A stretch of DNA of 64,000 nucleotides from the IMG/VR virus record IMGVR_UViG_3300044632_001003, positions 124,001 to 188,000 of that record. One strand, given 5' to 3'. This document shows, piece after piece, positions 1-64,000 of this stretch. The notes beneath the pieces are model-generated. The model saw only the letters and a program-made list of their open reading frames with translations. It searched no databases and was not told the origin of the DNA. The first letter of the stretch is position 1. Every line of letters starts with the position of its first letter. A program made the position numbers and the translations under genes.

Positions 1-546
1 AGTACAATCAGAAGCAGACCAAGATTCTTCTTCAGAATAGACTTGCTCAATACATCCACTAATCAACTCAAAAGTATCATCAACCGTTACATCAGTAATA
101 TTAAAGTTGTTTTTAATAAACTGACTCAATGAAGGATATCTCATCCTCATTGTTAGATTATCATCTAACTTAATATCTCTGGTATGATTTGGATTGGTTT
201 GAACTTGGATTTCGTCCAAGTTAATTGACACTGGAACTTGAGTAACTTCATCATCAGGGCAGGTGATTAGAACATCTACTGTCTCACCTACTGACTTTCC
301 TCTGATGTTAAGGAACAGATACTCAATATCAAAAGTAGCCAGGTCTTCTACTTTTACACCTTTTGTCAAAATGCAATTTGAGATAACTGTTTTAATTGCA
401 TTTGTGATTTGCTTATCATCTTGACTTTCCATTGCGATGATAAGAATTTTTTCTTCTTTAACAAGAAATGGTCTATATTTAATTGTTTTTTTAGAAGATG
501 GTAATGTCAACTCATAAGTCGGAGTTGCAATTGTTGGTAAAGGCAT
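1..546 (-). CDS. gp26: Baseplate hub subunit (T4 gp26-like), truncated by the window edge
   Basis: Hand translation from ATG at 546: MPLPTIATPTYELTLPSSKKTIKYRPFLVKEEKILIIAME...FDIEYLFLNIRGKSVGE, open to position 1; TAAATA late promoter upstream. Confidence 0.8.
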   Translation of the reverse strand, partial: MPLPTIATPTYELTLPSSKKTIKYRPFLVKEEKILIIAMESQDDKQITNAIKTVISNCILTKGVKVEDLATFDIEYLFLNIRGKSVGETVDVLITCPDDEVTQVPVSINLDEIQVQTNPNHTRDIKLDDNLTMRMRYPSLSQFIKNNFNITDVTVDDTFELISGCIEQVYSEEESWSASDCT

Positions 547-575
547 AATAACCTATAATATTGTCAGTAATTTAT

Positions 576-1445
576 TTATGAACCAAATCCTGGTGGATAT
601 TGTCCAATTTCTCCAGCAACAAAGTCAGGTTTTTGATTCCAATCAATACTACTCCCAGTAGTTGCCGCACCCTCTCCTCCATAAATTGGATAAGATTGTG
701 ATAATCTAATAGCGTTCGCTTCATCCGCACTCAGTGGTGCGACTTTACCAGATGCATACAGTAAAGATGATTCTCCAGTTTTATTATTATCAACTCCTCT
801 TTTTTGGTCAATGGCAGAAATTGGCCCACAAACATAGCGAGTGAATTCAAAAGTTGCAGATGCAGTCAAAGTTCTAGAGCTATCATATGAAACATTAATA
901 TTACCAACATTAGAGGGGAACATTCCAAAAAATGTGTATTCAATATTTTTACGATAGTCTCTATCAAACTTAACGATTTTTGTCGATTCCATCTTATAGT
1001 ATTCGGGGTATTGCATTCTGATAAAATAATTCTTTCTTCCTTGACTGACAGCATCAGCATTTGTTCCAACTGGATTATGAGATCCGCTTGCAATAAATTC
1101 TGCCCAGTGCTCTAGAAATTTCAATACTTTATAATCACTATCAATATAGAACCCTAAATTAACTTGCCCATAAATTCTACTATGGGCAATCTTTTCTTGA
1201 ATGCCCATGTAGTTTCCTGCAATATTTGCAGTTGCCAAACTTCCATATGGAAGTTCTGCAGAGTAACATAACAATCCAACATCACCGCTTATAAATCTAG
1301 AATCAACACCTCTGTTAGCCAAATAAGATGATAACGCACCATCTTTTGGTGGTGCTCCAAACTTGACTTCATAATGTGAGGTTTGAGCTAGATTTGTTAA
1401 TACTCTTTTAAATTCTGATATTTTTCTTGGTCTAGGTGCTGGCAC
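576..1445 (-). CDS. Baseplate tail-tube initiator / tail-tube-fold protein (gp54-like)
   Basis: 289 aa; position between gp4 and gp26 as in cyanomyoviruses; LLCYSAELP...FYID motifs of the tube-fold family. Confidence 0.6.
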   Translation of the reverse strand: MPAPRPRKISEFKRVLTNLAQTSHYEVKFGAPPKDGALSSYLANRGVDSRFISGDVGLLCYSAELPYGSLATANIAGNYMGIQEKIAHSRIYGQVNLGFYIDSDYKVLKFLEHWAEFIASGSHNPVGTNADAVSQGRKNYFIRMQYPEYYKMESTKIVKFDRDYRKNIEYTFFGMFPSNVGNINVSYDSSRTLTASATFEFTRYVCGPISAIDQKRGVDNNKTGESSLLYASGKVAPLSADEANAIRLSQSYPIYGGEGAATTGSSIDWNQKPDFVAGEIGQYPPGFGS

Positions 1446-1446
1446 T

Positions 1447-1482
1447 CTAAATACCTATATTATGAGTCTTTTAGTTATTTAG
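1447..1482. promoter_or_regulatory. Two oppositely oriented T4-type late promoters
   Basis: CTAAATA on + at 1447-1453 and on - at 1476-1482, between divergent structural genes. Confidence 0.7.
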
Positions 1483-1920
1483 ATGTCTTATAAGGGAAAA
1501 TATCAACCATCTTATCCTGAAAAATACAAAGGAGATCCAACAAATATCATTTATCGTTCCCTCTGGGAAAGAAAATTTATGAAATACTGCGATCTCAATG
1601 AAAATATTTTAGAGTGGGGAAGTGAAGAAATTGCCCTTCCATATCGTTCCCCAATTGACCGCCGCATTCATAGATATTTTCCAGATTTTTATATTAAAGT
1701 AAAAGAATCAAATAATGTTATTAAAAAATATTTGATTGAAATAAAACCCAAAAGACAGACTATTCCCCCACAAAATCCAGGCAGACAAACTAAAACATAC
1801 ATCCGTGAAGCATATGAGTATGCAAAAAATCAATCAAAGTGGGCTGCTGCAAAAGAATTCTGTGCTGACCGTGGGTGGAGTTTTAAAATTATAACAGAAG
1901 ATGAGTTAGGTATTAAATAA
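1483..1920 (+). CDS. gp4: Head completion protein gp4 (TnsA-like nuclease fold)
   Basis: YRSLWERKFMKYCD...WGSEE...YFPDF...IEIKP. Confidence 0.9.
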   Translation: MSYKGKYQPSYPEKYKGDPTNIIYRSLWERKFMKYCDLNENILEWGSEEIALPYRSPIDRRIHRYFPDFYIKVKESNNVIKKYLIEIKPKRQTIPPQNPGRQTKTYIREAYEYAKNQSKWAAAKEFCADRGWSFKIITEDELGIK

Positions 1921-2330
1921 TGCCGAGAAAAACTCTTAAAGACAAACAAGAGAAGCAACAAAAACTTCAACAAAATAAAGCAGTCAAAAATAGGGTTTTG
2001 CCACTTGTAGAAAGTATTAATGGCACTGAAGACCCTGATGATTTGATGCAGGAACTCATGGGACTTTTATCTGAGTCAAGCACTGCACCACAAGTAGGTA
2101 AATACTATACTTTTGTTTATTCGCCAAAAACATCTGGAATTACTTATGATGAATATCCTTTGGTTGCAGTAACTGAAGTTTTAAAATGGGGATTCAAAGG
2201 ATTTAATTTTCACTGGAATGATGGAAGGCAATATACCTGGAAAGAAATCATTGGTGGTGTGTATAATATTCTAGATGAAGAAATAACTGATGTACGAAAG
2301 ATACCTTTTGGAAAAATACGATCTAAATAG
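1920..2330 (+). CDS. gp2: DNA end protector protein gp2-like
   Basis: YTFVYSPKT...YDEYPLV...GFKGFNFHW; follows gp4. Confidence 0.7.
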   Translation: MPRKTLKDKQEKQQKLQQNKAVKNRVLPLVESINGTEDPDDLMQELMGLLSESSTAPQVGKYYTFVYSPKTSGITYDEYPLVAVTEVLKWGFKGFNFHWNDGRQYTWKEIIGGVYNILDEEITDVRKIPFGKIRSK

Positions 2331-2344
2331 TTAGAAAAAGATAA

Positions 2345-3367
2345 ATGGTAGTTAAGCCCTGGGAAGTCCAACGAAGCTCAACAACAAGTAACCCACCATC
2401 TTCTTCTGCTGGGTCATCTGCCCCAGCTAAGCCAGATAAACAGCAAGCTCAAAAATCCAATAAGAAGACAGCATATAGATATCCATTTGATAGAATTGAT
2501 GATGGTGATGACTACTTATTAATAGAAGTTATTGATTTTGTTCCTGGTGGATTACAAAGACAAGGTGCCGAGTCTTTAGCATTAGTTACAACAGATCAAA
2601 CTCTAGCAAAAAACAAGCAAAAAGTACTTAGTCGAATTATTTTACCTATTCCAGAAGGTGTTGGAGATACCAATAATGCAGACTGGTCAAATAGTAACGT
2701 AAATCCATTTGATGCTACTTTGATTGGAGCATTCAATCAATTTTTGGGACAATCTGCTGGGGGAAATCTTCCAGGTGCTTTTGGTGACATGGCTAAAAAT
2801 CTTGCTGGTTCTGGATCTGCTTTAGCACTATCTGCAGAAGGAGGAAAGGCATTTATGGCATCAATGTCTGCTAAAGCAGCCGCAGCGATAACAGGAAATG
2901 CTAACGCCCAGGGACTAATTAATAGAGCACTTGGTGCAACATTAAACCCAAATAGCCAACTCTTATTTAACAGTGTGGCTCAAAGATCTTTTGGATTTAG
3001 TTGGGACTTAGTTCCAAGGTCTAAAAAGGAATCGGATGAAGTAAAAAATATAATAAGAATATTTAAATCCTACATGTCTGCAAGAAAAGGTGCTCAGGCT
3101 CAACCAGGTGGTGGATTCTTTATTGGGTCTCCAAGTGTATTCCAATTAACTTACATGACAGGTCAAAAACCACATGCATTTTTGAACCAGTTCAAACCAA
3201 TGGCATTAACTGGGATGTCAGTTAATTATACAGGATCTGGAACTTATGCAACATATGGTGATTCAACACCAGTTCATATGCAATTAACACTTAATATGAG
3301 CGAACTTACACCAATTTATGCTGAAGATTATGATACAAAAGAAGGAAAAGATGGAGTAGGATACTAA
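2345..3367 (+). CDS. gp48: Baseplate tail tube cap gp48
   Basis: NPNSQLLF..V..RSFGFSWDLVPRSKKES...P.VFQLTY; synteny. Confidence 0.85.
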   Translation: MVVKPWEVQRSSTTSNPPSSSAGSSAPAKPDKQQAQKSNKKTAYRYPFDRIDDGDDYLLIEVIDFVPGGLQRQGAESLALVTTDQTLAKNKQKVLSRIILPIPEGVGDTNNADWSNSNVNPFDATLIGAFNQFLGQSAGGNLPGAFGDMAKNLAGSGSALALSAEGGKAFMASMSAKAAAAITGNANAQGLINRALGATLNPNSQLLFNSVAQRSFGFSWDLVPRSKKESDEVKNIIRIFKSYMSARKGAQAQPGGGFFIGSPSVFQLTYMTGQKPHAFLNQFKPMALTGMSVNYTGSGTYATYGDSTPVHMQLTLNMSELTPIYAEDYDTKEGKDGVGY

Positions 3368-3368
3368 G

Positions 3369-4025
3369 ATGGCATACTTTAGAGAACTACCAGATTTAGA
3401 ATATCAATCACCATTCTCGGATAGAAACTCTTCATTAGATTATGTAAGGGCAAAAAATATCTTTAGAAGAGTAAAAATCAGAGACGACTTACAGAAAGTT
3501 TTTACAATATTCAACAAATATACCATTTCTGATGGTGCAAGACCTGATACAGTTGCAGAGGCACTATATGGAAAGTCAGAATTTGACTGGGTTGTACTCA
3601 TCAGTGCTGGGATAGTTAATGTAAGAGATGAGTGGCCACTCTCAAACTATGATTTGTACAATTACAGTTATGAAAAATATGGAGATAATCTCAATGACAC
3701 TAAATTTTATGAAACAATAGAAGTCAGAGATCCTAATGGAAGATTAATTCTCCCTGCTGGAAAAGTTGTTGATGCTAACTTTACAATTCCAGACCCAGCG
3801 AATAAAGTTCAAAATTTACAACAATCTAAAGTTGTTGTAGCAATTAATAATTATGAATATGAAGTTCGTAAGAATGAGGCAAAAAGAAACATTTATGTAT
3901 TAAAATCAGAATACTTACCAAGTTTCTTAACTGATATTAGAAAGATTATGACATATACAGAATCATCTCAATTTATTGATTCTAAGTTAATTAAGGCATC
4001 TAATACTAGAATCAAGTCACCATAA
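3369..4025 (+). CDS. gp53: Baseplate wedge subunit gp53
   Basis: MAYFRELPDLEY...RPDTVAEALYGKSEFDWVVL. Confidence 0.9.
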   Translation: MAYFRELPDLEYQSPFSDRNSSLDYVRAKNIFRRVKIRDDLQKVFTIFNKYTISDGARPDTVAEALYGKSEFDWVVLISAGIVNVRDEWPLSNYDLYNYSYEKYGDNLNDTKFYETIEVRDPNGRLILPAGKVVDANFTIPDPANKVQNLQQSKVVVAINNYEYEVRKNEAKRNIYVLKSEYLPSFLTDIRKIMTYTESSQFIDSKLIKASNTRIKSP

Positions 4026-4045
4026 AAAAGGGGGCATATGCCCCC
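4024..4045. terminator. Intrinsic terminator between convergent gp53 and gp32
   Basis: GGGGG-CATATG-CCCCC palindrome with T6 run on the - strand. Confidence 0.85.
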
Positions 4046-4051
4046 AGTGTA

Positions 4052-4975
4052 TCAGTCTTCGGCAAGACGGGCGAAGTAGGACAGAGCATCATCATCCTCA
4101 TCTTCTTCAACCGCAGCAGCACGACGGGTGGGTTGAAGATTGTTGAGTTCAGTACGAAGATCCTCAGTTAGTTCGCGGGTCGAACCACGGGTGTTGTCCT
4201 CATCAAGATCTTCGGGGTCCTGATAACGAGGAGTACCTTTGGAACCAAGCACATAGTCAAGACGCTTCTTCAGTTCATCATAGGTCTTGAATTGGTCGGC
4301 AGCAACGAGTTCGGCAAGCGAATACTGCTTCTTCCACACTGCTTCCATTGCATCATCATCGTCCAGCAGAGGAGCAGCAGCAGCAAACTCACTAGAATCA
4401 TAGTTACGATAACCAGCAACGTTCTTCGCCTTCAGTTTGAAGTTGGCACCTTGCCAGAAGTCAAACGGATCGATTGCTTCCTCATCTTCAAACTCGGGTT
4501 GCATCGCAGCAGTCAGTTTGTCGAAGATCTTTTTACCGAACTTGAACAGGAAGACCTTACCTTCGTTCGCAGGGTTGGCAGGATCTTTCACAACGTAAAT
4601 GTTGCTCACATAAGTCAGTTTGCGCTTCTGCTTACGTGCCAGTTCCTTACCAGCATCAGTACCATTGTTCCACAGTTCAGAGTTGTACTCAGACACTGGA
4701 TCCTTCTGACCCAGAGTAGTCAGAGAGTTCTCAATATACCAACCACCAGGACCTTGGAATGCGTGACTGTAGAGTTTCACGAACGGAAGGTCCTCACCGT
4801 TCGGAGCAGGGAGGAAACGGATTACGGCATAACCATTGCCGCTCTTATCTACATCCAGTTTCCAGATGCGGTCATCACTAGAACCGCTACCAGTATTCAT
4901 TTTTTCAACTTCTTTGACCAGTTTAGCGGTCAGAGAGCCCAATTTAGATTGCTTCTTAAGGTCAGCAAAAGACAT
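4052..4975 (-). CDS. gp32: Single-stranded DNA-binding protein gp32
   Basis: GNGYAVIRFLPAP...YSHAFQGPGGWYIENSLTTLG; acidic tail. Confidence 0.97.
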   Translation of the reverse strand: MSFADLKKQSKLGSLTAKLVKEVEKMNTGSGSSDDRIWKLDVDKSGNGYAVIRFLPAPNGEDLPFVKLYSHAFQGPGGWYIENSLTTLGQKDPVSEYNSELWNNGTDAGKELARKQKRKLTYVSNIYVVKDPANPANEGKVFLFKFGKKIFDKLTAAMQPEFEDEEAIDPFDFWQGANFKLKAKNVAGYRNYDSSEFAAAAPLLDDDDAMEAVWKKQYSLAELVAADQFKTYDELKKRLDYVLGSKGTPRYQDPEDLDEDNTRGSTRELTEDLRTELNNLQPTRRAAAVEEDEDDDALSYFARLAED

Positions 4976-5037
4976 TTGGATTACCTCGGATAGTTTGGAT
5001 TCGGGGGATTTACTTGGATATTATAGCGAAGATTGAA

Positions 5038-5370
5038 TCACCTGTCAATGAATTGTTTGAGGGATTCAATGGTCTTATTCATACTACTGAACAGTACTTG
5101 CATATCAGTCTCTGGTGGAAAACCCATCAATGCGACTGATTTGCGTAGGTTCTCTTTCATCTCAACCGCTTGTGGATCATCTGAAAGAGACAGTCTAGTA
5201 TACATCACTCTCTGCTTTTCTAGCAAGAGTTCTAACTTTTCAATGTGTTCCAGTTTGGTCTCACGGGGCATCATACCAAAAGTGAGAATACTTCCGTATA
5301 TCTCCTCTTGTAACTTATTGATTTCTTTCAGTTCATCTTGAATAATATCGGAGTCAAAAAAGTTACTCAT
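5038..5370 (-). CDS. Conserved cyanophage protein (DUF1825-like)
   Basis: FFDSDIIQDEL...LLEKQRVMYTRLSLSDDP; usual position between gp59 and gp32. Confidence 0.75.
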   Translation of the reverse strand: MSNFFDSDIIQDELKEINKLQEEIYGSILTFGMMPRETKLEHIEKLELLLEKQRVMYTRLSLSDDPQAVEMKENLRKSVALMGFPPETDMQVLFSSMNKTIESLKQFIDR

Positions 5371-5422
5371 CTATGATTTCCCTTAAAATCTTCTTGTACT
5401 GGAATACGTCAATATTTATGAA
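5363..5422 (-). pseudogene. Stranded original 3' end of gp59
   Basis: Translates FINIDVFQYKKILREIIDE*, versus FLQIDIFNYKKILREIIS* at the end of the current gp59 ORF; overlaps the ATG of the next gene. Confidence 0.85.
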
Positions 5423-5721
5423 TTATTCTTTAATGCTCTTTTTCTTTCTCTTGCCCGTTCCTTACGGTTTTCCCTATCTTTTTGATTTTCCCAATATCTC
5501 TTTTTCTCCCTAGCTCGTCTAGCTAAAACTTGCTCCTCAGTCAAACCTTTTGCCCATCTCTTCTTTTCATAATCTGGATTTTTATCTCTCCACTTTTTTC
5601 TAGATTGTTCTTTTTGAACCTCTCTAGATGGAAAATTTTCCCAATTTTCGTCCTTTATATCTTCTATAAAATCAGGACCATCAATATTAAGAGCAAGATT
5701 AATACTCGATACATTTAACAT
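5416..5721 (-). CDS. Small protein with a highly basic helical C-terminus, possibly a degenerate homing-element protein
   Basis: 101 aa, K/R/E-rich second half; CTAAATA late promoter at 5744-5750. Confidence 0.65.
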   Translation of the reverse strand: MLNVSSINLALNIDGPDFIEDIKDENWENFPSREVQKEQSRKKWRDKNPDYEKKRWAKGLTEEQVLARRAREKKRYWENQKDRENRKERARERKRALKNNS

Positions 5722-5730
5722 ATTCTTTTA

Positions 5731-5797
5731 GTAGGGGTAATATTATTTAGGCGGGACTTACGCAAGTCAAATACCCCTACCCGACTTTGCTGCCCGC
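5731..5797 (-). other. GC-rich structured leader
   Basis: GTAGGGGTA/TACCCCTAC (5731-39/5772-80), GACTT/AAGTC hairpin (5755-68), GCGGG/CCCGC (5751-55/5793-97). Confidence 0.6.
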
Positions 5798-5800
5798 ACT

Positions 5801-6394
5801 CTATGAAATTATTTCTCTAAGAATTTTTTTATAGTTAAAAATATCTATTTGAAGAAATGGTGAATATTTTTTAATTTTAAGAGAAACACACTCCCACACT
5901 GGGTCCAAAAGTTTTTCATCAAACGTCTTCCCGAACAGGAATATTTTATCATATATGACCAGTGTTTCAAGGCTAATCTTCCCGCTCAGGAATTTTTTTA
6001 GAACGGGTGGATGTCCTTTGGAACAATTCAACGCATCCTCTAATTTTGTTTCCGAGAACAATTCGTTGCTTTGCTCTTTGAACAAGTAAGTCAAACTCTG
6101 CTGTCGTCTCATCCATTCTTGATATGTTCTTTCTCCTTCGTTTATTAAAGAACCAATCCATAAATTACTCGGGTTGTCTGCTTCTACAAAGTTTGATACT
6201 AAGAAATCTACGACTTCTTTATCAGAATATTTGCGACTTGTCTTCTCGAACCAGTATTTGTCCTTGCGTTTGTTGAAGGATGTCATACTGGCACGGGTCT
6301 TCGCACCATATTTAAAGAAATCGTATTTTGGGTTTGTGAAATGATTTTTAAGTGACAAATAATGTTGATAAGTTTCAAAGGGTGTCACGATCAT
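5801..6394 (-). CDS. gp59: Helicase loader gp59
   Basis: PFETYQHYLSLKNHF...YDFFKYG...FNKRKDKYWFEK. Confidence 0.9.
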   Translation of the reverse strand: MIVTPFETYQHYLSLKNHFTNPKYDFFKYGAKTRASMTSFNKRKDKYWFEKTSRKYSDKEVVDFLVSNFVEADNPSNLWIGSLINEGERTYQEWMRRQQSLTYLFKEQSNELFSETKLEDALNCSKGHPPVLKKFLSGKISLETLVIYDKIFLFGKTFDEKLLDPVWECVSLKIKKYSPFLQIDIFNYKKILREIIS

Positions 6395-6651
6395 AAAGGC
6401 AATCTTGCTCTTGATGTTTTCTTCATAAAGTTAAGACGAGTGGCATCCCACTTGAGTCTTTCTTTTAAAGGTTTTGAAATGAGTTTCGTAACTGATTCTA
6501 CCTCAAGACTATTGACTTCGCAATAGTGACAAATAGCATCAATATAATTCAGATTTTCTTCAGCAACAATTTTCTCAATCTCAAGAGCAAACTTGGAAGG
6601 GGTTAAAAATTTACTTTCTATTGCCTGTTCTAATTCTTTATTTGGTTCCAT
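6391..6651 (-). CDS. gp33: Late transcription coactivator gp33
   Basis: KFALEIEKIV...NYIDAICHYCE...KPLKERL; likely start MEPNKE at 6651 (ORF track extends to 6756). Confidence 0.9.
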   Translation of the reverse strand: MEPNKELEQAIESKFLTPSKFALEIEKIVAEENLNYIDAICHYCEVNSLEVESVTKLISKPLKERLKWDATRLNFMKKTSRARLPL

Positions 6652-7318
6652 AGAGTTCCAGTTTATCTCTAACAAACTTTCTAATGTATTCTGTGAGAAG
6701 TTTGATGTATTTTGATTTGTCTCGTTCTTCATAGACGACGCATTCTCCATTTTCACAAGCCATAATGATTACAAGTTTTTTGACTGAAATACCAGTCAGT
6801 TCGTAGAGCATACAACCATATGCCATACACTGAACAAAATAATGTTCAATCCACTCGCGTGGTTTTGGTTTTTTAGAAGTCTTAAAGTCGATTATCGCTA
6901 ACTCGCCGTCATATTCGGCAATACAATCAACTGTCCCAGCAATGCCTAGTTGCTTACTATATAGGGACCCTTCAAGGGCGTAAATATTATTTATACGATT
7001 TAAATCAGTTTTTGCAATCTTAAAAAGAAAATCAGAGATTGGTTGAACTTCTGGTAGTTCTTCATTTTTGAGATGATGTTCCACAAGAAGGTGCATATCA
7101 GTTCCACGACTTGTTGCCGCTTTTGTGACACGCTCTGCTTCTTCTTCACCAACTTTTTTACGCCACTTAATAAAGATTTCTTTATTAAAATGACTGGTCA
7201 CCGAAGTGATGGAGACCAGTCGTACAAGTTCTTCTTCGTCAGGAACTTTATAATAACGAACACCATCTATAGTCTCCCTTTCAAGTTCAGGGAGCGTCAC
7301 ATCAACATGTTTGAACAT
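6638..7318 (-). CDS. Cas4-like PD-(D/E)XK exonuclease
   Basis: SITSVTS...RGTDMH...AGTVDCIAEYDGELAIIDFKTS...QCMAY. Confidence 0.9.
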   Translation of the reverse strand: MFKHVDVTLPELERETIDGVRYYKVPDEEELVRLVSITSVTSHFNKEIFIKWRKKVGEEEAERVTKAATSRGTDMHLLVEHHLKNEELPEVQPISDFLFKIAKTDLNRINNIYALEGSLYSKQLGIAGTVDCIAEYDGELAIIDFKTSKKPKPREWIEHYFVQCMAYGCMLYELTGISVKKLVIIMACENGECVVYEERDKSKYIKLLTEYIRKFVRDKLELYGTK

Positions 7319-8076
7319 TACATACCTGCTTCCATTTTTGCGATGATGTATTCTTTAACAAGTCCAGAACGAACAATATCTTCTACACCAAATTCAATTA
7401 TATCAAAAGAAGGCATTTTACGCAAGATGTTCATAAAATCTACAATACCATTACGTTCATTTGTTTTTTGCAAGTCTGATTGAGTAGCATCACCACAGAA
7501 ACAAATTTTGGTATTTTCACCCACACGAGTAATAATAGAATCGAGTTCGTGGAAGTTTAGATTTTGGAATTCATCAACAATGACGATAGCATTATCAAGA
7601 GTTGTTCCACGGAGGAATGAAGTGCTCCAGAACTTAATAGTTTCTTGTGACTTCAAATTGCCATAGAGCATTTCAAAGTCAGCATCAGAAGGCATCTGGA
7701 ACATATACTTCACCATATTCTTATAAGGAATCTGGTAAATGTCTGCTTTATCTTCATGAGATCCAGGAAGGAATCCAATCTCACGAGTTGCTACAAGAGA
7801 ACGAACGATATAAACTTTTTCATAAGGGGTTCTTTCATCAAGAACATCCATTAAAGCATTATAAAGAGTAATAAAAGTTTTACCAGTTCCAGCACATCCA
7901 TAAGCAACTAAATGCTTTTCATCTTGATAGGAATCAAAAAACTTTTTCTGATTATCTGTAATTGGTTCAATATCGACCAAGTAATCAGAACTTAGAGGCT
8001 TTCTCCTCTTCATTTGCTTTGCAGTCAAACCAACACCAATAGGTTGGATGTCATTGCCTCTTTTTCTTCTTGCCAT
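7318..8076 (-). CDS. phoH: PhoH family ATPase
   Basis: GCAGTGKT, IGFLPG, FLRGTT, IVDEFQN, GDATQSDL. Confidence 0.95.
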   Translation of the reverse strand: MARRKRGNDIQPIGVGLTAKQMKRRKPLSSDYLVDIEPITDNQKKFFDSYQDEKHLVAYGCAGTGKTFITLYNALMDVLDERTPYEKVYIVRSLVATREIGFLPGSHEDKADIYQIPYKNMVKYMFQMPSDADFEMLYGNLKSQETIKFWSTSFLRGTTLDNAIVIVDEFQNLNFHELDSIITRVGENTKICFCGDATQSDLQKTNERNGIVDFMNILRKMPSFDIIEFGVEDIVRSGLVKEYIIAKMEAGM

Positions 8077-8324
8077 TAGAGTTTCTTTACAGTAGAACCA
8101 GGAGCTTTTGCTGCTTTTGCAAGCACATCATTCCATCCAGGATTGCGATTGATAAGTTTGTCCCTCCACTCACCAACTTCTCCAGCGCCAGGACAAGTTG
8201 ATGGGTCAGACCAATCTCTGTCCCAATCTGGATTATCTTTTTTCCACTGGTCCCAGGCGTGGATACTCATTTCCACTTCTTTCTGTTCGCCAGTGGTTTT
8301 GTTAATAACAGGATAAGTCGCCAT
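8076..8324 (-). CDS. Conserved cyanophage hypothetical protein
   Basis: MATYPVINKTTGEQKEV...WNDVLAKAAKAPGS, typical gene upstream of phoH. Confidence 0.8.
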   Translation of the reverse strand: MATYPVINKTTGEQKEVEMSIHAWDQWKKDNPDWDRDWSDPSTCPGAGEVGEWRDKLINRNPGWNDVLAKAAKAPGSTVKKL

Positions 8325-8364
8325 AAAGTTACGAAATCAAGATAATTTATTTAGAATGAAAGTT

Positions 8365-8739
8365 TTACTCTTCTACTGTTTCCACATCAACAACTTCTTG
8401 AGATTCCCAAGGTAAAGTATCATACTTTTCGGTTGTTGATGCTGATTTTTGAGCATCAATTATAGAAGATAATCTGAATTGCTTATTCGCAATCTCTTCT
8501 TCCCCAATTAAAGTCTCAACCCAAGAAATAATTTGTTCCTCAGTTAAATCAGAATACTCAGTAAAATCATCTTCAGCAGCTGAAGGCAATTCTAGAGTAC
8601 CTCTTTCATCAGCAGTAAAAGTAGTTTCATTCACTTTTTCTGTAGCAGTGTAAATCCATTCTACAGAACTAACTGCACCAGATAATCCTGCAGTATTATA
8701 ATTCAATGCATGAATTTTCCAAGAATATTTGACAGACAT
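8365..8739 (-). CDS. Acidic hypothetical protein resembling tail-fibre-associated proteins
   Basis: YSWKI...VEW.YTA...FTEYSDLTEEQIISWV...LPW; own TAAATA promoter. Confidence 0.6.
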   Translation of the reverse strand: MSVKYSWKIHALNYNTAGLSGAVSSVEWIYTATEKVNETTFTADERGTLELPSAAEDDFTEYSDLTEEQIISWVETLIGEEEIANKQFRLSSIIDAQKSASTTEKYDTLPWESQEVVDVETVEE

Positions 8740-8761
8740 CTTTGAACATTTAAGAGTAAAA

Positions 8762-9400
8762 TTATTTATTCCACTCTAACGCTTCTGAGACTGATGGAAA
8801 TTGTTCGGTAAATATTTTCTTACACTCAAGAGCAATATCCATGTGTTCTTTCTGAGTTCCATTTGCAGAACGAAGATTGATATAATGAATCCATGACCTG
8901 CATGATCCCGACATATAAATGCGTGTAGGCGTCGCTAAGGGCAGTACAAACCTTGCACACTCCTTTGCTACTCCATGAGCAAGAAGTTCCTTATAGAGTT
9001 GCATAGAGTGTGCAAAATGGTCTTGAATCTTACTCTGTAGAGTCAGTTTCTCATACTCAGAAATGTCGTCAATAGAGTTCTGACGATTCTTGGTATCTTG
9101 ACGACGAAGTTCAGGTACAGGAATATAATCGCTCAACAAAGAAGAATCTGCATAACGCTGCGAAAATTCTTGATATGTGAAAGAACGGTGCCTCAAAATT
9201 TGAGCTGCGATACCACGATTTGTTTCGATCTCAAGAGTCATAAAAGACTGCTCAAAAACAGACCAATGATTATGCTTAATGCAATAAGCAAGCAACTTGG
9301 CATAGTTTTCGTTGTCTTGATTCGCAGGGTTGCTAACTCTAGCAACATATGCCATTGTTTTTTCTGCATCTGGGGTCACGCTAATGAGTTTTACTGTCAT
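8762..9400 (-). CDS. thyX: Flavin-dependent thymidylate synthase
   Basis: HWSVFE, QILRHRSFTYQEFSQRYA, ARFVLP. Confidence 0.97.
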   Translation of the reverse strand: MTVKLISVTPDAEKTMAYVARVSNPANQDNENYAKLLAYCIKHNHWSVFEQSFMTLEIETNRGIAAQILRHRSFTYQEFSQRYADSSLLSDYIPVPELRRQDTKNRQNSIDDISEYEKLTLQSKIQDHFAHSMQLYKELLAHGVAKECARFVLPLATPTRIYMSGSCRSWIHYINLRSANGTQKEHMDIALECKKIFTEQFPSVSEALEWNK

Positions 9401-9564
9401 TTCTTTCCAAATCCTTTTGATGTTTTTGCTTCGAGTTCTGAAAGTTCTTCTTCCAGAATCCTTAATTGTGATTTCATTTCAATCAATTGCTCAGCAGAAT
9501 ATAAATGCTCTTGTTTAATCAATCTACGGAGCAATTTCATCATTTTTCTTGCCCTATTAGTCAT
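9397..9564 (-). CDS. Small conserved cyanophage protein (55 aa)
   Basis: Hand translation MTNRARKMMKLLRRLIKQEHLYS...SKGFGKK*; ATGA overlap with thyX. Confidence 0.75.
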   Translation of the reverse strand: MTNRARKMMKLLRRLIKQEHLYSAEQLIEMKSQLRILEEELSELEAKTSKGFGKK

Positions 9565-9730
9565 CTAAATCAGAATCCTCAAAAATTTCGTCGTAATCTA
9601 ACATTGGTCTTTTTCTGACTTCTGGATTTGTATAAGAATATGCAGATACATCAGAATAAACTTCTGCTTTCAGAGAATCAACCAAGAGTTCTAGATTACG
9701 GACAATAAGTTTTAGTTTGTCTTTATCCAT
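9557..9730 (-). CDS. Small conserved cyanophage protein (57 aa)
   Basis: Hand translation MDKDKLKLIVRNLELLVDSLKAEVYSD...DYDEIFEDSDLDD*. Confidence 0.8.
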   Translation of the reverse strand: MDKDKLKLIVRNLELLVDSLKAEVYSDVSAYSYTNPEVRKRPMLDYDEIFEDSDLDD

Positions 9731-9751
9731 AAGATACTATTCTCTTTCAAT

Positions 9752-9790
9752 ATTTTAACATAAAAAAAGGAGGGAATCAACCCTCCTTTA
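9752..9790 (-). terminator. Intrinsic terminator overlapping a sigma70-type promoter
   Basis: GGAGGG-TTGATT-CCCTCC-T7; TTGATT-17 nt-TAAAAT. Confidence 0.8.
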
Positions 9791-9792
9791 CT

Positions 9793-9894
9793 TCAAGCAA
9801 CTTGTGGTTGCTTCGCCATATTCAGTTGTGCGTTATGAAGGAGTTTTTCCTTTTTTGCTTTGAGTTTGAGATAGCGAACGAAGTAAGTGTTCAT
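9793..9894 (-). CDS. 33-aa basic peptide
   Basis: MNTYFVRYLKLKAKKEKLLHNAQLNMAKQPQVA*; GGAGG RBS; ATGA coupling to the DUF4278 gene. Confidence 0.7.
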   Translation of the reverse strand: MNTYFVRYLKLKAKKEKLLHNAQLNMAKQPQVA

Positions 9895-10055
9895 TTTGCA
9901 CCTCCCTTAGTTTTAGACATAGAGAGTTTGTTTCCATTTTCATCAACGTAAAACATAGTACCACGATAAATTTCTACGTGGGGTTCAATTTTAAACGTTT
10001 GATTTGGACGTTCTGCGGTATCATATTCGACACCACGATATACGACTTTAGACAT
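9891..10055 (-). CDS. DUF4278 family protein (54 aa)
   Basis: MSKVVYRGVEYDT...EIYRGTMF: two YRG motifs; AAGGAG RBS; directly downstream of glutamine riboswitch-like RNA. Confidence 0.8.
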   Translation of the reverse strand: MSKVVYRGVEYDTAERPNQTFKIEPHVEIYRGTMFYVDENGNKLSMSKTKGGAK

Positions 10056-10087
10056 TAGGTTTTCTCCTTAATTTTGAGGCTAAAGAG

Positions 10088-10256
10088 CGTTCCTTCAGTC
10101 GGCTTTTGCGTCTATGAATTTACAAGTTCTTGGAGATCCTTCTTTAAAGATCTGAATAAGTTCAGATCTTGCAGGCTCATCCATTTTTAGTTTTACATTA
10201 CTAATAAGTCTTTGAGCCTCAATGCAAGTCCAGAGAATTGTTTCCATAGATGAACG
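10088..10256 (-). ncRNA. Glutamine riboswitch-like aptamer 2 (Downstream-peptide/glnA family) with an ORF in its P2 loop
   Basis: CGTTCA-TCTATG...CATAGA-CGCAAAAGCCGACTGAAGGAACG; P1 CGTTC/GAACG, P2 TCTATG/CATAGA. Confidence 0.8.
10095..10247 (-). CDS. 50-aa two-cysteine protein nested in aptamer 2
   Basis: METILWTCIEAQRLISNVKLKMDEPARSELIQIFKEGSPRTCKFIDAKAD*. Confidence 0.7.
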   Translation of the reverse strand: METILWTCIEAQRLISNVKLKMDEPARSELIQIFKEGSPRTCKFIDAKAD

Positions 10257-10259
10257 ATC

Positions 10260-10510
10260 CGTTCCGAGTCGGCTTACTTCCGTCCTATTCAGTTTAGCAC
10301 TTAAGTCTTATAACGTCCTTTCGGAGTTCTGATAGCAATCGGTCTTCTTTTCTTTGGTCTACTACATCGTCGTTTTTAACGATGTCCATTAGTTCCCACG
10401 CTGCGTCGCAACTTATAGTCACTTGATTAGATTTGGCAAGTTGAGGCGTAGAAATAGAAAGAAGTGGAACCCATGCTAAAAGCAAAAGTGCTTTAGTCAT
10501 AGGATGAACG
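10260..10510 (-). ncRNA. Glutamine riboswitch-like aptamer 1 with an ORF in its P2 loop
   Basis: CGTTCA-TCCTAT...ATAGGA-CGGAAGTAAGCCGACTCGGAACG; P1 CGTTC/GAACG, P2 TCCTAT/ATAGGA. Confidence 0.72.
10294..10500 (-). CDS. 68-aa two-cysteine protein with a signal-peptide-like N-terminus, nested in aptamer 1
   Basis: MTKALLLLAWVPLLSISTP...SCDAAWEL...LKC*. Confidence 0.7.
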   Translation of the reverse strand: MTKALLLLAWVPLLSISTPQLAKSNQVTISCDAAWELMDIVKNDDVVDQRKEDRLLSELRKDVIRLKC

Positions 10511-10520
10511 TTAGGGGATT

Positions 10521-10550
10521 ATTATACCCCTATTCACACTATATAGTCAA
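10521..10550 (-). promoter_or_regulatory. sigma70-type promoter for the riboswitch unit
   Basis: TTGACT-18 nt-TATAAT; predicted start ~10514, just before aptamer 1. Confidence 0.75.
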
Positions 10551-10566
10551 GTTTTATTTTGAAATA

Positions 10567-10580
10567 GTAACAATAGATAC
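10567..10580. promoter_or_regulatory. NtcA-like binding site
   Basis: GTA-ACAATAGA-TAC (GTA-N8-TAC) followed by A. Confidence 0.6.
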
Positions 10581-10676
10581 AAAAATGTATCTCTATTATA
10601 CTAAAAGGCGTGAAGATTTATGAAAACCTTCGCGCAAGAAAAATTTTGGCGGAAATTTTTTACCCCAAAAAGAAAA

Positions 10677-11030
10677 TCACTTTCGCTTTTTGGTTTTGGG
10701 TGCTTGATAACCCCATAACTTTGGATTGATTCTTCCATACCCAAAGTCAATACTCTTTAGATTTTCACGAAACTTGTCCCAGTACATATCAAACAAACGA
10801 ATTCGTGATCCTCTAGTTAAATCAAAACAAATTTCCTCATCAACAATATACTTTACGATGTAAGCATCATTCGGTGCTTCTTTAGTACAGACATCAGCAT
10901 ATGAACCATTTTCAATTAAAATATCACAACCATAGCGTGACTTACAGGTTTCTTTTTCTGCTGGTGTCCAATAGTCCATATGCTTTTCCGTATTGTGGGT
11001 TTCTTCAACTACATCACGAACCTGACTCAC
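10677..11030 (-). CDS. Conserved cyanophage hypothetical protein
   Basis: APNDAYIVKY...FDMYWDKF...GYGRINPKLWG; probable GTG start coupled to the upstream stop. Confidence 0.75.
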   Translation of the reverse strand: MSQVRDVVEETHNTEKHMDYWTPAEKETCKSRYGCDILIENGSYADVCTKEAPNDAYIVKYIVDEEICFDLTRGSRIRLFDMYWDKFRENLKSIDFGYGRINPKLWGYQAPKTKKRK

Positions 11031-11650
11031 GAACGACCTCCCCACTTAATATCAGGATAAGCTTGTGAAACTACTTCCCTGGTGAGTTTGTATTTGTCTG
11101 TCAGTTTTTTATCCTTAGTAAGAATAACAATTTCTGCTTCAAGAGGATGAAGACCTTGAAGAATGTTAATAAACATTGTTTCTCTACGAAGAGAACTCAA
11201 TCCATCGTTACCACCCTTTACAAAATTATAAAACTTATTATATTCCTTACGAATTGATGAGCGTCCCTGGTCCTGAGAACCTAAAGAACTACTTCCCAAC
11301 TCACCCATCTTAGAAACAGCATCTGTAATCTTTCCAGACAGAGTTCCGCTGAATGAAGTTTGTTCATCAGTACCTGCATAAGGTACATCTCCTGGGGGAA
11401 GAATAGAAACAACCGTCTCATCAAAGTTCCAAATAAAAAGAGTCTTCAGAGCAGGATGAGAATACTTTTGAAGTACTTCTACCTTTTTTGCTGTACTTTT
11501 TTGCTTACATGCAAGACTTAAAATCTCAAAAATAAATGGATTTGAAGGAAGATCGGGAATAGGAGATTCCTTCTTAACCGTAAATTTTGATTCAGTCTTC
11601 TTCGTCGCCGTTGTCTTCGTAGTCATGATAGTTCTCAAAGTTAAATGCAA
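11027..11650 (-). CDS. Conserved T4-like cyanophage protein (DUF6433-like)
   Basis: LFIWNFDETVVSILPPGDVPY...RRETMFINILQGLHPLEAE. Confidence 0.75.
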   Translation of the reverse strand: MHLTLRTIMTTKTTATKKTESKFTVKKESPIPDLPSNPFIFEILSLACKQKSTAKKVEVLQKYSHPALKTLFIWNFDETVVSILPPGDVPYAGTDEQTSFSGTLSGKITDAVSKMGELGSSSLGSQDQGRSSIRKEYNKFYNFVKGGNDGLSSLRRETMFINILQGLHPLEAEIVILTKDKKLTDKYKLTREVVSQAYPDIKWGGRS

Positions 11651-11819
11651 TCACCTCATCTGGAATTAGATTTCCTTGTCCATCAAACATTTCGGGGTGA
11701 GGTCGTGGAATTTCCCGATAGTTCATCATATATTCTCTTGCAACCCATCCTCCCATTATTCCAACTATAAAAAATAATACGGTTAAAAAAGAACCGAAAA
11801 CTAAACTAGTTGCTAACAT
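11592..11819 (-). CDS. Small membrane protein, conserved in cyanophages
   Basis: N-terminal TM helix then HPEMFDGQGNLIPDEVIAFNFEN. Confidence 0.75.
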   Translation of the reverse strand: MLATSLVFGSFLTVLFFIVGIMGGWVAREYMMNYREIPRPHPEMFDGQGNLIPDEVIAFNFENYHDYEDNGDEED

Positions 11820-11841
11820 AGTTTTTCTCCCTCGGGAACTA

Positions 11842-12015
11842 CTACTTTTTCCTTACTTTAATGGAAAACTCAAAGTAGATGGTTACTTCCCGTCTCAGAA
11901 AGCAAACCAACTTCTCGAATATAATATGAAAATCTTTGGGTTGCTTTCTTTTTCCTCCATTAAGAATAAATTCAACTCCACGATTAATGTGGATGTCTTT
12001 ATTTATGTCCGCCAT
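11842..12015 (-). CDS. Small hypothetical protein (57 aa)
   Basis: Hand translation MADINKDIHINRGVEFILNGGKRK...FEFSIKVRKK*; coupled to the glutaredoxin stop. Confidence 0.65.
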   Translation of the reverse strand: MADINKDIHINRGVEFILNGGKRKQPKDFHIIFEKLVCFLRREVTIYFEFSIKVRKK

Positions 12016-12251
12016 CAAACAATTTTTTGCTCTTGTAAAAACTTAACTGTATCAGTACATCCTCCTAATTTTTTATCATCAACAACAATTTGGGGAAATG
12101 TACTCCCCTCACCAAACTCGGAGTAAAATTCCTCTGCGGTAAAGTCCTTGTCAAGAGTATACACCACATGTGTCATCTTTGTCAACTTCATTACGCTTTT
12201 AATTTTGTCACAATATGGACAACCTGGTTTTGAATAGATTGTAAAGTTCAT
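12015..12251 (-). CDS. Glutaredoxin
   Basis: CPYC active site, TFPQI, GGCTD. Confidence 0.93.
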   Translation of the reverse strand: MNFTIYSKPGCPYCDKIKSVMKLTKMTHVVYTLDKDFTAEEFYSEFGEGSTFPQIVVDDKKLGGCTDTVKFLQEQKIV

Positions 12252-12278
12252 ATTTCTTTATAATTTTTGTATAAGTAT

Positions 12279-12878
12279 TTAATCAAAAAAGAACATGTGC
12301 CACAAGCGGCAGTTTTGAAGGCAGTCTCCAAAATATTCAGATGCTGAGTGAATATTTCCACCACTAAAAAGAACTAATCTGTTATAGACATTTCCTGCAA
12401 CATCTACTGGTTCATATGGAGTTCTATCAAGAAATGTTCTTTGATTAAAGACTTTAAGACCTTGACCTGCTGCCCAATCAATTTGAGAATTATGGTGAAT
12501 CTTAGTTTCTTTATGCCTCCACATGGTAGTTCCACATTGTGGTGGAGCATCGGGTGTTAGATAAACCATACCAGCCCAAGTCTGGTCATCGCAGTGATAA
12601 ACAAGTTTTTCCCCAGACCAATTATGCTGAAAGCGACCATTCATTCCATGGTCTTCCCACTTGATAATTGGTTGTCCAAGAAGATCTTCAAATGCTTCTT
12701 TTGTTCCAGGAATGAAAAATTGCTTACGAGTTCTCCTGCCAATGTATCCAGCATCATCAAAGAAATCTTGCTCTAGAGCAAATTTTCTTACAGCATCTGG
12801 ATCTCTATAGAAATTATCAACAATGATTACTCTCTGAGATTTTCTATATTCAGGATTAACACTTAATAGTTGATTCAT
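12279..12878 (-). CDS. DUF6445-like putative 2OG-Fe(II) oxygenase
   Basis: IIVDNFYRDPD..R, HCD, YNRLVLF, H...YFG, R...FF. Confidence 0.7.
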   Translation of the reverse strand: MNQLLSVNPEYRKSQRVIIVDNFYRDPDAVRKFALEQDFFDDAGYIGRRTRKQFFIPGTKEAFEDLLGQPIIKWEDHGMNGRFQHNWSGEKLVYHCDDQTWAGMVYLTPDAPPQCGTTMWRHKETKIHHNSQIDWAAGQGLKVFNQRTFLDRTPYEPVDVAGNVYNRLVLFSGGNIHSASEYFGDCLQNCRLWHMFFFD

Positions 12879-12879
12879 A

Positions 12880-13662
12880 TTAGAATCCTAGGTGCTTACT
12901 ACGAACAAAATCCAAATCAAATGTTGTTGCAGAAATAAATTGTTCTTTACCCTCAAATGGCAATTCAGTTGGACCACAAATCCTCCAATCTTTACCCCAC
13001 TTTTCAGTAAGGTAATCAATATTCATTGCATTAGATGCTTCAAGTTTTTCTTTCAGAGATGGATCATTCTTTTTAGTTTGACTTCCATGGGTGTAATACT
13101 CTTGCTTCTCACCAAACCCATGATAGTACATACTATTCAATTCCATAACTTTACGAATTGGTCGATGCATGAAACGCATAATCATATCAGCATCTTCACA
13201 ATAGGCAGGATATAGATTTTCATCAAAAAGACCAAATGCCCTAATGATATTTTCTCTAATCAGGAATAAATCCCAACTACCAACACCATAGTCACCTTTG
13301 TTACCATGAACCATTCCGATCATTTCATCAGAATTGACAGTATTCACCATCTCTTCTAAGAATCCTGGACCAAAGGATACGTCATCATTGCAGATAATCC
13401 AGTAGGGGGACATCAGATAACACTTGATAATCAAGTTCCAAGATCCAGCAACTCCAAGATTGCCAGGAAGGTGGGCAACCTTAACTTTTTTCACATACTT
13501 ATGCTTGATACTTGCCAGTTTATCCAAGTCTTCATCAAGTTCTCCTCGACCATTATTATTAACAATGAATACTTCATCGACAGGATAGTCGATGCTCATG
13601 AGTAAACGACTAACCCAGAATGTACTATTAACAACAGGTACTCCAATTACAGGTATAGACAT
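12880..13662 (-). CDS. Glycosyltransferase, GT-A fold (GT2-like)
   Basis: VFIVNN, NLGVAGSWN, ICNDDV, FDENLYPAYCEDAD. Confidence 0.75.
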   Translation of the reverse strand: MSIPVIGVPVVNSTFWVSRLLMSIDYPVDEVFIVNNNGRGELDEDLDKLASIKHKYVKKVKVAHLPGNLGVAGSWNLIIKCYLMSPYWIICNDDVSFGPGFLEEMVNTVNSDEMIGMVHGNKGDYGVGSWDLFLIRENIIRAFGLFDENLYPAYCEDADMIMRFMHRPIRKVMELNSMYYHGFGEKQEYYTHGSQTKKNDPSLKEKLEASNAMNIDYLTEKWGKDWRICGPTELPFEGKEQFISATTFDLDFVRSKHLGF

Positions 13663-13666
13663 AAGA

Positions 13667-15559
13667 TTACAGAGAATTTAACATGTACTTTTCAGCTTTT
13701 TTAGTTTCACCATCAACGCAAATCATTTTCTGAATGATTTTTTCATCAACCAATTCTGGATGCACCCACCAGTCTTCATAAGGTCTATTATCATCGGGTG
13801 AAATATTATCTACAACTAATTTATAACCAAAAGACTCAAGGTACTTTCGAGACTTATCTCTGAAAGATTTTGTCTCATCACAATAGTAGTCATGCTCATA
13901 AGTAATGACAGCAAAGCGATGAGTCTCAAAAGGCATCGTCAGGAGTATCTTGTAGGTGACCTCAGGAGGGTCGCAATCAAGTTGTAGGTAGTCGATATCG
14001 GTTGGCATGTCTAACCCATTCAGGAACCGCTCGTAATTGACTTTGAGGGCATCTTTGAGTAAGCATGTATGCTTTCTCTCCTGATTATGGGCATTAACAA
14101 AGTTTTCATCAATATCAAGGGCAACACCGTTCCATCCATATTTTGTTTCTAATAATGCAGTATTGTTTCCATAGAAAGCATTGCCTGCTCCAATTTCAAG
14201 GTATGTTCCATTCTTCTTACCATTGAGCATGGAAAGAACAAACATATCCTGATAAGATTCTGCATAGTTCTTTTCAACCTCTTTAGAACCTTTAAACTTA
14301 AATCTTAATTTACCATGATTCTTTTTAGAATACCAATTCAACTTTGGTAATCCAGATGATTTATCACCAGTGAGTTTTTCAAGATTAGAAATAACTGCTT
14401 GGCGATGCACTTCATCAAGTTCATAGTTGTCAAGCAAGTCCTGCAACATATCACGAGACTCATCACATAGACCACACCACCAAGATGATATGGCTTTCTC
14501 AAATAGAATTCCATAAAATCCTGGATAATCTACCTTAGTGCGTAGTGGTGGTGGATTCCTATCACAAAACTCTTCAGCAACACAAGCAGTTAGATAACAA
14601 TCTTTCCAACTTCCATCCTGATCAGAGCGTTCATAGTATCTCGCAAGAAGAAAATGACCTTCAGGGCGAGATGGGATAACTGTGATTGCATTCTGAATCA
14701 AACCCTTAACAGTAAATTTACGAGTTCCTTGTTTGTCATAACACATCGAAGCACGAATAAGGCACTCATACTGAAGTAGTTTATCATCAGACCTTTCAGT
14801 AGTTCTCAGATAATATGACATTGCAGCAGCAGTCTGCCCAATTTCATCATAGAAAATAGCCAACTCATAGTTAATCTCAGGATCATCTGGATTTTGAATA
14901 TAAGTTTCCAGAAGATTGATTAGATATGACTCATCAACAATATCGTTTTCTGTGTTTTTCATTAATACTTTCGATGCAAACTGGTCAGGAGTAATTAAAT
15001 TCAACCACTTCTTTCTATTTCTAGAAAAATTAGCAAAGTCTAATTTCTGAAATGCATTATCAAAAACTAACTTTTCTTGTTTGCCAACTTGAATGACTCC
15101 ACATCCATAATCAGCATCCACAACGCACATAGAAAGATCATCTCTTTCTTGTCTCAGAGTTACAAATGCTTTCCAACAATCTCCGTTCCAAATCCCACCA
15201 CGGAAGGGAATAACCTGATGCTCTTCCAGTTCTGGGTTCATATCGTGGCAGACAATGTATCCACCAGGATTCAAAATCTTTAGTGAATTTATTATGTCAC
15301 GATATACTTGGTCAGCATGATGCAATCCATCGATAAAAATTACATCAAAGTTCTCAGTATTTTTTTCAAAGAAATCATCTGAAGTTGCAAAAATTGTAGC
15401 TGGAGAAGTCAGTTCAGGATCGACACCAACCTTATAATCGCATTTGATTTCCCTGAAATTCTCTCCTGCAGAGACACCAATCTCAAGATACTTTTTTGCT
15501 TTAACTTTATCAATTAGGGATTGAATAATATCAGTTCTCTTCATCGTACTTTCCAGCAA
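13667..15559 (-). CDS. Methyltransferase - TPR-like - FkbM-like methyltransferase fusion
   Basis: N: YLEIGV, FDVIFIDGLH, GGYIVCHD; middle: helical repeats (YELAIFY, LLARYYE); C: YLEIGAG, IDYLQLDCD. Confidence 0.75.
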   Translation of the reverse strand: MLESTMKRTDIIQSLIDKVKAKKYLEIGVSAGENFREIKCDYKVGVDPELTSPATIFATSDDFFEKNTENFDVIFIDGLHHADQVYRDIINSLKILNPGGYIVCHDMNPELEEHQVIPFRGGIWNGDCWKAFVTLRQERDDLSMCVVDADYGCGVIQVGKQEKLVFDNAFQKLDFANFSRNRKKWLNLITPDQFASKVLMKNTENDIVDESYLINLLETYIQNPDDPEINYELAIFYDEIGQTAAAMSYYLRTTERSDDKLLQYECLIRASMCYDKQGTRKFTVKGLIQNAITVIPSRPEGHFLLARYYERSDQDGSWKDCYLTACVAEEFCDRNPPPLRTKVDYPGFYGILFEKAISSWWCGLCDESRDMLQDLLDNYELDEVHRQAVISNLEKLTGDKSSGLPKLNWYSKKNHGKLRFKFKGSKEVEKNYAESYQDMFVLSMLNGKKNGTYLEIGAGNAFYGNNTALLETKYGWNGVALDIDENFVNAHNQERKHTCLLKDALKVNYERFLNGLDMPTDIDYLQLDCDPPEVTYKILLTMPFETHRFAVITYEHDYYCDETKSFRDKSRKYLESFGYKLVVDNISPDDNRPYEDWWVHPELVDEKIIQKMICVDGETKKAEKYMLNSL

Positions 15560-16532
15560 TAAAATCTTCTACAACCTGAGGAGAAACTCTCAGCACATAA
15601 GCGGCATTATCTTGGAATCCAAAAGTCATTAGTAAGTCACCTTTATAGTAGCACATGCCCGTACAAAATTCAACATGGGCATCCATGAAAGAAAAGTCTT
15701 TAGAGAATCCTTGTATCTGCCAATTTTTATCCCATACAAGAAATCTGTGACGATACAATCCATCCTTTCTACCAACTTCACTCTTAAACAAATCAACTTC
15801 GTGTGTAAGAGCGAAGTAATAATTGTCTCCAAGGGGAAGCACATGAGAACCACCACGTACATCTCTGGGGATATCCACCATTTGAGTGAGAGCAATAGTC
15901 TCAGAAGTCCCTGCAGTAGGATTAACCTTGACAACTTCGGTAGGATTTGACCACTTTACATAGTGCCAATCCATATCGGGAATGGGCATCCAATTCTTTT
16001 CACAATAAGAATTAGGATCTTTGGGTGGTTCAATACGAACTCTTGAAACCTCTTTGACATAATCTTCTCCAACAACAATCTTGGACAGTTCCATTCTTCC
16101 CTGACCATTTGTTGTTGTATCCCTTCTTACACCAGAAATATACAAGTCTCCTCCCCAACGGAAAAGTCTAGCATCTTCTAGACCAACAAAATCCCAAAGA
16201 GGTTCTTTATCTAACTCAGAAGTATCAATCTTATTGACTCTCGTTATTTTTAAACTATCATCCAACTCCAAATAATAATTCGTAGTCCTTAGGTGCATAT
16301 CATTTTCAGGATGCACATAAGTCAAAGGACCCCACTGATGCTGAAAAGTTTTCTTTTCAGAGTGGTAGAATGTATAGTTCACATGGCGAAGATTTACCAT
16401 TAACTTACCATTATCATTGTAAATGGAAGGATTCATTAATCCCGTGCCATTTGTAAGATAAGAAGGAATGATTAAAGGATGAATACTACCACCATTATCT
16501 AAAGCAATTTTTGCAAAATGCATACACTTCAA
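15531..16532 (-). CDS. Five-bladed beta-propeller glycoside hydrolase/phosphorylase-like protein (GH130/GH43-like)
   Basis: NPSI, GLEDARLF, EKNWMP, RGGS, EFCTG, FGFQD motifs. Confidence 0.7.
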   Translation of the reverse strand: MKCMHFAKIALDNGGSIHPLIIPSYLTNGTGLMNPSIYNDNGKLMVNLRHVNYTFYHSEKKTFQHQWGPLTYVHPENDMHLRTTNYYLELDDSLKITRVNKIDTSELDKEPLWDFVGLEDARLFRWGGDLYISGVRRDTTTNGQGRMELSKIVVGEDYVKEVSRVRIEPPKDPNSYCEKNWMPIPDMDWHYVKWSNPTEVVKVNPTAGTSETIALTQMVDIPRDVRGGSHVLPLGDNYYFALTHEVDLFKSEVGRKDGLYRHRFLVWDKNWQIQGFSKDFSFMDAHVEFCTGMCYYKGDLLMTFGFQDNAAYVLRVSPQVVEDFIAGKYDEEN

Positions 16533-16579
16533 CTAAGGTTATTATCAATTATACCAAATATATATGGGTTTTACAAGTA

Positions 16580-18754
16580 TCAGGTTGCAACCCTGGATAA
16601 GTTATAAGAATGTACGGACGATTGAGTGGAGTATCTTCCAGGATCGAATGAAGCAGGCCAAGTTTGGTTACCAACATAAAATAGTCTATCATCCTGACAA
16701 ATTGCCCACCATCCATCACCCTGAGATCCTTGTATTGATGCAATGGCTGAGAACCAGTTTGCTTGCAAGTTGCCTGCGGACTGAGTAGCATCAAATTCCC
16801 ATGGAAGTTTGTTTCGGTTATCCATTGTTTGACGGCCACTTCTAAAACTGACACCCTTTGCTCTACCTGGATCTGTTGTGGTATTACCACCGATAGTAAG
16901 ACATCTTTGGTTAGAAGTTAGGAATAATCCAAGTCTCCATTCATCATTTCCAGTACCAACTCTACTAATATCAATAACATCATTAGAACCACTATAAACT
17001 GGAACTGGGTATTGAAGATTTGTGTTTGACCATGGAAAATCACCAGTATTTTGGTTTTCTGCCAGGAGTTGATCAAGTGAAGTAAATCTATGGTAAGATT
17101 GCACACCAACACCATAAATCATTCCCGTACTTCTCTGTTTAATAAACAATCTTGGATTATTCTGGTCATTACTTAGCCAAAAATCTTCAACATCATTGTA
17201 TAAGTCTGTAATATTCCATAAGCTCCTAAGACCAGATCCTGACACCTCAAGAGATCTAGCTCTATCCCACCAAACTTTTTGCATTGGAGAAAATCCTGTT
17301 CCACCATTTGGCTCATCCCCATCGTATGAACCAGAACTATAAAGGTTGGAACCAATCCAATTAAGAAGTCCAGCCATGTGCAAAACACCATCATTTGTAA
17401 GGACAACTGTAGTATAGTAAGTATTATATCCAGCAGTTGCTATTTTTTTAATTCCGCCATGCTTTTCCCAATTATATAAAACTTTTCTTGGAGCACCAGT
17501 GTATTGGTCATTACCAACACCAAGTTGGTCATTACCATTCCATCCCCAACCCCATAGATTGCCATCTTCATCTTGAGCAAACCCATACTGATAGTTACCA
17601 CCAGCTAACCAAAAATCTAAAAGTTTTCGGTTATCAAAATATTGCTGAGGAATTCTAGCTGGAACATAGCTATTAAACCAGTTATTATTATACCTAAAGT
17701 TTCTACCTAGTCCAGAGTATCCGTTATATCCCCAAGTCCATAGCCGACCATCAATATCCAGAGCACCATTAACACTACTTGAGTTGTTAGCATTAGACGA
17801 AGAACTTGTTCCAATCTTAATTGCCTGAATATCCCTTAAAAATCCCTGACCTCTACTCCCTTGAGAAGCCTGATACTGTTGAATTTGTTGGTTATAATCG
17901 AAACCACCACCAGTATTGTTTGTTCGACCAACTCTTCTCGAATAATATCTGTTAGTTGTTCCACCATCACCATGCTCCCCTGAACCCATCCAACCAGCCC
18001 AGAAAACTTCTCCATTATCAAATAAGAATCCATACATGTGTTGGTCATCACCAACGATTTGAATACATCTTGGTCTTGACCAAGTTGTACCCTGAGTTAC
18101 ACTAGAGTTTCTATAATTATCATAGTGGTCCCACCACTGGAATGTTGATTCAGCTGGATTATGTTGAGACGCACCAACTCCATATTCAGACCCACCATAT
18201 CCATAGCTACTATGGCGACCTATATGAACTGCTTCAAACTCACCATTAATAAACGAATATCCCTGGTTAGATAAAGCACCATTATCTATTCTTCCAGGAA
18301 TATGCCCCATATTTCTATCATTCCAACCCATAGGGTTGCGATTATTAAATTGTAGGATTCTATTTTCTTTATTCTGATTTGAACTAGCACTAATTCTTTG
18401 CCAATATGTTGTTGCTGATGTTCTTTCGTAGATAGGATGAATCATCCTACCATGCTTCATACAAACATAACGATCGCCATTATAATTTACTACATCTCCT
18501 GGATAGTAAGTTCCATTCTCCATCCACTGACCAGTCCACATATAACCAGAGGAATATCTATCCCATCCCTGCGTATCATTTTCTGGTTTATATTTTTCAC
18601 CATATAAATTATTTTCAGCATACTTATCGGTTTTACAAATATAAGCGGCACCATTAACTCTTATAACATCATTTTTAGTATAAGAAACTCCTTCTCTCCA
18701 CTCTCCACGGTAATTTAGAGTTAAATTATTAGCAAGACTAGTTAGCTTTTCCAT
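16580..18754 (-). CDS. RCC1-like repeat protein with N-terminal CBM-like modules (probable fibre tip/adhesin)
   Basis: W..G..Y..GDVV.Y.G..Y.C modules; LWTWGYNGYSGLG, LWGWGWNGNDQLG. Confidence 0.75.
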   Translation of the reverse strand: MEKLTSLANNLTLNYRGEWREGVSYTKNDVIRVNGAAYICKTDKYAENNLYGEKYKPENDTQGWDRYSSGYMWTGQWMENGTYYPGDVVNYNGDRYVCMKHGRMIHPIYERTSATTYWQRISASSNQNKENRILQFNNRNPMGWNDRNMGHIPGRIDNGALSNQGYSFINGEFEAVHIGRHSSYGYGGSEYGVGASQHNPAESTFQWWDHYDNYRNSSVTQGTTWSRPRCIQIVGDDQHMYGFLFDNGEVFWAGWMGSGEHGDGGTTNRYYSRRVGRTNNTGGGFDYNQQIQQYQASQGSRGQGFLRDIQAIKIGTSSSSNANNSSSVNGALDIDGRLWTWGYNGYSGLGRNFRYNNNWFNSYVPARIPQQYFDNRKLLDFWLAGGNYQYGFAQDEDGNLWGWGWNGNDQLGVGNDQYTGAPRKVLYNWEKHGGIKKIATAGYNTYYTTVVLTNDGVLHMAGLLNWIGSNLYSSGSYDGDEPNGGTGFSPMQKVWWDRARSLEVSGSGLRSLWNITDLYNDVEDFWLSNDQNNPRLFIKQRSTGMIYGVGVQSYHRFTSLDQLLAENQNTGDFPWSNTNLQYPVPVYSGSNDVIDISRVGTGNDEWRLGLFLTSNQRCLTIGGNTTTDPGRAKGVSFRSGRQTMDNRNKLPWEFDATQSAGNLQANWFSAIASIQGSQGDGWWAICQDDRLFYVGNQTWPASFDPGRYSTQSSVHSYNLSRVAT

Positions 18755-18763
18755 AGATTATTG

Positions 18764-19492
18764 TTATTCTGGAGATGAAGTTGGAGACCATCTAGTAAAG
18801 TTAATCATATCATTAGGATCAGATGGTGGTGGTATATCTTCTACTTTTGTTATTTGTAAAATAGTTTGCTCTTCACTGGAAGGAGTTGTTGATATACCCA
18901 AGTAGTTTAGATATTCTGGGTCTTCAAAGTATTTATCCCTAATATTAGGATTACGCTGTAGTATTCTACGACAATAATCATCACCTAAAGATTCAGATAG
19001 TGACTCTGAAGTTTCAAATCTTATATCAAATAATTCTTCTTCAGTTGTATTAGAAAGTATTTCCAAATCACCACTATATCTTTCTTGTTCTGGATTATCT
19101 GGATCCATAATCGCATCCACATCTGGAATATAAAATGCGGTTTTCAAAATATCCATTGTATAGTTTGGATGAATCGAATAATAACTCCTTTGTTCTGTAT
19201 TTGGAGATGTTTGTGCAACGATTGTTGTATTAGCAACTCCAATCATGTTGCCAGATCTAAGTAATAAAATAACCTCAGGCTCAATCTGAAAATCTGGGTC
19301 TCTGACTTCAATTTCAGTTTTTTGCATTTCTTCTCCAATCTTTTCACCACCCTCATCAAAAATATAACAACATACATAATCGGTTCTGATACCAATAATA
19401 GGAGGTTCCTTTGGAAGACCAATATCGGGCCAGTTCATTGCATCATATGCTGAATTAATGGATATAATTTTTCTTTCAGTATTGATAGCCAT
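18764..19492 (-). CDS. Acidic hypothetical protein
   Basis: 242-aa ORF in the late cluster; no recognisable motif. Confidence 0.6.
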   Translation of the reverse strand: MAINTERKIISINSAYDAMNWPDIGLPKEPPIIGIRTDYVCCYIFDEGGEKIGEEMQKTEIEVRDPDFQIEPEVILLLRSGNMIGVANTTIVAQTSPNTEQRSYYSIHPNYTMDILKTAFYIPDVDAIMDPDNPEQERYSGDLEILSNTTEEELFDIRFETSESLSESLGDDYCRRILQRNPNIRDKYFEDPEYLNYLGISTTPSSEEQTILQITKVEDIPPPSDPNDMINFTRWSPTSSPE

Positions 19493-19504
19493 TTTGTTTC
19501 CTCC

Positions 19505-22009
19505 TTAACCTGCCCAATTCAATGATGGAACTGTCCCATAAACGGTTCCACGATAAGAAGCGAATCCCCAGTCATAGTTACGTCCTGTTTGCATTACTTC
19601 TCCATTATCAAATAAGGTTTGACTTCTAACATTATGATTCACTCCAAGAGTTCCCTCATAATCTCCTGTGCTACTTATATCTATACAAGCGGACCCACCC
19701 CAAGGATGAGAATCATATGCTGTCATTGGATTTGCCATATAATATGGAGCATGGATTTTTCTTGCAACAGCGTATTGTGATTGTCCATTTTGTTGGTGCC
19801 TTGCATTATTGTTTGCGATTGTAGAATCTCTACCAATTCCACCAACACCATATCCATTCCAACCTGTTGCATAGACATAACCCTTTTGATCAAGGAAGTG
19901 TTGTGTCGTGCCACCCGATCTACCAGCAGAAGACATACAAACAATATTTGTAAGTGCTTGTGTTGAAGTATTTCCTGGACCAAGAATAATGTTTGGAGAT
20001 GTTCTAGAAGATGGTGCAGAACCTGTAGTTAAATTGTAATGACCATCATAACCAACACCATAAGTATTTCCATTCTGAGTTCTATACCAAATATGCCCAT
20101 ATCCACCATCATCAATATCTACCCATACATTTACAATTTGTGCAGCACCAGTCCATGATGTTCTTCTTGTAATTGTTGAAGAGTTACTGTTATTCGTTGT
20201 AGTGCCATCACCCAATTGACCATATCCATTGTATCCACATGTCCAAACGTATCCTTGACCATCAAGAAGTGCGATGGTATAAAGATTTTCTGAAGAAGCA
20301 ACAACAAGTTTTTGAATACCACCATAAGTGTTCCAATTGACGGGAACTTTGAGAGGAGTATATGAGCGGTCAGAATCCCTGAATCCACTGTTTGTTGGAT
20401 ACATCAATTGACCTTGATGATTGTATCCCCAAGACCAAAGGTTTCCTGCTTCATCAAGTGCGTATGAAGTTCTATGTCCAGCCCAAATATCTACGATTCT
20501 ATTTCCACCGAAGAAGAAATCTTTATTCATTGTATGAATCAACCAGGCACGGTTGTTCACACCCATACCATTATCTTCAAAATAATAAATGTCTGGAGAA
20601 TTACCACTACCAGAAGTGGTTCCAGAGTCAGAAGAAATACCACACTGACCTGTATCGTTTCTACCCCAGCAGTGAATCTCACCATATTCATCAAGAGCAA
20701 TACAATGGGCATCACCGTCTCTAGATTGATGTCCACCAGTTACAAGTTTTACGATTGAACGATTCTTGAATGCTTTTCTAGGAATTGTAAATGCAGCTTG
20801 AGTTGCCTGACCATCATCGTTGGAGTAACCGTCACGACCATGGTTTGACTGACCTGAAACATGAACTCCGCCATCAGAAGTTAGGTGCCACCTATTATCA
20901 TTCCAAGCTTGCATAGATTGGATAATTCTAGGTGTTCTTCTCGTCATATGGAATGGGTTATTTCCAAAGTTTGCCCATTCACCACTGTTAAAATCAATGT
21001 GATATGGTACATCATTTTCTTGAGCCTCGATGTGAGCACCACCATCACTATGCATATAAGCATTACTAGTTCCACTCTCAGCCATAATGACGCCCTCGCC
21101 ATTAATAAACTGCTCAGAGTTTCTATATGACATATGACCTTTATTCCATCCTGGATTCCATCTCCAGGCATGGACTGAAGTTGATCCGATTCCTAAAGAT
21201 GTATTCCAAGGAATATTTCCATTCCATCTATTAACCGTTCCCCATTGTGGTCCAAGAATATATGGATGACCTTTCCATCCAAAAGGTTGGTTATTGACAA
21301 ATCCAAGGCAACGGTCTGATGGCATTAAGTCATCACCTCTTGAAAATACTTCCCATGCGCCAAGATGATCAAATAAGGGATCAACGTTTGAATGTCCTAC
21401 ACCACAAATGTAAGATGAATTCCTTCTCTTAACAATATCTCCAGGATAATATGTGGTTCTTTGTGACCATGTTCCAACATGAGCTGTTCCATCAGAATAT
21501 AAGTCCCAATCAACTTCATTGGTTGCAATCTCATATTGACCCATCATTCTTCTTGGTCCAAGAACAATTGGGTCATTAGTTACAACTGCAGTATTGAGCC
21601 CAACACTCGTTAGATATAGGACAGCAGTTGTTGAGGTAACTGTACCAATTGAGGTAATCCCAGCATAAGTATCAAAGTGTTTTGAGTAAAGTCTTAAACC
21701 TGTTCTAGGAGACTGATTCCATGGACCTTTTGGTGCCTCGGGATAATATGATGTTACAATTCCTGCTGTTTGAGTTTGAGGATTAAATCCTGTAAAAGTA
21801 ACAGTAACAATGCTTGTTTGAATCCCCAAACTAGCAATTGATCCATTTAAAGTTGGAAGTACAATTGGAGCATGTGCTTTGGGGACATCATTTTTGTAGA
21901 TATAAAGTCTATCTTCAAAGGTTACAATGTCACCTTTGCTATAAGTTGTAGCAGGAACGTATGCTCCTCTATGAACAAATTTAACTTTTCCTAGTGTTAC
22001 GACGGCCAT
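19505..22009 (-). CDS. RCC1-like repeat protein (probable fibre tip/adhesin)
   Basis: HCWGRNDTGQCG, WSWGYNHQGQL, WTCGYNGYGQLGDG. Confidence 0.78.
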   Translation of the reverse strand: MAVVTLGKVKFVHRGAYVPATTYSKGDIVTFEDRLYIYKNDVPKAHAPIVLPTLNGSIASLGIQTSIVTVTFTGFNPQTQTAGIVTSYYPEAPKGPWNQSPRTGLRLYSKHFDTYAGITSIGTVTSTTAVLYLTSVGLNTAVVTNDPIVLGPRRMMGQYEIATNEVDWDLYSDGTAHVGTWSQRTTYYPGDIVKRRNSSYICGVGHSNVDPLFDHLGAWEVFSRGDDLMPSDRCLGFVNNQPFGWKGHPYILGPQWGTVNRWNGNIPWNTSLGIGSTSVHAWRWNPGWNKGHMSYRNSEQFINGEGVIMAESGTSNAYMHSDGGAHIEAQENDVPYHIDFNSGEWANFGNNPFHMTRRTPRIIQSMQAWNDNRWHLTSDGGVHVSGQSNHGRDGYSNDDGQATQAAFTIPRKAFKNRSIVKLVTGGHQSRDGDAHCIALDEYGEIHCWGRNDTGQCGISSDSGTTSGSGNSPDIYYFEDNGMGVNNRAWLIHTMNKDFFFGGNRIVDIWAGHRTSYALDEAGNLWSWGYNHQGQLMYPTNSGFRDSDRSYTPLKVPVNWNTYGGIQKLVVASSENLYTIALLDGQGYVWTCGYNGYGQLGDGTTTNNSNSSTITRRTSWTGAAQIVNVWVDIDDGGYGHIWYRTQNGNTYGVGYDGHYNLTTGSAPSSRTSPNIILGPGNTSTQALTNIVCMSSAGRSGGTTQHFLDQKGYVYATGWNGYGVGGIGRDSTIANNNARHQQNGQSQYAVARKIHAPYYMANPMTAYDSHPWGGSACIDISSTGDYEGTLGVNHNVRSQTLFDNGEVMQTGRNYDWGFASYRGTVYGTVPSLNWAG

Positions 22010-22022
22010 GATTTATACCTCC

Positions 22023-24521
22023 TTACATGTGTGTATATCTAATGTGATTTATATTGCCTCTACCACCTTGTGATACAAGTCCTCCACAATATCCATTATT
22101 ACCTGTATTACCATTTTGTGTCCCAAATACTTGACCAGTTCTAAGGTCTGCATAGAATCCATTCTTTGAAGCAGATGTTCCAGATACATCATAGAACCAG
22201 TTGCCCCATGCAGCATAAGGCTCATACATATTATTTTTTAGTCGAAAGTTGGCATCAATTCTGTTTGGATCTTGGTCACCTCTTGCATTATAAGAATCAT
22301 TTTGACAGTTGCCAGATACACCATTATCAAATCCACCATGGAACCATTGACCAAGATTGTTCTTGGCTCTAGCAGCAAATGTTGAGTCATAACGATAAAT
22401 TGCAACTTGAATGTGTGAACTGCTATGACCTTGATTAGAAGTCACAGACATTACATTTGTTGCGTTACTTCCATTATTAATTTGAACGTTTTGAAGTGTT
22501 GATTGATTGGTTGTACTGTTTTGAGAAATACTTAAATTATAATATCCATTATAACCACAAGAGTATAAAGTATTGTTGATAATCGAACTTCCCCTTGTGA
22601 GGTACATGAACATGTGACTGTTTCCACCTAGTTGCCAAACATCAATACAGTCAGTAAATGCAGTTCCTTGTCCTGTACCTTTGTTTCCTGATGTGCTAAC
22701 AGGGTTTGATGCACCAGAGTACCCACTTGTTCTTACCTGAACAGGAACATATGTATTGAAGGTATGGTTGTGCCCTAGACCCCCATAACCATTATATCCC
22801 CAAGTAAAGACTGTGCCATTACCTTTGAGTAGAGCACAAGTTCCATGAGAACCACCACCGTTTATACTGAACTTTCTAACCCTACCGTTGGTTCCAGTTA
22901 ATGTTCCAATATCATTGGCATCAACACGAACGAGAACTGATTGGTTTGTTGTGTTTCCATTTCCAATTTGTCCATATCCATTGTATCCACATGCATACAA
23001 GTGGCCCAGATCAGTTAGAACATACAGTTGTCCATAGTTTCCACCAGTTGCCCAGATTGAAACAACTCTACCATAAACACCAGCACTAAAAGTAATCTGA
23101 GTTGGAACCTGTCTGTTAGTGGTATCATTAAGACCTAATTGACCATAACCATTGTATCCCCATGACCAGATTTCTCTACTTCCGTCAGTGGGATTTTCAA
23201 TCAGTGCATACATTGCATGGGATTCGTTGTTATCTCCACCAGATGCAGCAGCAATACGAATTGCTCTCTTACCCCTCAAAGCAGTGGTTCCAGAAATATT
23301 AATATTGAAATATCCACATCTTACTGGTTGTTGCGTGAAATTATTAGTATAGTTACCTCCACTATTTCCATTACCATTATATCCCATATAATGAACTTCG
23401 CCATTATTAAAAAGAACTAATGTATTATATCCACCACTTTCAACTTGAATAACTTTTGGATATTCACCATCTGGAGTTGGTAAGACACCATCAAGATAAT
23501 CAAGATTCACAAACTGAGCCATTGCCAACATATTATCGGTTGGACTCTGACCATCTGTGGAAGTGCCTCCAGATGTATAAACACTTTCTCCAATATTTAC
23601 GAATTGATGTCTGCGATTTACATATCGCATATTGTATCTACACTGGTGCGTTCCATACGCCTTAGCAGGTCCAATACTATCACCCATTCCAACTAAAACT
23701 GTTCTTCCTGTTGCACCATCAGTTGAGTTAGTCGTGACGTTACAACCAAATGTTGGTAATGCACCACCACCATAAACACCAGTGTATCCTGTAACAGTTG
23801 TATCTACACTGATGGTTGGAGTTGAAGTATAACCACTTCCAGGATCAATAATATCACATTGAAAAACAGCTAGAGTTGCAGCATTAACATGGGCAACACC
23901 AACAAACCCACTTCCACCACCACCAGAAGCAGTCAATCTTAACATAGCAGTGCTTGGACTTCCTGTTCTACCATTAACAGTATTTGTTTCTCTAATTAAA
24001 GACCCTGCAGTGTTGTAGAAAACGGTATTGATTGTTCCAATAACTGACTGACTTCTTGCATTCCACAGTGGCTTGTAGGGTGGAGTATATCCCTCATTCA
24101 TCCCCGCGAGGAATGCATTCTTTCGATACATTCCACCTTCAGATAATAATGCCCATTGAGTACCATCGTTTGTCAGTGGGTTATAGTTTGTATTTGCTTG
24201 CTTACAAATATAAGTATAGGTATCATAGTATTTCCATATAGAGTTGTATGCATATTCTGGATATACAGTTACAATATCATTTAATTGATATGCCGTTCCA
24301 GAATTCCATTCGCCCCTTTCTCTTGTCAAACCAGAAAGTTTTTCCCAAATTGCTGAAGAAGCAACTCCTGGAACTTGAGAACCACTAGAGTTTGCTGTCT
24401 TACAAAGATATTGGGAACCAACATAAGTTACGATATCATCTACGGTATATGATGATGAGGTATTATATTCACCTCTAACATTATACCTAACTTTTCCAAT
24501 AATACTTGTTGTAATTGCCAT
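22023..24521 (-). CDS. RCC1-like repeat protein (probable fibre tip/adhesin)
   Basis: WSWGYNGYGQLG, YACGYNGYGQIG, FTWGYNGYGGLG; CBM-like N-terminal modules. Confidence 0.78.
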   Translation of the reverse strand: MAITTSIIGKVRYNVRGEYNTSSSYTVDDIVTYVGSQYLCKTANSSGSQVPGVASSAIWEKLSGLTRERGEWNSGTAYQLNDIVTVYPEYAYNSIWKYYDTYTYICKQANTNYNPLTNDGTQWALLSEGGMYRKNAFLAGMNEGYTPPYKPLWNARSQSVIGTINTVFYNTAGSLIRETNTVNGRTGSPSTAMLRLTASGGGGSGFVGVAHVNAATLAVFQCDIIDPGSGYTSTPTISVDTTVTGYTGVYGGGALPTFGCNVTTNSTDGATGRTVLVGMGDSIGPAKAYGTHQCRYNMRYVNRRHQFVNIGESVYTSGGTSTDGQSPTDNMLAMAQFVNLDYLDGVLPTPDGEYPKVIQVESGGYNTLVLFNNGEVHYMGYNGNGNSGGNYTNNFTQQPVRCGYFNINISGTTALRGKRAIRIAAASGGDNNESHAMYALIENPTDGSREIWSWGYNGYGQLGLNDTTNRQVPTQITFSAGVYGRVVSIWATGGNYGQLYVLTDLGHLYACGYNGYGQIGNGNTTNQSVLVRVDANDIGTLTGTNGRVRKFSINGGGSHGTCALLKGNGTVFTWGYNGYGGLGHNHTFNTYVPVQVRTSGYSGASNPVSTSGNKGTGQGTAFTDCIDVWQLGGNSHMFMYLTRGSSIINNTLYSCGYNGYYNLSISQNSTTNQSTLQNVQINNGSNATNVMSVTSNQGHSSSHIQVAIYRYDSTFAARAKNNLGQWFHGGFDNGVSGNCQNDSYNARGDQDPNRIDANFRLKNNMYEPYAAWGNWFYDVSGTSASKNGFYADLRTGQVFGTQNGNTGNNGYCGGLVSQGGRGNINHIRYTHM

Positions 24522-24525
24522 ATTA

Positions 24526-27500
24526 TTATACCGCTGTCGTTACTTGTAAGTATCCAGTCGAACTGATGGACATTGATATGGATGCTGTAAGAGCAAAGAA
24601 ATCGGCAAGGATTGGTGCTCTTGTATCACGAACAAGTGGGTTAGTGTCATTTGCTTCATAAGTATCAGAACCTGTAATTGCAGTCAATCTGAGGTTTCCA
24701 TAATCAGAAACATCATTCTTATCAGTATTTATAGCCAAATAATGATAGGCGTTTGTGCCCGTATTATTTACCCAAACGGTTCCCGTTCCCGTTGAGGATA
24801 GAAGTTGTCCTGAAGTTCCTGCACTGTTTGTTCCATCACGAAGTCTATTCTTGAGTTGGATATTTTGTTCAATAATAGTATCACCAGCATTATCCATGGT
24901 AACTGCAAGAGTTCCCCCTGGAGTTGTATTGCTTGTAATATCACTTGTGTTGTTTGTATAGAATCTAAATCTACCTCCAACTGCTGTTCTACCAGCAACA
25001 AGGTAGTTGTCACCATTATTTCCAAAAGCAATACCATTCCACCAGAAGGTTCCAGAGTAACTATTATCCGCTGAAGTATATGCGACTCTATGGAAAGATC
25101 CACCTACAGGTTGCCCAAAATTACCAGAAGAAGTTAATAAACCAAGTGTTGTGTAAGAAAGTGATCTACCAGCAGATCCTGCAGCAGCATTATAGAATGT
25201 AAATCCTTGGTTGAATAGTAAATATGAGGAGGTATCGGTTCCTGGAGCAATATAAGATCCACTAGTTGTAGTATGCCTTACGTTATAACCAATACCACCA
25301 TAAGAACCACCAGAATAACCAGCGACAAGACCACGACCTTCAGTGCCACCAGAACCTAAGTTAATATTGTAAGTTCCAGTGAAGTCATAGTGGTTTGATG
25401 CAGCAATGTTAGCAACACTCAAAACATTAGTGCTTGCATTAAACGCAAATGCAGTCGCAGTTGATCTACTCTTAGGTGTTGCATTAGACCCAAGAGTTGA
25501 GACCATGACAGGATATAGAGTCGTGGTCGAAGTATCATCTATCGATAGAATTGCATTCGAAGGTCCAATTAGACCTTGAGTGCCCTGAGTTCCTTGAGTT
25601 CCATTATTACCTTGAATACCCTGAGGTCCTGTGGTCCCCTGAAAACCTTGAATTCCCTGCCGACCCTGAATACCTTGAGTCCCTTGAGGACCTGTAATTC
25701 CTTGGATACCTTGAGCACCAGTAATACCCTGAGTACCCTGAACACCTTGAATACCTTGCGAACCCATAGGTCCAAAGGCAAGATTATTGAATGCAAGGTT
25801 TGAAGTATAAATTGAGCTATCAAGGAATAAAGCACTTCCTGGAGAGCGATTAACTTGTCTCAGTAGAGTTCCATTCAGATAATAGCGAACGGTTGTTCCA
25901 TCATAAAGAACGTATGCAGTATCCGTAGCAGTGTATGTTCCTGACGAATAAACAGAAGTTCCACCCTCATAAATTGAGACTGTTCCATTATCAAAGTAGA
26001 AAGCATAATCAATCGATGAGAAACTAGTATCAGTTGTTGGGTCTGAGTTAAGACCAAACATTGCAAAACCAGTTGTTGAAGATATTCTTGCGGTTGCATA
26101 GACACCAAGAACATATCCCTGAACAGAATAGACTGAGGAATCCCAAGAAGCGTTTGTGCCACCAGTCTTTGTGAATGTTGAAGAGTCTGTAGTAGATTGA
26201 GTTACATTAACAAGAACAGGAGTCCAATCGGAACCACCACGAGTTCCAGTAATACCTTGTACTCCTTGAGAACCAGTGGTTCCTTGCGTTCCTTGAGAAC
26301 CAGTGGTTCCTTGTGTTCCAGTTGTGCCTTGAATACCTTGCCTACCCTGAATACCTTGAGCACCCTGAGTTCCCAAAGTTCCAGAAATACCCTGAATACC
26401 CTGAGTACCTTGAGTTCCAGTCTGTCCCTGAATACCCTGAGTACCTTGAGTTCCAGTCTGTCCCTGAATACCCTGAGTTCCTTGAACTCCCTGGATTCCT
26501 TGACGACCTTGAACACCCTGAGCACCAGTTGCACCATCAATACCCTGTCTGCCTTGTAATCCTTGAGAACCTTGGGTGCCATTTGCACCAGCAGTTCCTT
26601 GAGCACCTAAGACGCCTTGAATACCCTGAACACCTTGATTTCCAAGTGTTCCCTGAACACCTTGAACACCCTGCTCACCAGTAGTTCCTTGTGTGCCTTG
26701 ACGACCTTGAACACCTTGGAATCCTTGAGAACCATCAGTTCCCTGAGTACCTTGGCGACCTTGAACACCCTGAGCTCCAGTATCTCCAGTGATACCCTGA
26801 AGACCCTGGCGACCCTGAATACCTTGATCACCTTGAACACCTTGAACACCTTGAGTTCCTTGAATACCCTGACCACCAACTGTACCCTGAGTTCCAACTG
26901 TTCCTTGAGAACCTGTTACACCTTGGAATCCTTGAATACCTTGAGCTCCTGTGGTTCCTTGGGCACCTGTAATTCCCTGAACACCTTGCTCACCTTTAAT
27001 ACCTTGAGCACCCTGCTGACCAGTCGTTCCTTGGATGCCCTGAATACCCTGACCACCAGTGGTTCCTTGTGTTCCCTGCTGACCTACTGTACCTTGAGTA
27101 CCTAATAGACCCTGAACACCTTGAACACCTTGAATACCTTGACGACCTTGAGTGCCTTGCTCACCTTGGATTCCTTGAGCCCCCTGTCTTCCTTGAACAC
27201 CCTGGATACCTTGCTCACCTTGTGTCCCCTGAGTTCCCTGAACACCTTGTTCTCCAAAATTACCTTGAATACCCTGAATACCTTGACGACCTTGTGTGCC
27301 TTGGACACCTTGAATTCCTTGCTGACCAAGATCACCTGTTCTACTAAATTCTACAGAAAGTAGTTCATTGTTAGAAGGTAAAGTTCCAGAAATAAAGGTA
27401 ACACCAATAGTATAGTAACCAGTACTATTAGTTACTGAATCAATTTGCCATACATTAACTATTGTTCCAGTTGGAGAAGCTGATGTAATTACTAAGTATC

Positions 27501-30500
27501 CCTTGACAGTACTTGTTGAATCATCCCAGATTCCATACCAACCAGTTTGTAAGTTTGAATAATAATCTTGGTTATCAATATAAATTGCATTTACTGATCC
27601 AATTGTTCCGCTGTTATACCTGATGAATCCAGTGCCTGGGTCAGAATTTGTTGTAGTTGTACTAAATTGATAATTAACACCACCCTTGTTTCCAGAAATA
27701 CCTTGGATACCTTGATATCCTTGAATACCTTGTGTCCCCTGTACTCCCTGCTCACCCTGAATGCCTTGAGTTCCTTGGTCTCCTACTGTTCCTTGAGTAC
27801 CTTGGCGACCTTGAACACCCTGAACACCTTGACGACCCTGAACACCTTGAGCACCATCAGTTCCTTGAGTACCTACATCACCCTGAATACCTTGGCGACC
27901 CTGAATACCTTGGCGACCCTGAAGACCTTGAGTTCCTTGTTCGCCTTGAAGACCCTGCTCACCTTGAGTTCCTTGAACACCCTGGATTCCCTGACGACCC
28001 TGAGTTCCTTGAATACCTTGAGTACCCTGAATACCCTGAGTACCTTGCTCACCCTGAACGCCTTGGATGCCTTGAGTACCTTGAGTACCTTGAGTACCTT
28101 GAACACCTTGGATACCTTGACGACCTTGAGTGCCTTGAACGCCCTGAACACCTTGAGCGCCAGTAATACCCTGAGTTCCTTGCTCACCCTGAATACCTTG
28201 AACACCTTGAGTACCTTGCTCACCCTGAATACCTTGAACACCCTGAGTACCTTGGGTTCCTTGAGTGCCTTGGACACCCTGACGACCTTGAAGACCCTGC
28301 TGACCTTGAACGCCTTGAACACCCTGAACACCTTGAGTGCCTTGGACACCTTGAACACCCTGGCGACCTTGGAGAGCAACTTCTTCAATCAGCGACCAGG
28401 TTACTCCAACTCCTGTAGAGGTAAGAACTGAAGTCGTTGTTCCAACTTGATTAACAGTATCATAAAGTGGTCCCTTAAATGCAACTCCACTAAAGGCAGT
28501 AATTAATCCAGCAGAACTAAACTGTGAAGCATGTAATACTGTAGTTGTTGTAATTCCAAGAGTGCTGATTCCACTGACATTTACTCCAGTGAGTTTTGGA
28601 GTTTGAGCAACAGATACAATTCCCGAAGAAACCGTTAAATTAGTTGCATCAAATGCAGCAATACCTTTTGTAGTATCAGTTGCAAATGTATGAGTATTGC
28701 TTGTAATAACGCCAGTTACTCTTCCATAAGAATCAACATTAATTTGAGTAACAAAAGAAGTATCACCGCTTGTTAGTGAAGACTTAGAAGTTGCAACAGT
28801 TGCTAAATCAATATCGTCAGCATTAACAACAATTCTTGATGTACTTGCTGTACCGACAGCCAGTTCAGTGACAAGACTATTATAAAGACCAGCACCAGCA
28901 AGAGTTTGAGTTGGAGCTGTGAATTGTGTCCATTCTAATGCCGATGTACCAACACCGACATTACCCCTTGTGATATGAACCCAACCAGTGCCGCCATTAA
29001 TTACACCATCACCAATGAATGTAAAGTCACCAGGAGCAATTTCAGCATCTTCATCATAATTTGCATCTCTGACTAATTCCCAAGAAGTAGATCCACTACC
29101 AGCTCTTGTGATGTTGTAAATACCATTTTCAAATAAATTCGTTTGATCTTTAACAAGAATTCTTTCATCAAATATAGATGTAACACCATCAACTATAAGT
29201 GTTCCAATCCCAACACCCCACAGCTTTGCTCCAACTCCAGCAAAACCATTATCATAATATGAAGAAAGATTTGAAGTCGTTGCAACAGACACAGACTTCT
29301 GAATTGTAATCGCAGACTGGAAGTTGTCCAGATAGTTCTTCGTTACAAGTTCATTGGTTGCACTTGGAATGGTCTCAGTTGCAAAGAAACGATAACCATA
29401 AACATTACTTGAAATTCCAGCCTCACCATTTACGGTGAGGGTTCTGTTCATCACATTGGTTCCAACACCAACACGATTTGCTGCAGAATCATAAACAAGA
29501 GTTGCAGCACCAGCAAAAATTCCGTTATCATTATATTGGACTTGCTGGTTACTACCTGCAGCAGTGGTTGCCTGAACAGTGATTGTTGAAATATTTCCAG
29601 AAGAGCTGGCAGTAATTCCACTACCAACGAAATTGACAATCGTTACAGCTCCAAGAGTTCCTACCTGAACACCTTCATCTTGAATTGTAATACCTGTGAT
29701 TGCATTTGCAGGAGCACCATCTACCCAATCAATGCCATCTGCAGTTGAGATAAGAACCTGACCACTTGTTCCAGCTTGATTATTCTTATCGTAAAGTGCT
29801 CCCTGAAGTCTGATTGCACCAGCAACATCTAAATGTCTAGATGGTAATGTTGTATTAATACCAACATAACCAGTCAAACCTTCAACGAATACATCATCAT
29901 TTAAGTTGATATCAACATCAGATCCATCTCCAAGTTTTACATAATCTTGTGCTCCTTCAAAAATATCAACTAATTGAACTCCACCAGCATTGATTCTGAT
30001 TCTATCTTCCGTTAATCTAATAAAAGTATCATCAGAAATATCTTGATAGCGATAAATGTATTGACCGACATAGATGTCTGTTCCGAATGTGGCAATACCA
30101 GTTACATTAAGAGATCCTCCAAGGGCATCAGAAATACTTACTCCAGCAAAAGTTGCATTAGAAAGAACAGTAAGATCTTGAGTTCTTACTTCTCCATAAA
30201 CATCAAGTTCTGTAGTTGCAAGGCTTGTGCCAATACCAACTTTTCCATCCTGAAGAATTGAAATTGCTTCTACTTGAGCCCCAGTTTGGTTATCAGATAA
30301 AATTGAAAGTGACTTATTGTTACCACTTCTTGTTCCAAAATACTTAATATTAAATCCATAGTCTGCACTATTTCCACTTATACCATTAGCAAGACCATTG
30401 ACTCTGAAAATATCAACATCCTTTGATACTACAGAAGTTCTAATGATTGACCCAGTAGGAGTTGCTACCCCATAGTCAAATCTTAGTTCGTTATCACCAA

Positions 30501-31647
30501 TATCAAGATTATCAGCAAATGTTGAAACACCAGTAATTGAAAGTTGATTGGCAAACTGAGTTCCATAAACAGTCGAACCAGTTGCAACAGTTTCTAACTT
30601 TTTGGAATTATCGTAATAGAGTTCTACTGATCCATTCCTTATGAATGAACCCATAGTTTCACCCTCAGTGGTTGCAATAACAACTGCAGCACCATTAGTT
30701 TCCAATCTTAAATTACCAGCACCAATATCCCTAATGTAGGATTGACCAGATGAATGATAAATATCCAAAGATGGAGTGTTTCCAAAATACAATCTATCAT
30801 TATCACCAAAGTATGCAGAGGCACCAAATGATACGTTGCCAGAGAATGTGCTTAGACCAGATACAAAAATATTCTGTGCATCTAGTGCCTTACTTACAGT
30901 AAGACCACCACCTAGAGTGGATACTCCACTTACTGACAGTCTTGTCAGATCTGCAATTCCACCAATAACAGAAGTTGAAATTCCAGATAGGGGAGCATAA
31001 GTTGCAATACCAGCAACCTCAGCGTATGTTGCAATGCCAGCAACTTCAGAATACGTTGAGAATCCTGCTTGGCCCGAATATGTAGATACACCAGCTACAA
31101 AAGCATAGGTTGCCACACCTGCATTTGTGGCATAACCAGAAAACGTAGAGATTCCAGAAATTTGTGCGTAGGTTGAAAACCCAGCTTGACCAGAATATGT
31201 AGAGAATCCAGCCTTTGGTGCATAAGTTGCTACGCCAGCAGAAGCGGCATAAGTTGCTACACCAGCAGAAGTCGCATAATCAGAAAATGTAGCGATTCCA
31301 GAAACTTCAGAATAAGTGGAGAAACCTGCTTGACCAGAATACGTTGAGAATCCTGCGGTAGGAGTATAAGTTGCAATTCCAGCAGAAGAAGCATATGTAG
31401 AGACACCTGCTGTCTTTGCATATCCAGCAGTTGTTGCTTCACCCTCAAAAGATCCAACAAAAGAACTAGCGGTAACAATACCAGTGATTTCTGCACCACC
31501 TTTAACATACAAGTCACTAGTTGCATTGGTTGTGCCAATACCGACTCTACCAGTTATTTGTAATACTGATCTACTTTCGGTATAATCAGGAATACCAATG
31601 CGTACAAGTTCGTTTCTACCGCTGAGATATCTTATTGGACCTGCCAT
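24526..31647 (-). CDS. Giant collagen-like tail fibre (Gly-X-Gln repeats)
   Basis: 2373 aa; VGIGT fibre motifs; three long (GXQ)n runs separated by globular spacers. Confidence 0.8.
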   Translation of the reverse strand: MAGPIRYLSGRNELVRIGIPDYTESRSVLQITGRVGIGTTNATSDLYVKGGAEITGIVTASSFVGSFEGEATTAGYAKTAGVSTYASSAGIATYTPTAGFSTYSGQAGFSTYSEVSGIATFSDYATSAGVATYAASAGVATYAPKAGFSTYSGQAGFSTYAQISGISTFSGYATNAGVATYAFVAGVSTYSGQAGFSTYSEVAGIATYAEVAGIATYAPLSGISTSVIGGIADLTRLSVSGVSTLGGGLTVSKALDAQNIFVSGLSTFSGNVSFGASAYFGDNDRLYFGNTPSLDIYHSSGQSYIRDIGAGNLRLETNGAAVVIATTEGETMGSFIRNGSVELYYDNSKKLETVATGSTVYGTQFANQLSITGVSTFADNLDIGDNELRFDYGVATPTGSIIRTSVVSKDVDIFRVNGLANGISGNSADYGFNIKYFGTRSGNNKSLSILSDNQTGAQVEAISILQDGKVGIGTSLATTELDVYGEVRTQDLTVLSNATFAGVSISDALGGSLNVTGIATFGTDIYVGQYIYRYQDISDDTFIRLTEDRIRINAGGVQLVDIFEGAQDYVKLGDGSDVDINLNDDVFVEGLTGYVGINTTLPSRHLDVAGAIRLQGALYDKNNQAGTSGQVLISTADGIDWVDGAPANAITGITIQDEGVQVGTLGAVTIVNFVGSGITASSSGNISTITVQATTAAGSNQQVQYNDNGIFAGAATLVYDSAANRVGVGTNVMNRTLTVNGEAGISSNVYGYRFFATETIPSATNELVTKNYLDNFQSAITIQKSVSVATTSNLSSYYDNGFAGVGAKLWGVGIGTLIVDGVTSIFDERILVKDQTNLFENGIYNITRAGSGSTSWELVRDANYDEDAEIAPGDFTFIGDGVINGGTGWVHITRGNVGVGTSALEWTQFTAPTQTLAGAGLYNSLVTELAVGTASTSRIVVNADDIDLATVATSKSSLTSGDTSFVTQINVDSYGRVTGVITSNTHTFATDTTKGIAAFDATNLTVSSGIVSVAQTPKLTGVNVSGISTLGITTTTVLHASQFSSAGLITAFSGVAFKGPLYDTVNQVGTTTSVLTSTGVGVTWSLIEEVALQGRQGVQGVQGTQGVQGVQGVQGQQGLQGRQGVQGTQGTQGTQGVQGIQGEQGTQGVQGIQGEQGTQGITGAQGVQGVQGTQGRQGIQGVQGTQGTQGTQGIQGVQGEQGTQGIQGTQGIQGTQGRQGIQGVQGTQGEQGLQGEQGTQGLQGRQGIQGRQGIQGDVGTQGTDGAQGVQGRQGVQGVQGRQGTQGTVGDQGTQGIQGEQGVQGTQGIQGYQGIQGISGNKGGVNYQFSTTTTNSDPGTGFIRYNSGTIGSVNAIYIDNQDYYSNLQTGWYGIWDDSTSTVKGYLVITSASPTGTIVNVWQIDSVTNSTGYYTIGVTFISGTLPSNNELLSVEFSRTGDLGQQGIQGVQGTQGRQGIQGIQGNFGEQGVQGTQGTQGEQGIQGVQGRQGAQGIQGEQGTQGRQGIQGVQGVQGLLGTQGTVGQQGTQGTTGGQGIQGIQGTTGQQGAQGIKGEQGVQGITGAQGTTGAQGIQGFQGVTGSQGTVGTQGTVGGQGIQGTQGVQGVQGDQGIQGRQGLQGITGDTGAQGVQGRQGTQGTDGSQGFQGVQGRQGTQGTTGEQGVQGVQGTLGNQGVQGIQGVLGAQGTAGANGTQGSQGLQGRQGIDGATGAQGVQGRQGIQGVQGTQGIQGQTGTQGTQGIQGQTGTQGTQGIQGISGTLGTQGAQGIQGRQGIQGTTGTQGTTGSQGTQGTTGSQGVQGITGTRGGSDWTPVLVNVTQSTTDSSTFTKTGGTNASWDSSVYSVQGYVLGVYATARISSTTGFAMFGLNSDPTTDTSFSSIDYAFYFDNGTVSIYEGGTSVYSSGTYTATDTAYVLYDGTTVRYYLNGTLLRQVNRSPGSALFLDSSIYTSNLAFNNLAFGPMGSQGIQGVQGTQGITGAQGIQGITGPQGTQGIQGRQGIQGFQGTTGPQGIQGNNGTQGTQGTQGLIGPSNAILSIDDTSTTTLYPVMVSTLGSNATPKSRSTATAFAFNASTNVLSVANIAASNHYDFTGTYNINLGSGGTEGRGLVAGYSGGSYGGIGYNVRHTTTSGSYIAPGTDTSSYLLFNQGFTFYNAAAGSAGRSLSYTTLGLLTSSGNFGQPVGGSFHRVAYTSADNSYSGTFWWNGIAFGNNGDNYLVAGRTAVGGRFRFYTNNTSDITSNTTPGGTLAVTMDNAGDTIIEQNIQLKNRLRDGTNSAGTSGQLLSSTGTGTVWVNNTGTNAYHYLAINTDKNDVSDYGNLRLTAITGSDTYEANDTNPLVRDTRAPILADFFALTASISMSISSTGYLQVTTAV
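25570..28375 (-). repeat. Three collagen-like (Gly-X-Gln)n tracts (~25570-25765, ~26230-27330, ~27690-28375)
   Basis: Degenerate 9-nt units such as CAAGGTATT/CAGGGTACT; boundaries approximate. Confidence 0.95.
30960..31440 (-). repeat. 9-residue AG(V/I/F)(S/A)TYxxx tandem repeat
   Basis: 13 nonamers plus two 12-residue SGI(A/S)TFSxYATx units. Confidence 0.9.
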
Positions 31648-31660
31648 TTTATTCTACGAA

Positions 31661-32002
31661 TTAGAGGTTAGAAGTTTCTAGAATACTAGTTAAAAATTTC
31701 AAATTCGTTGCATTACTACCAGAGGTAACCAGAGAGTCTCCAGTTTCTAATACTAATTTTCCTGCAAGTAGATTAACAGTGTCATTAGGTGCAATAGGAA
31801 TATCCTTAATTAAAGGAGTGTCAGATCCATCTCTGCGGAAATTTAATGTCATTGTATAAGTCGTAGCTCCCATATTTGTGCATTGAGCCAAAAGAACTAC
31901 TCCTGTGTATCCAACAGGAGCAGTATAAACTACTGCGTTTGAAGTTCCTACGGTTTGTGTTACCGTCTGAAAAGTATTTACTGCTGCCGATGCTGCTGCC
32001 AT
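31661..32002 (-). CDS. Small virion-associated protein
   Basis: VYTAPVGYTGVVLLAQ...GKLVLETGD; late cluster. Confidence 0.7.
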   Translation of the reverse strand: MAAASAAVNTFQTVTQTVGTSNAVVYTAPVGYTGVVLLAQCTNMGATTYTMTLNFRRDGSDTPLIKDIPIAPNDTVNLLAGKLVLETGDSLVTSGSNATNLKFLTSILETSNL

Positions 32003-32006
32003 TTAA

Positions 32007-34538
32007 TTAATCTCCTCCTAGAGCTAGAATGAATGGGGTAACCTGACTGAACAAACTCTTAACATAAATTGCTCCAGAAATTGTTCCTGTAGTTTGGTCG
32101 ATTATAACACCATCACCAATTCTGAAGTTACCATCTTGGTCAGTGCTCGTATAAATGACCTCACCACCATCAATCTTTACAACTTCATTTTCTTGAACTG
32201 TCACTCCACCCTTAGAAGGTCTTGCAGTTTCAATTGCATTTCCAGCACCAATATACTCAAAAGAATGTGAAGAAGCGATTTGCAAACTTTGTCTAGCAAA
32301 ATATGCAGTTAATCCTGCTCCAACATCATTATTTAGATTCTGTACCAGAGAGACTGTTGTGATTCCAGATGATGGAAGAGTTGCAGAATCAATCAAATAA
32401 TAAATTGGAGATAGCACTGGTTCTGCAGTTGCTGTTACTCCACCACCAACAGGGGCAGCAATTGTAATTACTGGAGGACTATCTAACTCATACTGGAATC
32501 CAGTTGTAAGTATGTTAATACTATCAACTCCACCAAGAGAATTAAGATTTGCAGTAAGCTGAGCAGGAATTGCGTTACCAGGACCAGTTGGTGCAGTAAC
32601 AGTAACCAAAGGTGGTGTTGAATATCCTGCTCCAGGATTTGTAACTGTTGCGGACTGAACTGAGTAATACTTCTTATCAAAATAAACTGATTGTCCAGAA
32701 TAAGGTCTGAATGTACCAACCCCAGAGAGAACGACAACATTATCACCCCTTGTTGTCAGGGTTGTAAGTCCTGCGGTATATCTATCAGTTGATTTTGTAG
32801 TTTCATCACCCACACCTTCAGATACAAGACCTTCTCTACCAAATGAAGAGTTAGAGTTTGTAAGGTCTAACTGTCCGCCTTGTCCAGTATAAATTGCACG
32901 GTCAGTACAAATAGTAAAGATAGAAACCAACTGAGCATAAGCACCGTTTGTGATGGAAACACCAATTCCACCTTGATTATATTGTGTATAGGAATCAACG
33001 TGGAATGCACCCTGAATACCAATGTCTCCTTGGTCTCCTACTTCAGAGTTGAATCCATCAATTTTAGCTCCAATACTATTAGGAATAAAGTTGGTGCAGT
33101 TTCTAACATAAGGTCCTTTTGTAACTGGACCAGTTCCTTGCAGAGGACTTAATGAAGATGTTAGAATTCCTGAGTTAATTGCACCATTATTACCAGGATA
33201 GTTTGTATTGATTCCACTTGCAGAAAGTCCGACATCAATAATAGTAGTAACAATCCCAACGCAAGAATAAATTGCAGATACAACGTTAGCACAACTATTC
33301 ACACTATTATTAAATCCAGTTAGAGGATCAGCTTGCATTGATAGATCCTTTACCTGAGTAAATTCATTCTGATAATTTGTATATTTCTCAACTGTTCCAC
33401 CAGACGTATAGAAGTGGTCCAATGTGGATACACCAACCACAACTTCAAACGTATTAACTCCAACAACACTCTTGACTGGGAAAATATATCCGAAAGAACC
33501 ATCTGGATAAATGACTGTTCCAGGTCCAGAATTACAAGTAAATCCTAGACCGATAATTTTTACAGGATCATCCTTTAAAAGTCCGTGATTTGCTACGGTA
33601 ATTGTTGTAACACCAGTTGTTCTATCATAAGTTGCATTAGTAACTGATAGACTTCCAATACCAGCAGACTTACTACCCCAAGTAGCGTTATTGATAATCG
33701 ATCTAACAATGCCTGCAGAGTATTGAATTGCATCAATCGTTTCTGTCTTTACACCAACAATATGTTGAATTGCACCACCATTGTAATATGACTTACCTGC
33801 ACCTACACACTTGGAGTTGCCACCTCTGGTAATGTCGTGGCAAACACAATTCCAAATTGAACGAATATCTTCGATACAATTATTGACTGTTCCAATTCCG
33901 ATATTGAATGCAGGATTTCTATAATCTGTGCTTGTAATATACCCTACTGTTTCTCTAGCAATAAATTCAATATTATTACGAATCATTCGAGCAGCATCAA
34001 AATATCTGTCTGCTGCAGTTCCTAATAGTGGTCTTAGTGAAACAACCGCCGCACCATTTGTCGATGGTTGCCCCATAAAACTGATGTTTGTTATATGGCA
34101 ACCATTGCCCATATAAAACAAATCTTTTGATGGGTCAGATGGAGTAACTATACAGTTTCTAAGTTCTGCACCTTCGATTCCAAGGTTATCACACATGTTG
34201 ATAGGATTACTCTCAACATATGTTCCAGGGAAAATCCTTATCGTATCATATGGACCAGAAGCAGAAACTGCGGCACCAATTGTCCTTTTTGAATCAATTT
34301 GGTTCAGACCAGTATTATCATCCGAACCATTCATTGTAACGAATAGTGTCTTACCAGCGGTTGTTGCTGCACCAGCTTCTACAATTCTGGTGCCAATCCC
34401 AACCCCGTTTCTATCCTGCTTTAAAAGAATTCTACCGTCATATGTGTTAATGGCTAGCTCACCTAGAGGAAGTTGCTCTAAAGTTGGCTTCTTACCAGGG
34501 ACTGCTGATCTTTTAAACCTAATAATTGGATCGGCCAT
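32007..34538 (-). CDS. Virion structural / tail-fibre protein
   Basis: IRFKRSAVPGKKP...LGELAINTYDG; KGPYVRNCTNF...SYTQYNQGGIG beta-helix-like segment. Confidence 0.75.
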   Translation of the reverse strand: MADPIIRFKRSAVPGKKPTLEQLPLGELAINTYDGRILLKQDRNGVGIGTRIVEAGAATTAGKTLFVTMNGSDDNTGLNQIDSKRTIGAAVSASGPYDTIRIFPGTYVESNPINMCDNLGIEGAELRNCIVTPSDPSKDLFYMGNGCHITNISFMGQPSTNGAAVVSLRPLLGTAADRYFDAARMIRNNIEFIARETVGYITSTDYRNPAFNIGIGTVNNCIEDIRSIWNCVCHDITRGGNSKCVGAGKSYYNGGAIQHIVGVKTETIDAIQYSAGIVRSIINNATWGSKSAGIGSLSVTNATYDRTTGVTTITVANHGLLKDDPVKIIGLGFTCNSGPGTVIYPDGSFGYIFPVKSVVGVNTFEVVVGVSTLDHFYTSGGTVEKYTNYQNEFTQVKDLSMQADPLTGFNNSVNSCANVVSAIYSCVGIVTTIIDVGLSASGINTNYPGNNGAINSGILTSSLSPLQGTGPVTKGPYVRNCTNFIPNSIGAKIDGFNSEVGDQGDIGIQGAFHVDSYTQYNQGGIGVSITNGAYAQLVSIFTICTDRAIYTGQGGQLDLTNSNSSFGREGLVSEGVGDETTKSTDRYTAGLTTLTTRGDNVVVLSGVGTFRPYSGQSVYFDKKYYSVQSATVTNPGAGYSTPPLVTVTAPTGPGNAIPAQLTANLNSLGGVDSINILTTGFQYELDSPPVITIAAPVGGGVTATAEPVLSPIYYLIDSATLPSSGITTVSLVQNLNNDVGAGLTAYFARQSLQIASSHSFEYIGAGNAIETARPSKGGVTVQENEVVKIDGGEVIYTSTDQDGNFRIGDGVIIDQTTGTISGAIYVKSLFSQVTPFILALGGD

Positions 34539-34600
34539 TTAACACATTCGGTATCTACCAGAAGGAACAGTATTTACTATTCTGGTTTATTTATAAAAAT

Positions 34601-34972
34601 CTACGAAGCATTATTTCTTCTTGGTCTGTATTTAAACAGATTAAGAGGAGGGTCTGGTTTCATCCATTCTTCTATTTTATTAAATCTTTCTTCACTATAA
34701 AAGTCTTGCTGAACAAACCATAATTTCCAGTGCTCATGTCCCTTCGACTGGTTACAATCATGACAGCAACAGACTACGTTTTTTGTAAAGTCTGCTCCAC
34801 CTTTTGATTGAGGGATAATGTGATCAATTGTGAGTCTCTCCTCCGACCCACAATAAGCACATTGATGATTCCACTGTTCTTTTATATGTTGCCTCCACAT
34901 TCGTTTCGCCTCCCCAGAACTTGTTGCGTGTAACTGAAACAAGTATTCTTTTGGAGAGTGTAGAGGTCCCAT
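34601..34972 (-). CDS. HNH endonuclease
   Basis: CAYCG...TIDHIIPQSKGG...NVVCCCHDCNQSKG. Confidence 0.92.
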   Translation of the reverse strand: MGPLHSPKEYLFQLHATSSGEAKRMWRQHIKEQWNHQCAYCGSEERLTIDHIIPQSKGGADFTKNVVCCCHDCNQSKGHEHWKLWFVQQDFYSEERFNKIEEWMKPDPPLNLFKYRPRRNNAS

Positions 34973-34994
34973 AAGCGATTGCGATTTGAATTAT

Positions 34995-35582
34995 TTATCC
35001 AACATACTCAATAATGTAAAGACCCCTTAGAGATTCGATTACGTGGGTCTTCTTAATAATGTGGCGGTTATCATAAACAAATCTTTGGGCAGCATCTCTA
35101 CCACTCCTTTCACTAAAGAAGTCACTAACCAATACAACTCTTGCCTTACCTTTAGTTAATTCAAGGTCATGATATCTTCCTTCAAAAGTTGTATCGCCAT
35201 CAATATGAATCAGATAATAACTATCGTCTAAAGATTCTAGTTCTTGACTATTAATTGTTTCGACTCTTATATCAATATTTTCTGCAAGAGATTCTGTCAA
35301 ATTCTCTTCAGTCCGAGTAGCAGATTCACTATCCAGTTCATATCCAACAATTTTATTTAAAGTGGTCGAACCCAAAGATAAAGAATAAAGACTGTATCCA
35401 TTTCTTGTTCCGATTTCTAAAATACTATCTGGGTCATAATATTTTGAAATAGCATAGAAGAGTTCATAATGACTCCCAGAATTGATATAATCACTATGAC
35501 CTTCTTCTTCTCTTTCAAAGAAGAATTCCTCATCACCAACTTCAAATATTGATGCTGGTTTTAAACTATAAATCTCTTCCAT
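34995..35582 (-). CDS. Class I SAM-dependent methyltransferase
   Basis: ILEIGTRNGYS, LIHIDGD. Confidence 0.75.
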   Translation of the reverse strand: MEEIYSLKPASIFEVGDEEFFFEREEEGHSDYINSGSHYELFYAISKYYDPDSILEIGTRNGYSLYSLSLGSTTLNKIVGYELDSESATRTEENLTESLAENIDIRVETINSQELESLDDSYYLIHIDGDTTFEGRYHDLELTKGKARVVLVSDFFSERSGRDAAQRFVYDNRHIIKKTHVIESLRGLYIIEYVG

Positions 35583-35603
35583 CTGAATACAGACTCTTTA
35601 AAA

Positions 35604-35726
35604 TTATTTATTCTTTGATCCAATAACAAAAACAAGTTCCTTCAGTGTTATAAAAATATAATGGATCTCATCGTAATAAGTAATGTCTTGATCTCTTTCA
35701 AGAAAGTGTTGTATCTTTTTTAGCAT
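35604..35726 (-). CDS. Small hypothetical protein (40 aa)
   Basis: Hand translation MLKKIQHFLERDQDITYYDEIHYIFITLKELVFVIGSKNK*. Confidence 0.55.
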   Translation of the reverse strand: MLKKIQHFLERDQDITYYDEIHYIFITLKELVFVIGSKNK

Positions 35727-35727
35727 T

Positions 35728-36024
35728 TTACACAACCACTGGTTCTGCTTGACTTTCTGGAAGTTTGATTTGTGGCAGTTCTTTCACTTCCCAAGAACCG
35801 CCAACTCCACCATCCATATTCACAACAATCTCATTAGTTGGTAATGCCTTTGGAATCTCAACATCCACAACAGGTCCCATCAGAAACTTATTACGAGTAT
35901 AAGTTCTGTTATGTGGATCAAAGGAAACCATTTCAAGAGCATCAGACTCTTCGCCACAGTCCAGAATCTTTCTTCCAGTTCTTTTATCAATCACTGAAAA
36001 ATACTCATCACGATACTTGTTCAT
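35728..36024 (-). CDS. Conserved cyanophage hypothetical protein
   Basis: YFSVIDKRTGRKILDCGEESDAL.MV...NRTY. Confidence 0.75.
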   Translation of the reverse strand: MNKYRDEYFSVIDKRTGRKILDCGEESDALEMVSFDPHNRTYTRNKFLMGPVVDVEIPKALPTNEIVVNMDGGVGGSWEVKELPQIKLPESQAEPVVV

Positions 36025-36133
36025 CTTTTATTTCCTTTTCTTCATTATAAGATGGTTCTGGTTTTCTGTAAAGACCTGGCCAAGTATCACGAATAATCTC
36101 TGCGAGTTTATAGGGTGTTTCTGATGTTATCAT
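36008..36133 (-). CDS. Small conserved cyanophage protein (41 aa)
   Basis: MITSETPYKLAEIIRDTWPGLYRKP...; ATGA coupling. Confidence 0.65.
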   Translation of the reverse strand: MITSETPYKLAEIIRDTWPGLYRKPEPSYNEEKEIKDEQVS

Positions 36134-36795
36134 TCTTCAAAGTACATATTACGACGATAGTTTTCTCCAGGACAGTTTTCAATATGTTCAACTTCTTCTT
36201 GTGGTAAGAAATGAACACCACCAAGAAGTTTGGCACCAACAAAAATCTCAGCAGACTTCTCACACATCAAACTTGCAGATGCACAATCTTTCTGATAAGG
36301 AGATGCTGTAATGATGCCGTGATTTTTGAGAAGAATTAGTTTAGGAAAATATCCTTCCTCATTCACAAACTTGGTTACATATTCCTCAACCAATGCAAGA
36401 ATTCTTTCTCCAGGAGGAGCATAAGGAACTAAACAAGACTTAGGACCATTTCTTACAATTTGATCTGGAAACCAACGATGATTCGCAAAATCATCTGCTG
36501 CATCAGAACAAAGAATCTGTGTGGTATATGGTGGATGACTATGAGCGATATAGTTAATCTCTGGAAAAGTTTTCATAATCCAAGCGTGAAACAGTGTCTC
36601 AATACTTGGTTTCTTATGACTTAATTCTATCTGTGCTCCATTTGTATTACATAAGGTCAAATCTTCTTCGGAGAGTGTATGAAGACTTGTACCACTTGCC
36701 TTAATTAAAAAAGTATCTTTATCAACTCTTTCAGATACATTACCTTCCCCACAAATCGTATAATCTGCAATCGTATGTGCCAGATCTAATATCAT
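36130..36795 (-). CDS. Class II aldolase/adducin family protein
   Basis: GEGNVS, IKASG, KPSIETLFH, HSHP, LKNHG. Confidence 0.9.
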   Translation of the reverse strand: MILDLAHTIADYTICGEGNVSERVDKDTFLIKASGTSLHTLSEEDLTLCNTNGAQIELSHKKPSIETLFHAWIMKTFPEINYIAHSHPPYTTQILCSDAADDFANHRWFPDQIVRNGPKSCLVPYAPPGERILALVEEYVTKFVNEEGYFPKLILLKNHGIITASPYQKDCASASLMCEKSAEIFVGAKLLGGVHFLPQEEVEHIENCPGENYRRNMYFEE

Positions 36796-36883
36796 AGTTT
36801 ATAGAACAAAACCTTGAAATTTTATTTATTAAAACATAACTTAATGGTTGTCTGGAAATCAATACAAAATACTTAAAAGGACA

Positions 36884-36912
36884 TAAAAAAGGAGGAGTCA
36901 AGCCCCTCCTTG
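36884..36912 (-). terminator. Intrinsic terminator after psbD
   Basis: AGGAGGGG-CTTGA-CTCCTCCT-T run. Confidence 0.8.
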
Positions 36913-37032
36913 TGAATATGCAGGTTGCAGGATTCCTCCATCTTGGTCATCATCGTCATCGTGGTCTTCAGTAAAAATAACGATAAGTGCGAATGCGAAG
37001 ATGACCAAGTATAGAAGATACTGTGCGGTCAC
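36898..37032 (-). CDS. Small membrane protein (44 aa)
   Basis: GTG start overlapping the psbD stop; TM helix then [16 protein letters not shown]. Confidence 0.65.
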
Positions 37033-38090
37033 AGTGCGTTGCCTCTTGGTAGAACTTCCTCTGGGAACACAAAGTTCTCATGAGGTTGATCTACTGGTGC
37101 CATCCACGCTCTAAGTCCCTCATTAAGGAGGATATTCTTCGTATAGAACGTCTCAAACTCTGGATCCTCTGCCGCTCTAATCTCCTGAGATACAAAGTCG
37201 TAAGCACGGAGGTTAAGAGCAAGACCGATGATGCCGATAGAAGAAGTCCAGAGACCCATAACTGGAACGAAAAGCATAAAGAAGTGCAACCAACGCTTAT
37301 TACTAAAAGCAATACCGAAGATCTGAGACCAGAATCGGTTCGCAGTAACCATAGAATACGTCTCTTCCTCTTGAGTTGGTTCAAATGCTTTGAAAGTGTT
37401 TGCTTGATCACTATCTTCAAATAACGTGTTTTCTACTGTTGCTCCATGAATCGCACAGAGTAGTGCTCCACCCAGAATACCAGCAACTCCCATCATATGG
37501 AAGGGGTTGAGAGTCCAGTTGTGGAAACCCTGAAGAAACAGAAGGAACCTGAAGATAGCAGCAACTCCAAAAGAAGGTGCGAAGAACCAACTGGATTGAC
37601 CAAGAGGATACATCAAGAATACAGAAACGAATACTGCGATGGGACCAGAGAATGCGATTGCGTTATAAGGACGGATACCTACAAGACGGGCAATCTCAAA
37701 CTGACGAAGCATAAACCCTATAAGAGCGAAGGCTCCGTGGAGTGCCACAAAAGGCCAGAGTCCCCCAAGTTGGCACCACCTGACGAAATCCCCTTGAGCC
37801 TCAGGACCCCAGAGCAGAAGAAGAGAATGACCCATAGCGTCTGCTGGAGTACTAACTGCCGCAGTAAGAAAGTTTGCACCCTCAAGATAGGAACTTGCCA
37901 ACCCGTGAGTATACCAACTCGTAACGAAAGTTGTCCCAGTAAGCCAACCACCAAGAGCAAGGTAAGCAGTGGGAAAAAGAAGAAGTCCAGACCAGCCAAC
38001 AAAAACGAAACGGTCTCTCTTAAGCCAGTCGTCGAGTACATCGAACCATCCCCTTTGTTGAATTGGTTTTGAAAGTGTAGAAGAAGTCAT
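37029..38090 (-). CDS. psbD: Photosystem II D2 protein
   Basis: [17 protein letters not shown]...[10 protein letters not shown]; uninterrupted. Confidence 0.99.
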
Positions 38091-38152
38091 AGCCTCCTTT
38101 TGTTATTTCTCATATTTATCTTAACATTTTTTAACAAAGAGGTCAATGAGTA

Positions 38153-38590
38153 TTAGTGCTCATCCCTATGCCGTTTAACATACTCAATCATATTTCTAAT
38201 TAATTCAACATCTTCATTTACATAACCAATAGTTCTGTTGCAGACATTGCAGAGAAGTCCACGAACCTCACCAGTTTTATGATTGTGGTCAACATAAAAA
38301 ACATCTACTCCACCACCTCTACCAGATTTTCTACCTTTCGGGTCAGTGGAATTGCAAATAGCACACTTATGCCCTTGCTTTTCTAACAGAGTATTATATT
38401 CCTCAATACCAATACCATAAACTCTTTTCAAATTTTCATCCCTCTTTTTTACTGGGTCATAATTTTCTTGTTGCTTTTTTACATAACATTTTTTACATTT
38501 TCCGTGATGCCCATATGGACTACCATTTCTTACAGTTTGATAAAAGTCTGTAAGTGGTTTTAACTGATTGCAGATTTTACAAGTTTTCAT
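38153..38590 (-). CDS. Free-standing Endonuclease VII-type homing endonuclease (F-CphI-like)
   Basis: CKIC...CKKC zinc motif; CAIC...DHNHKTGEVRGLLCNVCNRTIG; between psbA and psbD. Confidence 0.88.
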   Translation of the reverse strand: MKTCKICNQLKPLTDFYQTVRNGSPYGHHGKCKKCYVKKQQENYDPVKKRDENLKRVYGIGIEEYNTLLEKQGHKCAICNSTDPKGRKSGRGGGVDVFYVDHNHKTGEVRGLLCNVCNRTIGYVNEDVELIRNMIEYVKRHRDEH

Positions 38591-38640
38591 AGTCGGTTTA
38601 TTTGTTAAAGTTATTATACCATAACTTTAAGTATTTAGCA

Positions 38641-38666
38641 ATAAAAAAGACCCCTTTCGGGGTCTC
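38641..38666 (-). terminator. psbA terminator
   Basis: AGACCCC-GAAA-GGGGTCT-T6. Confidence 0.9.
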
Positions 38667-38686
38667 CGTTAGAAAATTCTAACTTA

Positions 38687-39769
38687 TCAACCAATCGCAG
38701 GAGCAGTCAAGGCAACAGGAGTTGCTTCGGCAGCAGCGAGGTCCAGAGGAAAGTTATGGGCGTTTCTCTCATGCATCACTTCCATTCCGAGTCCAGCACG
38801 GTTCAGGACATCTGCCCAAGTGTTGAGCACACGACCCTGACTATCCAGGATACTCTGATTGAAATTCAGTCCGTTGAGATTAAAAGCCATCGTGGAAACA
38901 CCAAGAGCGGTGAACCAGATGCCTACAACAGGCCAGGCAGCAAGGAAGAAGTGCAGCGAACGTGAGTTATTGAACGAAGCATATTGGAAAATAAGGCGTC
39001 CAAAGTAACCGTGAGCAGCAACGATGTTATAGGTCTCTTCTTCTTGACCAAACTTGTAACCATAGTTCTGGGACTCGTTCTCAGTGGTTTCACGAACCAG
39101 CGAGGAAGTAACCAGAGAACCGTGCATTGCACTGAACAGAGAACCACCGAAGACACCAGCAACTCCAAGCATATGGAAGGGGTGCATCAGGATGTTGTGC
39201 TCTGCCTGGAACACAAGCATGTAGTTGAAAGTACCAGAGATACCCAGAGGCATCGCATCAGAGAACGAACCTTGACCGAAAGGATAGACCAGGAACACTG
39301 CACTCGCAGCAGCAACAGGTGCGCTATAAGCAACACAGATCCATGGACGCATACCAAGACGGTAGGAAAGTTCCCACTCACGACCCATATAAGCATAGAT
39401 ACCGATCAGGAAGTGGAACACAACCAGTTGGAAAGGACCACCGTTGTAAAGCCACTCATCTAGGGAAGCAGCTTCCCAGATGGGGTAAAAGTGCAGTCCA
39501 ATAGCATTGGACGAAGGAATCACAGCACCAGAGATGATGTTGTTTCCGTACATGAGTGAACCAGCAACGGGTTCACGGATACCATCGATATCCACAGGGG
39601 GAGCACCGATGAATGCGATGATGAAGCAAGTCGTAGCAGCAAGCAGACAGGGAATCATCAGAACGCCAAACCAACCCACATAGAGGCGGTTATCGGTTGA
39701 AGTAACCCAGTTGCAGAACTGTTCCCAAATATTCGATTGTGATTTTTGACGTGAAAGAGTAGCAGTCAT
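38687..39769 (-). CDS. psbA: Photosystem II D1 protein (E130, intronless)
   Basis: [13 protein letters not shown]...GREWELSY...[13 protein letters not shown]. Confidence 0.99.
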
Positions 39770-39789
39770 TTGTAATAAACAGGTAGTAA

Positions 39790-39890
39790 GACCATCAGGG
39801 AAATGGTGGAGATACTATGCTCCCCGCACCCTTAGCGGGGATATGAGAGACGTAATTTATACACCCATAGGTCTCGGTTAGCGGGTGTTG
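39790..39890 (-). ncRNA. PhotoRC-II-like structured psbA leader RNA
   Basis: GAGAC/GTCTC stem crossing TATGGG/CTCATA stem; CCCCGC/GCGGGG hairpin; 5' of phage psbA. Confidence 0.65.
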
Positions 39891-39930
39891 CAAACATTAA
39901 GGATTTGTTACATTCTTTAACGTGTTGATG

Positions 39931-39973
39931 TATTTATATTAACACAAAAAAACACCCCCGTCAAGGGGGTGTG
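39931..39973 (-). promoter_or_regulatory. Terminator + sigma70 promoter + late promoter upstream of psbA
   Basis: CACCCCC-TTGAC-GGGGGTG-T run; TTGACG-17-TAATAT; overlapping TATAAATA. Confidence 0.8.
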
Positions 39974-39990
39974 CCAGTTTTGGAATTGTC

Positions 39991-40203
39991 CTACTTGCTA
40001 TAGACTCCTCTTGGGAACACTTGTCCTGTTTGAGGTCTTCTTCCTGTTAAGAATCCAGGTCTTGTTTCATTAAAACTAATATCTCTATTTTCCTGAACTG
40101 GAATACTATTATTTACGGTAAAAGTTGTCTGAACTCCAACTGGAGAAGTTGAAGCAAATCCAACAACAGCAGTTCCTAGATTAGGAATTGAAAAATCTGC
40201 CAT
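39991..40203 (-). CDS. Small conserved cyanophage virion-cluster protein
   Basis: RPGFLTGRRPQTGQVFPRGVYSK. Confidence 0.7.
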   Translation of the reverse strand: MADFSIPNLGTAVVGFASTSPVGVQTTFTVNNSIPVQENRDISFNETRPGFLTGRRPQTGQVFPRGVYSK

Positions 40204-41750
40204 CAGACCTTCCTCGCACAGAAGAGAATTCCAGCGGTCTCATTGGACTTGTTATAAGAACCAGTAATCACAGTATAAACTTCAGAACCACTGATTGTGA
40301 TTGTATCTCCCTGTTTGATATCTTGTCCCGATGCAGTTAGTTTGAAATCAATCAATACAAAATCATCAGGCATATAATAAGGACAAGGAATTAGATTTCC
40401 ATTAATAGGAATACCTTTAATTACAGATGCATATGTTGTAATTGGATATCTATTTCCATAAGTTCTTGTGGAACTCTCAATGGTTAAAGTTCCTGTATTT
40501 TTAAAACTACTATTCCTTGAAAAGATTGTTGCTTCATTAGAACTAGGATCTTCATAGTCATTACCAGCAGTTCCACCTCCAGTCGAATTTGTATATGACG
40601 TTTGAGATGATGCTATTGAATAATTTTGAGCAGCCAGTCCATAGCGACTATTTTCACTATAAATCTGAGACCATCCTGCTTCTGCTGATCTTAAGCTTAT
40701 ATTCTGTTCAGTAAGATACTTCATTCCAGTTAGATAAGTTCTAAATCCAAGATGAGCAGAATCTCCACCATTTGTATTAATAGAAGGTCTAGGCATAACA
40801 ACAGTAAGTCCAGCAGAAAATACTTCATCAAAATTATATAAACTTGAAGTGAAATTATGGACAATAAATGTTGAAAACGTACTATCGTTCAGTGTTCCAG
40901 AGACTGTTGGTTGTGAATAGGAAAGAACGGCAAAATTAGGATCAATACCAGAACGATAAATGTTTAGATTAAGGTCATGAGTTGTTGGTGAGTTTAATGT
41001 TGCAAATCTAAAAACATCTTCATATTGTGCAGAAATTTGTGCATAAGCATCATTGGATCGATCCAATGATGTCTGAGTACCTAGCGATTCTCTAGAGATA
41101 TCTAAAAATTCTGTTCCCCTAAAAGAATCTCTATAGTATCCACCTCTATTGTTAACGTTATCTACATTGTATGGGAAAAATGATGATCCAGCAACTAATG
41201 TCATTTGATAGTTACTATAAACCTTAAATCCCCTATAGGTTACTCCAAATCTTTTGTTTGTATCAAAGTCCTGTTTTAATACTCCCCAAGGACGAGTGCT
41301 ATCATTAGAAGGTGTGAAGTTTTTATCAAAAAATTGATTGGTTGATCCATATCCAACTGGAGATGCACCACCATCAACATTTACAGTAATTCCTATCGCA
41401 ACCGCAGATCCGCCACCAATATCAGCAGCAGATAGAGTTACATATTCTCCTTGAACATAATTTTCTCCTGGACGATTGACATAAACAGCAGATATTGAAC
41501 CACTAGTTCTACTAATATCAAATGTTGCTCCTGTCCCAATACCAGTTGTAGTTGCGACAGGAACATCATAATAATATGTACCAGAAGATCCAACCGTTCC
41601 ACCACCACTATAAGAACTAATACTGGTCACAAGTCCTGATATCTGAGTTCCGTGCAATTCTAACCAAGTGAATGCTTGCTCCAACTGATCAATCACATCA
41701 GTTCTTGCCCATCCTACTGATTTTGTAAATGTTGTAGTCGTAATAGCCAT
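40203..41750 (-). CDS. Virion structural protein
   Basis: GWARTDVIDQL...KGIPINGNLIPCPYYMPDDFVLI...GDTITISGSEVYTVI. Confidence 0.7.
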   Translation of the reverse strand: MAITTTTFTKSVGWARTDVIDQLEQAFTWLELHGTQISGLVTSISSYSGGGTVGSSGTYYYDVPVATTTGIGTGATFDISRTSGSISAVYVNRPGENYVQGEYVTLSAADIGGGSAVAIGITVNVDGGASPVGYGSTNQFFDKNFTPSNDSTRPWGVLKQDFDTNKRFGVTYRGFKVYSNYQMTLVAGSSFFPYNVDNVNNRGGYYRDSFRGTEFLDISRESLGTQTSLDRSNDAYAQISAQYEDVFRFATLNSPTTHDLNLNIYRSGIDPNFAVLSYSQPTVSGTLNDSTFSTFIVHNFTSSLYNFDEVFSAGLTVVMPRPSINTNGGDSAHLGFRTYLTGMKYLTEQNISLRSAEAGWSQIYSENSRYGLAAQNYSIASSQTSYTNSTGGGTAGNDYEDPSSNEATIFSRNSSFKNTGTLTIESSTRTYGNRYPITTYASVIKGIPINGNLIPCPYYMPDDFVLIDFKLTASGQDIKQGDTITISGSEVYTVITGSYNKSNETAGILFCARKV

Positions 41751-41757
41751 TTGTTAC

Positions 41758-42915
41758 TTATGCCTCCAGTTGAAGAAGTGTTAGATTTACAGAAATACTT
41801 GAAGTGACTCCAGAAAGATTCGTGATTGCTGCATAAACTGTAGTATCAGCAGGGTTATTCAAATTACCACCCATTACAAAAGGAGATATGATTTGCGTTG
41901 TTGAAATGCCTGTGGTGATAACCTCAGCAATCACTCCACTTCCAGGTGATGGATCAATACCAATCGAACGAGAGGCATCAGCAGAGCGAGATGCACTATC
42001 AGTATATAGTCTCAACCAACCTGCAGTAGAAAGACCAACCTTCATTAATGAGTAAGACTTAAATCCAGTAATATTAGTATTGCCAATTCCATTATTTGGA
42101 ATTGATGTTGTAACTCCAGATACTATTGTCCTTGATTTAAGAGTATTAGATCCAGAGAATGATGTTGCTGTGACTACACCAGTAAAGGATGCTTGAGTTC
42201 CAAATAAAGACGCAGAATGAGTGGCAATTCCAACAAATGTAGAAACACCAGAAACACTTAATTGGTTGGTAAAGGTAGTTCCATTGATTGTTACACCAGC
42301 ACCGAGAGTTTCAAACTTTTTAACATCATCATAATAAAGTTCGTTGGCACCATTCGCAACAAATCTTGCAATACCACCACCAGTTGAAGCATTACTAATA
42401 TAAAATTCTGCATTATCAAGTAATTGATATATAACTCGACTTCCTCCAGTTCCACCAGTCTGTTGAAAATTGAAAGTTACATCATCATTAGCAGCACTAT
42501 ATGAGAGTGAAAAAACATTTTCATCAGTAGGTGTTTTTAATGATAAAATTCCATTGTAAATATCGACATTAGTTCTAAATGTAGAAACACCAACAACATC
42601 CAGTTGCTTAGAAAATAAAGTAGATCCAGTAACTGTAGTGATTCCAGCAAATGTAGAAACACCAGAAACATTTAGATTACTTAAATTTGTCTGTCCTCTA
42701 ACATCCAAGTCCCCTGTTGGAACTGTCGTGCCTATACCAATTGATTTTCCAGTTCCAACAATAATATTGGAGGTTACCTGACCACCAATGGTTACATCTG
42801 TGCTGATTGCGACAGTGACAGCATTAAGATTTAAATTATTAGGACTAGTTAAGTTTGGAGTGCCAGAAGCACCAATCAGATCTATCTGTTTTACTCCAAA
42901 TTTCTTATCTGCCAT
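41758..42915 (-). CDS. Tail-fibre-like structural protein
   Basis: IGIGTT, repeated VSGVSTF, GFKSYSLMKV...AGWLRLYTD...SGVIAEVIT. Confidence 0.7.
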   Translation of the reverse strand: MADKKFGVKQIDLIGASGTPNLTSPNNLNLNAVTVAISTDVTIGGQVTSNIIVGTGKSIGIGTTVPTGDLDVRGQTNLSNLNVSGVSTFAGITTVTGSTLFSKQLDVVGVSTFRTNVDIYNGILSLKTPTDENVFSLSYSAANDDVTFNFQQTGGTGGSRVIYQLLDNAEFYISNASTGGGIARFVANGANELYYDDVKKFETLGAGVTINGTTFTNQLSVSGVSTFVGIATHSASLFGTQASFTGVVTATSFSGSNTLKSRTIVSGVTTSIPNNGIGNTNITGFKSYSLMKVGLSTAGWLRLYTDSASRSADASRSIGIDPSPGSGVIAEVITTGISTTQIISPFVMGGNLNNPADTTVYAAITNLSGVTSSISVNLTLLQLEA

Positions 42916-42932
42916 TTCTCTTTTTTAAGTAT

Positions 42933-44990
42933 TTAGGATTGGGTGAATAAAATGCCAGACATCTGGACACCAGAAATTGAACTCTGCTGATTAGTTGCAA
43001 AAGGGTTTCGAAGGACTTTCTTAGGAGCACCTCTCAAACTACCATTACCACGAACATTATAAGAATCATTAGTACTAGATGCAGAATCAAAAGTAGCATT
43101 ATAAGTCTGTGACCAATATCCCGTAGAATTTGGGTCTGGATATGGATCTGACAAATTGATTTCTACACTTCCATGTCTATCTAACCACTCATGTACATCT
43201 GCTTGCGTTGCTTTTCGATTTGATTCAAGATACAAAGCAATTGCTGAACAAGTATTTGGTCCTGCAGAGCTGGTGCCATTAAACCAAGTATCATAAAAAG
43301 TTATATTATCCTGTCTCGCAAAATCTTCATATGTGGATGTATATCCTGCAGCCATGGTCATTTCTGCAGGTGCCCAAACATTAATCATTGGACCAGAGTT
43401 AGAATAACAAACTCTCCTGATTGCATATGGAGTAGATCCTTGCTTTGAATCTGCTGGCTCTACAGAACAATCTAAAGCACCCACTCGTATAGTTCCTTTT
43501 TTCCTCTCATGAATGCCAGTGAATCCTCTACTAACCCCCCCACAACGATTAACATAATTCGTTGTGGAACTATACCAATTATTAAAATCTACATCAGTTT
43601 CATCAGAAAACTTTTGATTTTGATTTCCTGCAGATGTTACAACGATACATCCAGCAGCAATGGCATTTTCTGCTGAAGCACTTGTTGTTGCAGAATGTGG
43701 AGTATATTCACCGCTGCCAGAATAAGCAGATAAAGCGGTTCCCCCACCAGTATTATAAGTAAAAGATTTTGTATTTCTGCAAGCACCAGCATTTGCCTGA
43801 ACAGTGAAACTACTTCCATTGCCAGTATAACTTAATGTTGCACCTCGATATCCATGACTATATGGAGTACCATTTGTATTACCAGTTGTTGAAGTCTGAC
43901 CCCAACTATTATTAATAATCGTAGGATCTGGATTTCCATTCTGAGCAATTCTTTTTGCCTGGTGCCAAATAGTACAAATATCCAGTGCTGATGACCCAGC
44001 AATATATCCACCTACTCCACTAAGAGAAATTCTAATATTCCATAAGTTGCACTCAAATGCTAATCCAAAAGATTTACCACCGATTTGAGAAGCACAAGCA
44101 GTCCCATGACCATCAACCAATTGATTACTACTCGCATTAGAAGTTTTAGTTGCTACATGAGGAACAGTATATAAAGCAGTTACCGAAACTGTTCCTAAAC
44201 TTTGAAACGCAGCAGAGCGACTAGCTGCAGTGCTCCACCATGCAGCAGCTGCAGTTGTCACAATACCAACTCCAAGATTCACGCCATCCACAATCTTAGT
44301 ATAAGTTAAACCCCTACTTGTAAAGTAATCAGGATCAACTTTATATGGACCATCAAGAATTACATCTTTAACTCTATAAGTTCCATCTGGACTTTGAAAT
44401 TCTGGATGCAAATGAGCAACTCCAGAATCAATAATGACTGCATCAACTCCTCTACCCGTCAAAGAATATTCAACATCACTCTCAGCATACGTTGTGCTAG
44501 TAACACCAACTCCTTTAAATGGCAAACTCGTGGGATTAGTAACAAATAAGTGAGACCAATTAGAACGAGTCTCATTTAGAAAATAAGTTGTCTCAGTATC
44601 AAAAGCAGCGACTAATTCAGGTTTATTAAATGCAATTGGTTTTTTATATCTTAGAGTATCGGTCGATTGTGGTTGCGGATACTTTTCTGGATTCAATTCC
44701 ACACTTTCAATTTTAGGATGAGACTTGAGAACTTCTGCCTCTTCCTGACTCATCAAATAAATCGAAGTTCTAAGAGAATGTTCTTGAGTGTTTATGCAGG
44801 GTATTGCCCTATTTGGAATTCCATCAATCTCATTTTCATTGATGATGTAACCATGAATCTCTTCCCAATCTCCAGCATCCTCAACAACAACAATATATTC
44901 ATCAATAGGGTCTGGAGAATACTCTATGACAGGAGTTTCTGGAGATAGAACAATCTCAACATCTTCTGATATGGGAAGTAATCGTGTCAT
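42933..44990 (-). CDS. Subtilisin-like S8 serine peptidase
   Basis: Triad IDSG, HGTACAS, GTSSAGP; SAGN oxyanion motif. Confidence 0.88.
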   Translation of the reverse strand: MTRLLPISEDVEIVLSPETPVIEYSPDPIDEYIVVVEDAGDWEEIHGYIINENEIDGIPNRAIPCINTQEHSLRTSIYLMSQEEAEVLKSHPKIESVELNPEKYPQPQSTDTLRYKKPIAFNKPELVAAFDTETTYFLNETRSNWSHLFVTNPTSLPFKGVGVTSTTYAESDVEYSLTGRGVDAVIIDSGVAHLHPEFQSPDGTYRVKDVILDGPYKVDPDYFTSRGLTYTKIVDGVNLGVGIVTTAAAAWWSTAASRSAAFQSLGTVSVTALYTVPHVATKTSNASSNQLVDGHGTACASQIGGKSFGLAFECNLWNIRISLSGVGGYIAGSSALDICTIWHQAKRIAQNGNPDPTIINNSWGQTSTTGNTNGTPYSHGYRGATLSYTGNGSSFTVQANAGACRNTKSFTYNTGGGTALSAYSGSGEYTPHSATTSASAENAIAAGCIVVTSAGNQNQKFSDETDVDFNNWYSSTTNYVNRCGGVSRGFTGIHERKKGTIRVGALDCSVEPADSKQGSTPYAIRRVCYSNSGPMINVWAPAEMTMAAGYTSTYEDFARQDNITFYDTWFNGTSSAGPNTCSAIALYLESNRKATQADVHEWLDRHGSVEINLSDPYPDPNSTGYWSQTYNATFDSASSTNDSYNVRGNGSLRGAPKKVLRNPFATNQQSSISGVQMSGILFTQS

Positions 44991-44991
44991 A

Positions 44992-47829
44992 TTAGAGTAG
45001 TGTAGTTCTTACAAATCTATAGGTTGTTAATCCTGTAACACCTGCCTCTGGAGTTGCTTGTAATTTACACACTCCAGCAGAGACTGTAGCTCCAACAGAA
45101 ACAACAATCGATGGGTCATACATGATTGCATATTCTTGTGAATATGCGGTGGTTCCGTTTTGCATGACAAGAACTTTCTGAGATTGAATATAAGTTCCAT
45201 ATCCAACATGGAGTGTATATTCTGCTGTCTTAAAGTCAGTTGTTGCGATTGTAAAGCTATCAATATCAGTTGCAACTCCAACAGTAGAATTGAAGGTTCC
45301 AAATCCTGTTGATACTCCGTATCTCTCAACTTGTAGTTTTGATACTGGATTTGTTGTAGCAATGCCAACATTGGAAAGTGTATGAATGCCAACGCCAGTT
45401 GCTACCCAGTAAGATTCTCCACCCCCACCACCAGCTCCTGCAGGTCCTTGAACACCCTGAATTCCTTGGGCGGCGGCAGAACCTGCTATACCCTGTGTTC
45501 CCTGGGATCCAGTAATACCTTGAATTCCTTGTGTTGCTGTTCCAGTAGTTCCCTGAACACCTTGAGTTCCTTGAGTTCCTGCTCCAGTAATACCTTGGAT
45601 ACCTTGAGTTCCCTGAGTTCCTTGAATACCTTGAATACCTTGAATACCTTGAGAACCTTGTGTCCCTGCACCAGCGATGCCCTGAATACCCTGAGTTCCT
45701 TGAGTTCCTGTTCCAGAAATACCCTGGATTCCCTGAGTTCCTTGAACACCCTGAATACCTTGAGTTCCTGCTCCAGTAATACCTTGGATTCCTTGAATAC
45801 CTTGGATACCTTGAGTTCCCTGTGAAGCTTGTGTTCCTTGGACACCCTGAACACCTTGGGTTCCCTGAATACCTTGAGAAGCAAAGGCACCATCATTTCC
45901 CTGAATACCCTGAGCACCAGGTCCTCCAGTTGCCCCACCAGTTCCCTGAGAACCTTGAATCCCTTGACTTCCAGTTCCAGTTGTACCCTGAGTTCCATTA
46001 GAACCCTGAGTACCTTGAATACCTTGAACCGTCGCATCAGAACCCTGAACACCTTGAGTCCCTTGAACACCTTGCCCACCAACAACACCTTGAATACCTT
46101 GATATCCTTGGGCAGCTGCTTCACCTGATATTCCCTGATTTCCCTGAGTTCCATTAGACCCAGCGACACCTTGAATACCTTGATATCCCTGGAAAGTTGC
46201 AGATCCATCATTTCCCTGGACACCTTGACCACCTTGAAGACCCTGGTTACCCTGAACACCTTGAGAACCAGTTGCACCATTGGCACCTTGGATTCCCCCA
46301 GAACCTTGAGTTCCACCCTCACCCTGAACACCCTGAGTTCCTTGAGTTCCTGCCCCTATAGTGCCCTGAATACCCTGAACACCTTGACGACCTTGTGTTC
46401 CTTGAGTTCCACCGTATCCCTGAACACCCTGAATACCCTGGCGTCCTTGTGACCCCTGAGTACCTTGAGTTCCTCCAGAACCTTGAGTTCCTGCTGTACC
46501 TTGAGCTCCAGACCCAGTAACACCTTGAATACCTTGAGTTCCTTGAGTACCGCTATCCCCCTTATCACCAGTTCTAGCAAAAGTAATAATTACATCTTCA
46601 TCGTTAGAAAATGAAGAAGCACTTGCGGTGCTTATACCACAAGGAATTTTAAAATATCCTGTTCCTTCTACACTTGACCCAGTAATAACAAATAAAGCAA
46701 AATCAGAAGCGTTTGATTTATTTGTTATTCTAAAATGACCCTTTATTGATGAAGTAGAATCATCAATCGTTCTTAGATAATCCTGAATATCAGTAGCATT
46801 ATCATCCTGGTCATCAATATAAAGTTCGGTTGCTATACCGACAGAAGCATTGTTTAACTTTAATCTACCAGATCCAGGGTCTGTATCTGAAGTATTAGAG
46901 TCAAAAGTAAAGTCAAATGTTACGCCACCAAAATTACCAGTAGTTCCCTGAATACCCTGAACACCTTGAGTTCCTTGAATTCCTTGAACTGTTGATGCAC
47001 TACCTTGGATACCCTGAACACCTTGAGATCCATTTGTTCCACCTACACCTTGGATACCCTGAACACCTTGAGTTCCATTTGTTCCATTTGCGCCATCTAC
47101 ACCTTGGATACCTTGAATACCTTGAGTCCCTGGACCACCGCCACCTACTACTGTCTCAAATACAAATTTTCCTAAAGTATGATCATACTTTAAATACTTA
47201 CCATCATAAGCAGAAGCATTTGTTGCAATACCAACAACGTCATCAAGATACTTTAGTTTAGTTTCACCACCGCCACCAACTGTAGCAATTTGCTCCTGAA
47301 TACGATTGATGAATAAATTATAGTGCTTATTCAGGTCTTCAATCGTTACAAAATTTTGATCTAATGGTGTCAGTGGATCTGTAGTAACTGTTTCTGGTGG
47401 TTGATTTAACAAACCCTCTTGAAGGTCATTATAAATTCTTAAGACCTTATCTACTTTCTTTTCAATACTTGGAATATTAAAAAGAAAATTTTCAGATATC
47501 TCATCAAAAATTTGCTTTCTCAATAAAGAAAGTTCTTCTTCTACAGAATTAATATGCCCCTTTACCTTCTTAATTGAATTATTATTTACCTTTGATTCTC
47601 TTACAACAGAAATTTCTTCCGTTAGAATATCATTTTTTGCAGGAACAGCATCCTCTCTCCAACTATATTTTACAACTTCATTCTCCTTATTTTTTTGCTC
47701 ATACAAAAAATTCTTGTCACTGTCATTAACGGCAACATCGGTCTTTTTTAATTCAGATTCCAACATCTTAAGTTTTTCATCCAAGTTGGAACCCTTGGAA
47801 TGTCTTATACTCTTCTTAAAAATACCCAT
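44992..47829 (-). CDS. Second collagen-like (Gly-X-Gln) fibre protein
   Basis: 945 aa; coiled-coil N-terminus; GXQ tracts ~46930-47135 and ~45435-46550. Confidence 0.78.
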   Translation of the reverse strand: MGIFKKSIRHSKGSNLDEKLKMLESELKKTDVAVNDSDKNFLYEQKNKENEVVKYSWREDAVPAKNDILTEEISVVRESKVNNNSIKKVKGHINSVEEELSLLRKQIFDEISENFLFNIPSIEKKVDKVLRIYNDLQEGLLNQPPETVTTDPLTPLDQNFVTIEDLNKHYNLFINRIQEQIATVGGGGETKLKYLDDVVGIATNASAYDGKYLKYDHTLGKFVFETVVGGGGPGTQGIQGIQGVDGANGTNGTQGVQGIQGVGGTNGSQGVQGIQGSASTVQGIQGTQGVQGIQGTTGNFGGVTFDFTFDSNTSDTDPGSGRLKLNNASVGIATELYIDDQDDNATDIQDYLRTIDDSTSSIKGHFRITNKSNASDFALFVITGSSVEGTGYFKIPCGISTASASSFSNDEDVIITFARTGDKGDSGTQGTQGIQGVTGSGAQGTAGTQGSGGTQGTQGSQGRQGIQGVQGYGGTQGTQGRQGVQGIQGTIGAGTQGTQGVQGEGGTQGSGGIQGANGATGSQGVQGNQGLQGGQGVQGNDGSATFQGYQGIQGVAGSNGTQGNQGISGEAAAQGYQGIQGVVGGQGVQGTQGVQGSDATVQGIQGTQGSNGTQGTTGTGSQGIQGSQGTGGATGGPGAQGIQGNDGAFASQGIQGTQGVQGVQGTQASQGTQGIQGIQGIQGITGAGTQGIQGVQGTQGIQGISGTGTQGTQGIQGIAGAGTQGSQGIQGIQGIQGTQGTQGIQGITGAGTQGTQGVQGTTGTATQGIQGITGSQGTQGIAGSAAAQGIQGVQGPAGAGGGGGESYWVATGVGIHTLSNVGIATTNPVSKLQVERYGVSTGFGTFNSTVGVATDIDSFTIATTDFKTAEYTLHVGYGTYIQSQKVLVMQNGTTAYSQEYAIMYDPSIVVSVGATVSAGVCKLQATPEAGVTGLTTYRFVRTTLL

Positions 47830-47864
47830 TAATATAAAGGTTTTCTTTTTAATAATAGTATTTA

Positions 47865-48029
47865 TTATACCCTGTATTCCTCTATTTTATCAAGAACTTT
47901 GTTGAGATAATGATGGGCTAACCACTTAGGATCATATCCAGACTTATTCATCCACTCTTTATCCAAGTCTGCCTTTAATTTAATAACCTCACACTTGATA
48001 ATATCTTTGGTCAGGTGTCCGCGTGGCAT
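47865..48029 (-). CDS. Small conserved cyanophage protein (54 aa)
   Basis: MPRGHLTKDIIKCEVIKLK...HHYLNKVLDKIEEYRV*. Confidence 0.7.
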   Translation of the reverse strand: MPRGHLTKDIIKCEVIKLKADLDKEWMNKSGYDPKWLAHHYLNKVLDKIEEYRV

Positions 48030-48035
48030 AATACT

Positions 48036-48067
48036 AAAAAACTCTGCTGCTTATTTAGCAACAGAGT
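48036..48067 (-). terminator. Terminator-like hairpin with a late promoter in its loop
   Basis: CTCTGTTGC-TAAATAA-GCAGCAGAG-T6. Confidence 0.6.
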
Positions 48068-48088
48068 TAAATATTATGAAGTCTTATA

Positions 48089-48616
48089 TCAAACAGTAGT
48101 GCCAACCTTCACATTTGCTGACACATACTCTAGAACATTTTCTGGAGTAGTCTGCTCATAAGGGTCGGTGTCGGCGTTGTCCCGTTGCCCCACTTCCACG
48201 AATAGTTTCTCGATGACTCCGTTATCCACGACCGCAGCATAACGCCAAGAGCGATCACCGAAACCAAGGTTAGACTTGCTGACAAGCATTCCCATAGAAC
48301 GTGTGAAGTAAGCATTGCCGTCTGGGATGAGTTTGACATTAGCAATATTCTGGTCCTTAGCCCAGGCATTCATTACAAACCCATCATTAACAGAGATGCA
48401 ATAAATGTCATCAATGCCAAGTCCAATAAAATCTTCGTACTTCTCTTCAAATCCAGGCAGCTGATAAGCAGAGCAAGTAGGAGTGAATGCACCAGGCAGA
48501 CTGAAAATAACCACACGCTTACCATCAAAAAGTTCCGAAGTTGTACGATTTACAAACTCACCAGACTCACGAAAGGTGAATTGAACTTGAGGAACTTGAT
48601 ATCCTTCGCTACGCAT
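48089..48616 (-). CDS. Peroxiredoxin (Prx5-like)
   Basis: FSLPGAFTPTCS, SVNDGFVM, RSWRYA; start MRSEGY after GGAGGT. Confidence 0.93.
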   Translation of the reverse strand: MRSEGYQVPQVQFTFRESGEFVNRTTSELFDGKRVVIFSLPGAFTPTCSAYQLPGFEEKYEDFIGLGIDDIYCISVNDGFVMNAWAKDQNIANVKLIPDGNAYFTRSMGMLVSKSNLGFGDRSWRYAAVVDNGVIEKLFVEVGQRDNADTDPYEQTTPENVLEYVSANVKVGTTV

Positions 48617-48627
48617 TTTAACCTCCA

Positions 48628-48747
48628 TCACCAAACACCAGGAATTACTTGACCAGTGAAAGCATAAGAGGCAACAGCTGCAACGAAACCAAGCATTGCC
48701 AGACGAGAATTGAGGATTTCTGCCTCAGGGGTAAAACCGAATTTCAT
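48628..48747 (-). CDS. hli: High-light-inducible protein (39 aa)
   Basis: [39 protein letters not shown] (ExxNxRLAM). Confidence 0.93.
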   Translation of the reverse strand: MKFGFTPEAEILNSRLAMLGFVAAVASYAFTGQVIPGVW

Positions 48748-49019
48748 TTTTTTTCTCCTTGATAGGGGTGTTGTTGTTTAAGTTCTGGATTGGGTTGGGA
48801 GAAGACCATAGGACTTCTGGTTTTATTCTTGATAACAATAAAAGCGTCGTTCTGATAGGTTACGGTTCCAAATGGCTTCGCCCACTTTGCATTTGCGTCT
48901 GGGTGAGTCGCAGTTCCAGTTACTGCTACTCCACCAATCTCAACAGAGAGTTCATCATTCATATCCCACCCAAGTTCTTGAAGGGCAAGTGCAAACTGCC
49001 CAAGCATTCCAGCGGTCAC
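48744..49019 (-). CDS. Conserved cyanophage hypothetical protein
   Basis: [13 protein letters not shown]...KW.KPFG...DAFIVIKNK. Confidence 0.7.
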
Positions 49020-49306
49020 AGGTTTTCCTCTTGCTCAGTGAGAATCACACAATCGCTAGTAGGATAGGCAACACATGTGAGTACCCAACCGTCAGCAATT
49101 TGGTCATCATCCAGGAAAGACTGTTCTTCATTATCGACGGTGCCACTAATCAGTTTTCCAGCACAGGCAGAGCAAGCACCTGCCTTACAGGAGGAAGGAA
49201 GATCGACACCTGCGTCTTCTGCTGCTTCAAGAATGTACTGATCACCTTCACACTGGATGGTGGTCTCAGTGCCATCGGGAGAGCGGAGAGTAACATTATA
49301 AGCCAT
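49016..49306 (-). CDS. petF: Plant-type [2Fe-2S] ferredoxin
   Basis: [13 protein letters not shown]...LTC. Confidence 0.96.
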
Positions 49307-49309
49307 AGT

Positions 49310-49396
49310 TTAATAAGTTTCTGATAGTTGATTTACGGAGTGTGCCAGTAATACGAGAAAGGCAACACTAGTAATTGTAAAGATAATTGAAGTCAT
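49310..49396 (-). CDS. 28-aa hydrophobic peptide
   Basis: MTSIIFTITSVAFLVLLAHSVNQLSETY* fills the hli-petF gap. Confidence 0.55.
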   Translation of the reverse strand: MTSIIFTITSVAFLVLLAHSVNQLSETY

Positions 49397-49409
49397 TGTC
49401 AATCAATTG

Positions 49410-49604
49410 TCAGAAGATTCCGAAGAAGAACTTGTCAGTGAGAGCATAAGAAATAAACCCAGCAATAATGCCGACCATTGCCCAACGCCCATTAGTTTTC
49501 TCCTTTACTTGATTGGGCGTATCCATCCCATAATTTTCATAGTACATTACGGGCTCTTTAGCAAACATATTTTGCTGCCCATACTCATTCGTTGTTACAG
49601 TCAT
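49410..49604 (-). CDS. hli: High-light-inducible protein
   Basis: NMFAKEP...EKTNGRWAMVG. Confidence 0.93.
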   Translation of the reverse strand: MTVTTNEYGQQNMFAKEPVMYYENYGMDTPNQVKEKTNGRWAMVGIIAGFISYALTDKFFFGIF

Positions 49605-49632
49605 CGTTACATTCGTTAAGAATTGTTACACA

Positions 49633-49670
49633 ATTATATAGCAAAAATAAAGGGGCGTCAAGCCCCCTTT
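49633..49670 (-). promoter_or_regulatory. Terminator + sigma70 promoter for hli
   Basis: AAAGGGGC-TTGAC-GCCCCTTT; TTGACG-17-TATAAT. Confidence 0.8.
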
Positions 49671-49706
49671 GTTACGGTTTCCCGATTTATTAAGTATAAA
49701 TGCTTA

Positions 49707-50498
49707 CTATTTGCCTTCCCAACCAGGTGGAAGAGTTCCATAGTAAGGATTCAATTCGAAAAATTGATTCCAATCATCAATCTTATTGGATTCGTTTTTC
49801 CAAAAATCCCACAGACCATCATAACTTGATTTATGAAATACATCTACATGTTCTGTATGGATTGTTGATCCAAGTTCAATCTTATAAAGAAATAAAGGGA
49901 TTGCATAAGTATTGCCAGAGTTATAAATCAAGTCATCTGCAACTGCCCTTGGCTTAACTCCATTATCCAGTTTATATTTGTCACCTCTAACATGCAGTTC
50001 AATTAACTTTTGTGCGTGACGACGAGTAATCAAATAACATGCCGTAGAAAAATCATTTACAAAACGACGATGAATTGGAATATTAATTTGTGCTGGATTA
50101 ATAATCGCAAGTTGAACCACATCATAAGCATACGGAATTTTGGAAAAGAAATCTTTCCAAGTAAATGGCCAATATGAAACTGTGGAAATATCACAATCAT
50201 CCTCCATGATTAAAGCACATGGAGCATCAGAGGTCTCAACAAAATGCTTAAGAACTTTCAGGTGAGAAGTTACACATCCAACCTCTCCCGAATTCATCAT
50301 GTCAGGATATCGACCTTTTAGAATTGAACCTAGATCATCTTCTCTACCATCATAAGCAGAGATTCTCTCAAAGTTTTCAATTTCCCAGTACTTAAACTGA
50401 CCTTCCATATATTGTGCCCTTTCTGGTTGCCCATCAAGATTGATATAATAGATGGGAGGAAGACCTTTAAGTTTATACGCTGCTTTATTCTTGTCCAT
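49707..50498 (-). CDS. Glycosyltransferase family 25-like
   Basis: YYINLD..PER, GEVGCVTSH, LIMEDD. Confidence 0.85.
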   Translation of the reverse strand: MDKNKAAYKLKGLPPIYYINLDGQPERAQYMEGQFKYWEIENFERISAYDGREDDLGSILKGRYPDMMNSGEVGCVTSHLKVLKHFVETSDAPCALIMEDDCDISTVSYWPFTWKDFFSKIPYAYDVVQLAIINPAQINIPIHRRFVNDFSTACYLITRRHAQKLIELHVRGDKYKLDNGVKPRAVADDLIYNSGNTYAIPLFLYKIELGSTIHTEHVDVFHKSSYDGLWDFWKNESNKIDDWNQFFELNPYYGTLPPGWEGK

Positions 50499-51204
50499 GG
50501 TTCAATATGTTGTTTAAAATTTCGACCTTTTGATTGAATACATTTACCTTACCATCCCATAAAGTTCCACCTCTAAAGTGAAGAAACTTCCCATTCATAA
50601 AAGTTTCCATATTAATAAGAGTTTGACCACGATAATCACCCTCAAATACACAGTCTATAGATTCTGGGGTAATATTATTTTCGTTTAAAAAGTTATAAGA
50701 TTCTCCACCAGTATCACACAGTTGCCCACCAAACGATCCTGGAAAAAATCTTGGTCTCCCAGACATCTCTTTTAATTTAGGCATATTTAAAAGAGTAAAT
50801 CCTGGCCAAAGATAATTAACATCTTCTCGACTTTGCATATATGAAGATATAACTTTATCTTCCATATAATTGACCATATCAAACTTTTCCATCAAAAAGC
50901 AATCACTATCCACAAGGAAAACAACATCATCCATACAAGACCTATAGATGATATTATCAAGTGCATATTGAATTGCATTTGCGTGAGATGCCGAAGGTCC
51001 AGCAACATCTGAATTCATATTCTTGATGTATGTTGCATCATACATCTCACAAATTCTCATGAACTCATTGCTAATATCTGGATCCTTTGAATCATCTATT
51101 GCAAAAAGACGATAATCACACGTCAGATTTTCTTGGAACTGAATGCATTGCAATTCCAAGAACTGAGGAAAATTAACAACTGGAGAAAAAATACTTAGTT
51201 TCAT
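50485..51204 (-). CDS. Putative GT-A glycosyltransferase
   Basis: HANAIQ, VFLVDSDCF, DTGG, FLHFRGG. Confidence 0.6.
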   Translation of the reverse strand: MKLSIFSPVVNFPQFLELQCIQFQENLTCDYRLFAIDDSKDPDISNEFMRICEMYDATYIKNMNSDVAGPSASHANAIQYALDNIIYRSCMDDVVFLVDSDCFLMEKFDMVNYMEDKVISSYMQSREDVNYLWPGFTLLNMPKLKEMSGRPRFFPGSFGGQLCDTGGESYNFLNENNITPESIDCVFEGDYRGQTLINMETFMNGKFLHFRGGTLWDGKVNVFNQKVEILNNILNHGQE

Positions 51205-51920
51205 TTCTTCTGGAGAACTACCTGATATTCGTCCATTACCAATTCAAATCCATTATCAATCAGATAAGGAATTGAATATTTTGCCTTACCATAATCAGAT
51301 TCATCTTCAGCAATAATCTTAGGAGTTGTATTCCTAACATCATCAATCAGAATAATTCCTTTGTCGCTGATTAAATCCCTTTCAACGATAATCTTAGATT
51401 CTCTCAAATGAAGTTCTGCAGTTGGTTCAATGGGAGTCATATCCCCAGTGTCCATGTACAGAAAATCAATCTTACCTTCACCGAGTTCTAGAAACTCCTC
51501 AGAGGACATAACAACATGCTCAATGTTATCAAGACCTTCAGTTACAACTTTACTTCTACGAATATGACGTGGTTCCAAATCAACAGTGATGAAATCAATA
51601 TCTGTTCCCTGAATTAATTCACCAACAACACGGGTGAAGCAACCCGCTGCCCAGTCCCACACATCAGGATTTTCTGGTTGCCAAAACTTAATATCATCAC
51701 TATTGCATCCAGGAAACTTACCATCAACAAAACTGCGAGTTGTTCCAAGTTCAACAATTGTAGTAAAACCATTCTCTACAACTTGGTCCCAGCAATACTT
51801 CATTGTATCGTAACGGAACTTAGGAACTCTTCCGTAATACTTTTTAAATTCTTCATCAGTAGTATATTTTGCGTGAGCATTATCCATATACTCTTTATAC
51901 TTTTCTAATGCATTAGACAT
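51201..51920 (-). CDS. Class I SAM-dependent methyltransferase-like protein
   Basis: IVELGTTR, IDFLYMDTGD, ILIDDV. Confidence 0.7.
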   Translation of the reverse strand: MSNALEKYKEYMDNAHAKYTTDEEFKKYYGRVPKFRYDTMKYCWDQVVENGFTTIVELGTTRSFVDGKFPGCNSDDIKFWQPENPDVWDWAAGCFTRVVGELIQGTDIDFITVDLEPRHIRRSKVVTEGLDNIEHVVMSSEEFLELGEGKIDFLYMDTGDMTPIEPTAELHLRESKIIVERDLISDKGIILIDDVRNTTPKIIAEDESDYGKAKYSIPYLIDNGFELVMDEYQVVLQKK

Positions 51921-52935
51921 TATAGATTTTCCTCCATTGTTGTAGGGTTTTTTCCTTATGGGTTTTACTGCATTCTAACATTATAGCACAAATCTCTTCT
52001 CTGTGTGAAACAACAGTTCGAAATGCTTCTGGTATTTCAGAGAAGTCATCAATATAAACTGCAAACTTATCAAAGTATTCATTATACCATTCACATGTCT
52101 GAACAGTATTCTGATAGAGACCGCTACCAAACCAATAATTTGGTTGTCTCGAAAGTTTAAATATCAAATCCTCAGATGGAAGAATGACAGGCAATCCAAT
52201 GCCCATCATTTCAAATGCTGCAAGTTTAGAATACTGCTCTGGTAAAATAAAATATGCTTGATATTTCTTTGCAAGTTCAACAAGTCCAGAGTACCCCCTG
52301 TACTTACAAACATCTGCAACTAAATTATAGGAATCAAATAATTTTATACTATCTTGAAAAATTGTGTCATTATGATAGCGAGATATAAGCACATCTCCAC
52401 CTTTCAATTCATCTCCGTAATCCCCACCAAATCCGATTAATTTCAAATCATCTTCATCAGAAAGCGAAGTATCAATTGAATAACCAATAGGTCTCACAAC
52501 TTCTTCAGTGATATTCACTCCAAAGTGCTTTGCCCACACTCTTTCAAATTCAGTATATGGAATCACTTTTACATTATCCATTGTTGTTGCTTGAGCGAAC
52601 AAGGTATGATAATCACTATCACCTTGCATATCATAATTAAATCGATTACAGACCCAGATAATCAATTGGCCAGTAAATTCTTGAATATTCTCAAGAAAAA
52701 TTCGTGAAAGTGGAGCAGTGTCTGAGGTAATTACAAAATCAAAAGAATTAAAGTATTCTTTGTTCTTTTGCCAAACAGAGTTTGCATAATCTTTACTAAT
52801 CACATAATGATCTCTCTCAAGGATTTGGTTCCAAATTGAAAGTTTATTGGTTAAATCCAAACCCAATTCATTACAAACATATTGATGGTCCTTCAGGCAA
52901 CCATAATGGTGTGATAGATGTAGAACTTTTTTCAT
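51913..52935 (-). CDS. Putative glycosyltransferase
   Basis: VLHLSHHYGC, ITSDTAPLSRIF, AFEMMGIGLPV; island context. Confidence 0.55.
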   Translation of the reverse strand: MKKVLHLSHHYGCLKDHQYVCNELGLDLTNKLSIWNQILERDHYVISKDYANSVWQKNKEYFNSFDFVITSDTAPLSRIFLENIQEFTGQLIIWVCNRFNYDMQGDSDYHTLFAQATTMDNVKVIPYTEFERVWAKHFGVNITEEVVRPIGYSIDTSLSDEDDLKLIGFGGDYGDELKGGDVLISRYHNDTIFQDSIKLFDSYNLVADVCKYRGYSGLVELAKKYQAYFILPEQYSKLAAFEMMGIGLPVILPSEDLIFKLSRQPNYWFGSGLYQNTVQTCEWYNEYFDKFAVYIDDFSEIPEAFRTVVSHREEICAIMLECSKTHKEKTLQQWRKIYNV

Positions 52936-53831
52936 TGCTCAGAAATCCAATCCTCAAGTTTTATACTCGATTGCCACCCATAAACTCTCTTTATCTTAGA
53001 TACATTTGCCAAACTCTGCCTTGCTTCCGCAGGTCTTGGTGGAATGTGTGTAATATCACTGGAAATCATCTCAGCAATTTTTTTAATCGTTGTAGCCTTA
53101 CCAGTTCCAACATTATAGACTTGTCCATAAGTCTCAACATCCTTTTCAGCAACAGTAAGGTTTGCTGAGGCAATATCAGATACATGAATAAAGTCTCTAG
53201 TTTGTCTGCCATCACCAACAACAGTCAAGGTTTTTCCATCCTTTCTCTGATCTAGAAAAATTCCCATCACAGGAGCGTATTGACCCGTCTTTGGTTGGCG
53301 TGGTCCATAGACATTAAAGTATCTAAGAGTTACTGTCTTCACATTATATAAGTCAGCATACATCTTCATCAAATATTCACCAGACAACTTAGAAACTGAA
53401 TAAGGATTCAAAGGGTCTGGGGTATCAGTCTCTAAGCAAATTTTATCAGTCAGACCGTAGATTGCTGCTGTAGATGAAAATACAACTTTATCAACCTTAG
53501 CAACTCTTGCTGCTTCCAAAACGTGACAAAGACTTGATACATTATTGAGATATGCTTTGTCTGGATTCTCAATACAATAAGGAATGGAAACATCAGATGC
53601 TAGATGAAAAATGTAATCACATCCCCTACACATTTCTGTTAGAGTTCCAAGATTATCAGGAGAACTTAAATCAAACTGATAGTTTCTAGCACCAGGATTC
53701 CAATAATACTCATCATGACTATTGGCAGATTCATTGTCTATGACCATTACGTCGTAGTCATTTGCCAATAGTAAATCTACCAGATTAGATCCAATAAATC
53801 CTGCACCACCTGTAACTAATGCTTTTTTCAT
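52932..53831 (-). CDS. NAD-dependent epimerase/dehydratase (WcaG-like)
   Basis: TGGAGFIGS, YSVSK, RYFNVYGP, RDFIHV. Confidence 0.93.
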   Translation of the reverse strand: MKKALVTGGAGFIGSNLVDLLLANDYDVMVIDNESANSHDEYYWNPGARNYQFDLSSPDNLGTLTEMCRGCDYIFHLASDVSIPYCIENPDKAYLNNVSSLCHVLEAARVAKVDKVVFSSTAAIYGLTDKICLETDTPDPLNPYSVSKLSGEYLMKMYADLYNVKTVTLRYFNVYGPRQPKTGQYAPVMGIFLDQRKDGKTLTVVGDGRQTRDFIHVSDIASANLTVAEKDVETYGQVYNVGTGKATTIKKIAEMISSDITHIPPRPAEARQSLANVSKIKRVYGWQSSIKLEDWISEQ

Positions 53832-54764
53832 AAGATTGCAAACATGTCCTTTAATCTACTTACATAGGTATGCCCATCTCTAATGAAGGACATCGCACTT
53901 CTCATTTTCTCTTCAGTGCAGTTTCTAGAATCTTCAACCAGTTTCTGATATAGATTTTCTAGATTGGAATCGGTTAAAGTGTTCTCCAAAAACATCGGCA
54001 ATTTCTGGATGATTTGAACCCGTCCATCTACCATAACTAATGTTCTTAAATAATCTACAAGGATAATATCTACCCTGCACCAAATGGGGAGCATCTCGTA
54101 TATCAACTGAAATATAAGAGTCTCTTACCATCTGAATGTTTTGATTGATGTCTGGAGCACTGTTAGAGTAAATACCAGACCATCCACCAGGATTCCTAAA
54201 ATACTTTCCGTGCCTTTCACAGATATTTTTAAACTCTAGGATATTCTGCCCGTTTGGAGTTCCGATAAAATAAATGCTATCTCTCGACTCATCAAACAAT
54301 TCAGGTTCAACTTGATCGATTTCATCGGGCAGTAAATCAGTTGCCCACATCGTTGTAATTGTCTTCGTCTTTGGATGAAAATAATGGTGCAAACTTATCT
54401 TCTGCAACTCATCATCACTTGACCAAGTAATATTATCTGCAGGATTCCAACGATCTGCAAAATAAACAAAGTTAAAATACCTTGGATGCGTTAAGCGATA
54501 TGGAGTATCTCTATCAGAAAGCCCAAAAGGCAAATCTGCATTGTGATTAAAATACACACAGTCATCTAAAACTGGCATATTCTTACAAACATTATGCTCA
54601 GTAATAAAAATAGATTCAGAAAAATCTACATTACTCACATCGTCATCATCATCAAACCATTCAACTTCATATCCAAGATAATCTGCTGCCCGCCAATATC
54701 CGAAATGTACATAAGAGTGAGTATGAGTTCCAATCTTATGTCCCCATATTACTACCTTTTTCAT
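53828..54764 (-). pseudogene. Glycosyltransferase-like gene split by a frameshift near 53975
   Basis: N-terminal ORF 53934-54764 (..CRLFKNISYG..) continues in the +1 frame as TDSNLENLYQKL...HTYVSRL (53828-54106). Confidence 0.7.
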
Positions 54765-55405
54765 TCTTTAACCCTCAATGGTAACCAAAAACGTTGGTCG
54801 GGAGACATAAACTCTACTGAAGGATAATCTGTCAATTTACCATCCGTTCCGTTAGAACTGGTTTGATAGAACATAGGTTCATCAAAAGCATATACATCAT
54901 AATACTTTTGAACATCAGCAAATCCAATATCATGATGATCGGAAATCAAATACCCATGATAGGCAATTCGCTTGCACAAATCAACGTAGTCAGGATTGAT
55001 ATAGAGAATTGCATGGGCACTAACCATATTATAAATGCGAACTAAATCATCATACCCCTCTACTTTGTCCCACTGAACACAAGGTCCAGAGTGAGAGTTC
55101 ATTCTTCCCCATGAAGAAATTCCTAGATAAACAGCATCTGCCTCATCAGGAATCTCAATCTCATCTACAAAGTTAAGAGGAATGCAATCATCCTCTAAAA
55201 CAATAAAGGGAGAATCTACTTCCTCCAATGCCAAAGCATGGGAATAAGCACATCCCCTTTTACCTATTGGGTCTTTGAATGCAGAAACCCTAATAACATT
55301 TTTGAATCCTAGTTTTTCTAGATTCTCTTCCATCAACTCCCGCCTACGGGATTGTTCATCTAAGTTAATATAAACAACTGGTAGTTCTGTCAGTTTTAAC
55401 TTCAT
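54761..55405 (-). CDS. Glycosyltransferase family 25-like
   Basis: VYINLD..RR, GCAYSH, VLEDD. Confidence 0.8.
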   Translation of the reverse strand: MKLKLTELPVVYINLDEQSRRRELMEENLEKLGFKNVIRVSAFKDPIGKRGCAYSHALALEEVDSPFIVLEDDCIPLNFVDEIEIPDEADAVYLGISSWGRMNSHSGPCVQWDKVEGYDDLVRIYNMVSAHAILYINPDYVDLCKRIAYHGYLISDHHDIGFADVQKYYDVYAFDEPMFYQTSSNGTDGKLTDYPSVEFMSPDQRFWLPLRVKE

Positions 55406-56262
55406 ACTTCACCTCTAAGGGCTCTCAATATACCTTCTTCTAAAGAAATTTTAGGAGTGTAAAAACTTAGCATTTTTGATGGATCACAAACCCGATATTG
55501 AACTCCAACAGGAGCAGTTGGAATATGATTCGGAGTTGGACTATATCCTTTCAATGAAGTGACTAAAGAAAACAGTTCATTGAAAGAAGTAGCAATGCCC
55601 CAACCAAGATTTACAGGACCTTGAATATCCTCTTTGATTGCAGTATCTACTGCTTCAATTATATCATGCATATGAATAAAATCCCTAACCTGATTTCCAT
55701 CTCCCCATATATCAAATGGGTCTGCAAGATTTCTAGCTCTATTAATATAAGATGGGAAAGGATAATCTAAATCTTGGTCGGTTCCATATCCACTAAAAGG
55801 TCTAAAGACATTAATCTTTATACCTTCTGCTTCTAAAAACTGCATCAAAAATTCACCCGTCAATTTAGACCAACCATAAGTCATATCAGGGTTATTGATA
55901 TCTGATAAATCAATATCAGTTTCCTTTAATTGATACTTCTGTGTCTGCAGTTTGGTTGGATAGGCAGCAGAAGATGAAAAGTAAATAATGCGTGTTGGTT
56001 TAGTTCGAAGTGCCCACTGACACATTTCGGAATCAATAGAAAGGTCAGTTGCTACTGATAAAGGATTATGTTCGATTGTCTGACGACCACCAACGATTGC
56101 TGCTAGATGGACTACTAAATCAAACTTATCCTCTGAAGTCTTGAAGTAATCTCTACAATCATTGCCATCTTTAATATCGATACCAACAATATCATGATCA
56201 ACATACTTCCTCATGAAGTATTTTCCGACAAATCCTTTATGTCCTGTGATTAATATTTTCAT
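55402..56262 (-). CDS. NAD-dependent epimerase/dehydratase
   Basis: TGHKGFVG, YGWSK, RPFSGYG, RDFIH. Confidence 0.9.
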   Translation of the reverse strand: MKILITGHKGFVGKYFMRKYVDHDIVGIDIKDGNDCRDYFKTSEDKFDLVVHLAAIVGGRQTIEHNPLSVATDLSIDSEMCQWALRTKPTRIIYFSSSAAYPTKLQTQKYQLKETDIDLSDINNPDMTYGWSKLTGEFLMQFLEAEGIKINVFRPFSGYGTDQDLDYPFPSYINRARNLADPFDIWGDGNQVRDFIHMHDIIEAVDTAIKEDIQGPVNLGWGIATSFNELFSLVTSLKGYSPTPNHIPTAPVGVQYRVCDPSKMLSFYTPKISLEEGILRALRGEV

Positions 56263-56954
56263 GCTCTGAGTTCAGAATGATTTTTCTTTAGGGCAATAAT
56301 TTTAGGAGCAAAGGGATAATCTGGATTTCCCATTTGTTCTTCGGCAAAACAATACGAAGGTGTCAGACTCAAAGTGGGTGGATTATCAATCAGGTAACGA
56401 TTCATCTGTGACTCATCATGCCACAAAGCAATCACACCATTCTCAAGGTCTTTAGTCACACGGTCTGCAAGAACCTCTGCCATCTCAAGAAATCTTTTAG
56501 TAGATCCACCATTGAATCCACCAGCGTAATAGTCCTCTCCTTCCTCACCCACAGGGACGTATGCCAGCGACTGTGGGTTTCTATCGTAAGACCTCTGCTC
56601 CTTAGGATAGAAGGACTGGTAGGGGTGCTGAGTGGCAACCAGGTCGCTTAGAACCTCATCACCAACCTTATCTACCAGACCCATATCCACATCAAAGTAG
56701 AAGCAATAATCAAACTGAGAGATAAACTCTTTTTCTTTTACAAAGTAGTTGTATCTCTTCAGAGTTGGCATTGGCCAAGGTTCGTGGTCAATCTGACAAA
56801 CTCGCACATTGTCAGATGCTTCAACTTCATGGTCTGTGAAAAGCAAACACTCAATCTCATGTCCATTGAGAAAGTTCTCTTCAATATTATCAAGAAGTCT
56901 TTCAACGAACTGAATATACTTGTTTGTTGCAATGGTCAGGATACAGATTTTCAT
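56259..56954 (-). CDS. Glycosyltransferase family 6 (ABO-type alpha-1,3-Gal/GalNAc transferase-like)
   Basis: IATNKY, FDVDM, QHP, YYAGGFNGG, WHDESQMN. Confidence 0.9.
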   Translation of the reverse strand: MKICILTIATNKYIQFVERLLDNIEENFLNGHEIECLLFTDHEVEASDNVRVCQIDHEPWPMPTLKRYNYFVKEKEFISQFDYCFYFDVDMGLVDKVGDEVLSDLVATQHPYQSFYPKEQRSYDRNPQSLAYVPVGEEGEDYYAGGFNGGSTKRFLEMAEVLADRVTKDLENGVIALWHDESQMNRYLIDNPPTLSLTPSYCFAEEQMGNPDYPFAPKIIALKKNHSELRA

Positions 56955-56955
56955 C

Positions 56956-57684
56956 TTACACCTCAATATAATTTACATTATCAAAAACAAAAAATCCCTT
57001 GTCTTTATGTTCTTGAACGGTTCCATGTAAAAAGCAATTGAGATTTACTTCGGAACCATACTTATATTTAATCGCTGCTGCCATGGAGTTTCCTCCAGAG
57101 TAGAGACAGAAATAATCCTTTGCACTATGAATGATATCAGCATACTGGAAAATACTCTCAATCTCAAGAGGATTATTTTCAAATTCAAATCCACCTGAAA
57201 GTGAAAGTGAATTTACATTTTTAAAAGTTACCAATAATGCATCATCAGGAATAGAAGATTCTACCAATGAAAATAATTTATCAGCATCATAAAATTCACC
57301 GACATCATTCTTCAATAAAGTATGTGCAGACAAATCAACAATCGTCTTATCTCTATATTCCTCTAAAAGATTTGGTTGATAATAGATTTCAGGATATCTA
57401 CCGTCACCTGCAAATCCATGCCGAATTTCTGCAGCAGAAACAATGTTGTCTGTTGTTCCATTTTTAAGATCGGGAGCACATGAACCAATGTTTGCATGAT
57501 TGGTTGCAACACCTTTTACATAAGGATTGTCTCTCCAACAAAATTCATAAATCTCAGGGTTTCTATATGTATTGTCAGCACTGATATAAAAATTATATCC
57601 CTTTTCTGCATACAATTTAGGTAGGGTAGTGAATTGAAGATTGTCACCTAATCCACCCCAAGGTTGTCCAAAAAATACGTTCAT
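56956..57684 (-). CDS. Putative glycosyltransferase
   Basis: GGLGDNLQFTTLP N-terminal motif; NPY; YSG. Confidence 0.55.
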   Translation of the reverse strand: MNVFFGQPWGGLGDNLQFTTLPKLYAEKGYNFYISADNTYRNPEIYEFCWRDNPYVKGVATNHANIGSCAPDLKNGTTDNIVSAAEIRHGFAGDGRYPEIYYQPNLLEEYRDKTIVDLSAHTLLKNDVGEFYDADKLFSLVESSIPDDALLVTFKNVNSLSLSGGFEFENNPLEIESIFQYADIIHSAKDYFCLYSGGNSMAAAIKYKYGSEVNLNCFLHGTVQEHKDKGFFVFDNVNYIEV

Positions 57685-58373
57685 TTTCCTTTATTTACAA
57701 AGATAAAATCTGTTCCGAAATGAACTCCAGTATTTCCATAAGCCCTATAGAAATTGTGAGTTTTCAAAAAATTATTTACATCATCAAAAAGACACTGCCC
57801 ATCATACATTGGATTAATCTCCAACTCTGTATGAATCACCTGAACAGTTGAAAGAAGTTTTTCGCCCATTGATTCTAATGCAATTAACTCAGCACCCTGA
57901 AGGTCCATCCACATCAAATCAATATTCTCAATTCCATTTTCTTCACAAAAAGAATCTAGTCTCACACAATCAACTTCCAATTCTTTTTGGACGTATTTTT
58001 CAATATGGTCATATGTGCCATTTGCTTTATAAAGACTAGATGCACCTCTATTTCCATCAAACCAAGGAGTAACAGTTTTCTCAGGGTCAATAGGATAAAA
58101 AGTGCATATTCCATTGTAACTATTCACAGCTTTATTAATGACTGTAATGTTATCAATGTCTTTGGTATTCTCTAAACAAACTTGATAAGAATCTGGGTTT
58201 GCTTCAAATGCAAATATCCTTGCATTCTTATATCGTTTGGAGAATTCAATAGACTCCAAACAATGCAAAGAACCAACATCAAAAATTACAGAAACCTCAT
58301 TTGGATCTCTGAATTTTTGGTTGGCAAAAGTATAAAATGTATCTAAAGATGAGACTTGGTACTGGGTTGTCAT
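57681..58373 (-). CDS. FkbM family methyltransferase
   Basis: IFDVGS, FAFEAN, RLDSF, IDLMWMDLQGAE. Confidence 0.9.
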   Translation of the reverse strand: MTTQYQVSSLDTFYTFANQKFRDPNEVSVIFDVGSLHCLESIEFSKRYKNARIFAFEANPDSYQVCLENTKDIDNITVINKAVNSYNGICTFYPIDPEKTVTPWFDGNRGASSLYKANGTYDHIEKYVQKELEVDCVRLDSFCEENGIENIDLMWMDLQGAELIALESMGEKLLSTVQVIHTELEINPMYDGQCLFDDVNNFLKTHNFYRAYGNTGVHFGTDFIFVNKGK

Positions 58374-58699
58374 TTAAAAAAGTCTTTGTCCGAAATTGCT
58401 TTATCATCAATATAATAATCACCGAAGGGTTTCCCTAACATAAGATTAGTAAATTTACAACCCCAGGAAACTAACTGATCATATGTTTCATTATAACATG
58501 CATCATATGCTATTCTAACAGAGTTTTTACCTCTGCCCATACCTCTTGCAGTGAAGTATATAATAGTATGCCCATCATCATACAATGAATTAACTTTAGC
58601 AATCCTATCATAGAAAGGTTCTGCTAAAGAATAATCACCATATGTTTGAGTGCATATGGTGTTATCAATATCTACAATATATGTTTTCAGTTCAGCCAT
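58370..58699 (-). CDS. HAD-family capsule-biosynthesis phosphatase
   Basis: DIDNTI, FTARG, KP.GDYYIDDK. Confidence 0.85.
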   Translation of the reverse strand: MAELKTYIVDIDNTICTQTYGDYSLAEPFYDRIAKVNSLYDDGHTIIYFTARGMGRGKNSVRIAYDACYNETYDQLVSWGCKFTNLMLGKPFGDYYIDDKAISDKDFFK

Positions 58700-59358
58700 G
58701 CAGAGAAGTCCTTATCAAAGCGTTCGATTGCTTCAGTGCTCTTAGGATGCTCAACCATCTCAAGAATAACGGGAAGACCAGTCGTTACGATATCGGCACC
58801 TTCTTTCCAAGCATCAGAAACATCAGTTTGAGTACGGATACTGCCAGCGATAATCTCACAATCTAGGGCGTTCTCATAAATGTAATTCTTGGTTCGGTCA
58901 AGAACCTTTGCAACATCTCCACCATGCTGCTTCAGGCGGCAGTAAAAGAGAGAAACGTAATGAGCACCAGCAGAAGCACACAGTTGCAGTTGCTGCTCAC
59001 TGTAGCAAGCAGTGGCATTGATTTGCACACCTGCCTTGGAAACAGTTTTGATTGCACGAAGACCATCAAATCCAACTGGAATTTTCACATGAAACTTATT
59101 GCAAAGAGGATAAAACCTTTCATACATTTCACTTGCTTGACGAACCATGCCCTCATAATCTAGGGCAAACACTTCAGCACTCAGAGAAAGATCTTCACTA
59201 CCACAATACTCAGCAAGTTTTTGAATTAGTGCATCAAAACTTCCCTTTGGTTCTTTAGCAATAATGGAAGGGTTGGTTGTTACACCTTGAATGGCACCCA
59301 TTTCATTTGCTTTAATAATTTCATCAAGATTAGCTGTATCAGCAAAAAGATAGTTCAT
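58687..59358 (-). CDS. talC: Transaldolase (TalC/Fsa family)
   Basis: DTAN, GVTTNPS, SAEV, VKIP, YVSLF, AGSIR. Confidence 0.88.
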   Translation of the reverse strand: MNYLFADTANLDEIIKANEMGAIQGVTTNPSIIAKEPKGSFDALIQKLAEYCGSEDLSLSAEVFALDYEGMVRQASEMYERFYPLCNKFHVKIPVGFDGLRAIKTVSKAGVQINATACYSEQQLQLCASAGAHYVSLFYCRLKQHGGDVAKVLDRTKNYIYENALDCEIIAGSIRTQTDVSDAWKEGADIVTTGLPVILEMVEHPKSTEAIERFDKDFSAWLN

Positions 59359-59780
59359 TCGTCCTCTTTAAATACGTAGGTTTTTCCATCTTCAACGATG
59401 TTTGAATCTTCATCATCGTCTTTATTTGACCATTCTACCACAATAGTATCCTCCAATGCAATACGCATATGCATCAAACCAGGAGGAATATGAAATACAT
59501 CTCCTGCTTCTAAAATGATAGATTTATTTTTGGCACGACCAATTCTCATACCAACTTTAAGTTTTCCAGATTGAATATAATAATATTCATCTTTAGTGAC
59601 GTGATACTCCATACTACTTTGAGTACCCGCTTTCATAAAGACTTCTTTTAAGGTAAAGTCATCAGTAGCAAATACGGTAGTGATGTATCCCCAATACTTC
59701 TCTCTTTTTTCTTCACACTTAAGTACAAGAGGAAGTTCTTGCCTCCCGTAACTATTGTCCGTAGTATTTGTTGATTCCAT
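59355..59780 (-). CDS. Cupin (mannose-6-phosphate isomerase type 2-like)
   Basis: KYWG, SMEYH..KDEYY, HIPPGLMHMR. Confidence 0.8.
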   Translation of the reverse strand: MESTNTTDNSYGRQELPLVLKCEEKREKYWGYITTVFATDDFTLKEVFMKAGTQSSMEYHVTKDEYYYIQSGKLKVGMRIGRAKNKSIILEAGDVFHIPPGLMHMRIALEDTIVVEWSNKDDDEDSNIVEDGKTYVFKEDE

Positions 59781-60444
59781 TCTTTCGTTCAAAATGTTTT
59801 TTATACAAGTCTCTACTCAATCTACATGGTTGAATATGTGGATTGATTGAGGTGGTGTAGTAAGCCATTTCAGCAATTTCCTCTAACACTATAGCACATT
59901 CTAGTGTTCTTTTAGATGAATCTGAGAATACCATAACACCATGCCCAGGCAAAAGGATGGCAGGTATGTTAAGTGGATTTATTTTCTTAGATTGATAAAA
60001 ATCAACTACGCACTGTCCCAGATTCTTTTCATATTCATCAAGTTCAAACTTTTCTAGTTGTCTAGCAACTGGAATATCAGATAGAAAGTAATCGGCGTGA
60101 GTTGTCCCTAAAATAGGAATTGGTTTAAGTGCCTGTGCCCATGAAGTTGCAAACTTTGAATGACTATGAATAACTGATTTAATCTCTGGAAATGCCTTAT
60201 AAATTTCCAAATGAATTGCTGTATCGACAGAGGGTTTCATACCAGAAATTAATTTTCCAGTATAAAGTTCGACAATACAAAGTTGGCTAAACGTAAGTTT
60301 ATCAAACTCAATCCCAGAAGGTTTAATAACAATATGCTTACCATCTTCAGTAAGCACACTGGCATTTCCCCAAGTTAGTTTGACTAAACTGTTTTCCTTT
60401 AAACTTTTGTTCAGAGATAAACAATCTTCAATTGCCTTATTCAT
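59752..60444 (-). CDS. araD: L-ribulose-5-phosphate 4-epimerase-like class II aldolase
   Basis: TWGNAS, IKPSG, KPSVDTAIH, HSHS, GTTHADYF, HG. Confidence 0.88.
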   Translation of the reverse strand: MNKAIEDCLSLNKSLKENSLVKLTWGNASVLTEDGKHIVIKPSGIEFDKLTFSQLCIVELYTGKLISGMKPSVDTAIHLEIYKAFPEIKSVIHSHSKFATSWAQALKPIPILGTTHADYFLSDIPVARQLEKFELDEYEKNLGQCVVDFYQSKKINPLNIPAILLPGHGVMVFSDSSKRTLECAIVLEEIAEMAYYTTSINPHIQPCRLSRDLYKKHFERKNGINKYYGQ

Positions 60445-61213
60445 GTAATGGTTTAGATACAAATTCAGCGGCGACTTGGTTAGCAAAAACTGGGTCACCA
60501 GTTGCTAGAAGAGCTGCATAAAAACAATCTCCTGCACCAATAGTATTTACCACATTTTCCACAGGCGTTGCTGGATAATTAACACCGTTCATCATGCAAC
60601 CATCTGCACCTTTTGTTACACAGATATTTGTTACCCGATCTACGTGTTTTGCTTCCTCTTGATTACAGACTAAGTAATCAACCGCCCAATACCTATCATA
60701 GTTTGATGTCTTACTCGATACCTGAGAAGAGGCATATGTAATTTTTCCAGAATCAGTTGCATGTTTGATGAATGATTCTGTAATAAATCCACAACGGTAA
60801 TCAGCAAAAGCAATGATATCAAACTCATCAATATCAAAATTTTCTAAGAACGATTTTGAAAACTCATTATTGACATCATTAACTTGTAGATGATTGTATC
60901 GACTATCTCCATGATTAACCCAGTATCTTGTTTTAGTATTATTACGACCCTGGAAAAAACTTTTTACTGGGAGATCATAATGCAACTCAAAAGTATCACA
61001 GTCTTTATCAGACATTGATGTTGCAAATGTTACGTCTCTACCAAATCCACGAAGAAACTTGGCAACATTAGCAGCGCCACCAAAATCATAACTGTGCTCT
61101 TCAATTACCGTTTTGATTGTTGGAGACTCTAGTGATAGTCCGATTGCCCTAAGTTCTAGAGTTTCATCAATGATGGTATCACCAACAATTAGATACTTTA
61201 AATTTTCTCGCAT
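60437..61213 (-). CDS. PfkB-family sugar kinase (HldE kinase-like)
   Basis: VGDTIID, GGAANVA, VTKGADG, IGAGD. Confidence 0.85.
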   Translation of the reverse strand: MRENLKYLIVGDTIIDETLELRAIGLSLESPTIKTVIEEHSYDFGGAANVAKFLRGFGRDVTFATSMSDKDCDTFELHYDLPVKSFFQGRNNTKTRYWVNHGDSRYNHLQVNDVNNEFSKSFLENFDIDEFDIIAFADYRCGFITESFIKHATDSGKITYASSQVSSKTSNYDRYWAVDYLVCNQEEAKHVDRVTNICVTKGADGCMMNGVNYPATPVENVVNTIGAGDCFYAALLATGDPVFANQVAAEFVSKPLHE

Positions 61214-62058
61214 GTTTCAAGTTCTCTAATTTTTTGCATGGTATTGGTTGTGGAATAGTCTCCAACCAAAGGATAAACTTTAACTTGTATAGACTCTGGA
61301 ATACAGTCTCTGCTTCTTACTTCATCAGCAGTCCATTCAGAACCCTTAACAATTACATCTGGAGAGAGTGTTTGATAGAATTCTTGAAGTTCTTCAGTTG
61401 AATCAAAAATGATGACTTCATCAACATAACGATTTGTCTCAAGAACCCTTCTACGATCTTCTTCATTATTAACAGGTCGATTGTCACCTTTGAGTTGTTT
61501 TACTCTGCGGTCAGAATCAATAGCAACAATCAGTTTTGTTCCCTGCAATCTAGCAAACTTCAAAAGTTCAATATGGCCCTTATGAAGGATATCAAAAACT
61601 CCATTTGTTAAAACAATGCCAGTATGTGAATCAATCTTTTCAACACGCTTGACATGACGACCTTCTCCCCATGCTTCATCTAACCACATTTTGCTCATCT
61701 CTCTCATTTCAATCTGAGAAGACAACCACGTACCCAAACAAAGAACATTGGAATCATTATGCTCTCTAGACTTAACCGCAGTGAGTTCATTATGAGCTAG
61801 AACAGCACGGACACCAGCAAAACGATTTGCAACGATACTCATACCAACACCAGTTCCACAGATAAGGATACCTCGGTCCGCCTCACGATTACTCACAATT
61901 GTAGATAACTGAGCTGCATAATCAACATAATCGACACTCACATCAGAAGTATAAGGTCCAATATCAATAACCCGATATCCTTCTCCCTTAAGATACATCT
62001 TTAGTTGTTCTTTGTTCTCGACCCCATTATGGTCAGAAGAAATAATGATCGTTTTCAT
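61198..62058 (-). CDS. RpiB/LacAB isomerase fused to a HldE-type nucleotidyltransferase
   Basis: SDH.G, DYVDYA, CGTGVGM, HNDSNVL; then GVFDILHKGH, KGSEW. Confidence 0.88.
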   Translation of the reverse strand: MKTIIISSDHNGVENKEQLKMYLKGEGYRVIDIGPYTSDVSVDYVDYAAQLSTIVSNREADRGILICGTGVGMSIVANRFAGVRAVLAHNELTAVKSREHNDSNVLCLGTWLSSQIEMREMSKMWLDEAWGEGRHVKRVEKIDSHTGIVLTNGVFDILHKGHIELLKFARLQGTKLIVAIDSDRRVKQLKGDNRPVNNEEDRRRVLETNRYVDEVIIFDSTEELQEFYQTLSPDVIVKGSEWTADEVRSRDCIPESIQVKVYPLVGDYSTTNTMQKIRELETCEKI

Positions 62059-62855
62059 AGAAATTCAAAGTTACCAAATGGATAATCAACTGTTGATTTA
62101 TTATAGCATTCTCCACCAAACCAATTTTTGGGGGCAATTACTTTTTTACTTTTTGCTAACCATGCACCCCACCAAGAGAATGATGAATTTGCAATGATGT
62201 GATAATCGCATAATGACATTAAGCAAAGATCAGCATCGGTTGTGTTTTCTTCTGATATCAAAAACCTATCATCTTTAAATAAATCCTGCTCTTTACACCA
62301 AGATTCATCATCAGAAAAAACAATAACAGGAAGTTCTGGTAGTTTAGAAAGTGCTTCCTGATAATAACTAATTGGTTGCACAGGATGATTTGGATTAGAG
62401 GTATAATCTCCTCTACGAATATGTAAAGAGATTACTTCACTATCAAAATTTTCTTTAAGAAATTCTTTACAATTAGAATACAACTCTTCATTAAATCTAA
62501 AGTCTTCTCGTATCTCATCTTCAATATGCTTGAAGTATTTTTCGGTTTGAAAGTATCCCATTAAATCTACATTATCTGGGCAATTGATGAATAATTCCTC
62601 ATCAAATTCATGCTTTCTTTCCCAAAAAGTATTGGCATCCTGTAGAGCACAATCATTATTTTTTTCTATATTTTCAAAAACATCGTATAAAATAACATCA
62701 GAATTTTTGACATTATCATCATGCTGCCCAAAAACATATCTAGGTGGAATGATAAATCCATATCCCCTATTTCTAGCAATTCCTTTTAAAGAAGCATATT
62801 GAAACATTTGATTGGCAAGTCTTCCAAGATTGCCAATATGATTGAGTGATATCAT
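62055..62855 (-). CDS. Alpha-1,2-fucosyltransferase (GT11)
   Basis: GRLANQMFQYA, GYFQ, HIRRGDY, VFSDD, NSSFSWWGA. Confidence 0.93.
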   Translation of the reverse strand: MISLNHIGNLGRLANQMFQYASLKGIARNRGYGFIIPPRYVFGQHDDNVKNSDVILYDVFENIEKNNDCALQDANTFWERKHEFDEELFINCPDNVDLMGYFQTEKYFKHIEDEIREDFRFNEELYSNCKEFLKENFDSEVISLHIRRGDYTSNPNHPVQPISYYQEALSKLPELPVIVFSDDESWCKEQDLFKDDRFLISEENTTDADLCLMSLCDYHIIANSSFSWWGAWLAKSKKVIAPKNWFGGECYNKSTVDYPFGNFEFL

Positions 62856-63439
62856 ACTTTATAATTAAATGAAATAGTAACTCTTGGATCAGTATTAAGA
62901 CCAGGAGGAACCATATGAACAGTGGATGATTGAAAAATTAACAAAGAACGTTCAACTGGTTCTATAGAATATGAATCTGAATTATACTCATTTCTGATAG
63001 AATGTGGGGTACAGTAATAAAAATTAGGATGGTGAAATACTATAGGTGCAGATCCCTCTGGTCTTTTACAGAAATATACTCCACTAATAGAAGATGGTAA
63101 ATGATGATGAAACTCTTGACTGTTTTTATTAGTATAAACATTCCACCACCACTCACTTAAAAAGAATTTATGATGGTCACAATTTAAAAATTTTGCGTAT
63201 TCATTAACTTTAGTATTGATTCTTTCAAATAGTAAGTCAAAAATTTTATTCTCATACCCAATATTAAATGAATTTTGTGGGCTATTTGCTCCCGAATACC
63301 AGGAGTCTATCCCTCTACCTTTAACAACATCCTTTTCTTTTAGAATGTGTTGATATATTCTCATATTTTCTTCTTCAGAAATGAGATCGTATGACCGATA
63401 AACTGAAGTTGGAAACAATAAATGAATATTATCCTGCAC
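62852..63439 (-). CDS. 2OG-Fe(II) oxygenase (TIGR02466-like)
   Basis: LFPT, WWN, HHH..S.ISGVYF, H.V, RVTISFN; probable GTG start. Confidence 0.8.
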   Translation of the reverse strand: MQDNIHLLFPTSVYRSYDLISEEENMRIYQHILKEKDVVKGRGIDSWYSGANSPQNSFNIGYENKIFDLLFERINTKVNEYAKFLNCDHHKFFLSEWWWNVYTNKNSQEFHHHLPSSISGVYFCKRPEGSAPIVFHHPNFYYCTPHSIRNEYNSDSYSIEPVERSLLIFQSSTVHMVPPGLNTDPRVTISFNYKV

Positions 63440-63463
63440 AAATATATCACAATATATCAAATT

Positions 63464-63498
63464 ATTATAATAAAAAAGGGAGTTGTTGTCAACTCCCT
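63464..63498 (-). promoter_or_regulatory. Terminator + consensus sigma70 promoter for the sugar island
   Basis: GGGAGTTG-ACAA-CAACTCCC-T6; TTGACA-17-TATAAT. Confidence 0.85.
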
Positions 63499-63508
63499 TG
63501 ATTCTTTT

Positions 63509-63893
63509 CAGGCTCGCCACCAATTCTTTGACTGGAAATTGGAAACCAGGCGGGAGAGAGTCCCATCCGCACCACTTGCTTTTTTATGGGAAAGCAAGAA
63601 ACCAGAAGGGGTCAAATTTGACTCCACCACTTGGTTTTAAGAAACCAAGAAAAGTTGGGTTAACTTTGATATTTCGGTGATACCAAAGAATGCTATCAGA
63701 AATAGCACATCCCAGAGTTTGAGTTTGATAGCAAAAGGAATACCGAGTAGTCCCCCAATAAACTTTATTATCAAACCATTTTTGAAATCTCCCCACAACA
63801 TGATTTGATAACCAAGTAGGAGAAGAAAGTTCCCGATATACCTCAGGATACTTGTTTTAGACATAAGGGGTTTGCTCCCGACCAGTGCTGTTA
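63509..63893 (-). ncRNA. manA/wcaG-like cyanophage structured RNA
   Basis: Three TTTC-hairpin-GTGGYG units; 5' CACTGGTCGGGAGCAAACCCC; ACTGG complementary to loop CCAGT. Exact Rfam family uncertain. Confidence 0.6.
63637..63864 (-). CDS. 75-aa membrane protein inside the structured RNA
   Basis: Hydrophobic segments throughout; stop lies in the TTGGTTT/AACCAA hairpin loop. Confidence 0.65.
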   Translation of the reverse strand: MSKTSILRYIGNFLLLLGYQIMLWGDFKNGLIIKFIGGLLGIPFAIKLKLWDVLFLIAFFGITEISKLTQLFLVS

Positions 63894-64000
63894 TAGACCA
63901 TCCGTGTCTTCTTCATCGTCTCTTACATAACAAGGAACTCTATCTGGATCTAACCATTTCGCATACTCAATATCCTCCATTGCAGTAGAACATTGTAGAA
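63891..64000 (-). CDS. 3' end of a hypothetical protein (truncated by the window edge)
   Basis: LQCSTAMEDIEYAKWLDPDRVPCYVRDDEEDTDGL*. Confidence 0.65.
   Translation of the reverse strand, partial: LQCSTAMEDIEYAKWLDPDRVPCYVRDDEEDTDGL

What the first reader, a model, noticed from the sequence alone, without database searches (positions are those of the whole stretch)
5363..5890. Insertion that rebuilt the 3' end of gp59 and stranded the original tail
Seen: gp59 switches to AT-rich codons near 5890 and ends FLQIDIFNYKKILREIIS*. About 380 nt downstream a second copy, FINIDVFQYKKILREIIDE*, still overlaps the start codon of the DUF1825 gene. Between them are a structured leader, a late promoter and a 101-aa basic ORF with no HNH, GIY-YIG or LAGLIDADG motif. 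Established: free-standing homing elements can bring a recoded copy of their target site so the host gene stays intact. Inference: this is a homing-type cassette targeting an essential replication gene, either a decayed endonuclease or an unrecognised nuclease/DNA-binding family.
Basis: partly seen in the sequence, partly recalled or inferred. Interest (0 to 1): 0.75.

Follow-up and report, generated by a model that had tools for sequence, protein, structure and literature searches.

The report
Nuclease-less homing cassette in cyanophage gp59
A roughly 500-base mobile cassette of homing-endonuclease origin has inserted into the end of the helicase-loader gene gp59 of a freshwater T4-like cyanophage. 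It carries its own recoded copy of the gene's end and strands the original. Its gene has lost the nuclease domain but is still kept by selection, and the cassette has still moved between phages.

Summary
gp59 (5801-6394, minus strand) ends FLQIDIFNYKKILREIIS*. A second copy, FINIDVFQYKKILREIIDE*, lies at 5363-5422 and overlaps the DUF1825 start codon.

- **Not an artefact.** Contigs from three independent metagenome runs span the region without a difference.
- **Empty alleles exist.** About 66 of 80 close relatives have one gp59 tail overlapping DUF1825.
- **The cassette has moved.** It is 94-99% identical to locus L129, whose flanking genes are only 73-78% identical. The closest empty relative, L030, has flanks 88-100% identical.
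- **The slot is a known one.** T4 SegG occupies the same 59|32 position.
- **The 101-aa ORF is not decaying.** dN/dS is 0.1-0.2. Its basic helical C-terminus is 94% identical to that of a 177-aa protein at the same site, whose N-terminal domain is probably GIY-YIG.
- **The nuclease is replaced.** A roughly 30-residue N-terminal motif takes its place. The motif heads a small family of nuclease-less proteins with NUMOD3-like tails.
- **The leader is shared.** The same module precedes GIY-like, HNH and nuclease-less genes at several loci. It resembles the late-promoter and hairpin control of T4 homing endonuclease genes.

Verdict: a new variant of a known kind. How the cassette moves without a nuclease is unresolved.

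The parts
5925..6394 (-). Resident body of gp59, the helicase loader (T4_Gp59_N and T4_Gp59_C domains). Closest to empty-allele relatives.
   Evidence: Pfam hits. It is 0.88 identical to the empty L030 but 0.78-0.81 to carriers L129 and L016. Mismatch map.
5801..5924 (-). Cassette-borne replacement of the gp59 3' end. A co-conversion tract runs from about 5924-5892. The last 19 codons plus stop (5857-5801) duplicate the stranded tail. It is AT-rich (GC 16-25%) and carries the ECVS marker.
   Evidence: It is 0.97 identical to L129, 0.99 to L142 and 0.93 to L016, but 0.71 to the empties. All carriers have DPVWECVS, the close empties ETVS. Codon comparison.
5722..5800 (-). Conserved leader associated with homing endonuclease genes. 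It has a hairpin (closing stem GCGGG/CCCGC, inner stem AAGUC/GACUU, 14-nt loop holding GUAGGGGUA), a -35-like TTGACT, a truncated late box CCTAAATA, then UACCCCUAC, which is complementary to the loop, 10 nt before the AUG.
   Evidence: The core occurs in 43 IMG/VR loci in front of at least 8 different ORF types. Alignments A2 and A4. Covariation table. TTGACT-17-AATAAT scores 10 of 12. No Rfam match. It occurs once in the phage's own genome.
5416..5721 (-). 101-aa ORF. An N-terminal motif (residues 1 to about 30, MLNVSSINLALNIDGPDFIEDI) is followed by a basic helical C-terminal domain (residues about 35-101) shared with a GIY-like endonuclease at the same site. The stop codon comes from resident gp59 sequence.
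   Evidence: Homologs at 75-99% identity all lie at the gp59|DUF1825 site. P0009 shares 94% identity over the C-terminal 68% of the ORF. dN/dS 0.10-0.21. AlphaFold2 pLDDT 82, helices 33-47, 51-57 and 62-100, no PDB match. N-motif family.
5363..5418 (-). Stranded original gp59 tail (...NIDVFQYKKILREIIDE*). It is now untranslated, holds the Shine-Dalgarno-like AAGGGA 8 nt before the DUF1825 ATG, and serves as the right-hand homology arm.
   Evidence: It is 0.94-0.96 identical to the live tails of empties L093 and L104. Remnants of all carriers resemble live alleles. Every cassette type keeps at least the last 8-12 codons.
5038..5370 (-). DUF1825 gene, the downstream flank. In empty alleles its start codon overlaps the gp59 stop.
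   Evidence: Pfam PF08855. Overlap seen in S-SKS1 and about 66 loci.

Best explanation
Window 5419 to about 5924 is a free-standing cassette of the homing-endonuclease type. It sits in the 3' end of gp59, in the same 59|32 slot that SegG occupies in T4.

Why the tail is duplicated (inferred). In these phages gp59 and DUF1825 overlap (GATGAGTAA), so there is no intergenic space to insert into. The element therefore carries its own copy of the last 30-35 codons of gp59, which keeps gp59 intact. That copy is synonymously diverged, and the insertion splits the presumed target CCATTTC|TAAATATTGA, which would make carriers immune. The displaced resident tail stays behind because it holds the ribosome-binding region of DUF1825, and because it acts as the right homology arm.

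What the original enzyme was. The payload was a small two-domain enzyme: a Seg-like, probably GIY-YIG, nuclease domain plus a basic helical DNA-binding tail. This form is still present at the same site in other phages (177 aa, P0009).

What the window carries. In the window's allele the nuclease domain has been replaced by a roughly 30-residue N-terminal motif. This gives a 101-aa protein that very probably binds DNA and has no recognisable catalytic motif, and it is maintained by purifying selection.

How it is expressed (inferred). Expression is set by a conserved leader built like the control regions of T4 homing endonuclease genes. A hairpin or terminator ends gp59 transcripts. Promoter elements lie between two complementary 9-mers. 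Only transcripts that start inside the leader would lack the upstream 9-mer and so leave the start region open. The window's allele has a 14-nt deletion that removes the U-run, the -10 box and the first two bases of the late box.

Shown: the anatomy, the empty alleles, the exact right junction, the mosaic identity pattern that shows transfer between divergent backgrounds, selection on the ORF, the shared C-terminal domain, and recurrence of the leader with HNH and GIY-like genes.

Inferred: that the original insertion followed cleavage of gp59 by the GIY-like enzyme. Also inferred is that the nuclease-less version now spreads by recombination, helped by breaks made in trans by nuclease-bearing relatives during co-infection or by breaks its own tight DNA binding provokes. 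The leader's translational logic is inferred too.
For: - **Empty alleles.** S-SKS1 and about 66 of 80 loci whose DUF1825 is at least 91% identical have a single tail overlapping DUF1825. A metatranscriptome contig shows the empty junction at 5418|5892.
- **Mobility.** Window versus L129: new tail 0.97, leader 0.99, ORF 0.94-0.98, but gp33 0.73, gp59 body 0.78, DUF1825 0.77. Window versus empty L030: gp33 1.00, gp59 body 0.88, DUF1825 0.91. The breakpoint lies at about 5892-5924.
- **Remnants track live alleles.** Remnants in different carriers match live gp59 alleles, where decay since a single insertion would be expected to leave frameshifts and stops.
- **Nuclease-bearing version at the same site.** P0009 (177 aa), found in L012-L015, has a C-terminus 94% identical to the ORF.
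- **Evidence that the P0009 N-domain is GIY-YIG.**
  - It has more than 874 relatives, many fused to NUMOD3.
  - Its invariant Y, Y, G, R, E and N residues stand in GIY-YIG order.
  - Language-model neighbours are SegE and GIY-YIG clusters at 0.93-0.95.
  - The predicted topology is beta-beta-alpha-beta-alpha.
  - The top Foldseek and VIA-align matches are all GIY-YIG: UvrC, I-TevI 1mk0, UPF0213 and Slx1.
- **Selection.** dN/dS 0.10-0.21 at dS up to 0.83.
- **Leader.**
  - It occurs in 43 loci before HNH+NUMOD4, NUMOD3, GIY-like and N-motif ORFs.
  - Both stems covary.
  - An unrelated leader in L012 has the same architecture, with a 9-bp long-range pairing enclosing a hairpin and TATAAATA.
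- **T4 precedent.** For the regulation, PMC2988022. For the slot, SegG between genes 59 and 32.
Against: - No nuclease activity, cleavage site or homing event was observed.
- GIY-YIG membership of the related enzyme is not statistically established. There is no Pfam hit, hhalign against T4 Seg domains gives E = 0.13, Foldseek E is at least 0.08 and Z at most 3.9 on a model of pLDDT 58.
- The window's own genome has no homolog of that nuclease domain and no NUMOD3, so no partner nuclease is at hand.
- These phages are mosaic everywhere, so ordinary homologous recombination could account for the transfer.
- The loop-to-start-region pairing is invariant and so has no covariation support.
- The leader's energy is unremarkable, and the window allele lacks an intact TATAAATA.
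- There is no transcript evidence. RNA run X19 has zero depth over 5440-5871.
Confidence: 0.8

Rival explanations
1. Domesticated regulator, no longer a selfish element. The 101-aa protein is a DNA-binding protein derived from a homing endonuclease that the phage now uses, for example as an operator-binding repressor or activator of the DUF1825-gp32 unit or of its own leader, as I-TevI autorepresses. The cassette's patchy distribution would reflect ordinary recombination plus selection.
For: - Purifying selection is strong on both parts of the ORF.
- There is no nuclease motif.
- The insertion sits just upstream of DUF1825 and gp32.
- I-TevI is known to double as an autorepressor (PMC2988022).
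- Mosaicism is general in this region.
Against: - Most close relatives (about 66 of 80) do without it.
- The cassette is 94-99% identical across backgrounds that differ by 22-27%. That suits a spreading element better than a host function.
- N-motif proteins occur at unrelated loci with different DNA-binding tails.
Confidence: 0.3
2. The 101-aa protein is itself an active endonuclease of an unrecognised family, with the conserved N-terminal motif (…LNIDGPDFIEDI…) as a minimal catalytic or metal-binding module.
For: - The N-motif is conserved (dN/dS 0.2-0.3).
- It always stands at residue 1 in place of a nuclease domain, in 19 protein clusters.
- It is acidic, and the cassette has moved recently.
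Against: - The motif is only about 25-30 residues, a short helix with two very short beta segments of two residues each.
- It has no conserved His, Cys or Lys, and its few invariant positions are N and G.
- It matches no fold or family.
- No known nuclease is this small.
Confidence: 0.08
3. A single ancient insertion inherited vertically. On this reading the 'empty' alleles are secondary precise deletions, and nothing is mobile now.
For: - All homologs of the ORF lie at one site.
- Alleles of the ORF have diverged to dS of about 0.8, so the cassette type is old.
Against: - A precise deletion would have to restore an intact gp59 C-terminus overlapping DUF1825 in dozens of lineages.
- The retained tails of empties are the GC-richer 'old' type, not the cassette's AT-rich copy.
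- Cassette and flank identities are strongly incongruent.
- The right junctions differ between cassette types, which points to independent insertions.
Confidence: 0.05
4. An assembly or chimera artefact that duplicates the gp59 end.
For: None found. The window comes from a metagenome-derived viral contig.
Against: - The exact stretch is in at least 18 DNA runs from 2016 to 2024.
- Three independent runs give contigs across it with 0 differences.
- Nine IMG/VR contigs carry the identical cassette.
Confidence: 0.01

Closest known systems
T4 SegG (gene 32.1) and the other free-standing Seg/Mob homing endonuclease genes of T-even phages ('intronless homing')
   Same: - It occupies the same syntenic slot, between gene 59 and gene 32.
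- It is a free-standing gene, and flanking gene sequence is co-converted.
- It is present or absent among close relatives.
- Its control region has promoter elements and an RNA pairing next to the start codon (PMC2988022).
- A related allele has a Seg-like two-domain architecture.
   Different: - It is inserted inside the 3' end of gp59, with a duplicated and recoded gene end, not between genes.
- The window's allele has no nuclease domain.
- The related nuclease domain is not recognised by the Pfam GIY-YIG or SegE models.
- The DNA-binding tail is a basic helical domain without a Pfam match.
Trans-homing of the defunct I-TevIII by MobE (PMC2790892)
   Same: An element whose own endonuclease is non-functional is still mobilised, because a nearby or related enzyme makes the break in the recipient.
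   Different: - The nuclease-less ORF here is under purifying selection; it is not a decaying remnant.
- No helper nuclease is encoded nearby or anywhere recognisable in the same genome.
- A helper would have to come from a co-infecting phage. This was not tested.
Homing-endonuclease ORFs of fungal mitochondria that insert into gene ends and bring a replacement end, leaving the original as a downstream pseudo-fragment
   Same: The mobile ORF carries a foreign copy of the host gene's terminus, so the gene stays intact, and the native terminus is stranded next to it. The Allomyces atp6 GIY-YIG element is recalled from memory, not checked here. A related case of mitochondrial gene-end duplication through intron mobility is mentioned in PMC8393795.
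   Different: - This is a phage, not an organelle.
- The ORF is not fused in frame to the host gene.
- The stranded tail has a continuing role as the translation-initiation region of an overlapping downstream gene.
F-CphI and its neighbour S-PM2p181 in cyanophage S-PM2 (PMC6083498)
   Same: - They are free-standing homing elements of T4-like cyanophages.
- S-PM2p181 is a homolog (59% identity) of the GIY-like nuclease domain found at the gp59 site.
   Different: - F-CphI itself uses an Endo VII motif and targets psbA.
- No cassette at gp59, no N-motif protein and no shared leader turned up in the papers found and read here. That was a small sample of the literature.

Membership tests
Free-standing homing endonuclease gene cassette (intronless homing element) | Present or absent at one precise site among otherwise collinear close relatives | tested here: met
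   About 66 empty, 9 identical, 1 diverged and 2 alternative cassettes among 80 loci whose DUF1825 is at least 91% identical. S-SKS1 is empty.
Free-standing homing endonuclease gene cassette (intronless homing element) | The element and adjacent flank (co-conversion tract) are more similar between genomes than the surrounding genes are | tested here: met
   Window versus L129: cassette 0.94-0.99, flanks 0.73-0.78. Breakpoint at about 5892-5924.
Free-standing homing endonuclease gene cassette (intronless homing element) | The carrier's copy of the target site is disrupted or altered (immunity) | tested here: inconclusive
   The empty-site sequence CCATTTC|TAAATATTGA is split by the insert, and the new copy differs at about half of the next 15 bases. 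The true recognition and cleavage site is unknown.
Free-standing homing endonuclease gene cassette (intronless homing element) | Encodes a site-specific endonuclease that cleaves the empty allele | tested here: not met
   The window's 101-aa ORF has no nuclease domain by Pfam, PHROGs, NCBIfam, ESM Atlas or fold search. Only sister alleles (P0009, L123) carry one. Enzymatic activity cannot be tested with these tools.
Free-standing homing endonuclease gene cassette (intronless homing element) | Super-Mendelian inheritance in mixed infection | not testable with these tools
   Needs phage crosses.
GIY-YIG nuclease superfamily (for the 177-aa sister protein P0009, not the window's ORF) | Significant sequence match to a GIY-YIG profile | tested here: not met
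   There is no Pfam hit at E up to 10 for 32 members. The SegE_GIY-YIG model finds nothing in three records that carry leader-associated GIY-like ORFs; the record holding P0009 itself was not held and was not searched. hhalign against T4 Seg N-domains gives E = 0.13. A profile search of PDB sequences finds nothing.
GIY-YIG nuclease superfamily (for the 177-aa sister protein P0009, not the window's ORF) | Conserved Y…Y-x-G…R…E…N residues in order, and a beta-beta-alpha-beta-alpha core | tested here: met
   Invariant Y8, Y10, Y20, G22, R24, E67 and N79/N84. Predicted elements E6-13, E19-26, H31-36, E51-54 and H60-73.
GIY-YIG nuclease superfamily (for the 177-aa sister protein P0009, not the window's ORF) | Structural match to solved GIY-YIG domains | tested here: inconclusive
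   The top 6 Foldseek PDB hits, the top 7 VIA-align hits (UvrC, I-TevI 1mk0, UPF0213) and 28 of the top 30 Swiss-Prot models are GIY-YIG. However, E is at least 0.08, TM about 0.3 and Z at most 3.9, on a model of pLDDT 58. The ESM feature search points the same way at 0.93-0.95.
T4-type hairpin and late-promoter control of homing endonuclease genes | A promoter lies between two complementary segments, the downstream one next to the start codon | tested here: met
   In the consensus leader the order is GUAGGGGUA, TTGACT-17-TA(C/T)AAT overlapping TATAAATA, UACCCCUAC, then 10 nt and AUG. An unrelated leader in L012 has the same layout. In the window itself the late box is only CCTAAATA.
T4-type hairpin and late-promoter control of homing endonuclease genes | The pairing forms and represses translation of read-through transcripts, and transcripts start inside the leader | not testable with these tools
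   Both 9-mers are invariant, so there is no covariation. No RNA coverage is available.

The most novel reading that the evidence does not exclude
The N-motif proteins would be a previously unrecognised class of nuclease-free homing elements. Each has a homing-endonuclease-type DNA-binding module headed by a roughly 30-residue motif. The motif would either recruit a nuclease supplied in trans, by the phage, the host or a co-infecting element, or provoke breaks at the bound target. That would allow super-Mendelian spread without an encoded catalytic domain. They would share one portable expression leader with GIY-YIG and HNH cassettes across freshwater and marine T4-like cyanophages.
Probability: 0.2. 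Interest if true: 0.85.

Novelty: new variant of a known kind. Interest (0 to 1): 0.62.

Why it matters
Free-standing homing endonuclease genes are a major force in phage mosaicism, but nearly all mechanistic knowledge comes from T4. This locus adds three things.

- **A way into overlapping genes.** It is a clear natural example of an element invading a pair of overlapping essential genes by carrying a recoded copy of the gene end and leaving the old end as the neighbour's ribosome-binding region.
- **A testable puzzle about element decay.** The cassette has lost its nuclease, yet it is conserved (dN/dS about 0.15) and has recently moved between backgrounds that differ by about 25%. This bears on how homing elements persist after losing their nuclease, whether by trans-mobilisation, domestication or another mechanism.
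- **A handle for finding more elements.** The roughly 80-nt leader is shared by GIY-like, HNH and nuclease-less cassettes. It can be used to find mobile elements in cyanophage metagenomes and to study how their expression is timed.

The probable GIY-YIG domain, which has more than 874 relatives and is missed by Pfam, is also worth a family model.

Tried and rejected
- **Family and fold searches on the 101-aa ORF.** Pfam, PHROGs and NCBIfam gave nothing. tblastn against GenBank phages gave nothing meaningful. The ESM Atlas gave only unnamed viral clusters below 0.9. Foldseek against PDB gave no match.
- **Leader as a known RNA.** Rfam gave only chance-level hits. Single-sequence folding gave z = -0.69, so thermodynamics alone does not support 'structured'.
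- **Other copies in the same genome.** There is no second copy of the leader or the ORF, and no copy of the GIY-like domain or NUMOD3. Only sub-threshold HNH_3 and GIY-YIG matches exist elsewhere.
- **Sequence proof that the P0009 N-domain is GIY-YIG.** All of these failed: Pfam on 32 members, a profile against PDB sequences, SegE_GIY-YIG on three records that carry leader-associated GIY-like ORFs, the record holding P0009 not being held, and hhalign against SegG alone and against seven T4 Seg domains.
- **A mistaken lead.** I first thought the S-PM2 homolog was F-CphI. It is the neighbouring gene S-PM2p181.
- **S-SRM01.** Its NUMOD3 gene lies between gp32 and DUF1825, not at the gp59 junction.
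- **The count of structure pairs was not used.** MAFFT misplaces the 3' strand of the closing stem around the 14-nt indel and gaps L150, so I made a structure-anchored pair table instead.
- **Ideas considered and dropped.** I considered a PD-(D/E)xK reading of 'GPDFIEDIK', but the K is not conserved and the spacing is wrong. I also considered a capsid-targeting or protease-site reading of the N-motif, but there is no consistent L/I-x-E.
Full report
**1. What is there**

The window comes from a 205-kb viral contig, estimated 96% complete. It is a T4-like cyanophage recovered from lake and freshwater metagenomes.

On the minus strand the order is PhoH, exonuclease, gp33, gp59 (5801-6394), a 101-aa ORF (5416-5721), DUF1825 (5038-5370) and gp32 (4052-4975).

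- gp59 ends ...KKYSPFLQIDIFNYKKILREIIS* at 5857-5801.
- In another frame, at 5422-5363, the sequence reads FINIDVFQYKKILREIIDE*, and its GATGAGTAA overlaps the DUF1825 ATG.
- The two copies share 13 of 18 residues but only 33 of 57 bases.
- Of the 13 conserved-residue codons, 11 differ at the third position. GC is 16% in the new copy and 30% in the old one.

The two tails are old, diverged alleles, not a fresh duplication.

**2. It is not an artefact, and empty alleles exist**

- The exact 701-base stretch occurs in at least 18 DNA metagenome runs from 2016, 2020 and 2024.
- Contigs from three of those runs cover 4900-6295 or 4900-6350 without a single difference.
- In Synechococcus phage S-SKS1, gp59 ends ...FLNIDVFKFKKILRDLVDE* and overlaps DUF1825 directly, with one tail and no ORF.
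- I surveyed 80 IMG/VR loci whose DUF1825 is 91-100% identical to the window's:
  - about 66 have that empty arrangement;
  - 9 carry the identical cassette;
  - one carries an 82% version;
  - two carry a different 151-aa ORF behind the same leader.
- Some empties have a DUF1825 that is 99% identical.
- A metatranscriptome contig from a relative also shows the empty junction, joining 5418 to 5892.

**3. Boundaries**

- **Right junction.** Homology to empty alleles begins exactly at 5418. The ORF's TAA stop (5418-5416) is therefore the out-of-frame TAA inside the resident gp59 codons CTA-AAT.
- **Left junction.** This is a recombination breakpoint, not a fixed end.
  - Against the empty L030, the window has few mismatches down to about 5926 and many from 5891.
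  - Against the carrier L016, it has many down to 5924 and few from 5902 (sliding identities).
- All close carriers read DPVWECVS where the empties read DPVWETVS.
- The cassette-borne gp59 segment is thus about 100-125 bases. Its last 57 bases duplicate the stranded tail.

**4. The cassette has moved**

| Comparison | New tail | Leader | ORF | gp33 | gp59 body | DUF1825 |
|---|---|---|---|---|---|---|
| Window vs L129 (another carrier) | 0.97 | 0.99 | 0.94-0.98 | 0.73 | 0.78 | 0.77 |
| Window vs L030 (empty) | 0.71 | absent | absent | 1.00 | 0.88 | 0.91 |

The stranded tails of different carriers are in frame. They differ from one another the way live gp59 alleles differ: the window's remnant is 0.94-0.96 identical to the live tails of empties L093 and L104. 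If the remnants had been non-coding since the cassette alleles diverged (dS up to 0.8), they should be riddled with replacements. A few lineages do show this (L105, L129, L148). The pattern fits repeated entry into intact alleles, with the recipient's own tail retained.

The right junction differs between cassette types:

- types A (the window's kind) and D keep about 14-18 codons;
- type B keeps 13 codons;
- type C keeps about 12 codons.

This points to several independent insertions in the same 20-base region of gp59. That region is highly conserved at the DNA level in the empties (CCATTTCTAAATATTGA).

**5. Why a tail is left behind**

In the empties the two genes overlap, and the Shine-Dalgarno-like AAGGGA for DUF1825, 8 nt before its ATG, lies inside gp59 codons L-R-E.

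Any insertion must both complete gp59 and preserve this region. Every cassette type keeps at least the last 8-12 codons. This reading follows directly from the sequence, but it remains an inference.

**6. The ORF**

- It has no hit in Pfam, PHROGs or NCBIfam.
- Its homologs (75-99% identity) all lie between gp59 and DUF1825.
- Eight distinct alleles give dN/dS of 0.10-0.21 at dS up to 0.83. Selection acts on both the N-terminal 34 codons (0.2-0.3) and the rest (0.06-0.19). This is a working gene, not a decaying one.
- AlphaFold2 with a 17-sequence alignment gives pLDDT 82. The model has a small N-terminal element, helices at 33-47 and 51-57, and one long basic helix at 62-100. It has no PDB match.

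The key relative is P0009 (177 aa), at the same site in L012-L015. Its last 70 residues are 94% identical to the window's ORF. Its first 100 residues form a separate domain:

- it has more than 874 relatives, many fused to NUMOD3;
- one relative is S-PM2p181, next to F-CphI;
- another is the 'NUMOD3 protein' of S-SRM01.

**7. Is that domain GIY-YIG?**

Sequence tests fail:

- no Pfam hit;
- no match to PDB sequences;
- hhalign against seven T4 Seg domains gives E = 0.13, although the motifs line up.

Everything else points one way:

- invariant Y8, Y10, Y20, G22, R24, E67 and N79/N84;
- language-model neighbours that are SegE and GIY-YIG clusters;
- a beta-beta-alpha-beta-alpha prediction;
- lists of best structural matches made up almost wholly of UvrC, I-TevI, UPF0213 and Slx1 GIY-YIG domains, though at weak scores on a model of pLDDT 58;
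- relatives that match PHROG 314, 'homing endonuclease'.

I put this at about 0.85 probable.

**8. The N-motif**

In the window's ORF the nuclease domain is replaced by MLNVSSINLALNIDGPDFIEDI....

The same motif heads the 151-aa and 134-135-aa ORFs that occupy the gp59 site in other phages. It also heads proteins at other loci (L127, L150) that carry NUMOD3.

A profile of the motif, searched against 1.84 billion representative proteins, finds 19 clusters. In the 16 that are small proteins of at most 195 aa, the match starts at residue 1 to 4. The other three are multi-stretch internal matches in long proteins of 622-2925 aa. The 13 small proteins I read have NUMOD3-like or other homing-endonuclease-type DNA-binding tails and no nuclease domain.

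Its function is unknown. It is too short, and too poor in catalytic-type residues, to be a convincing nuclease.

**9. The leader**

The 24-nt core of the leader occurs in 43 IMG/VR loci, and a second scan added diverged variants. It precedes:

- the three N-motif ORF types;
- three GIY-like types;
- HNH+NUMOD4 genes;
- a basic-repeat protein.

Some of these lie at gp59 and some at other sites.

The consensus layout is as follows:

- a closing stem (GCGGG/CCCGC), an inner stem (AAGUC/GACUU) and a 14-nt loop;
- a U-run;
- TTGACT-17-TA(C/T)AAT overlapping TATAAATA;
- UACCCCUAC, then 10 nt, then AUG.

Support for the structure is mixed:

- Both stems are supported by compensatory and wobble changes. 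In the closing stem, position 4 is seen as C-G, G-C, U-A or U·G. L150 changes the inner stem to CAAUC/GAUUG.
- The loop's GUAGGGGUA is perfectly complementary to UACCCCUAC, but both are invariant. That pairing therefore rests on complementarity alone.
- The unrelated leader of L012 supplies a parallel: another 9-bp long-range pair encloses a hairpin and TATAAATA.

This is the logic described for I-TevI, I-TevII, I-TevIII, segB and mobE in T-even phages (PMC2988022).

The window's allele, like L129, L142 and L178, has a 14-nt deletion. It removes the U-run, the -10 box and the first two bases of the late box, leaving CCTAAATA and a weaker TTGACT-17-AATAAT. Its regulation may therefore differ.

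No Rfam family matches.

**10. Comparison and verdict**

T4 carries SegG, a GIY-YIG homing endonuclease, exactly between genes 59 and 32. The slot, the free-standing architecture, the co-conversion and the control logic are thus all familiar.

Three things are unusual:

- the insertion into the coding end of an overlapping gene pair, with a recoded duplicate;
- a nuclease-less derivative that is under selection and has recently transferred, headed by a recurrent N-terminal motif;
- a single leader shared across nuclease classes.

L142 carries the window's tail and leader (0.99-1.00 identical) but a type-B ORF. This shows modular exchange inside the cassette.

How a nuclease-less cassette moves is open. 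The window's genome has no copy of the GIY-like domain and no NUMOD3. The options are breaks made by nuclease-bearing relatives during co-infection, as MobE does for I-TevIII (PMC2790892), ordinary recombination in a highly mosaic phage group, or something the N-motif does.

I rate the finding a new variant of a known kind, of moderate to high interest.

Noticed in passing
window 5020-5048 (minus strand): A perfect sigma-70 consensus, TTGACA-17-TATAAT (12 of 12), lies at the end of DUF1825 and in the spacer just upstream of gp32. It is a likely early promoter for gp32.
   Followed up: no
L179 (T4 NC_000866) 2910-3542; L012 4987-5637; L002 (S-SRM01) 1644-2294: The 33-59-32 neighbourhood is a hot spot for homing endonuclease genes across T4-like phages. 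T4 has SegG between 59 and 32. L012 and S-SRM01 have a 216-aa NUMOD3 protein next to gp32, and in L012 this is in addition to the gp59-site cassette.
   Followed up: partly
L112 6935-7936, L147 569-1725, L131 1954-2853, L137 6850-7338: Two different endonuclease classes sit directly upstream of the same conserved gene (MFD[WY][VIL]RSSY...) in different phages: GIY-like+NUMOD3 in L112 and L147, and HNH+NUMOD4 in L131 and L137. All are behind the same leader. L131 also has a second GIY-like ORF 1.4 kb upstream.
   Followed up: partly
L124 3521-3707; L153, L156, L164, L172 (leader without a start codon); L148 remnant: Decay stages at the gp59 site. L124 has a GIY-like ORF cut to 28 aa, followed by out-of-frame basic-repeat coding sequence. 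Four loci have leaders with no ATG after them. L148 has a badly eroded stranded tail.
   Followed up: partly
L024 (S-PM2 NC_006820) 2495-3124: S-PM2p181 is the 'hypothetical protein' immediately downstream of the characterised homing endonuclease F-CphI, between psbA and psbD. It is a homolog (59% identity) of the GIY-like nuclease domain, so that locus may hold two tandem homing genes.
   Followed up: no
L003 (Marine virus AG-345-L05) 1969-3399: A marine relative has a 68-aa acidic ORF between gp59 and DUF1825, and a 211-aa ORF between gp33 and gp59, with no duplicated gp59 tail. L007 has an extra 69-aa ORF between gp33 and gp59.
   Followed up: no
own genome G000:C1 199384-199452, 23990-24112 and 67903-68151 (outside the window): There is a sub-threshold HNH_3 match (23.8 bits) and two sub-threshold GIY-YIG matches (14.1 and 13.1 bits), one of them containing a stop codon. 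These are possible further endonuclease genes or remnants in the same phage. None has the leader.
   Followed up: no
window 5757-5780 (minus strand): The minimum-energy fold extends the inner hairpin to GUCGGGUA-GGGG-UAUUUGAC. This would hide the 9-mer that is complementary to the start region. The leader may therefore switch between two conformations. The whole segment is invariant in 26 variants, so covariation cannot decide.
   Followed up: partly
L169 10192-10890 and L176 3557-4255: The same leader also precedes a 232-aa protein made almost entirely of basic K/E/Y/N repeats (KEYxKKYYQEKKE...). It has no N-motif and no nuclease domain.
   Followed up: no

What the first reader, a model, noticed from the sequence alone, without database searches (positions are those of the whole stretch)
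10088..10510. Tandem glutamine-riboswitch-like aptamers, each with a protein gene inside its P2 loop
Seen: aptamer 1 is CGTTCA-TCCTAT[G...68-aa ORF...]ATAGGA-CGGAAGTAAGCCGACTCGGAACG. Three nt later aptamer 2 is CGTTCA-TCTATG[...50-aa ORF...]CATAGA-CGCAAAAGCCGACTGAAGGAACG. In both, the P2 stem is a perfect 6-bp long-range pairing that includes the start codon (AT of ATG in aptamer 1, the whole ATG in aptamer 2), with different compensating sequences. The second ORF runs through the aptamer's 3' core and stops at the TGA in GACTGAAG. Established: CGTTC...GAACG P1 and the GGAAGTA/CTGAAG cores mark glnA/Downstream-peptide glutamine riboswitches, whose P2 loop is normally short. Inference: the regulated gene is the aptamer's own loop. 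Ligand binding would close P2 over the AUG, and ribosomes translating the loop would in turn unfold the aptamer, coupling translation to the downstream DUF4278 gene. I do not know of a description of this architecture but cannot search.
Basis: partly seen in the sequence, partly recalled or inferred. Interest (0 to 1): 0.92.

Follow-up and report, generated by a model that had tools for sequence, protein, structure and literature searches.

The report
Glutamine riboswitches wrapped around small genes
In this marine cyanophage, two back-to-back glutamine-sensing RNA switches each have a real small protein gene inside one hairpin loop, a layout found in hundreds of related phages and, as far as I could search, not described before.

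Summary
Two glutamine-riboswitch aptamers lie 3 nt apart. Each is split by an ORF (68 and 50 aa) that occupies its P2 loop.

Outside P2, both aptamers match base for base compact phage aptamers that pass Rfam's threshold for RF01739. I analysed 124 related tandem loci. Each aptamer occurs either compact or with a 100-213-nt P2 loop, in all four combinations.

- **ORFs:** Every long loop (32 of 32 and 71 of 71) holds an intact ATG ORF from one family of small proteins with two conserved cysteines and no known function.
- **P2 pairing:** The long-range P2 arms covary and close over the start codon. At least 21 state changes map onto the ORF2 tree, and 61 of 65 sequences stay fully paired.
- **Folding:** Folding predictions place P1 and P2 exactly as in the compact form.
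- **Downstream gene:** It encodes a DUF4278 protein, like the glutamine-synthetase inactivating factor IF17, behind an SD-masking helix that abuts P1.

The architecture, the coding status and the selection on P2 are shown. Glutamine binding, start-codon occlusion and ribosome-driven unfolding are inferred. The ORFs are optional cassettes, not the switch's only target. This is a new variant of a known riboswitch class. It can be tested in the cultured phages P-SSM4, P-HM2, P-SSM2 and S-SSM7.

The parts
10521..10550 (-). Sigma-70-type promoter TTGACT-18-TATAAT. It ends 10 nt before aptamer 1, so the transcript should start a few nt before P1.
   Evidence: 11 of 12 consensus matches. The same layout is seen in S-PM2.
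10505..10510 (-). Aptamer 1: P1 5' strand CGTTC plus the junction A.
   Evidence: It pairs with GAACG at 10264-10260 in the MFE fold of the isolated aptamer.
10499..10504 (-). Aptamer 1: P2 5' arm TCCTAT, overlapping the AT of the ORF1 start codon.
   Evidence: Pair probability is 0.62-0.65 in the 485-nt transcript.
10294..10500 (-). ORF1, 68 aa. It belongs to the two-cysteine small-protein family, has a signal-peptide-like N-terminus, and fills the P2 loop of aptamer 1.
   Evidence: Median dN/dS is 0.32 and codon-position entropy runs 3>1>2. All 32 long aptamer-1 loops carry a homologue.
10283..10288 (-). Aptamer 1: P2 3' arm ATAGGA.
10260..10282 (-). Aptamer 1: 3' core and P1 3' strand, CGGAAGTAAGCCGACTCGGAACG.
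   Evidence: Identical to the compact L052 aptamer, which scores 36.0 bits on RF01739 against a gathering score of 35. The half alone scores 12.3 bits.
10257..10259 (-). GAT linker between the two aptamers.
10251..10256 (-). Aptamer 2: P1 5' strand CGTTC plus the junction A.
10243..10250 (-). Aptamer 2: P2 5' arm TCTATGGA, containing the ORF2 start codon.
   Evidence: Pair probability is 0.83-0.999.
10095..10247 (-). ORF2, 50 aa, of the two-cysteine small-protein family (invariant C8 and C42). It fills the P2 loop of aptamer 2, and its last six codons and stop are the aptamer core.
   Evidence: All 71 long aptamer-2 loops carry a homologue, and the stop falls in the core in 67 of 71. At least 501 protein clusters exist in metagenomes. 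The AF2 model is a helical hairpin.
10111..10118 (-). Aptamer 2: P2 3' arm TTCATAGA, inside the ORF2 coding sequence.
10088..10110 (-). Aptamer 2: 3' core and P1 3' strand, CGCAAAAGCCGACTGAAGGAACG.
   Evidence: Identical to the compact aptamers L035 and L113, which score 35.4 and 37.8 bits on RF01739. The half alone scores 13.4 bits.
10064..10087 (-). Expression platform: CTCTTTA (10087-10081), directly abutting P1, pairs with the SD TAAGGAG (10070-10064).
   Evidence: The helix appears in every predicted fold. The same class is found in 29 of 76 distinct platforms. It resembles the inhibitory helix proposed for the gifB switch (PMC6212724).
9891..10055 (-). DUF4278 (IF17-like) gene, 54 aa, with twin YRG motifs.
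   Evidence: 28 of 29 orthologues match PF14105. The start lies 31-34 nt from the end of P1 in most loci.
9793..9894 (-). 33-aa ORF overlapping the DUF4278 stop codon (ATGA).
   Evidence: A homologous start is present in S-SRM01. Coding status was not tested.
9766..9789 (-). Intrinsic terminator that ends the roughly 750-nt unit.

Best explanation
This is the tandem glutamine riboswitch that T4-like cyanophages carry in front of an IF17-like (DUF4278) gene. In this allele both P2 hairpin loops hold an optional small-gene cassette.

Shown:
- Each aptamer is rebuilt by long-range pairing. P1 (CGUUC/GAACG) and P2 bring the 5' half, which sits just before the ORF's AUG, to the 3' core that follows the ORF. 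The ORF is thereby closed into a 124- or 210-nt P2 loop, and its SD-less start codon is buried in P2.
- The nested ORFs are genuine genes of one family of small proteins with two conserved cysteines.
- Cassettes are present or absent independently at the two positions, most likely through recombination in the conserved aptamer cores.

Inferred:
- Glutamine binding locks P1 and the junction, which lowers initiation on the nested ORFs.
- As proposed for the cyanobacterial gifB switch, glutamine binding also melts the anti-SD helix abutting P1 of aptamer 2 and turns on the IF17-like gene.
- Ribosomes translating a nested ORF keep that aptamer unfolded. Ribosomes ending ORF2 stop 6 nt before the P1 3' strand. 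There they would strip the core, P1 and the anti-SD, which couples ORF2 translation to the downstream gene.
For: Homology:
- S-PM2 and S-CREM1 carry compact tandem aptamers with the same cores and GAT linker, and these hit RF01739.
- Compact L052, L035 and L113 are identical to the window outside P2 and pass the gathering score.

Population:
- Among 124 loci, the distance from CGTTCA to the core is bimodal: 10-32 or 199-225 nt in aptamer 1, and 11-43 or 138-195 nt in aptamer 2. All four combinations occur.

Coding:
- 103 of 103 long loops hold an intact ORF starting 3-6 nt into the P2 arm.
- The two cysteines are invariant across 29 and 65 distinct proteins.
- Median dN/dS is 0.32 and 0.62, and codon-position entropy runs 3>1>2.
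- The P-SSM4 copies fall in PHROG families.
- ORF1 and ORF2 profiles align with hhalign E = 4.7e-5.

P2 pairing:
- For the 29 distinct arm pairs of long-loop aptamer 2, positions 3-5 use several Watson-Crick pair types, and 0 of 5000 partner shuffles reach the observed stem length. For long-loop aptamer 1 the figure is 204 of 5000.
- On a tree of ORF2 interior residues, the P2 state changes at least 21 times while 61 of 65 sequences stay fully paired at those positions.
- Cognate arms average 5.9 and 7.2 bp, against 3.0 and 2.5 bp for cross-aptamer hybrids.

Folding:
- The MFE fold of each isolated aptamer contains exactly P1 and P2, with z-scores of -3.41 and -2.94.
- Both P2 helices appear in the MFE fold of the whole 485-nt leader.
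- Across homologues, P2 pair probability is 0.84 and 0.56, against 0.26 when the loop interior is shuffled.

Sampling starting from the protein:
- The contigs read for three protein clusters all place the gene between aptamer halves.
- Profile searches over about 1 Mb of held DNA find only one free-standing copy.

Transcription unit and platform:
- Promoter and terminator bracket the unit.
- An anti-SD helix abuts P1.
- The type-1 glutamine riboswitch is an ON switch for IF17, a DUF4278 protein (PMC6212724).
Against: - No ligand-binding, structure-probing or translation data exist for any split aptamer.
- Rfam does not score the window's aptamers.
- Both cores depart from the RF01739 consensus. 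Aptamer 1 lacks GAA before GGAACG. Aptamer 2 has CGCAA-AAG in place of CGGAAGUA. Glutamine binding is therefore unproven even for the compact phage forms.
- The MFE fold of the full leader pairs the P1 3' strand of aptamer 1 with the P1 5' strand of aptamer 2. Forcing both aptamers to fold costs +8.6 kcal/mol.
- P2 is predicted to form without ligand, so start-codon occlusion may not respond to glutamine.
- Covariation in aptamer 1 rests on few variants.
- The ORF2 dN/dS estimate is noisy because synonymous sites are saturated.
- The DNA-pattern sample was selected on the junction sequence.
- Only 29 of 76 distinct expression platforms show the anti-SD helix.
Confidence: 0.7

Rival explanations
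1. Passenger cassette. The P2 loop simply tolerates inserts. The small genes are parked there and are translated or not regardless of the switch. The aptamers still regulate only the DUF4278 gene, and P2 pairing is kept solely for aptamer function.
For: - Cassettes are optional and mosaic: L124, compact at both positions, is 90% identical to the window over the 220 nt after aptamer 2, including the DUF4278 gene.
- All four compact and nested combinations occur.
- P2 hairpin modules are swapped between the two aptamers.
- P2 is predicted to form without ligand.
Against: - Only one protein family is ever nested: 103 of 103 loops.
- The start codon sits 3-6 nt into P2 in every case, and no SD is present.
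- The ORF2 stop falls in the core in 67 of 71 loops.
- The one free-standing copy still lies next to the switch.
These regularities suggest more than tolerance of an insert.
Confidence: 0.2
2. Disabled sensors. The inserts have killed ligand sensing. The conserved arms now act only as a ligand-independent operator helix that masks the start codons, and the cores persist because they are coding sequence or recombination sites.
For: - The window gives no Rfam hit.
- The aptamer 2 core doubles as the codons DAKAD-stop.
- The P1 strands have a local competitor hairpin.
Against: - The window's aptamer 1 core is non-coding yet identical to the compact form.
- The P1 5' strand CGTTCA is retained in every nested aptamer 1, although it was not part of the search pattern.
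- Isolated aptamers fold into P1 plus P2.
Confidence: 0.07
3. Circularly permuted aptamer. The contiguous, highly conserved stretch made of the aptamer 1 3' half, the linker and the aptamer 2 5' half is the real unit. P1 would be closed by the GAU loop, and P2 would form from the outer arms.
For: - That 48-nt stretch is the best-conserved part in BLAST searches, at 93-96% identity across many phages.
- The GAACG-GAU-CGUUC hairpin appears in the MFE fold of the full leader.
Against: - Hybrid arms pair over only 2.2-3.1 bp, against 5.1-7.8 bp for cognate arms, in all four classes.
- Compact relatives have ordinary, non-permuted aptamers.
Confidence: 0.02
4. The long loops are non-coding structured RNA domains and the ORFs are accidental.
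For: Native loop interiors favour P2 closure more than shuffled interiors do.
Against: - 103 of 103 frames are open despite protein identity as low as 11%.
- The cysteines are invariant, and substitutions follow a codon-position pattern.
- dN/dS is below 1.
- No conserved interior RNA structure was found.
Confidence: 0.01

Closest known systems
Glutamine riboswitch, type 1 (glnA RNA, Rfam RF01739), including its tandem doublets
   Same: - P1 CGUUC/GAACG, with P2 immediately after CGUUCA.
- 3' core of the type ACGGAAGUA...GAAGGAACG.
- Two aptamers in tandem.
- A DUF4278/IF17-like gene downstream, behind an anti-SD helix next to P1.
- Compact phage alleles pass the Rfam threshold.
- 157 glutamine doublets are on record (PMC9481103).
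   Different: - The P2 loop is 124 and 210 nt and encodes a protein, whereas the consensus loop is about 4 nt.
- The start codon lies in P2, and the ORF2 stop lies in the core.
- Each core departs from the consensus in a different place.
Glutamine-II riboswitch (Downstream-peptide motif, RF01704) and Yfr6
   Same: - Found in marine picocyanobacteria and their phages.
- Associated with short ORFs and DUF4278 genes.
- The CGCA-type core resembles the phage aptamers: S-PM2 aptamer 1 scores 24.6 bits and L059 aptamer 2 scores 33.2 bits.
- Yfr6 was first taken for a non-coding RNA that contains an ORF (PMC2864571).
   Different: There the peptide gene lies downstream of the aptamer. Here the gene lies inside it. 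The pseudoknot fold is also different.
Short translated uORF within the Mycobacterium tuberculosis metE B12 riboswitch aptamer (PMC11260477)
   Same: Translation inside an aptamer, with a demonstrated effect on the downstream gene.
   Different: That uORF is about 16 codons long, overlaps aptamer nucleotides and is not a conserved protein family. It does not split the aptamer with a long loop and is not an optional cassette.
ORFs in peripheral loops of group I and II introns (general knowledge)
   Same: A protein gene housed in a loop of a structured RNA that must still fold around it, with start signals often buried in the RNA structure.
   Different: Those are self-splicing mobile introns that encode their own homing or maturase proteins. 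Here the RNA is a metabolite sensor, and the protein shows no sign of a mobility function.

Membership tests
Glutamine riboswitch type 1 (RF01739) | P1 helix CGUUC/GAACG enclosing the aptamer | tested here: met
   Both strands are present for both aptamers. They pair in the MFE fold of each isolated aptamer. They do not pair in the MFE fold of the full leader.
Glutamine riboswitch type 1 (RF01739) | P2 helix between CGUUCA and the CGG/CAAG core, supported by covariation | tested here: met
   P2 is 6 and 8 bp in the window. Among long-loop homologues, 0 of 5000 partner shuffles reach the observed stem length for aptamer 2 and 204 of 5000 for aptamer 1. At least 21 state changes occur with pairing kept.
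Glutamine riboswitch type 1 (RF01739) | Conserved core ACGGAAGUA ... GAAGGAACG | tested here: inconclusive
   Aptamer 1 has CGGAAGUA but has C-GGAACG in place of GAAGGAACG. Aptamer 2 has CGCAA-AAG together with GAAGGAACG. Compact alleles with the same cores pass the gathering score.
Glutamine riboswitch type 1 (RF01739) | Covariance-model score at or above Rfam's gathering score (35 bits) | tested here: not met
   The window gives no hit, and the halves alone score 13.4 and 12.3 bits. The model cannot span the inserts. Compact relatives identical to the window outside P2 score 36.0, 35.4 and 37.8 bits.
Glutamine riboswitch type 1 (RF01739) | Short P2 hairpin loop in a compact aptamer of roughly 50-60 nt | tested here: not met
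   The loops are 210 and 124 nt and coding. This is the point of difference.
Glutamine riboswitch type 1 (RF01739) | Selective binding of L-glutamine | not testable with these tools
   Needs in-line probing or ITC.
Glutamine riboswitch type 1 (RF01739) | Association with a DUF4278/IF17-type gene downstream | tested here: met
   and PMC6212724.
Tandem (doublet) riboswitch | Two aptamers of one class in a single leader | tested here: met
   A 3-nt linker separates them, and the junction recurs in at least 120 contigs.
DUF4278 (PF14105), the downstream protein | Pfam score at or above the curated cut-off (25.3 bits) | tested here: inconclusive
   The window protein scores 19.6 bits, E = 0.0012. 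28 of 29 orthologues match at E <= 0.01, the best at 3.1e-7. YRG and a second YRG are invariant or nearly so.
Riboswitch with a translated ORF inside the aptamer (as in M. tuberculosis metE) | The ORF inside the aptamer is translated and alters downstream expression | not testable with these tools
   Coding selection is shown. Translation and its effect are not.

The most novel reading that the evidence does not exclude
A metabolite-sensing aptamer assembled around a translated gene works as a two-output switch gated by ribosomes. Glutamine closes the aptamer over the nested gene's start codon, silencing the two-cysteine proteins, and at the same time opens the SD of the IF17-like gene. Ribosome traffic through the loop resets the sensor or bypasses it. 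This would give the phage reciprocal, nitrogen-dependent control of two gene sets from one RNA.
Probability: 0.35. Interest if true: 0.9.

Novelty: new variant of a known kind. Interest (0 to 1): 0.82.

Why it matters
Riboswitch aptamers are regarded as compact, non-coding sensor domains. Here a validated class is split by whole protein genes yet kept foldable by selection across more than 100 natural variants. That makes the competition between ribosomes and aptamer folding part of the design.

It would be a natural case of one aptamer controlling a gene inside it and a gene after it, possibly in opposite directions. It also explains why standard covariance-model scans miss these switches, so phage riboswitch counts are underestimates.

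The finding ties an unstudied, very abundant family of small marine phage proteins to glutamine and glutamine-synthetase control during infection. Cultured phage-host pairs that carry the nested form make it directly testable: P-HM2 on MED4, P-SSM4 on NATL2A, P-SSM2 and S-SSM7.

Tried and rejected
- **Rfam scans of the window.** The gathering-threshold and permissive scans found nothing at the site.
- **Search for ORF relatives in genomes.** The search for related loci with the ORF2 alignment failed because it had no conserved stretch to search with.
- **tblastn.** The 50-aa ORF was too short to be sensitive, giving 3 records.
- **Genome scan for the aptamer 2 core.** It found only 5 contigs in MAGs or single-cell assemblies, at least one of which is phage, so no host copies turned up.
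- **RNAalifold on 31 aptamer 2 sequences of the window's clade.** It recovered P1 but no conserved structure inside the ORF.
- **Tool-based pair counting.** The MAFFT alignment of all long aptamer 2 sequences put gaps in the 5' arm. I counted pairs in junction register with my own script instead of the count of structure pairs, and I did not type a 256-character structure string.
- **Function of the nested proteins.** Pfam, PHROGs, NCBIfam, PDB sequence profiles, and AF2 plus Foldseek gave nothing beyond 'unknown'. Cluster look-ups gave no informative names.
- **Papers not held.** Ames & Breaker 2011 and Ren et al. 2015 were unavailable.
- **Other GGAACG sites.** Sites at 1555 and 1645 are unrelated to this feature.
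- **Rejected readings.** The permuted-aptamer reading and the non-coding reading of the loops were both rejected.
Full report
**Context.** The window comes from a T4-like cyanophage. It carries a wcaG RNA and a PhotoRC-II RNA, and its relatives at this locus are Prochlorococcus and Synechococcus myoviruses. The feature lies on the minus strand.

**Observation.** On the minus strand, aptamer 1 reads CGTTCA (10510-10505), TCCTAT (10504-10499), a 68-aa ORF (10500-10294), ATAGGA (10288-10283) and CGGAAGTAAGCCGACTCGGAACG (10282-10260). A GAT linker follows. Aptamer 2 reads CGTTCA (10256-10251), TCTATGGA (10250-10243), a 50-aa ORF (10247-10095), TTCATAGA (10118-10111) and CGCAAAAGCCGACTGAAGGAACG (10110-10088). 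ORF2 stops at the TGA of GACTGAAGG. Each half-plus-core pattern is unique in the window and absent from 100 shuffles.

**Identity of the RNA.**
- Rfam finds nothing here, because its 53-position model cannot span the inserts.
- Phages S-PM2 and S-CREM1 have two ordinary compact aptamers at the same locus, with the same cores and the same GAT linker. These hit RF01739 at 33 bits. S-CREM1's authors annotated theirs as glnA.
- Among 20 metagenomic relatives, seven single compact aptamers pass the gathering score, and an eighth hit spans both aptamers of one locus.
- The window's aptamer 1 is identical at every non-P2 position to L052 (36.0 bits). Its aptamer 2 is identical to L035 and L113 (35.4 and 37.8 bits).
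- Searched alone, each 3' half of the window hits only RF01739 among 4227 families, as a 5'-truncated match of 13.4 and 12.3 bits.

- In 124 parsed loci, the distance from CGTTCA to the core is bimodal. It is 10-32 or 199-225 nt in aptamer 1 (88 compact, 32 long) and 11-43 or 138-195 nt in aptamer 2 (47 compact, 71 long).
- The combinations are compact/long 48, compact/compact 35, long/long 20 and long/compact 11.
- Locus L124, compact at both positions, is 90% identical to the window over the 220 nt after aptamer 2, which include the DUF4278 gene. P2 hairpin modules are also exchanged between the two aptamers. Presence or absence is therefore mosaic, as expected from recombination in the conserved cores.
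- Cultured phages with nested ORFs are P-HM2 and P-SSM4 (both aptamers) and P-SSM2, S-SSM7, DSL-LC02 and the freshwater phage S-SRM01 (aptamer 2 only).

**The inserts are genes.**
- All 32 long aptamer 1 loops and all 71 long aptamer 2 loops hold an intact ATG ORF beginning 3-6 nt into the P2 5' arm. In 67 of 71, ORF2 ends in the core.
- The 29 and 65 distinct proteins are very diverged, down to 11% identity to the window's ORF2. They keep two invariant cysteines and a hydrophobic N-terminus.
- Median dN/dS is 0.32 and 0.62. Column entropy is highest at codon position 3 and lowest at position 2.
- ORF1 and ORF2 profiles align across both cysteines (hhalign E = 4.7e-5, probability 68%), so they are probably paralogues.
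- The family has at least 501 clusters in public proteins. It has no Pfam domain and no informative name. The P-SSM4 copies fall in PHROGs 6471 and 504, both of unknown function.
- An AF2 model of ORF2 is a two-helix hairpin (pLDDT 74) with no fold match.
- Sampling that starts from the protein gives the same picture. The contigs read for three clusters (carried in 445, 305 and 3 collection blocks) place the gene between aptamer halves, including variants with different cores.
- Profile searches over about 1 Mb of held DNA find one exception, a free-standing ORF1 homologue in L077. It sits immediately upstream of the promoter of a compact switch.
- No other protein family was found in a loop.

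**Long-range P2 is under selection.**
- Among the 29 distinct arm pairs of long-loop aptamer 2, positions 1-3 are always paired. Positions 4 and 5 are paired in 27 and 25 of the 29 distinct arm pairs, using C-G, U-A, A-U and U-G. The mean contiguous stem is 5.5 bp against 3.8 for shuffled partners (0 of 5000 shuffles reach it). This is the same quality as the compact hairpins.
- Aptamer 1 has fewer variants (204 of 5000).
- The 5' arm lies in the untranslated nucleotides and the first codons. The 3' arm encodes the residue before the C-terminal DAKAD. Their co-variation has no coding explanation.
- On a tree built from interior residues only, the P2 state changes at least 21 times while 61 of 65 sequences stay fully paired at positions 3-5. 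The tree is short and recombination is likely, so this is a rough count.
- Cognate arms pair far better than cross-aptamer arms (5.9 and 7.2 bp against 3.0 and 2.5 bp). This rejects a permuted aptamer built from the adjacent halves.

**Folding.**
- Each isolated aptamer folds, without constraints, into exactly P1 plus P2 around a structured loop, with z-scores of -3.41 and -2.94.
- In the 485-nt leader, both P2 helices are in the MFE fold (pair probability 0.63-0.65 and 0.83-0.999). The P1 strands instead form the local GAACG-GAU-CGUUC hairpin, and forcing both aptamers costs +8.6 kcal/mol.
- Across homologues, P2 probability is 0.56 and 0.84, against 0.26 with shuffled interiors. No conserved structure inside the ORF was found.

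**Transcription unit and output.**
- A TTGACT-18-TATAAT promoter ends 10 nt before aptamer 1, and a terminator lies at 9789-9766.
- The nested ORFs have no SD. The downstream gene has AAGGAG.
- That gene is a DUF4278 protein with twin YRG motifs, placed 31-34 nt after P1 in most loci.
- DUF4278 marks IF17, the glutamine-synthetase inactivating factor. Its type-1 glutamine riboswitch in Synechocystis is an ON switch, thought to melt an RBS-masking helix attached to P1 (PMC6212724).
- The window has such a helix: CUCUUUA directly after GGAACG pairs with UAAGGAG.

**Mechanism.**
- *Shown:* a split but foldable tandem aptamer, nested coding cassettes, start codons inside selected P2 helices, and the ORF2 stop inside the core.
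- *Inferred:* the glutamine-bound state hinders initiation on the nested ORFs and opens the SD of the IF17-like gene. Translating ribosomes prevent aptamer folding. Ribosomes terminating ORF2, 6 nt before the P1 3' strand, would strip P1 and the anti-SD.
- *Caveats:* because P2 is predicted to form without ligand, the glutamine-sensitive step is probably P1 and the junction. Both cores deviate from the consensus, and no binding data exist for phage aptamers.

**Novelty.** Glutamine riboswitches in cyanophages and their tandem arrangement are known (PMC2864571, PMC9964418, PMC9481103). I found no description of protein genes inside their loops. The nearest precedent is a roughly 16-codon uORF within the M. 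tuberculosis metE B12 aptamer (PMC11260477). Two key papers were not available to read, so prior mention cannot be fully excluded.

Noticed in passing
window 63506-63606 (-) and 39807-39900 (-): wcaG RNA (100.7 bits) and PhotoRC-II RNA (79.5 bits). Both are cyanophage cis-regulatory RNAs, and they mark the window as a cyanomyovirus.
   Followed up: no
window 9793-9894 (-): A 33-aa ORF overlaps the DUF4278 stop codon by ATGA. The same MNTYF start follows the DUF4278 gene in S-SRM01 (L002, about 2023 onward). It may be a fourth small gene of the unit.
   Followed up: partly
L077, positions 1866-2072 of its reverse complement: The only free-standing member of the ORF1 family found. It lies just upstream of the promoter of a compact aptamer 1. 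This hints at how a neighbouring gene could come to be enclosed by the aptamer, or released from it.
   Followed up: partly
L015, L018, L048, L063, L083, L108, L118, L121 (aptamer 1): The P2 hairpin TTCGCTATT...AATAGCGAA, typical of compact aptamer 2, sits in aptamer 1 in these loci. P2 modules therefore move between the two aptamers.
   Followed up: no
L147 731-897 (P-SSM2, AY939844.2): The nested ORF2 homologue of P-SSM2 has no annotated feature in the GenBank record. Its P2 extends to 12 bp.
   Followed up: partly
L002 1688-1864 (S-SRM01): The aptamer 2 core reads GACGGAAGG and so has no stop codon. ORF2 runs on to a TAA inside the anti-SD segment. A stop in the core is usual but not obligatory.
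   Followed up: no
window 10260-10282 and 10088-10110 (-): The two cores depart from the RF01739 consensus in complementary ways. Aptamer 1 keeps GGAAGUA but lacks GAA before GGAACG. Aptamer 2 keeps GAAGGAACG but has CGCAA-AAG. The difference is conserved across phages, and its meaning is unknown.
   Followed up: no
window 10147-10170 (-): A perfect 10-bp hairpin, AAGATCTGAA-CTTA-TTCAGATCTT, lies inside ORF2 and appears in every predicted fold. It is not conserved outside the closest relatives.
   Followed up: partly
L003 1019-1204 (P-SSM4): A manA RNA (184 bits) lies about 90 nt upstream of the nested tandem switch in P-SSM4.
   Followed up: no
L009, L051, L054, L079, L090, L104, L136, L142-L145 (ORF1): In one ORF1 subfamily the reading frame continues into the aptamer 1 core and ends ...GRK-stop at the TAA of CGCAAGTAAGCC. 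In that subfamily both nested genes can terminate inside their aptamer cores.
   Followed up: partly

What the first reader, a model, noticed from the sequence alone, without database searches (positions are those of the whole stretch)
10521..10601. NtcA-like box upstream: two layers of nitrogen sensing on one phage transcript
Seen: GTAACAATAGATACA (GTA-N8-TAC, 10567-10580) is centred about 60 nt upstream of the predicted start of the TTGACT/TATAAT promoter. An adjacent AGATACA-TTTT-TGTATCT palindrome, an imperfect GTA-N9-TAC (10587-10601) and a second TATAAT (10595-10600) are also present. Established: NtcA is the 2-oxoglutarate-responsive nitrogen regulator, and host gifB is controlled by both NtcA and a glutamine riboswitch. 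Inference: the phage unit plugs into the host NtcA regulon.
Basis: partly seen in the sequence, partly recalled or inferred. Interest (0 to 1): 0.62.

Follow-up and report, generated by a model that had tools for sequence, protein, structure and literature searches.

The report
Conserved NtcA box on phage riboswitch unit
A host nitrogen-regulator (NtcA) binding motif sits just upstream of the promoter of a cyanophage glutamine-riboswitch / glutamine-synthetase-inhibitor-like gene unit and is kept in about 95% of more than 100 related phage loci, so the phage very probably reads the host's nitrogen status twice, as the host does for its own gifB gene.

Summary
GTA-N8-TAC lies at 10567-10580. 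On the minus strand, where all local genes lie, it is centred about 59.5 nt upstream of the start predicted for the TTGACT-18-TATAAT promoter (10550..10521).

On its own the motif is not significant: there are 42 copies in the 205-kb phage genome. Conservation is what decides it.
- Of 111 phage loci that carry the same glutamine-riboswitch core and have enough upstream DNA, 105 have a perfect box at the 5' edge of the unit, and 3 more are one mismatch off.
- These represent 45 different 14-mers and 54 flank clusters.
- The boxes also keep C5/G10 and the flanking T/A, bases outside the search pattern that NtcA is known to contact or prefer.
- Homologous tandem riboswitches in SAR86/SAR92, which have no NtcA, have none (0 of 21).
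- Cyanobacterial gifB-type loci have the box over the core promoter (9 of 20).

The unit runs: box, sigma-70-type promoter, two glutamine aptamers with ORFs inserted in their P2 loops, a DUF4278/IF17-like gene, terminator.

NtcA binding was not tested and the sign of regulation is unknown. The box is not at the activator position (-41.5). I favour repression, which would fit the glutamine-ON riboswitch. This is a phage copy of a known host logic: a new member of a known kind, of moderate interest.

The parts
10567..10580 (.). NtcA-type box GTA-N8-TAC. It reads GTATCTATTGTTAC in the direction of transcription, with C at position 5, G at position 10 and T before the GTA.
   Evidence: Conserved in 105 of 111 informative related loci. 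Logo.
10587..10601 (.). Imperfect second box, GTA-N9-TAC. Its proximal half (GATACA) is a perfect NtcA half-site. Present only in the window's clade and in S-SRM01.
   Evidence: long-class listing. Centre about 20.5 bp from the main box.
10575..10592 (.). Palindrome AGATACA-N4-TGTATCT, formed by the facing half-sites of the two boxes. The two boxes together can fold as an AU-rich hairpin.
   Evidence: -11 kcal/mol, z -4.3, with no U-tract after it.
10545..10550 (-). -35 hexamer TTGACT.
   Evidence: TTG is kept at 8-9 nt from the box in most relatives and 16 nt in the window's clade.
10521..10526 (-). -10 hexamer TATAAT.
   Evidence: TATAAT is the commonest hexamer at this place in relatives.
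10512..10532 (-). Covarying 6-bp inverted repeat that encloses the -10 hexamer as its loop.
   Evidence: covariation score 0.636 against 0.287 shuffled (0 of 500 shuffles as high); slid controls 0.20 or less.
10514..10514 (-). Probable RNA 5' end (transcription start), 7 nt after the -10 hexamer.
   Evidence: One metatranscriptome contig (run X2) ends here and runs into Illumina adapter. Contig depth is high over 10010-10497 and zero over 10559-10619 (near zero to 10863) in all four runs.
10595..10624 (-). Second promoter-like match, TTCATA-18-TATAAT, whose -10 lies inside the GTA-N9-TAC element.
   Evidence: 10 of 12. No RNA contigs cover it. Specific to the window's clade.
10501..10510 (-). 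5' strand of glutamine aptamer 1 (CGTTCATCCT). Its P2 stem, CCTAT...ATAGG, encloses ORF68.
   Evidence: A joint at 10296>10499 in a relative lacking ORF68.
10294..10500 (-). ORF68, a signal-peptide-like small protein inserted in the P2 loop of aptamer 1.
   Evidence: Present in 26 'long' loci and absent in 79 'short' loci.
10248..10289 (-). Conserved core of aptamer 1 (ACGGAAGTA ... GGAACG) followed by the 5' strand of aptamer 2 (CGTTCATCT). This stretch is the Downstream-peptide / glutamine-II-like element.
   Evidence: 93-96% identity to many cyanophages; annotated as a riboswitch in S-CREM1..
10095..10247 (-). ORF50 ('downstream peptide'), lying in the P2 loop of aptamer 2. Its last codons are the aptamer core.
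   Evidence: Joints at 10116>10242 in relatives that carry a short hairpin instead.
10087..10112 (-). 3' core of aptamer 2 (GACGCAAAAGCCGAC..GAAGGAACGC).
   Evidence: RF01739 matches the equivalent aptamer in relatives L102 and L025.
9891..10055 (-). ORF54, a DUF4278 / IF17-like small protein with two YRG motifs, preceded by an AAGGAG Shine-Dalgarno (10069..10064).
   Evidence: E 1.2e-3, 19.6 bits, below the 25.3-bit cut-off. 20 of 22 homologues match DUF4278.
9766..9789 (-). Intrinsic terminator that closes the unit.
   Evidence: 9-bp stem, 5 GC pairs, T-run.

Best explanation
The box is an operator for the host's 2-oxoglutarate-sensing regulator NtcA, and it belongs to a mobile phage transcription unit. 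The unit runs: box, sigma-70-type early promoter (start about 10514), two glutamine aptamers, an IF17-like (DUF4278) gene, terminator (9766-10580, minus strand).

When the infected cell is nitrogen-starved, 2-oxoglutarate is high and NtcA (with PipX) occupies the box. I think it most likely lowers transcription from the near-consensus promoter. Separately, the riboswitch permits translation only when glutamine is high. Both layers would then confine the IF17-like protein to nitrogen-replete hosts, as at host gifB.

Shown here:
- The motif and its position.
- Its conservation, and NtcA-type base preferences beyond GTA/TAC.
- Its restriction to cyanobacterial and cyanophage versions of the riboswitch.
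- The layout of the unit.

Inferred:
- That NtcA binds: about 0.75.
- That binding represses: about 0.55-0.6, given binding.
- That the IF17-like protein acts on glutamine synthetase.
For: - Perfect GTA-N8-TAC in 105 of 117 riboswitch places. Six of the other 12 are truncated contigs and three are one mismatch off.
- 90 unique promoter strings, 45 distinct 14-mers and 54 clusters at 80% flank identity.
- Background is only 0.36 per kb even with these boxes counted; N7 and N9 variants are at 0.17-0.18 per kb.
- Bases outside the search pattern fit NtcA: C5 in 77 of 91, G10 in 45 of 91, T before the box in 57 of 91, A after it in 78 of 91. The NtcA-DNA crystal structure shows R191 contacting the G:C pair 3 bp from the dyad and used TGTATC...GATACA as the perfect box (PMC11850224).
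- The inner positions are mostly not self-complementary (24-43 of 91), so this is not an RNA hairpin.
- The box travels with the unit behind different upstream genes: SpeD in S-PM2, purM in P-HM1, a tRNA in L086.
- 0 of 21 SAR86/SAR92 tandem riboswitch loci have the box. 9 of 20 cyanobacterial glnA-aptamer loci have it between -35 and the start. One of these has the identical 14-mer.
- No Crp-type HTH is encoded in the 96%-complete phage genome.
- For repression: host gif genes are NtcA-repressed (PMC6316151). The MED4 IF17-like gene has a box over its start, and both glutamine riboswitch classes are ON switches (PMC6212724, PMC6698751). The promoter is near-consensus and needs no activator. 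About 20 relatives have the box centred near -30, the geometry of repressed gifA. In Synechocystis, repressed sites range from -69 to +83 (PMC5714215).
Against: - No binding or expression data exist.
- In the window (-59.5) and in most relatives (about -49.5 to -53.5) the box lies upstream of the -35 and does not overlap the core promoter. That is not the classical repressor geometry.
- The nearly fixed 8-nt gap to the -35 could instead reflect a contact with RNA polymerase, that is, activation.
- P-SSM2 and three metagenomic loci lack the box yet keep the promoter.
- Start sites are predicted, apart from one RNA-contig end.
- The loci are related, so the counts are not independent events.
- The DUF4278 match is below Pfam's cut-off.
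Confidence: 0.45

Rival explanations
1. NtcA binds the box but activates. From -59.5/-61.5 (window) or about -50 (most relatives) it would act like a class I CRP-family activator through the alpha subunit or PipX. Transcription would then rise under nitrogen stress while translation still needs glutamine, a two-signal coincidence gate.
For: - All the evidence for binding listed above.
- The box does not overlap the core promoter.
- The spacing to the -35 is nearly fixed: 8 nt in 40 and 9 nt in 9 of 90 unique promoters.
- The three spacing classes differ by roughly whole helical turns.
- Activating NtcA sites upstream of -41.5 are reported (PMC5714215, PMC6316151).
- Sullivan et al. proposed that phage NtcA promoters exploit the host nitrogen-stress response (PMC3037559).
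Against: - The promoter matches 11 of 12 consensus positions with a good -35, unlike NtcA-dependent promoters.
- 71% of activated Synechocystis sites sit at -41 to -44.
- Activation under nitrogen stress would oppose the glutamine-ON riboswitch.
- It would also oppose the regulation of the host's homologous genes.
Confidence: 0.25
2. The palindrome is bound by some other dimeric protein, either a phage early protein or another host factor. The likeness to the NtcA box would be coincidental.
For: GTA/TAC invariance shows only that something reads both half-sites. Many small phage ORFs have no known function.
Against: - The phage genome encodes no Crp-type HTH.
- The extra preferences (C5/G10, flanking T/A) are those of NtcA.
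- The same box stands at host gifB-type promoters, where NtcA control is known for Synechocystis.
- It is absent from the riboswitch in bacteria that lack NtcA.
Confidence: 0.1
3. The element is structural. In the window the two facing boxes form an AU-rich hairpin that ends or insulates transcription from the upstream gene (10677-11045). The box would be one arm of that hairpin.
For:: -11 kcal/mol, z -4.3, on the minus strand. S-SRM01 keeps a pairing partner with different inner bases.
Against: - The partner arm exists only in the window's clade. About 80 unique promoters have the single box with no partner.
- There is no U-tract, and the terminator scan does not call it.
- The inner box positions do not covary.
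- Two similar palindromic boxes pair with each other automatically.
Confidence: 0.08
4. The box is an inert relic, carried along when the unit was captured from a cyanobacterial gifB-like locus.
For: The 14-mer is identical to one host gifB-type box (L175). The unit is clearly of host type.
Against: The N8, the flanks, the spacing and the neighbouring genes have all diverged while GTA and TAC stay intact in 105 of 111 loci across 54 flank clusters. That is purifying selection, not drift.
Confidence: 0.07

Closest known systems
Synechocystis sp. PCC 6803 gifB (IF17): NtcA-repressed promoter plus glutamine riboswitch in the 5' UTR (Klahn et al. 2018, PMC6212724; Bolay et al. 2018, PMC6316151)
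   Same: The same three parts in the same order: NtcA box, glutamine aptamer, small DUF4278-type protein. Two nitrogen signals (2-oxoglutarate and glutamine) act on one transcript.
   Different: - In hosts the box overlaps the core promoter. The review gives centres of -30.5 and -7.5 for the two Synechocystis gif genes, and in the sampled host genomes the box ends 10-18 nt before the aptamer. Here it lies upstream of a consensus -35 at about -59.5.
- The phage has two aptamers, with ORFs inserted in their P2 loops.
- The phage protein is shorter, and its DUF4278 match is below Pfam's cut-off.
Prochlorococcus MED4 Yfr6 / Downstream-peptide (glutamine-II) aptamer gene encoding an IF17-like protein, with a perfect NtcA site over the start (PMC6212724)
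   Same: A picocyanobacterial-type aptamer core, a short IF17-like product and a perfect NtcA box. This is the probable source lineage of the phage unit.
   Different: The host box overlaps the transcription start, which implies repression. The phage box is 50-60 nt upstream in most loci.
Predicted NtcA promoters of marine cyanomyoviruses (Sullivan et al. 2010, PMC3037559)
   Same: The same motif search (intergenic GTA-N8-TAC) in T4-like cyanophages, with 1-16 sites per genome, and the same idea that phages exploit host NtcA.
   Different: - That study counted sites genome by genome. It did not test conservation or link the sites to the riboswitch.
- Here one particular site is shown to be orthologous across more than 100 loci and tied to the glutamine-riboswitch unit.
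- In this genome it is the only clean intergenic promoter-associated site I saw.
Canonical class II NtcA-activated promoter (glnA, nirA, NsiR4): box centred at -41.5, -10 of type TAN3T, no -35
   Same: The box sequence itself.
   Different: The spacing test fails. The centre is at -59.5 in the window, about -50 in most relatives and about -30 in a minority, and a strong -35 is present.
Anabaena gifA promoter with two NtcA sites at -28.5 and -77.5 (PMC6316151)
   Same: A gif-type gene with one proximal and one distal NtcA site. In the window the two elements are centred at about -59.5 and -80.
   Different: The window's distal element has N9 spacing and only one good half-site, and no site overlaps the core promoter.

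Membership tests
NtcA binding site (NtcA box) | Palindromic consensus GTA-N8-TAC | tested here: met
   10567-10580.
NtcA binding site (NtcA box) | Secondary determinants: a G:C pair 3 bp from the dyad (box positions 5 and 10) and the TGTA...TACA extension | tested here: met
   The window has C5, G10 and T before the GTA, but T rather than A after the TAC. Across the family: C5 77/91, G10 45/91, T0 57/91, A15 78/91, compared with PMC11850224.
NtcA binding site (NtcA box) | Half-sites conserved in orthologous promoters while the spacer varies | tested here: met
   105 of 111 informative loci; 45 distinct 14-mers; 54 flank clusters.
NtcA binding site (NtcA box) | Occurs only where NtcA exists (cyanobacteria and their phages) | tested here: met
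   0 of 21 SAR86/SAR92 tandem riboswitch loci; 9 of 20 cyanobacterial loci.
NtcA binding site (NtcA box) | 2-oxoglutarate-stimulated binding of NtcA (EMSA, footprint, ChIP) | not testable with these tools
   Needs an experiment.
Class II NtcA-activated promoter | Box centred near -41.5, about 22 nt from a TAN3T -10, with no -35 | tested here: not met
   The centre is at -59.5 from the predicted start at 10514, and a TTGACT -35 is present. A TATAGT 23 nt from the box exists only in the window's clade. In most relatives the equivalent element is 13 nt from the box.
NtcA-repressed promoter (gifA/gifB type) | Box overlapping the -35, the -10 or the start | tested here: not met
   No overlap in the window. 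The feature is met in about 20 unique relatives (box end 24-31 nt before the aptamer, centre about -30) and in host loci.
Sigma-70-type (group 1 sigma) promoter | -35 and -10 hexamers with 16-18 nt spacing, and a start 6-8 nt after the -10 | tested here: met
   TTGACT-18-TATAAT, 11 of 12. An RNA contig end at 10514 followed by adapter, and no RNA contigs over 10559-10619. This is thin evidence: one contig.
Glutamine riboswitch (RF01739 / glutamine-II) | Match to the curated covariance model | tested here: inconclusive
   No match in the window at gathering score or at E up to 10. RF01739 matches the second aptamer in relatives with a short P2 (36.1 and 35.4 bits against a cut-off of 35). The window keeps the conserved cores but has 150-210-nt inserts in both P2 loops.
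DUF4278 (IF7/IF17 glutamine synthetase inactivating factors) | Pfam PF14105 match above the gathering score | tested here: inconclusive
   ORF54: 19.6 bits against 25.3, E 1.2e-3. 20 of 22 phage homologues match at E 0.01 or better, best 1e-4. The two YRG motifs are invariant or nearly so.
Intrinsic terminator | GC-rich stem followed by a U-run | tested here: not met
   The 10563-10603 hairpin is AU-rich, has no U-run and is not called by the scan.

The most novel reading that the evidence does not exclude
Cyanophages may have moved the NtcA box from the operator position it has at host gif genes (over the -10 or the start) to a fixed place upstream of a consensus early promoter. That would change its effect. 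The unit would then fire only when 2-oxoglutarate and glutamine are both high, a state that normal nitrogen control avoids but that phage takeover could create. The covarying hairpin that encloses the -10 hexamer would be a further, still unknown, control layer.
Probability: 0.2. Interest if true: 0.75.

Novelty: new member of a known kind. Interest (0 to 1): 0.5.

Why it matters
Many NtcA sites have been predicted in cyanophage genomes, but I found no case with evidence beyond a motif match. This site is orthologous across more than 100 phage contigs and several cultured phages (S-PM2, S-SSM7, P-HM1, S-SRM01). It is tied to a defined unit whose host counterpart controls glutamine synthetase. 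That gives a concrete, cheap test of whether a virus reads a host transcription factor and a host metabolite on one transcript, by gel shift, reporter assay, or infection of nitrogen-starved versus replete cells. It also bears on how phage infection depends on the nitrogen status of picocyanobacteria.

Tried and rejected
- Genome-wide enrichment of GTA-N8-TAC: none. There are 42 sites against 74 for the reversed control, so the case cannot rest on motif counts.
- Rfam on the window, three settings: no glutamine riboswitch match. This is explained by the ORF inserts in the P2 loops, and relatives with a short P2 do match.
- Canonical class II reading, box-N23-TATAGT at 10543..10538: rejected. 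In most relatives the equivalent TAnATA element is 13 nt from the box, and RNA contigs do not reach it.
- A phage-encoded Crp/NtcA-like regulator: none found.
- A second perfect box about 101 nt upstream in about 10 relatives: it lies inside the upstream gene's reading frame, so its conservation may reflect coding.
- A second stem-TATAAT-stem at 62396-62415: it appears to lie in coding sequence (read by eye, not checked) and lacks the promoter context, so it is probably chance.
- The pattern scan of genome contigs gave no marine Synechococcus or Prochlorococcus loci, because the pattern was too phage-specific. The host comparison therefore rests on a sample of other cyanobacteria.
- Literature: four full-text searches found no paper linking the phage riboswitch to an NtcA box. 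The library is incomplete.
- Read laying was given 1,801 letters.

Full report
CONTEXT. The window is bases 124001-188000 of a 205,009-bp IMG/VR virus record. It is a T4-like cyanomyovirus. It carries the cyanophage RNA motifs wcaG and PhotoRC-II. Its nearest cultured relative is the freshwater Synechococcus phage S-SRM01, at about 73-78% identity over parts of this region. All genes around the finding lie on the minus strand, so I read the region 5' to 3' on that strand.

OBSERVATION.
- GTA-N8-TAC at 10567-10580.
- The palindrome at 10575-10592.
- GTA-N9-TAC at 10587-10601.
- A TATAAT at 10600..10595.
- TTGACT-18-TATAAT at 10550..10521, matching 11 of 12 consensus positions.

With a start 7 nt after the -10 (10514), the box centre is at -59.5.

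CHANCE. The bare motif is not rare.
- 18 copies in the window against 9.9 +/- 2.8 in shuffles.
- Only 42 copies in the whole genome, fewer than the reversed control pattern at 74.
- 36 of the 42 lie inside ORFs of 60 aa or more.

THE UNIT. Downstream of the promoter the order is as follows.
- The 5' strand of a glutamine aptamer (10510..10501).
- ORF68 (10294-10500).
- The conserved aptamer core and a second 5' strand (10289..10248). This stretch is 93-96% identical in P-SSM2, P-SSM4, S-PM2, P-HM1 and others, and is annotated as a riboswitch in S-CREM1.
- ORF50 (10095-10247).
- A second aptamer core (10112..10087).
- A Shine-Dalgarno and ORF54 (9891-10055).
- A small ORF (9793-9894).
- A terminator (9789..9766).

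In 79 related loci the two ORFs are replaced by short hairpins. There the region reads as two tandem glnA-type aptamers, and Rfam RF01739 matches the second one. Metatranscriptome contigs show the deletion-type joints expected if ORF68 and ORF50 are inserts in the P2 loops: 10296>10499 and 10116>10242. This explains why Rfam finds nothing in the window itself.

ORF54 and its homologues have two invariant or near-invariant YRG motifs. They match DUF4278, the family of the glutamine synthetase inactivating factor IF17. The window's copy is below Pfam's threshold (19.6 against 25.3 bits). 20 of 22 homologues match at E 0.01 or better.

CONSERVATION OF THE BOX. I fetched 119 viral contigs carrying the aptamer core and looked upstream. 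There were 117 riboswitch places, counting the window and S-SRM01.
- 105 have a perfect GTA-N8-TAC at the 5' edge of the unit: 79 directly before the aptamer and 26 before an ORF68-type insert.
- 6 contigs end before the expected place.
- 3 have a one-mismatch box at that place.
- 3 have none.

The 105 give 90 unique promoter strings, 45 distinct 14-mers and 54 clusters at 80% identity of the flanks. The background density in the same 916 kb is 0.36 per kb even with these boxes counted. The N7 and N9 variants are at 0.17-0.18 per kb.

The upstream neighbour differs between loci: SpeD in S-PM2, purM in P-HM1, a tRNA in L086, and others. So the box belongs to the unit, not to the preceding gene. 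Among cultured phages, S-PM2, S-SSM7 and P-HM1 have the box 7-8 nt upstream of the -35. P-SSM2 has none.

IS IT AN NtcA BOX? Beyond the six bases I searched for, the logo shows:
- C at position 5 in 77 of 91.
- G at position 10 in 45 of 91.
- T before the box in 57 of 91.
- A after the box in 78 of 91.

The NtcA-DNA crystal structure reports that R191 hydrogen-bonds a G:C pair 3 bp from the dyad, which corresponds to positions 5 and 10. A G stands there in only about half of natural sites. The idealised box in that work was TGTATC...GATACA (PMC11850224). The window's box has both C5 and G10.

The inner positions are not self-complementary in most loci (24-43 of 91), which argues against an RNA hairpin.

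CONTROLS.
- The same tandem riboswitch occurs in SAR86 and SAR92 genomes, which have no NtcA. None of 21 loci with upstream sequence has the box within 400 nt.
- In a sample of 301 cyanobacterial genomes, 9 of 20 distinct glnA-aptamer loci have a perfect box ending 10-18 nt before the aptamer, between a TTGACA -35 and the start. Two more are one mismatch off. One (L175) carries the very 14-mer of the window. This is the known gifB arrangement.
- The phage genome, 96% complete, encodes no Crp-type HTH.

PROMOTER AND START. The -35/-10 pair is conserved in most relatives. TTG lies 8-9 nt after the box in 49 of 90 unique promoters, and TATAAT is the commonest -10.

I laid four freshwater or aquatic metatranscriptome assemblies on 9400-11200.
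- Contigs pile up over 10010-10497.
- None lie over 10559-10619, and very few up to 10863.
- One contig (run X2) ends at 10514 and continues into Illumina adapter, as expected for a cDNA that reached an RNA 5' end.

This fits the predicted start but is thin. Contigs cannot prove a start, and divergence of relatives in the intergenic region could also produce the gap.

SPACING CLASSES. I measured from the box end to the C of the first CGTTCA, among unique promoters.
- 24-31 nt in 20. These have no -35; the box centre is about -30.
- 43-49 nt in 58. The box is 7-9 nt upstream of the -35; the centre is about -49.5 to -53.5.
- 55-57 nt in 10. This is the window's class: the box is 16 nt upstream of the -35, with the centre at -59.5 to -61.5.

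Only the window's class and the S-SRM01 group (which has the short spacing) carry the GTA-N9-TAC partner.

MECHANISM. That NtcA binds is an inference from sequence, which I put at about 0.75. The sign is less certain.

For repression:
- Host gif genes are NtcA-repressed (PMC6316151).
- The MED4 IF17-like gene has a box over its start (PMC6212724).
- Both riboswitch classes are glutamine-ON (PMC6212724, PMC6698751), so repression gives coherent logic.
- The promoter is near-consensus.
- The -30 class matches the gifA geometry.
- Repressed sites in Synechocystis range from -69 to +83 (PMC5714215).

For activation:
- The box does not overlap the core promoter in most loci.
- Its distance to the -35 is nearly fixed.
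- Upstream activating NtcA sites exist.

I commit to repression at about 0.55-0.6 given binding.

RIVALS.
- Another protein could read the palindrome. The NtcA-specific bases and the taxonomic controls argue against this.
- In the window the two boxes fold into a -11 kcal/mol hairpin. The partner arm is clade-specific, there is no U-run, and two similar palindromes pair automatically.
- An inert relic is unlikely, given intact half-sites across 54 diverged flank clusters.

KNOWN OR NEW.
- Intergenic NtcA motifs were counted in cyanomyovirus genomes in 2010 (PMC3037559).
- The glutamine riboswitch is known in cyanophages (PMC9964418, PMC2864571).
- The NtcA-plus-riboswitch logic is known for host gifB (PMC6212724).
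- Four full-text searches found no paper that links the phage riboswitch unit to a conserved NtcA box.

I therefore file it as a new member of a known kind. The upstream placement is its one clear departure.

UNEXPLAINED. The -10 hexamer is the loop of a 5-6-bp inverted repeat that covaries. There are 36 different 5' arms. The covariation score is 0.636 against 0.287 in shuffles (0 of 500 as high) and 0.20 or less when slid. If transcripts start at 10514 the hairpin is not in the primary RNA. It may act in read-through or late transcripts, or at the DNA level. A TAnATA element directly after the -35, at a fixed 13 nt from the box in 52 of 90 promoters, resembles the T4-type late promoter word quoted in PMC3037559. 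It could mark a second start upstream of the hairpin.

LIMITS.
- There are no binding or expression data under defined nitrogen regimes.
- The loci are related, so the counts overstate independence.
- The host comparison lacks marine picocyanobacteria.

Noticed in passing
window 10512-10532 (-): The -10 TATAAT of the unit's promoter is the loop of a covarying inverted repeat: TAGGGG...CCCCTA here, AGGTC...GACCT, GAGG...CCTC and others in relatives. The covariation score is 0.636 against 0.287 shuffled. Its function is unknown, and it would not be in an RNA that starts at 10514.
   Followed up: partly
window 10095-10510 (-): ORF68 and ORF50 sit inside the P2 loops of two tandem glutamine aptamers, and their start codons lie in the P2 stems. 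The last codons of ORF50 (…IDAKAD, stop) are the conserved core of aptamer 2, so peptide and aptamer are dual-coded. Translation of ORF50 should unfold aptamer 2 just upstream of the IF17-like gene.
   Followed up: partly
L121, L124, L125, L129-L131, L133-L135, L138, L139, L144, L145, L148, L150-L152, L154, L155, L161, L163: SAR86 and SAR92 (gammaproteobacterial) genomes carry tandem glutamine-riboswitch aptamers with the same conserved cores as the phage unit, and no NtcA box upstream.
   Followed up: partly
L175 (cyanobacterial genome G231:C552): A host gifB-type promoter has the identical 14-mer GTAACAATAGATAC, placed between a TTGACA -35 and the aptamer. In the phage the same 14-mer is inverted relative to transcription and lies upstream of the -35.
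   Followed up: no
window 10540-10545 (-), and relatives: A TAnATA word (TATATA, TAAATA, TAGATA) follows the -35 TTGnn directly, 13 nt from the box in 52 of 90 unique promoters. It resembles the T4-type late promoter word and could be a second start upstream of the -10 hairpin.
   Followed up: no
L003, L021, L027, L077, L079, L095, L098, L112, L114, L115, L118: A second perfect GTA-N8-TAC (GTAGATGTTTATAC type) lies 101-108 nt upstream of the main box, inside the reading frame of the upstream gene. It may be conserved because it is coding.
   Followed up: partly
window 10010-10500; runs X1-X4: Contigs matching the riboswitch unit are abundant in freshwater and aquatic metatranscriptome assemblies, with summed contig depth in the hundreds to thousands against 0-100 for flanking genes. 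Contigs from related phages inflate this figure.
   Followed up: partly
L123, L143, L164: Cyanophage contigs carrying this unit are binned into MAGs labelled Acetobacteraceae, Bacteroidota and Acidimicrobiaceae. This is probably binning contamination.
   Followed up: no
window 63506-63606 (-) and 39807-39900 (-): wcaG RNA (100.7 bits) and PhotoRC-II RNA (79.5 bits), both known cyanophage cis-regulatory motifs.
   Followed up: no
window 62396-62415 (+): This is the only other stem-TATAAT-stem in the window. It appears to lie in coding sequence and lacks the promoter context, so it is probably chance.
   Followed up: partly
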